This document shows positions 1 through 13,742 of a stretch of DNA of 13,742 nt, piece after piece; position 1 is the first letter of the stretch, and every line of letters begins with the position of its first letter. The notes under the pieces are model-generated. The model was not told where the DNA came from. It did not search any database and saw only the letters and a program-made list of their open reading frames with translations. This stretch comes from an uncultured cyanobacterium (GTDB taxonomy: Bacteria > Cyanobacteriota > Cyanobacteriia > Cyanobacteriales > Cyanobacteriaceae): NCBI GenBank assembly GCA_963749915.1, contig CAVVOP010000007.1:1-13742 (forward strand), read 5' to 3'. Position numbers and translations under genes: made by a program.

Positions 1-1665
1 CTGAATAAATCACAAAAAGATTCATTAGTAGTAATAAGCAGAAATTAAGATAAGTTCTTGTTGATTTTCACTTATCGTTTGATAATCTTTTATTATCAAT
101 CGCTTTTGACGATATTTTATTTCTAAAAATAGACACAAAAAATCAGCAGTATCTGCCGATACAGGTATGATAAATTCATCACTAAAAATATTAGTGATAT
201 AACTGTCATTGATGTTGATGGCAGTTTTGTCATTATTTTATTTAACCCGTATCTTCTTTTTCCTTCCCCTAATTTTCCTTCTACTCTATTTCTGACTTTT
301 TCATTTTCTCTTGTCTCTTTTTTCTCCTCTATACTTACATTTTTCTTCGGTCTTCCCAATGCAGGTCCATTCATTTTTATCCCTTTTTCCTTGCAATAGG
401 CTCTATTTGCCCTCGTTCTATATATCGCATCTACATGAATTGTAGCTGGATAATAACCCATTAATTTATAATATTTTTCTACTTGTTCTATTAGATGTGT
501 TGACTCATTGAAATTATCCCAACTTAATTTGTCTAAAAACACATAATTTTCATATACACTTATACTTATTTTTCCGCCAAATTCTACTGAACTCCCTGCT
601 TTTCCTCTAACTATTGGGCGTATATGTGGTTGATTTATACTCACTATTCTATTATCTATTCTGTTTTTTTCTTCTTCATACATTTCTTTTTGTTGTCTAT
701 ATACTTCGGATACTACTAATAATTTTTTATAGTCTTTTTTACCCAATTTTGACAAACTTATTCCCTGATTTATTAACTTTTCTATACTTTTTAAATTTTT
801 GCTCATATATCTCAATTGAAGTTTGATTGCTTCTGTTCTTTCTTCTTTTTTGGGCTTCTTTTTTTTCGACACTTTTAAATATTCTTTTCGGGCTATTTCT
901 CGATATGTTCTTGGCTTTTTACCTACCGTAATTCCTTCTCCCTCATGTAATTTATCTATGATTCTTTCTGTTTGCATTCTCCCTTGATTCAATAATCCTA
1001 AATCCGTTGGAAATGCTATATCTGCTGGGGTGCAACTCGCATCTAAAATTAGTTTTCCTTTATTTTTTATCTTTTCTTTTGAGTCATCTTCTTCTATTTC
1101 TTCTTTTTTTTAGTTCTTCTAATACTATCTTTTGATTTATTTTATCGATTATTTCACTATCTATTCTTTTTCTAAAATGCACCATCATTGATGAATCAAA
1201 AGGTATTTTATTGCTGAATTTTTTCAAGCCAATAAAGCATTGTAAATAGGGATTTTCTTGTATTTGTTCTACTGTTTCTCGGTCAGTTATTCTTGATTTT
1301 TGTTGAATTATTAATGCACCCAGTGCCATTCTAAATGGTTTGGCAGGTGCTCCTAATTTCTCACTAAAAATATTCGCATATTCTTCCTCCAATTCTTGCC
1401 AAGGAATCAGGTTCGCCATTACTATCCAACGGTTATTTTCATCCAACATTTGATTAGAAAGGATAAAATTTTTGGTATTGGTGGAGGATGATTGATTCTT
1501 GAGATACATTATACTTTTTGTTGAAATTTTAAATCTAAGTGTAGGTGCAAGTAATTACAAACGATTTGATTAGGGTTGCAACGATTATAACTCATTTTTC
1601 CTTGCACCTCCTTGGGGTTAAATTCCCCTTCACACAAAGGTTTTATCTTAATTCAGCAAACCCTA
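1..1665 (-). mobile_element. IS5-family insertion sequence; the downstream end runs a few bases off the window start
   Basis: 1651-1665 ATTCAGCAAACCCTA reads TAGGGTTTGCTGAAT on the - strand. The window begins CTGAATAA, the inner part of the matching inverted repeat. The transposase lies between them. Confidence 0.85.
123..1509 (-). pseudogene. IS5-family DDE transposase, about 461 aa, split by a +1 frameshift at an A8 run (1104-1111)
   Basis: ORF 1509-1084 encodes the N-terminal domain (GAPAKPFRMALGALIIQ, TDRETVEQIQENPYLQCFIG). The second frame is open from 1103 (EEIEEDD...KLILDASCTPADIAFPTDLGLLN) to the stop at 123 and contains HIRPIVRGKAG, VDAIYRTRANR and RNRVEGKLGEGKRRYGL. Confidence 0.9.
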
Positions 1666-1713
1666 AATAAATCTTCGCTAATTTTCGTTATGACCATAAT
1701 TGTTAGTTCTTGG

Positions 1714-2442
1714 TTAAATATCTTCGGGATTGACACCCAATTCTCTAAGTTTGGCCGCTAATTGTTCTGCTTTCTGTTTAGCTGATTGGGCTTCTTGTTT
1801 AGCTAATTGAGCTTCTTGTTTACTTTTTTCTGATAACTCAAGTTCGGTGGGTAAAACATCACCTTCTAAATTTGCCCAACGTAACCAACTTGTATTCACT
1901 CCTCGATAATCACCTTCCCAAAGCATTAAAGCTAATTTTAATTGTTGACTGATATAGCGATTGTCAGTGGTACGGCTTAAGGGTTGATAGATTCCATCAC
2001 GCAAAGTAAAACCTGCCCAATCATTTGGATTAAAAGGATCATACCAAAAATATTCTGGCACACGCATTCTATTTTGATAAATTAATTTTTTTTCTGTTTT
2101 GTCGATGTCAGCAGTGCTTTCTGATAGTAATTCTATTACTATATCTGGTGCTTTTCCTTCTTCCCAAACGACCCAAGATTTACGCTCGGTTTTTGGGACA
2201 TCTAACACCGCAAAAAAATCAGGTCCTTTAAAGTCTTGATTTTTAAGTTGACTAGCACTGAAATAAACAAACATATTTCCACCCGCATAACCATCTTCTC
2301 GCTTTTCTAACCAAGGATAAAGGGTTTCTAAAAGCAAATCCATTTGATGTTTATGTCTTTGGCTTTCCATCGGAATACCGTCTTCACTAGGTAATTCGTC
2401 TTGGGTTGGTAATCTTAAAACGGGTGGTGCTTGAGCAGCCAT
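1714..2442 (-). CDS. Uma2-family (DUF820, PD-(D/E)XK restriction-endonuclease fold) protein, 242 aa
   Basis: Motifs LPSEDGIPMES..H, GGNMFVYF, GPDFFAV, RKSWVVWEEGKAPDIVIELLS.ST...D, VPEYFWYDP, WLRW, and a coiled-coil tail ending LAAKLRELGVNPE. Confidence 0.93.
   Translation of the reverse strand: MAAQAPPVLRLPTQDELPSEDGIPMESQRHKHQMDLLLETLYPWLEKREDGYAGGNMFVYFSASQLKNQDFKGPDFFAVLDVPKTERKSWVVWEEGKAPDIVIELLSESTADIDKTEKKLIYQNRMRVPEYFWYDPFNPNDWAGFTLRDGIYQPLSRTTDNRYISQQLKLALMLWEGDYRGVNTSWLRWANLEGDVLPTELELSEKSKQEAQLAKQEAQSAKQKAEQLAAKLRELGVNPEDI
1775..1822 (-). repeat. 21-bp in-frame tandem repeat (about 2.3 units) encoding the heptads KQEAQLA/KQEAQSA
   Basis: + strand TGTTTAGCTGATTGGGCTTCT (1775-1795), TGTTTAGCTAATTGAGCTTCT (1796-1816), TGTTTA (1817-1822). 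The two full units match at 19/21. Confidence 0.85.
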
Positions 2443-2744
2443 AAATTTTGCTGAAATTATTAACTTAATTAAAATTGATCTAGTTTTATGTTATACTACT
2501 AACGGCTAACCGCTAGGAGCTTAACATTTCAAGATAGGTTCTATGATGCAACGCCAAAAAATGGATAATCGTATCGGGGCTATTTAGTATTTTATGCATA
2601 ACTAAAATGCACAACTGGTCAGGCATTAAGCAGCTATAAGTATAAAAACAAATATGAATAATGTAACTTGCCCAGGATGAAATGTCTCAAAAATATAGCG
2701 ATAAATGTTTTTTTATTTAACTCGACTGTTGTGATTTAGATTTT

Positions 2745-2752
2745 GCGATCGC
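2745..2752. repeat. HIP1 octamer GCGATCGC (other copies at 9823-9830 and 10683-10690)
   Basis: Exact matches to the cyanobacterial highly iterated palindrome. Confidence 0.9.
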
Positions 2753-2767
2753 TAAGTGTTTAACTAA

Positions 2768-4040
2768 TTAAGCAATTACCTCCTTTTGTTGTTTGATAAA
2801 TAAACGCGAAAAAACCTCAGAAGCCGATTGACCCTGTTGAAGTTGGTTATGAGCTAACAAAATAAGCTCTTCAATCAACTTCTGCCCCTGTTGACGACAG
2901 ACCTCCCCAATGGTTTTAATGGGGTGTGGGAATAGTTTCCCATTGCTTCGTATCGGTGACGTAGGTAAACTATCTAGATGTAGGAGTGAATAGGCTACGA
3001 AGACCAGACACCAATGTTTTTGAATGGCTTCGGCACTTCGCATTCGATATTCATCCAAACCTAGATGTCCTTTACTATCCTGATAGAAGGTTTCTATCGG
3101 CCAACGTTGTAGGTAAGTAGTGAGGATTTTCTTAGGGGACCAGTCAGTTCGGTTGCTGACCAAAACAGCATAAGTCCCAGTTAGTTCAGGATCTTCAAAA
3201 CTGATGACCAGTCGCACTTTTCCTAATCCGGGAATTCTCAGGCTTCGAGTAAAACACCAGTAAAATTTATCTGCCACCTTCACTCTTCGGTAGGCGTTTT
3301 TAGGAATCAGTGGGTACTAGCTCCTCAACTTTAATATGAGGAGCTTTTAAAGTCATCGGTTGTCCAAGCTCATCACGAAGTACAAAGCTGTTAACCTCCA
3401 GTTTACGATTCTTTTTAAGCAGACTGACCCAATCTAACTGATTCTCTCCTAGCGCAGCTACGATATCGGGCGCCAAATACCAACTGTCCATCAACACGGT
3501 GGTAAAGGGTAGTTTTCTACTCTTGGCTTGTTCAATTAACTCAATGGCTAAAGCTATCTTCGTCTGAAATTGACAGTGTAATTCCTGAAATTCGGGATCT
3601 TTAAGCAGAGTCTCATCTAAGAGCTTATGCAGTTTTTGTCGCTCCTTTTGCTTGTGGGGAATTTTCTGGTCAGGAAAATGCTTCTTAACAAATTTTGACC
3701 AACGTGTGACTTCTTCATAACGTCGATATATCCGCAGGTCAACGGGGAAGCGGACTGGTCCTGACAAATAGTGGCTGGTAACGAGATTATGAGCCAGAGG
3801 ATAATCGTTGTGGGAATGGTCGTAATGCCGGTCAACATACTCAAATAAACTGCCAACATGTTCACATAAAGTATCGTCCAATATCAGATAGGATTCTGGT
3901 GCCGTTTTACGATGGTTTGCTGTCTGATTTAAAAGATATTTGATTCTCTCATTGTTAACTTTTTTTTGACTCCACGGTGCTTGCGACAGAAATCGAGAAA
4001 GATTAGTTTTGTCCGCACTCTCTAAAATACACCGACTGAT
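2768..4040 (-). pseudogene. IS701-family transposase, 5'-truncated and frameshifted (+1 near 3312-3314)
   Basis: The frame of ORF 3881-3300 continues upstream to about 4040 (ISRCILESADKTNLSRFLSQAPWS...YLILDDT) with no start codon. It has LDDT and LMDSWY motifs. Removing one G at 3312-3314 gives LVPLIPKNAYRRVKV and joins ORF 3283-2768 (RWPIETFYQDSKGHLGLDEY). The element's downstream end may be near 2721, but this is uncertain. Confidence 0.88.
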
Positions 4041-4175
4041 TAAGTTTGCGTTTCGGTGTTTTTTATTAAAATTCGGATCAATATATCATAAATGGATTTA
4101 TAATAAAACATTCTTGGTGCTGATAAGTATAGCAATCCGGAAAAAAAAGATATCACTATAAGTTAGTTATTGACT

Positions 4176-5264
4176 ATGAAAAAAATTACTGTACTAACGA
4201 TTACTTACAATAAAGGAAAATACAATATTGCCTCTGTCGAAAGTATATTGAATCAAACCTATCAGGATTTCAATTATATTGTTGTTAATGATGGTTCAAA
4301 TGATAATACCAAGGAACTTCTTGATTCCATTCGTCATCCTAATTTAACTGTTATCCATCAAAAAAACCAAGGATTTACTAATACATTAGTAAATGTTGCC
4401 TCACACATAGATACTCCTTATGTTGCTATACATGGAGCTGGAGATATTTCTCATCCAGAGCGTTTAGAAAAACAACTAGATTTTTTAGAATCCGATCAAT
4501 CTCTTGGAGCGATTGGCTGTCATGTACGTAGATTATCTGATGAAGGAAACATACTTAATCACTCAAGAGTTCCTTTTTTAACAATTCACTCAGTTGAAGA
4601 TTTATTTGAAAAGTTAGGTAAAAGTAATTATTTTCGTCATGGTGAAGTTATGTTTCGCTACTCCATATATAAAAAAGCAGGAGGTTATCGTCAATTTTTT
4701 AAATATACTCAAGATTACGATCTCTGGTTGCGAATGCTTAGTTTTGCCAAATTAGCCAGAATAGATTCCTTTCTTTATGATCAGGTAAACATACCTCAAT
4801 CTTCTATAAACTGTGATTATAAAAAGGTAGAAATTCAGGCAACACTAAACGTTTTTGCTTGGCATCTAGCTCAGCAAAGATTAAAAAAACAGTTTGATGC
4901 CCTAGATTTAGAAGGCTTGGTAGCTTTTGAAAAGTTTAAGAATTCTCTTTCTCAACAAGACAAAATGTTTATTAGTAATGCAGTCATGATAACTGCTAAG
5001 CAAAGATATTATCAAACAGCAGATTATAAAATTCTTCTGGAAGGGGCTCAAAGAGCAATAGAATTAAATCCTGACAGTTATCAAGCTAAAAGAAATTTAA
5101 AATTGGCTTACTTAACTACGTTACTGGACTGGCTTGGTTTTAAAGAAATAGCTAAGCAGCTTAATAATAAAGAATCTAATTTAGTTAAAAATAAATTAGC
5201 CAAGTTACGTAAATTGCTCAAACCACATCTACTTGTTAAAAGTTTTTTAAACTCTACTCTTTAG
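4176..5264 (+). CDS. Family 2 (GT-A fold) glycosyltransferase, about 362 aa; ATG at 4176 preferred over TTG at 4170
   Basis: ITVLTITYN, SILNQTYQDF.YIVVNDGSND, NQG, HPERLEKQ and QDYDLWLR are GT2 hallmarks. The DxD position reads HGAGD. There is a helical C-terminal extension. Confidence 0.92.
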   Translation: MKKITVLTITYNKGKYNIASVESILNQTYQDFNYIVVNDGSNDNTKELLDSIRHPNLTVIHQKNQGFTNTLVNVASHIDTPYVAIHGAGDISHPERLEKQLDFLESDQSLGAIGCHVRRLSDEGNILNHSRVPFLTIHSVEDLFEKLGKSNYFRHGEVMFRYSIYKKAGGYRQFFKYTQDYDLWLRMLSFAKLARIDSFLYDQVNIPQSSINCDYKKVEIQATLNVFAWHLAQQRLKKQFDALDLEGLVAFEKFKNSLSQQDKMFISNAVMITAKQRYYQTADYKILLEGAQRAIELNPDSYQAKRNLKLAYLTTLLDWLGFKEIAKQLNNKESNLVKNKLAKLRKLLKPHLLVKSFLNSTL

Positions 5265-5690
5265 GGATTATAACTTGACCATGTCAGTGGACGCTGACCC
5301 TAACGTTTTCAGCGCAAGCACACTCTGCAAGCAGTTCGCCATCTGTTCAGTTGTTAATACAATAATAATATTTTTAATTGTGCTTTTAATTATTACAAAA
5401 GTACCAATATTAAAAACATACACCTGGAAGCTTCCCCCTCTTCCCTATCCTTGTCACCACAGGAATTTTTCAAAACCCTCGCAGTGTTGGCCCGGATAGT
5501 CGTAGCTGGGGAGGAAACTCGGACGTAAAAAACTATATACTCCCTCAATTGTCCGTAACTGTCTGAGTCAGATTATTTAAGTCAATTATAGTACCGGATT
5601 TGACTAAAAAATTCATTCCTAAAATACCATCAACTTTATTATAATGTGACTCATAAAAAAGAATAAATAAAATTGGAAAACTTAGAAATA

Positions 5691-6963
5691 ATGAGTTTTG
5701 TCTATCAAATTGAGGGAGGAAGAATCACTTCAAGGAGAAGTGAGATTATCAGGAGCCAAGAACGCTGTATTACCAGCAATCGCAGCTGCCTGCCTTGGGA
5801 ATGAACCCACTACGTTAAAAAATGTTCCAGTTAAGTTACATGATATTAAAATTCTGGTTGAGATTCTTAGGCATCTTGGTGCCAAGATTAAGATAGAGGA
5901 TTCTAATCTCTTCTGTTGCCGGGGAAATTTTCCTTCAGGGAATGTACCCCTGGAACTTGCCCAAAAAATCCGCTACTCACTATTGTTATTAGGGATGGCT
6001 GCTGCTGTTGGTGAAGAACTATTTCTTCCCTTACCAGGTGGATGTGCTATTGGTAAACGAAAGCATGATTTACACGTCCTTGGTTTACGTTCTCTTGGTC
6101 ATGAAATTATTGAAAATGATCAAGGAATTAGAATCAAGCCTCGACAAGGAAAAGGAGCAAAAATTAATTTCTATTTACCAACAACTTCTGGTACTGAAAA
6201 TATTATGCTGGCAGCAGCACTTGCTAATGGCGTGACTGAGATCCGTAATGCTAACACACGCCCAGAAGTTATGGAACTGGGACGCTTACTCGTGGCAATG
6301 GGAGCAGATGTAGATGTGCGTAACCGAGTTGTTAAAATTGCAGGGACAAATCATCTTCGAGGAGGGGCGAGCTTTTCTATTATGCCAGGATGGGATGAAG
6401 CCGTTACATTTTTAGCGGTGGCTGGTGTAACTAAAGGTGAAATTGTTATTCCTGGATTTGACTTACGCTACATTAAGTCTGATGTACATTACTTACGAGA
6501 GTCAGGCATTGAGATATTTGAATGGGGTGGCTCTGTTTATGCCAGTGGCAAGAATCCCCTTCAACCATTTGACCTTTTTACCGGTCCTTATCCTGCGATT
6601 AATTCAGATATGCAACCTATTTTTGCTGCCTTAGCACTTATGGCTTCTGGGGAAAGTACAATTACCGATATGCGTTTTACAGAGCGTTTTGGTTACACTG
6701 AAGAATTACGTCAGTTTGGAGCTAATATCGATGTATATGGTAACTGTGCGGTAATCAATGGTCATAGTGAGTTATATGGAGCTAAAAATGTTAAAGCTAC
6801 TGACTTACGTGGAGGTGCAGCAGTTGTTTTGTGTGCTTTAGCCGCTAATGGAGGAAGTACTATTAGTAATGTTTATCAGATCGAACGTGGTTATGAAGAA
6901 TTTGATCACAAACTTAGAAATCTTGGTGCCAAGATAACTCGTTTGGAGTCATCAAATGAATAG
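5691..6963 (+). CDS. murA: MurA-like enolpyruvyl transferase (divergent paralog); likely true start ATG 5691, with one extra base near 5720-5724
   Basis: SGAKNA, LPGGCAIGKR (catalytic Cys kept), GTENIMLAAALA.G.T.I.NA...PEV, SDMQP, ERF, ATDLRGGAA, RGYE. ATG 5691 gives MSFVYQIEGG, which fits a MurA N-terminus but is one base out of frame with SLQGEV. The only in-frame alternative covering this N-terminus is TTG 5698. Confidence 0.9.
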
Positions 6964-7894
6964 AAATCTAGATATAATTCTCCCTTCAGGTATTAACTGG
7001 CAAAAAAATGTACCTTTAGCTCCATTAACTACTTTACAGATTGGTGGTTTAGCAGAGTATTATGTTGTTCCCAATTCGGTAGATGAGTTAGTCAGTATTT
7101 ATGATCATGCCAATAAAATTGGTTTACCTATATATATATTAGGAAAAGGTTCTAATGTCTTGATTGATGATGCTGGAATTAAAGGTATTGTCTTGCAATT
7201 GGGTTCTGCCTTTAACTATCATTCGACCACAGAAAAAAAAATTACAGTTGGTGGTAGTCTTTCAATGCCTAAACTAGCTCGCATAGCTGTTGAAATTGGC
7301 ACAAGTGGATTTGAATGGATGATTGGTGTTCCGGGTTCTATCGGTGCAGGTGTTGCTATTAATGCGGGTGCTGGTCAGCAATGTATGTTGGATAACTTGT
7401 TATCTGCCACTCATATGAGTCCTAGTGGTGAAATAGTTACAGAGTTGGCTAGTGAACTAGAATTGCGTCACCGTGGCTCTAAATTACTCGATCGAGGATA
7501 TATTGTCTTGGAAGCAACTTTTAAACTGGATTTCAGCCAGCCAAAGCAGTCAGTAGTTGACCAAACACAAACTTTCGTCAAAAAGCGCCGCCAGAAGTTT
7601 CCTTTACGCTACCCTAACTGCGGTAGTGTGTTCAAGCGTCCGGGTGTAGGAAAAGGACCATATGCGGGATATTTAATTGAGTCAGTTGGCTTGAAAGGCT
7701 TACAAATTGGACAGGCACAAATTAGTGAAGTTCATGCTAACTTTATTATTAATCATGGAGGAGCATCCGCAAATGAGGTTAAAAACCTCATCTCAATTAT
7801 GGAGGAGAAAGTATTTTGTCAGCATAGAATAATGTTGGAGCGAGAGGTTCGCTATTTTCCAGAAGATGCTATCAACATGATTGAACGAAAATAA
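6956..7894 (+). CDS. murB: MurB-like FAD-dependent enolpyruvyl reductase (short, type II-sized), 312 aa; overlaps murA by 8 nt
   Basis: TTLQIGG.A, LGKGSNVLI.D.G, GVPGSIG....NAGA, NCGSVFK (catalytic Ser), HANFIIN, LEREV (catalytic Glu). ATG 6956 lies within the murA 3' end (ATGAATAG). Confidence 0.93.
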   Translation: MNRNLDIILPSGINWQKNVPLAPLTTLQIGGLAEYYVVPNSVDELVSIYDHANKIGLPIYILGKGSNVLIDDAGIKGIVLQLGSAFNYHSTTEKKITVGGSLSMPKLARIAVEIGTSGFEWMIGVPGSIGAGVAINAGAGQQCMLDNLLSATHMSPSGEIVTELASELELRHRGSKLLDRGYIVLEATFKLDFSQPKQSVVDQTQTFVKKRRQKFPLRYPNCGSVFKRPGVGKGPYAGYLIESVGLKGLQIGQAQISEVHANFIINHGGASANEVKNLISIMEEKVFCQHRIMLEREVRYFPEDAINMIERK

Positions 7895-8031
7895 TTGTAG
7901 ATAAAGAAATTGTAAATTTGATAATCTGGACTGTCCAGTTTATAATATCAAGGCAAAGAAACTAATTCACTTGGAGTTATCAGTTTAATCTAGTCAAGAT
8001 AATAAATTAATTTTATGAATACAAATACATT

Positions 8032-8067
8032 GGGAGCATCCCATTTTTGGGGAGCATCCCATTTTTG
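8032..8067 (+). repeat. Exact 18-bp tandem duplication of the ISKra4 left-end tip
   Basis: GGGAGCATCCCATTTTTG at 8032-8049 and again at 8050-8067. Confidence 0.95.
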
Positions 8068-9348
8068 CAATTTTATTTGTGTTGCTTTCAGAAGCATAAA
8101 ATATTGTCTTATTTTAAAAACTTGATACTTTCTTCAGACCGAGAGTAATAATTGAATTATCCACATTTATTTTAAACCTACTTACTAACTATGATTTCTA
8201 CAATTAACATGACTCCTGAAGATCGGTTAGAGTTGGATAACTCTTTGAGAAAAGCTAGTGAGATTCTTTACCGTTATAGTAACGCTGACGATTGTGAGTC
8301 TTTTGCCCATTTGGAAAATCATGTACGTCATCAAATTTTAGAGTTTGTTAGTCCTCAACTCACCCTTTTTTTATCGAGAAGAAAACAAATTTACCACTAT
8401 CAGGAAGGGTCAGAACTCTTAAAAGTTGTTTAGGAACTATTTCTATTAGTCAAAAACAAGCACAATATTTGGGAATAGAACCATCAACTCGTTTGAGTCC
8501 GTTGCTAGAAAAATGTTGTCTTTTACTAAGTGCCAATGAGTCTTATCAAAATGCACAACAAGATTTGTCCATATTGACAGGAATTAAAGTCGGTCATTCG
8601 ACTTTCCATAGAAAAGTAAATCAGGTGGATTTGCCAGATGCAGAAATGAAACAAGGATTATCAGAAATAGCAGTAGATGGGGGAAAAGTACGATTGAGAA
8701 GTGAAGTCAAAGGAGAACCAAGCTATTGGCAAGACTACAAGACAGCAAGGTTACAAGGACTTTATTATGGAGCTTTTTTCCAATCAAATCTTTGTTTAAG
8801 TGATTGGATCAACAGTCAACCTTTGACATCACCAATATATTGTTTAGGAGATGGACATGATGGAGTTTGGAATATATTTGAAGAGATTGGAGAGGAAGAA
8901 AATCGAGTGGAAATTTTGGATTGGTATCATCTGAGAGAAAATCTGTACAAAATGGAGGCACAAAAGTCCATCTTGGAAAAATTAGAAGGACAGTTATGGG
9001 CAGGACAGGTATCAGAGGCAATTTCATTATTAGAAAGATTAGAACCAACAGGAGGAAAAAAAATGGTTAAATATCTTCAAAAGCATCGGTACCGAGTCAT
9101 CAATTACGAATATTGTCAAAGAGAAAAAATTTGTTCCATCGGTAGTGGAGCAGTAGAATCAGGAGTAAAACAAATCAGTCAAAGAATAAAACTAACAGGG
9201 GCACAGTGGAAAAAAGAGGATGTGAATAAAATATTGCAGTTGCGTTGTGCTTATCTGAATGGTAAATTTGCACTACTTGCTTAAGACTACTGATTATTTT
9301 AGTAGCATCGTATATGTTTTTCTATTTTTGCAAAAATGGGATGCTCCC
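8050..9348 (+). mobile_element. ISKra4-family insertion sequence, complete, with 21-bp perfect terminal inverted repeats
   Basis: GGGAGCATCCCATTTTTGCAA (8050-8070) and TTGCAAAAATGGGATGCTCCC (9328-9348). No flanking target-site duplication is visible. Confidence 0.93.
8191..9284 (+). CDS. ISKra4-family DDE transposase, probably expressed by a -1 programmed frameshift at T-TTT-TTA (8367-8373)
   Basis: ORF 8191-8433 (MTPED...LY...LE..VR.QILEFVSPQL) overlaps a -1 frame open from the T7 run (FFIEKKTN..SGRVRTLKSCLG...) to 9284. That frame contains VDGGKVRLR, CLGDGHDGVWN, EILDWYHLRENL and IGSGAVESGVKQI. Confidence 0.9.
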
Positions 9349-9669
9349 GCTGTTCTTTCGTGGGTCTTTCGGGCTCTTTGTGCTGTGGTTTCTTTCCGTT
9401 GTGTTTCTGGTTCTGCGTTGGCTTGTTCTGCGGCGTCTTGGTGGTTGCGTCCGGGGCGTTCTGGTGGTGGCTTCCGTTTGGTTGCCCGTTTTCCTTCCTT
9501 GGCTTTGGCTTCTTTGTTTGCTCGGCGCTGGGCTGGTACTTGTGGTTTCTCGGCGGTGGCGGTTCGTCCTTGTCCTGCTGTTGCGGGGTGCTGGGTTGTG
9601 TCCGTTCCCGTTGTTGTTCCTGCGTCCTCTGTGGTTCGTGGGTGGGGTGCTTGGGCTTCTCTTCCCTAG
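9349..9669 (+). CDS. Adenine-free hypothetical gene, 5'-truncated by ISKra4 (106 aa remain, almost only A/V/S/G/R/C/W/F/P/L)
   Basis: Frame GCT GTT CTT TCG TGG...CTT CCC TAG. The only adenines are 9538 (ACT, Thr) and 9668 (stop codon). An intrinsic terminator follows directly. No start codon is assignable because the IS end abuts it. Confidence 0.65.
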   Translation, partial: AVLSWVFRALCAVVSFRCVSGSALACSAASWWLRPGRSGGGFRLVARFPSLALASLFARRWAGTCGFSAVAVRPCPAVAGCWVVSVPVVVPASSVVRGWGAWASLP

Positions 9670-9676
9670 TGGCTCT

Positions 9677-9705
9677 GGTGGGGGTTGTTGCCCCTGCTTT
9701 TTTTT
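9677..9705 (+). terminator. Rho-independent terminator, itself adenine-free
   Basis: Stem GGTGGGGG (9677-9684), loop TTGTTG, stem CCCCTGCT (9691-9698) with three G-U pairs, then T8 (9698-9705). It starts 8 nt after the TAG. Confidence 0.8.
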
Positions 9706-9720
9706 GTCGTTAAACTTTAA

Positions 9721-9744
9721 CTGCCCTTCTGCCTCCTGCCTTCT
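9721..9744. repeat. Short degenerate heptamer-like tandem repeat (CTGCCYY), resembling cyanobacterial short tandem repeats
   Basis: CTGCCCTT CTGCCTC CTGCCTT CT. Confidence 0.5.
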
Positions 9745-9976
9745 TTAAGATCCCAAGTATATGTGATACATACAATAATTTTAGGGTATGCTAATCAAAC
9801 TTAAGACCACAGGAGCGGTAGGGCGATCGCTTTGAAGTTATCTTTCATAATTCATCATTCAAAACAGATACATCCCAGAGGAATCATCAGGTTTAGCATG
9901 AAGGTACCTCTCAGCGGCCTTCTTCTTATTATTTACGATAGGATAATAAAAAAGAGTAAATGATAAAATCACAAAA

Positions 9977-10165
9977 ATGCCAAGACTAAAAAGTTGGGAA
10001 TCTCCTCGTCGTCAAGGAAGAAACGACAAAGGAAAAGGAGGGTCAGCTAGAAAGCGACAACTCAAAAAACGACAACAAATGTTACGTAATCAATTAAAAG
10101 GAAATGGGGAAGGGAAAATAATCTCTTCCCTTTTTCAATGCCGATCTAATTTCCCAGAAATATAA
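9977..10165 (+). CDS. Small, highly basic hypothetical protein (62 aa) directly upstream of the recombinase
   Basis: ATG start after an AT-rich spacer. K/R-rich sequence MPRLKSWESPRRQGRNDKGKGGSARKRQLKKRQQMLR. Same strand as, and 62 nt before, the recombinase. Confidence 0.65.
   Translation: MPRLKSWESPRRQGRNDKGKGGSARKRQLKKRQQMLRNQLKGNGEGKIISSLFQCRSNFPEI
10106..10136 (+). terminator. Terminator-like hairpin inside the 3' part of the small basic ORF
   Basis: AAGGGAA (10110-10116) pairs with TTCCCTT (10126-10132), running into T5 (10131-10135). Confidence 0.45.
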
Positions 10166-10227
10166 AGAAGTGAGGAAGAAAAGTGATTAAATAAAACGTG
10201 ATAATTGAATTATGGACGAGTTAAATT

Positions 10228-11295
10228 ATGCTCGAGTTAACAGAAAATCTCCATCCTGATTCCCTCAAACTAGCTGTACCTATTCCTGTTACTATACATC
10301 CAGCGGCTGTTTATCTGGGGGGGTTGAAAAATAATTCCTATCGAACCATGAAATATTGTCTCGATACCATCGCTTCTATCTTGACTGATGACCATTGTGA
10401 TTCTCTGACTCTTGATTGGAGTAAGTTGCGTTATCATCATACTGCGGCACTACGTTCCGCTTTAATTGCTCAATTTAGTCCCATGACCGTTAATCTCATG
10501 TTATCGGCTTTACGCAGGGTCTTGTTAGAAGCTTATAAATTAGATTTAATGGAGTTGCCAGTTTATCAAAAAGTTATCGATTTACCTAATCTCACTGGTT
10601 CGGGTCAGGGCAAACGCACACATTTCTTTATATTTTAATAAGTGTTACAATTACGAATGAGATTTCAAAGTTTTCACAATTGGCGATCGCCTATTACTAA
10701 ATAAAAACTTTATTAATTACTTCAAGTAACATTAATTCCTGTGTTAAACTGTTTTTCTGAAACCATTATCTGGTAAGCTTTTAGTTGTTTGACTAATTTG
10801 TTAAGTTTTGTGTGCGTTTGCCCTGGGTTCGGGTGAACCAAAAGGAAGGGCTTTAAATGTCGATGAGATTCAAGCTATTATCGCTACTTGTGAAGGGAAT
10901 GAGCCGAAAAATGTTCGCGACCGAGCAATGATCGGGGTCTTACGGGGTGGTGGTTTACGGCGAAGCGAGTTAGTCAATTTAGAGTTAAAAGATTTGCATC
11001 TGAAAACAGAACAATTATTGATACGTCTTGCTAAAGGACAAAAAACTCGTCAGGTTTATTTACCCCAAGAGGCTGTGTTATTTCTGCAACAACGGCTGGA
11101 ATTACGGGGATTAGAAGATGGTGCTTTATTTTGTCGTATTCGTCGAGGGGGACATCTACAAATGGGAAAAATGCACCCGGATGCTATTTGGCGAATGCTC
11201 AAAAAACGTGCTCAAGGAGCGGGAATTCAATCCTGTAGTCCTCACGATTTGAGAAGAACTTTTTGTAGTGATTTACTCGATGCTGGTGTTGATAT
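10228..11295 (+). pseudogene. Tyrosine recombinase/integrase, interrupted by a MITE and cut before the catalytic Tyr by IS1634
   Basis: N-terminal core-binding region (HPAAVYL..L...S.RTM, W..LRY.HT.ALR, TVN.MLSALR.VL). After removing 10606-10834 the frame is continuous (PNLTGSG|EPKGRAL) through RDRAM, GLRRSEL, KGQK.R and PHDLRRTF. It stops matching at LLDAGVDI; the GH...Y box is absent. Confidence 0.92.
10606..10825. mobile_element. 220-bp non-autonomous MITE with ISAs1-like ends
   Basis: Perfect 17-bp terminal inverted repeats CAGGGCAAACGCACACA (10606-10622) and TGTGTGCGTTTGCCCTG (10809-10825). 9-bp target duplication GGTTCGGGT (10597-10605 and 10826-10834). AT-rich non-coding interior with one HIP1. 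The family call rests on recalled similarity of the CAGGGC ends. Confidence 0.93.
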
Positions 11296-12386
11296 CCTAC
11301 ATTCAGCAGGTTATTTAGGACAAAAAATAATATTTGCGGGAGGAAGCGCCAAGAAACTGCAAAATTAGATTCTGTCTATCGGAGAGTTTAATCTGAAACT
11401 TAAGATTGTTAAAAAAGACTAAATGAACAGAGAGAAAACACTGAAGAATCCAACGTAAGGTAGGACGAGCCGTTGGATTACCCTTTTGGTCAGGGAGAGA
11501 AGCATTGGCTTGTGCTAAAGCGAGTCTGAGTTGACGCTGCCCCAAAGTATAGACCATAAGAGCAAGAGTCATCAGCATAGCAAGAGCCATAATCCGCTTA
11601 GAATTTTTGAGAAAGACACTAGAAGCAAAGAACAAAGGATCTTTGAGAAAGCGAAAACCCCGTTCGGTAGGTTGCTGTCCTTTGTACTCCCGTAAGATAT
11701 CGCTATTCGCCCATTTTTCAGAATCAACAGAGTTAGTGGCAAGAATGAAACGCCCAGCTTGTTTTCCCATGGCAGCAACAGTGACTGGATTCTCAATTAA
11801 AACAGCTTGAATATGCCAAGAATTATGCGTGGGTTGCTGCCTCTGAATTAGGACGACCTCTTCGCGAATAATGAGGTTGAGATACAATTTGCAATTCATT
11901 GAGATTGTGGTATTTGAGAGTTTTCTCAAATTCGGTAACTGCACTGAGAGCATCCGCTTCACAGGCAAAGCTTTTATTCATTAAGCTTTTAAGCGCTTTC
12001 TCTTTCTCATTTAGTGCTTTCTCGATCTTTTTTGCTCCTGTTTTCAAATCTGCTTCCATGGGTTGAAGACTTTCAACTACTATCCATTGCTGCTTGATTC
12101 CTGCATAAGTGCTACAGACAGCACAAAAACGATAGCCTTTTTTGTCATATCGTTCGCTAAATTGTTCGGATGACAAGCTTTCAATTATTTCCTGTGCTGC
12201 TTTTAAGGTTGTGGGTACTCGGCTAATCCATTCAATGCTATTCCCAAATTCTTGCAGATTTGCTTCGCTATAAAATGCTGCATCCATTACATATAATTCT
12301 GGTTGCTCTCCTTCCCATTCTGCACGAAATGCCTTGATTACTTCTGGAAATGCGCTCTGGTCTGTTTTGTTCCCATTTCCTACATT
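11296..12386 (-). mobile_element. IS1634-family element, 3' part; inserted in the recombinase and itself interrupted by ISH3
   Basis: Terminus CCTACATTCAGCA at about 11296, 19 nt beyond the transposase stop and exactly where recombinase similarity ends. Confidence 0.85.
11315..12386 (-). pseudogene. IS1634-family transposase, C-terminal ~357 codons, with a +1 frameshift near 11840
   Basis: The frame is open from 12386 (NVGNGNKTDQ..F...YVMDAAFYS..NL, WISRVP, YAGIKQQWIVVES, FACEADA, RGRP). The second frame has AGRFILATN, YKGQQ.TERGFRFLKDPLFFASSVFLK and PTLRWILQCF. Deleting one base at 11840-11841 gives RPNSEQQPTHNSW. Confidence 0.9.
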
Positions 12387-13742
12387 CAGTAGATCGAAAG
12401 GAAAAAAAATAAAGAGATTATTGGGACATAAGTACTAAGTAAAGGGTTCTATTTTAGAGGATAATGAAGAAATAGTATAATTAAAATTTATATTTTTTAT
12501 CCCATGAAGCAAAAATATAATAATCAACAAGAAAAACTGGTTTTAACTGATCAAGAAACCTTAACACAAGTAGTAGATTGTCTCAATGAAAATATTTCTT
12601 TAAACGACCATGGTAAAAGGAAAAATAATGATTTATTTCTGGTTTTAGTAAGAGCCGCTTCGACCCAAAATACTATAGAAAATTCTTCTAAAGAATTAAA
12701 ATTAGCAACTTGTGGAAATAATATTCGATTTCATCTCAAAAAAATATCTGATTTCTTAAAATTAGAAAAAGAAATTAATACAGCATTAAAAAATCAAATT
12801 CCTTCTGGATTAAAAAATAATTGTTTAAATGTAGCAGTTGATTTTAATTTGATTGGTTATTATGGGGAACCCAATCAAGAAGAAAAACCTTATATTTGTA
12901 GAAGTCAAGCAAAAAATGGAACTTGTTCTTTTTATGGATATGCAACGATATATACGATTAAAAAAAATAAAAGAGTAACTTTAGGAATTAGAGCGATTCG
13001 AGTGAAAGAAACGAAGGTTTGTATCTTAACTCATTTGTTATCAGAATTATCGAGTTTAAATATAAAGATAGAAAAATTATATTTGGATAGAGAATTTTTC
13101 AGCATATCAATAATTAGATGGTTACAAGCATTAGAAATACCCTTCATTATTCCTGCTATTAGAAGAGGAAAAAAAGCAGGAATAAAACAATTTATGAGAG
13201 GAAGAAAAAGCTATGAGACTAATTATAAAATGTTAAAAAATGAAGAAGACTATGTAGATTGTCGCCTAGCAATAATTGTTAAATATAAAAAAGGAAAAAG
13301 AGGAAAAAAAGGAAGAGAATACTATATTTATGTAATAAATAACATTAAGATAAATATAGAGCAAATTCATTCTTGTTACCGAAAAAGATTTGGTATTGAA
13401 AGTAGTTATAGAATGAAAAATGTTTGTAGAATTAGAACGACAACAAAAAAACCAGTTTGGAGACTATTATTTGTAGGAATATCATTTTTATTAGTTAATA
13501 TATGGGTAAAAATATTATGGAAAAAAGTAAGTAAGCCAAGAAAAGGAGGAAGATTAGTCTATAATAAAATATTTTCTTTAAAACAAATGTTATCTTTTCT
13601 CAACCACACAATAGAAAGAATTTTTCAGGTAGAAACCAATGTTTATATACCAACAATATCAAACTAAAAATAATATAAGTAAATATTATATCAGTAGGTA
13701 AGACACAATGAAATCTAAAATCAGTAAAATTTTTATTTCGAT
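12387..13742 (+). mobile_element. ISH3-family insertion sequence; the right tip lies about 6 nt beyond the window
   Basis: Left end CAGTAGATCGAAAGGAAAAA at 12387, where the IS1634 frame breaks. The window ends TTTTTATTTCGAT, the inverse of ATCGAAA..AAAA. Confidence 0.85.
12504..13667 (+). CDS. ISH3-family (IS4-like DDE) transposase, intact, 387 aa
   Basis: VAVDFNLIGYYG, RSQAKNGTCSFYGYATIY, LYLDREFFS and YRKRFGIESSYR (YREK-like motif). The ORF is uninterrupted. Confidence 0.92.
   Translation: MKQKYNNQQEKLVLTDQETLTQVVDCLNENISLNDHGKRKNNDLFLVLVRAASTQNTIENSSKELKLATCGNNIRFHLKKISDFLKLEKEINTALKNQIPSGLKNNCLNVAVDFNLIGYYGEPNQEEKPYICRSQAKNGTCSFYGYATIYTIKKNKRVTLGIRAIRVKETKVCILTHLLSELSSLNIKIEKLYLDREFFSISIIRWLQALEIPFIIPAIRRGKKAGIKQFMRGRKSYETNYKMLKNEEDYVDCRLAIIVKYKKGKRGKKGREYYIYVINNIKINIEQIHSCYRKRFGIESSYRMKNVCRIRTTTKKPVWRLLFVGISFLLVNIWVKILWKKVSKPRKGGRLVYNKIFSLKQMLSFLNHTIERIFQVETNVYIPTISN

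Follow-up and report, generated by a model that had tools for sequence, protein, structure and literature searches.

A cyanobacterial protein gene family written almost without adenine

Which pressure could make a bacterial gene dispense with one of the four bases? The question is raised by a tract of 363 nt in the window, i.e. the whole stretch of 13,742 nt of cyanobacterial DNA that was analysed here. The window contains 30.9% A (4252/13742); the tract 9349-9711 contains two A (positions 9538 and 9668) besides 153 T, 126 G and 82 C. These counts agree with the initial annotation, which had reported the near-absence of A and had estimated a GC content of 55-60% by hand; the counted value is 57%. 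Within the tract, A-free runs of 196 nt and 129 nt occur. Outside, the longest A-free run of the window is 42 nt, and the end of the tract itself adds a run of 43 nt (9668-9712). With a probability of about 90%, the tract represents a gene under selection that was decapitated by an insertion sequence (IS) and belongs to a two-part family, whose transcription unit was cleared of A and which resides in mobile islands. The relevant features of the window are as follows.

~8032..9348, + strand: insertion sequence of 1.3 kb, which replaces the native promoter and leader (deduced from copies in the same genome)
9349..9711, + strand: A-free tract with coding region, 3' UTR and terminator, i.e. the body of a transcription unit (base counts and alignment with copies)
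9385..9669, + strand: coding frame of 94 codons; the GTG start is inferred as the first in-frame start after the IS, and the stop is TAG (9667-9669)
9680..9705, + strand: A-free hairpin resembling an intrinsic terminator (GGGGG..CCCC), followed by a run of 8 T (read from the sequence)
10808..11368, + strand: downstream gene of a tyrosine recombinase of the phage-integrase family (PF00589, E 1e-26), given for context only

Extent, reality and reading frame of the tract

The tract is neither a simple repeat nor an artefact nor a hypermutated relic. Its best self-shift identity is 0.39, in line with the non-repetitive nature claimed for it before; true repeats found elsewhere score 0.6-0.96 (locus L040). 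The 4.69-Mb genome to which the window belongs contains just four such tracts, which are copies of each other and are all poor in A. An A-containing counterpart was not found in this genome.

The IS has five other copies in the genome, which are 95-100% identical, and four of the five end exactly at the base corresponding to 9348. The IS end had thus been placed correctly; the A-free tract begins at the very next base. At the site occupied by the IS, a conserved leader is present in C8a, C13 and C23, which are intact copies; in the window, the IS cuts the gene off from this leader. In the intact copies of the window's genus this leader comprises about 215-250 nt and has a normal A content, and other lineages possess short 5' UTRs that contain A as well. 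C8a, C23, G011, G018 and G033 have an upstream ATG in the coding frame; that of C13 lies in another frame, and the metagenomic loci L031 and L032 have none. By means of nhmmer, the leader was matched only in the window's genus and in two metagenome contigs, besides one further, marginal match; species genomes scanned with the leader motif yielded 0 matches. The conserved leader is predicted to be structured. With 13 G.U cells versus 6 A.C cells in our own count, its pairing mildly favours folding of the sense RNA over folding of the template strand. The last A's at the 5' edge of the A-free zone are located in a base-paired arm, which belongs to a small hairpin that is conserved. In locus G164, a promoter that was read by eye (TTGCTT-17-TATAAT) directly precedes the A-free zone.

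A tract without A inevitably has no stop in any of the three + frames, and the openness of a frame is therefore by itself no evidence for coding. Evidence was provided by the pattern of substitutions. In the TAG-closed frame, the variable columns are distributed over the three codon positions as 35/102, 23/101 and 63/102 (chi2 34, p 4e-8). A comparison of L031 with L032 yielded a ratio of synonymous to non-synonymous codon differences of 21:7 in this frame, and of 2:26 and 3:25 in the other two. Restricted to the four copies of the window's own genome, the test of codon positions loses its significance (17/11/18), but the share of synonymous differences again peaks in the TAG frame. The conserved stop is followed by the terminator in all lineages: in the window, the GC hairpin (9680-9694) and the run of 8 T (9698-9705) lie behind the TAG, and other genera have kept an equivalent hairpin and T-run with changed loops. 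The tract is thus very probably the main part of a genuine protein gene under selection, read in the frame that had been picked out by its TAG.

Scarcely credible are the alternatives of a non-coding element (RNA or DNA), in which the lack of A would open the frames as a side effect, and of a gene encoded by the minus strand. An A-free sequence is open in three + frames, and its T-free complement in three - frames; moreover, the upstream ATG of C13 is out of frame, and the A-free forms match no Pfam or PHROG family. However, a non-coding element is contradicted by the substitution pattern, by homologous fusion proteins, by confident predicted folds and by homologues with an ordinary alphabet. 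The minus strand was rejected, because T-free DNA holds no start codon and because the sole frame with a common wobble position ends at CTAG or CTAA, at the same spot in all lineages. Three loci that were searched against Rfam had no match at E<=1.

In two of three RNA-library runs, contigs cover the tract, although carry-over of DNA is possible. These contigs span the A-free core, beginning about 14 nt before it and ending at the terminator. The central part of the leader (L022:8118-8340) is almost uncovered in the three runs and no contig links leader and tract, which proves nothing.

A is excluded nucleotide by nucleotide. From host codon usage, 26.6, 30.1 and 56.5 A-containing codons were expected in the sequences compared, and 0, 1 and 0 were observed, which confirms the avoidance of A at synonymous sites noted before. 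The constraint must therefore concern the nucleic acid. In strict members, third positions are free of A, and GAG is the codon used for Glu. The stops of 23 family members are TAG (19), TGA (3) and TAA (1); the host uses TAA in 253 of 407 cases. The 3' UTR and the terminator are also A-free, and the A-free zone begins a few codons past the start and includes the complete terminator. A persists only at sites that do not allow a replacement: at an invariant Asp and few other codons, namely a Gln, the start, and as a single A in the stop. Among 286 ORFs of the islands, only the A-free family falls below 11% A in the sense strand. Selection acts per nucleotide and leaves a protein alphabet of ten letters. 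The list of missing residues given in the initial annotation (Lys, Asn, Asp, Glu, Gln, His, Tyr, Ile and Met) stands, but was incomplete: Thr is missing as well, save for one Thr due to the A at 9538. An exclusion of A that is conserved across many genera at the price of a ten-letter alphabet implies a selective force capable of overriding most of protein chemistry. This suggests that the DNA or RNA itself is under a strong pressure, one that has not been described so far.

Two domains, their relatives and their genomic setting

The product of 94 residues, termed domain A, contains the motifs FR.VSGSAL, SWWLRPGRSGGGFRLVARF, VAVRP, WVVSVPV and GWGAW.SLP. Twenty-three fusion proteins have an N-terminal domain to which it can be aligned, and it is, judged from this alignment, a stand-alone form of the first domain of a two-part family, with domain B as the partner. 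Domain B has 120 homologues, 23 of which are fused to domain A; a median of 2.5% of their residues need a codon with A. For domain A, 48 profile matches were found among 1.84 billion proteins. One of the A-free relatives stems from a sister species, and further ones stem from metagenomes. The expectation that divergent homologues stay A-free was borne out by the genome's own copies, the sister species and the metagenomic relatives. In total, well over 100 relatives from many genera of other cyanobacteria are spelled almost without A, and the initial annotation had rightly pointed to similar cyanobacterial ORFs rich in Ser, Val, Ala and Arg. A metagenome scan gave three loci, of which L033 was dismissed as spurious because its composition is ordinary. 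Scanning species genomes with a protein pattern produced 0 confirmed matches; this collection may lack near relatives.

Both domains have relatives with an ordinary alphabet and the same motifs, and the use of the alphabet is bimodal. In one branch of each domain, A was very probably cleared from the whole transcription unit. G461 and G420 look like members in which the constraint is being relaxed. Since ordinary-alphabet homologues permit a direct comparison, the family offers a natural opportunity to examine how small a protein alphabet may be.

An AlphaFold model of domain B has a pLDDT of 89.4 and a pTM of 0.82. The protein for which this high pLDDT (89) is obtained practically lacks Lys, Glu, Asn, Gln, His, Thr, Ile, Met and Tyr and keeps a single invariant Asp. 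In the model of a fusion protein, the block of domain A reaches a pLDDT of about 88-95. A structural comparison with 48,161 chains gave the DprA structures 3uqz (Z 9.4), 4ljk (Z 9.1) and 3maj (Z 8.8) as the best matches of domain B, with rmsd values of 2.6-3.2 Å over 120-123 residues (3uqz: 2.6 Å, 120 residues). The rest of the top ten are also members of the SLOG superfamily, and the weaker matches include Rossmannoid CARF and ThsA-SLOG domains. The top two PDB matches of the domain B profile are likewise DprA proteins, with marginal E-values of 0.007 and 0.04; GFSGSR...GCA.GVD of the profile is aligned to VGSR...GLAKGID of DprA. Foldseek with domain B alone found no match at E<=0.001. By structure and profile, domain B is very probably a DprA-like SLOG protein, which shares with DprA the Rossmann-like fold and the motif pair GSR...G.A.G.D. 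The full architecture of DprA is absent: the match covers the Rossmann core only (chain ranges 106-269 of 283), and domain B consists of a Rossmann domain of 165-190 residues that lacks the flanking domains. Moreover, A-free domain B is written in about ten amino acids, unlike DprA and the SLOG superfamily (YpsA, LOG, ThsA-SLOG, ShosA and Pfam family PF10686).

The protein of the window, domain A, is a small domain that differs from DprA and SLOG. Pfam contains no family for it, and the Atlas gave no usable match. In two structural comparisons with the fusion model, matches of domain B filled the results, and domain A therefore has no fold assignment. For A-free domain B (E<=0.01) and its ordinary paralogue P0130 (E<=1), no Pfam match was obtained. 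PHROGs returned one weak match for P0130 (phrog_289, E 0.00079) and none for the A-free forms. A precomputed PF10686 label (YspA, cpYpsA-related SLOG) is carried by one of 106 ordinary homologues of domain B. In the window's own genome, neither profile A3 nor the paralogue P0130 detected a SLOG partner.

The loci of the family are islands of plasmids or integrative elements with ardA, ssb, ParA, nuclease, integrase and single-strand annealing protein genes. Downstream on the same strand, ardA follows at 0.6-1.6 kb in G188, G054 and G461; in G149 (about 9 kb away) and G209 (about 16-17 kb away), ardA also lies on the same strand. Nearby are also DdrB, Rad52, ERF, SNase and a T4 coupling-protein-like ATPase, and in 2 of 18 loci toxin genes of the PemK/MazF type lie upstream. 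The copies of the window's own genome lie beside integrases in IS-riddled DNA, and a recombinase like that of the window also adjoins the tract in C13, C23 and G011. No ardA was found in this genome. The neighbour survey with Pfam comprised 263 of the 286 ORFs, i.e. 18 loci without the 23 ORFs of L099; it contained no relaxase family, and an oriT was not identified. The mobile setting claimed initially was therefore substantiated by integrases and, in other genera, by the ardA islands, but not by a relaxase or oriT. For the same reason, the terms "leading region" and "T-strand" are deduced from gene content only.

With the leading regions of conjugative plasmids (ardA, ssb, psiB; Frpo), the family loci share ardA, ssb, toxin-antitoxin pairs and nucleases, and they resemble them in same-strand arrays and a predicted ssDNA-handling protein. 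PMC11541004 reports that leading-region genes are located on the T-strand and that their transcription starts from ssDNA. Unlike the leading regions described there, the family loci revealed neither an oriT nor a relaxase nor a promoter of the Frpo type. "DprA" does not occur in the main text of that paper (0 occurrences). Excerpts from PMC13478746 characterize leading regions as GC-rich and codon-adapted. The exclusion of a single base is not reported in the available parts of either article.

Parallels to the A-free genes are partial. Mobile elements avoid restriction sites, and messages without ACA resist MazF. As in the family, a constraint on the nucleic acid is laid over the coding function and hides a gene from sequence-specific attack. 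However, such avoidance removes a motif of 3-8 nt and leaves the protein nearly free, whereas the family loses a whole base and half of its alphabet. A-less stretches in eukaryotic signal sequences are short (tens of nt) and are tied to nuclear export; here, a whole bacterial gene and its terminator are A-free. The eukaryotic case, adenine-less signal-sequence coding regions of secretory mRNAs, is described in passages of PMC3635865 and PMC2100147. A search of full texts in the Creative Commons part of PMC and in bioRxiv found no report of a near-total exclusion of one base from whole genes.

Candidate causes of the missing adenine

Evasion of RNases by the message and a T-free template that is proof against DarT are the two leading candidates. 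Tentatively, we favour a cassette that could be expressed before a newly entered element has any other protection; in the preferred version, the protected molecule would be the template strand and not the mRNA. The element would enter the cell as single-stranded DNA. Its T-free template would offer no thymidine to ADP-ribosylation of the DarT type, would be unable to fold on itself, and would be expected to bind SSB and RecA poorly. Immediate transcription could then supply the DprA-like protein, which might coat or repair the rest of the incoming strand. Intrinsic immunity would be needed by the gene of the protector alone, which may be the reason why ardA and ssb beside the family have an ordinary composition. 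For the T-free strand, predicted folding energies are -6 to -21 kcal/mol per 330 nt, compared to -29 +/- 8 kcal/mol for 60 host templates, and six of seven tracts are predicted to fold more weakly than all 60 templates. Note that composition alone gives this weak folding trivially. Of 201 genomes of the order, 45 contain DarT, compared to 0 of 14 control genomes. DarT is not associated with the family, being present in 4 of 23 carriers versus the 45 of 201 genomes overall. DarT enzymes are motif-specific, and the removal of every T therefore seems more than needed. The ordinary promoter before the A-free zone of G164 suits normal expression from double-stranded DNA.

The evasion of RNases, which we judge possible but rather unlikely, places the immunity in the transcript: an A-free mRNA would not be cut by endoribonucleases that require A and would last through a burst of defence or toxin activity. 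Alternatively, the message may simply be very long-lived after a short pulse of transcription. RNases that cut single strands at A include Csx1/Csm6-type enzymes of type III CRISPR systems, ACA cutters of the MazF type, and RNase E with its preference for A/U. The coincidence of the A-free zone with the body of the transcript up to the end of the terminator fits this explanation, as do the paired position of the A's at the 5' edge and the mild preference of the leader for folding in the sense strand. The contigs of the two RNA-library runs cover the A-free core like a trimmed stable species, PemK/MazF genes are found upstream in the 2 of 18 loci mentioned above, and a cost per adenine is what one cut site per A would impose. 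It is difficult to reconcile with transcript immunity that the leaders of the window's genus have a normal A content and that 5' UTRs elsewhere contain A. Furthermore, no A-specific RNase is linked to the family loci, and the protection of one family only within an island is left unaccounted for.

Unlikely, and more specific than the cassette itself, is the idea of attack-proof antidote genes: the SLOG protein and its partner would shield entering ssDNA from a base-directed defence such as DarT, and a unit free of the attacked base would allow the antidote to be made before any protection exists. If the antidote reading is true, it implies a new principle of counter-defence and a Rossmann fold that can be written with ten amino acids. 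More generally, given the ardA and ssb neighbours, the target of a protection by a missing base could expose a principle of defence and counter-defence, and A-free genes offer a design rule for attack-resistant expression cassettes.

We consider it quite improbable that the family protects itself from its own activity. The system of SLOG protein and domain A would act on adenine (or thymine) of nucleic acids or nucleotides, e.g. through binding, cleavage or modification, and its own message or template would lack the substrate. This idea could explain why A is missing in this family alone and in both partners. Moreover, the SLOG fold includes enzymes that process nucleotides and sensors of adenine-containing signals, and CARF and ThsA-SLOG domains are among the weaker structural matches. 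However, no catalytic motif was identified, and the nearest proteins by structure and profile are DprA proteins, which are non-specific binders of ssDNA. The other genes of the element would not be spared. Ordinary-alphabet paralogues share the motifs, and the activity itself therefore does not force A-freeness.

It is very improbable that avoidance of vulnerable tRNAs underlies the composition, i.e. that the genes skip the targets of anticodon nucleases (Lys, Glu, Gln, Tyr, His, Asn, Asp) and NNA codons that depend on U34. Although the missing residues are exactly the amino acids with A at the second position and NNA codons are absent, third positions, the A-free 3' UTR and terminator, and the choice of stops with a single A are not accounted for. 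Residues with A at the first position (Ile, Met, Thr) are also shunned, for which no nuclease provides a known reason.

An adenine-directed hypermutation, which had been suggested earlier, has hardly any chance of being the cause. A reverse transcriptase (RT) of a diversity-generating retroelement (DGR) that misreads A would have recopied the transcript onto its own gene, and A would have been lost irreversibly. DGRs are the only known system that singles out adenine. The genome contains DGRs on C1 (canonical) and on C8 (decayed); about 45 nt past the decayed DGR, a copy of the leader module begins, and an Avd-like gene lies 7 kb from the tract of G018. However, none of the 263 neighbouring ORFs (18 loci, Pfam) is an RT. 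The cleanest tract, G011, gave 0 matches with the RT of C8, and the RTs present there are far from the tract. There is no A-containing template copy in the window's own genome, and no TR/VR pair involves the tract. Finally, a ratchet would not keep the invariant Asp, GAG for Glu and the stops TAG and TGA; the evident purifying selection makes the pattern one of selection and not of randomisation.

Evasion of restriction can be dismissed with equal confidence as the non-coding element: a strand without A holds, by construction, no palindromic site containing A/T and no site that depends on adenine methylation, ardA neighbours make restriction a relevant threat, and G/C-only palindromes are below the expectation from dinucleotide shuffling in 18 of 19 tracts, but shielding of 0.4-1.2 kb leaves the rest of the element cuttable, leading regions of enterobacterial plasmids are, in the excerpts from PMC13478746, not consistently depleted of motifs, and, contrary to the restriction-site loss proposed in the initial annotation, palindromes possible without A are no rarer in the tracts (O/E 0.71) than in the flanking DNA (0.73), with a value of 0.50 for the host chromosome.

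The tract and its reading frame

On the + strand, window positions 9349-9711 contain only two A in 363 nt (9538 and 9668), together with 153 T, 126 G and 82 C; this compares with 30.9% A across the window and agrees with the initial annotation. The A-free runs of the tract measure 196 and 129 nt, and the longest run elsewhere in the window is 42 nt if the 43-nt run closing the same tract is set aside. The self-shift identity of 0.39 supports the earlier statement that the tract is not a simple repeat. On its 5' side, the tract adjoins an insertion sequence (IS):

window 8032-9348: IS of 1.3 kb, six genome copies including that of the window

The proposed IS end at 9348 is found exactly in four of the five further copies. 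The insertion point is exactly the last A-containing position ahead of the tract.

All six frames of the tract are open from stop to stop, which proves nothing because a sequence lacking A has to be open. The substitution pattern is more informative. For six alignable tracts, variable columns at codon positions 1, 2 and 3 of the frame closed by TAG (9667-9669) number 35/102, 23/101 and 63/102, respectively (chi2 = 34, p = 4e-8). The codon differences between loci L031 and L032 are 21 synonymous and 7 non-synonymous in this frame, versus ratios of 2:26 and 3:25 in the two alternative frames. The four own-genome copies alone yield 17/11/18 by position, which is not significant; the synonymous share is still highest in the TAG frame. 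In-frame indels are multiples of three, and indels of 4 nt and 1 nt fall past the stop. As judged from these patterns, the tract holds a protein gene in the frame previously assigned to it. A minus-strand gene was ruled out: a start codon is impossible, and all lineages close the one wobble-sharing frame at the same CTAG/CTAA. Several lineages have an in-frame ATG upstream; in the intact copy C13 this ATG is out of frame, and L031 and L032 lack it. In the window, GTG at 9385 is the first in-frame start remaining after IS insertion.

A family that stays A-free, and its ordinary relatives

The tract belongs to a family whose A-freeness outlasts sequence similarity. Within the own genome (34 contigs, 4.69 Mb) there are four full copies with 86-100% identity and two fragments; no other 150-nt tract of this genome is depleted of A or T. 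Leader, tract, TAG and terminator are reproduced on two metagenome contigs. In G011, a sister species, the same leader stands ahead of a 588-nt tract that BLAST does not align with the window tract but that is just as poor in A (9 A, counting margins). Divergent homologs stay A-free, which the initial annotation had named as support.

A composition-only scan for 150 consecutive non-A bases was positive in 89 of 401 genomes of the phylum, with many heptamer or Gly-rich repeats among the hits. Long non-repetitive A-free tracts in other genera translate into a second, longer protein family. Other A-free or A-poor tracts are as follows:

L034, L035, L038, L044-L046, L053, L062 (other genomes): A-free tandem repeats
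L051, L055-L057, L059, L061, L063: Gly-rich repeat genes (family f3), A-free across 200-450 nt
L096:1889-2058, L098:2071-2218: short A-poor tracts (150-170 nt) directly adjoining an ordinary-alphabet SLOG gene in G149 and G209

The tandem repeats, which reach at least 150 nt in many cyanobacterial genomes (units of 6-8 nt or longer, e.g. CCCTGTT and TTCCTGTC), are a separate, low-complexity phenomenon that inflates composition-only scans. The f3 genes are built of GGTGCTGGTGCGGGC-type units, and their A-freeness is probably a by-product of Gly, Ala and Val codons within repeats.

For the short ORF of the window, a word search yielded 7 metagenomic homologues and an exhaustive profile search of 1.84 billion proteins yielded 48. 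The long form has 120 homologues, none of them named; residues other than F, L, S, C, W, P, R, V, A and G make up a median of 2.5% and stay below 5% in 97 of the 120. Fusions of about 300 aa account for 23 of the 120, and their N-terminal domain aligns with the window ORF. The window gene therefore corresponds to domain A on its own; the long form is termed domain B. The predicted fold of domain B (pLDDT 89.4, pTM 0.82) is closest, among 48,161 chains, to DprA of three species (Z = 9.4, 9.1 and 8.8) and to other SLOG members. The top two PDB matches of its profile are both DprA (E = 0.007 and 0.04); Foldseek alone gave no hit at E <= 0.001. The known motifs and biology of DprA form the background of this comparison. 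Domain A is modelled confidently as an alpha-beta-beta-alpha-beta-beta unit, for which structural comparisons gave no fold assignment.

When 201 genomes of the order were searched with a profile, domain B was located in 23 of them (17 of 96 genera). The A content of the 24 matches is at most 4% in 16, 8-10% in two and 25-31% in six. Ordinary domain B has the same motifs in normal spelling and 106 homologues of its own, one of which is labelled PF10686 (SLOG family); some are plasmid-borne according to source titles. Alphabet use is bimodal across the A-free and the ordinary branch, and domain A relatives reach 49% of residues outside the restricted set. Neither kind of domain B, nor ardA, was found in the own genome.

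Exclusion of A and its possible cause

A is excluded nucleotide by nucleotide. Taking host codon usage and the amino-acid sequence of each protein into account, 26.6, 30.1 and 56.5 A-containing codons were expected, versus 0, 1 and 0 observed (P = 6e-16 to 1e-33), which confirms the avoidance reported for synonymous sites. In strict members, the leftover A's are confined to positions 1 and 2 of Asp, Gln, Ile and Met codons. Where Glu has been gained, it is spelled GAG (A by position 1, 11, 1 and 3, 10, 0), and only the leaky G461 and G420 contain many third-position A's. One Asp is invariant across 69 aligned sequences. The 23 family genes end with TAG (19), TGA (3) or TAA (1); among 407 long host ORFs, 253 end with TAA. 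Avoidance of TAA fits A-minimisation. TAG is strongly preferred over TGA. The A-free zone starts within a small hairpin, whose purine arm contains the last A's, and extends beyond the stop and across a GC hairpin up to the end of the T-run. Among 286 ORFs of 18 island loci (median 29.5%), sense-strand A falls below 11% only in the A-free family. Creative Commons PMC papers and bioRxiv preprints yielded no description of bacterial genes missing a base.

The candidate cause that remains is selection on the transcription unit itself. Our leading, tentative reading, to which we assign a probability of roughly 35%, is that the T-free template would serve expression from incoming single-stranded DNA. 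Prediction leaves this template nearly unfolded as ssDNA (-6 to -21 kcal/mol per 330 nt; host templates, -29 +/- 8 kcal/mol per 330 nt), and the folding energy of the tract RNA is in the ordinary range. An RNase-proof, A-free message ranks only slightly lower in probability. In RNA-library contigs, coverage is limited to the A-free core. Self-immunity to the gene's own product is improbable, and all further readings rank below it. DarT occurs in 45 of the 201 genomes. The background to these readings comprises the base preferences of SSB and RecA, adenosine-specific Csx1/Csm6, the specificity of MazF and the chemistry of DarT. Restriction avoidance was dropped as a cause. The adenine-directed hypermutation offered as an alternative in the initial annotation was likewise abandoned in its DGR-type form, since Pfam identified no reverse transcriptase (RT) among 263 of the 286 neighbouring ORFs (all but 23 of locus L099).

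Leader, neighbourhood and retroelements

Where the window has the IS, the three remaining own-genome copies possess a conserved leader of normal composition:

L022:8133-8346, L024:9599-9812, L023:8838-9024, L025:8296-8510, L026:8784-8996, L031:197-435, L032:402-638: leader (about 215 nt) preceding intact copies

The structure of this leader is genuine: 92.6% of cells pair versus 79.9% in shuffles, none of 500 shuffles equals this value, and 14 pairs are compensatory. Its sequence occurs in a single genus only, and Rfam gave no match. An unrelated 106-aa ORF follows the leader in G010, and the leader resembles a portable expression element.

Within the genus of the window, the 3' end of the tract has a recombinase gene close by in C13, C23 and G011; in the window this gene is about 1.1 kb downstream, and a search at C8a gave none. 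ParA is encoded near the tract in C8a and C23. At three loci in other genera, ardA follows the A-free gene on the same strand at a distance of 0.6-1.6 kb. Further neighbours there are ssb, DdrB-, Rad52- and ERF-type proteins, Sipho_Gp157, a T4 coupling-protein-like ATPase, SNase or Endonuclease_NS nucleases, ParA, TA modules and integrases. Such islands, their T-strand orientation and their single-strand promoters are described in PMC11541004; according to the abstract of PMC13478746, leading regions show composition effects, with no mention of a missing base. Non-specific nuclease genes recur beside A-free genes, and the window contig is a patchwork of mobile DNA surrounding housekeeping genes:

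L096:13792-14649, L097:3094-3921, L049:2226-3119: Endonuclease_NS, directly downstream
L092:5545-6093, L093:6598-7164, L102:2828-3382, L105:7687-8247: SNase family, 1-3 kb upstream
window 4170-7894: GT2-murA-murB block, flanked by transposase fragments and a Uma2-family gene
window 123-3881 and 12504-13667: transposase fragments (DDE_Tnp_1_2, DUF772, DDE_Tnp_1, DDE_5) and the Uma2-family gene

Diversity-generating retroelements (DGRs) and a repeat were observed elsewhere in the own genome:

C1:22931-24826 (L029): canonical DGR; RT at about 23.6-24.7 kb, template repeat 24709-24826 just downstream, variable repeat 22931-23049 in the upstream gene
C8:887795-889226 (L018, L028): decayed DGR
C23:437-1752 (L030): separate RT pseudogene with three stops
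C8:887491-887794: MITE-like repeat of about 300 bp, more than 15 genome copies, 83-99% identity

DGR RTs are characterized by the IGNLTSQ signature; PDB entry 8ub7 is presumably the Bordetella DGR RT. On C1, each mismatch within the repeat corresponds to an A in the template. In the C8 element, the C-terminal part of the RT and the bulk of the template repeat are deleted, and IS/MITE copies are located at both ends. A truncated copy of the leader module begins about 45 nt past this element.
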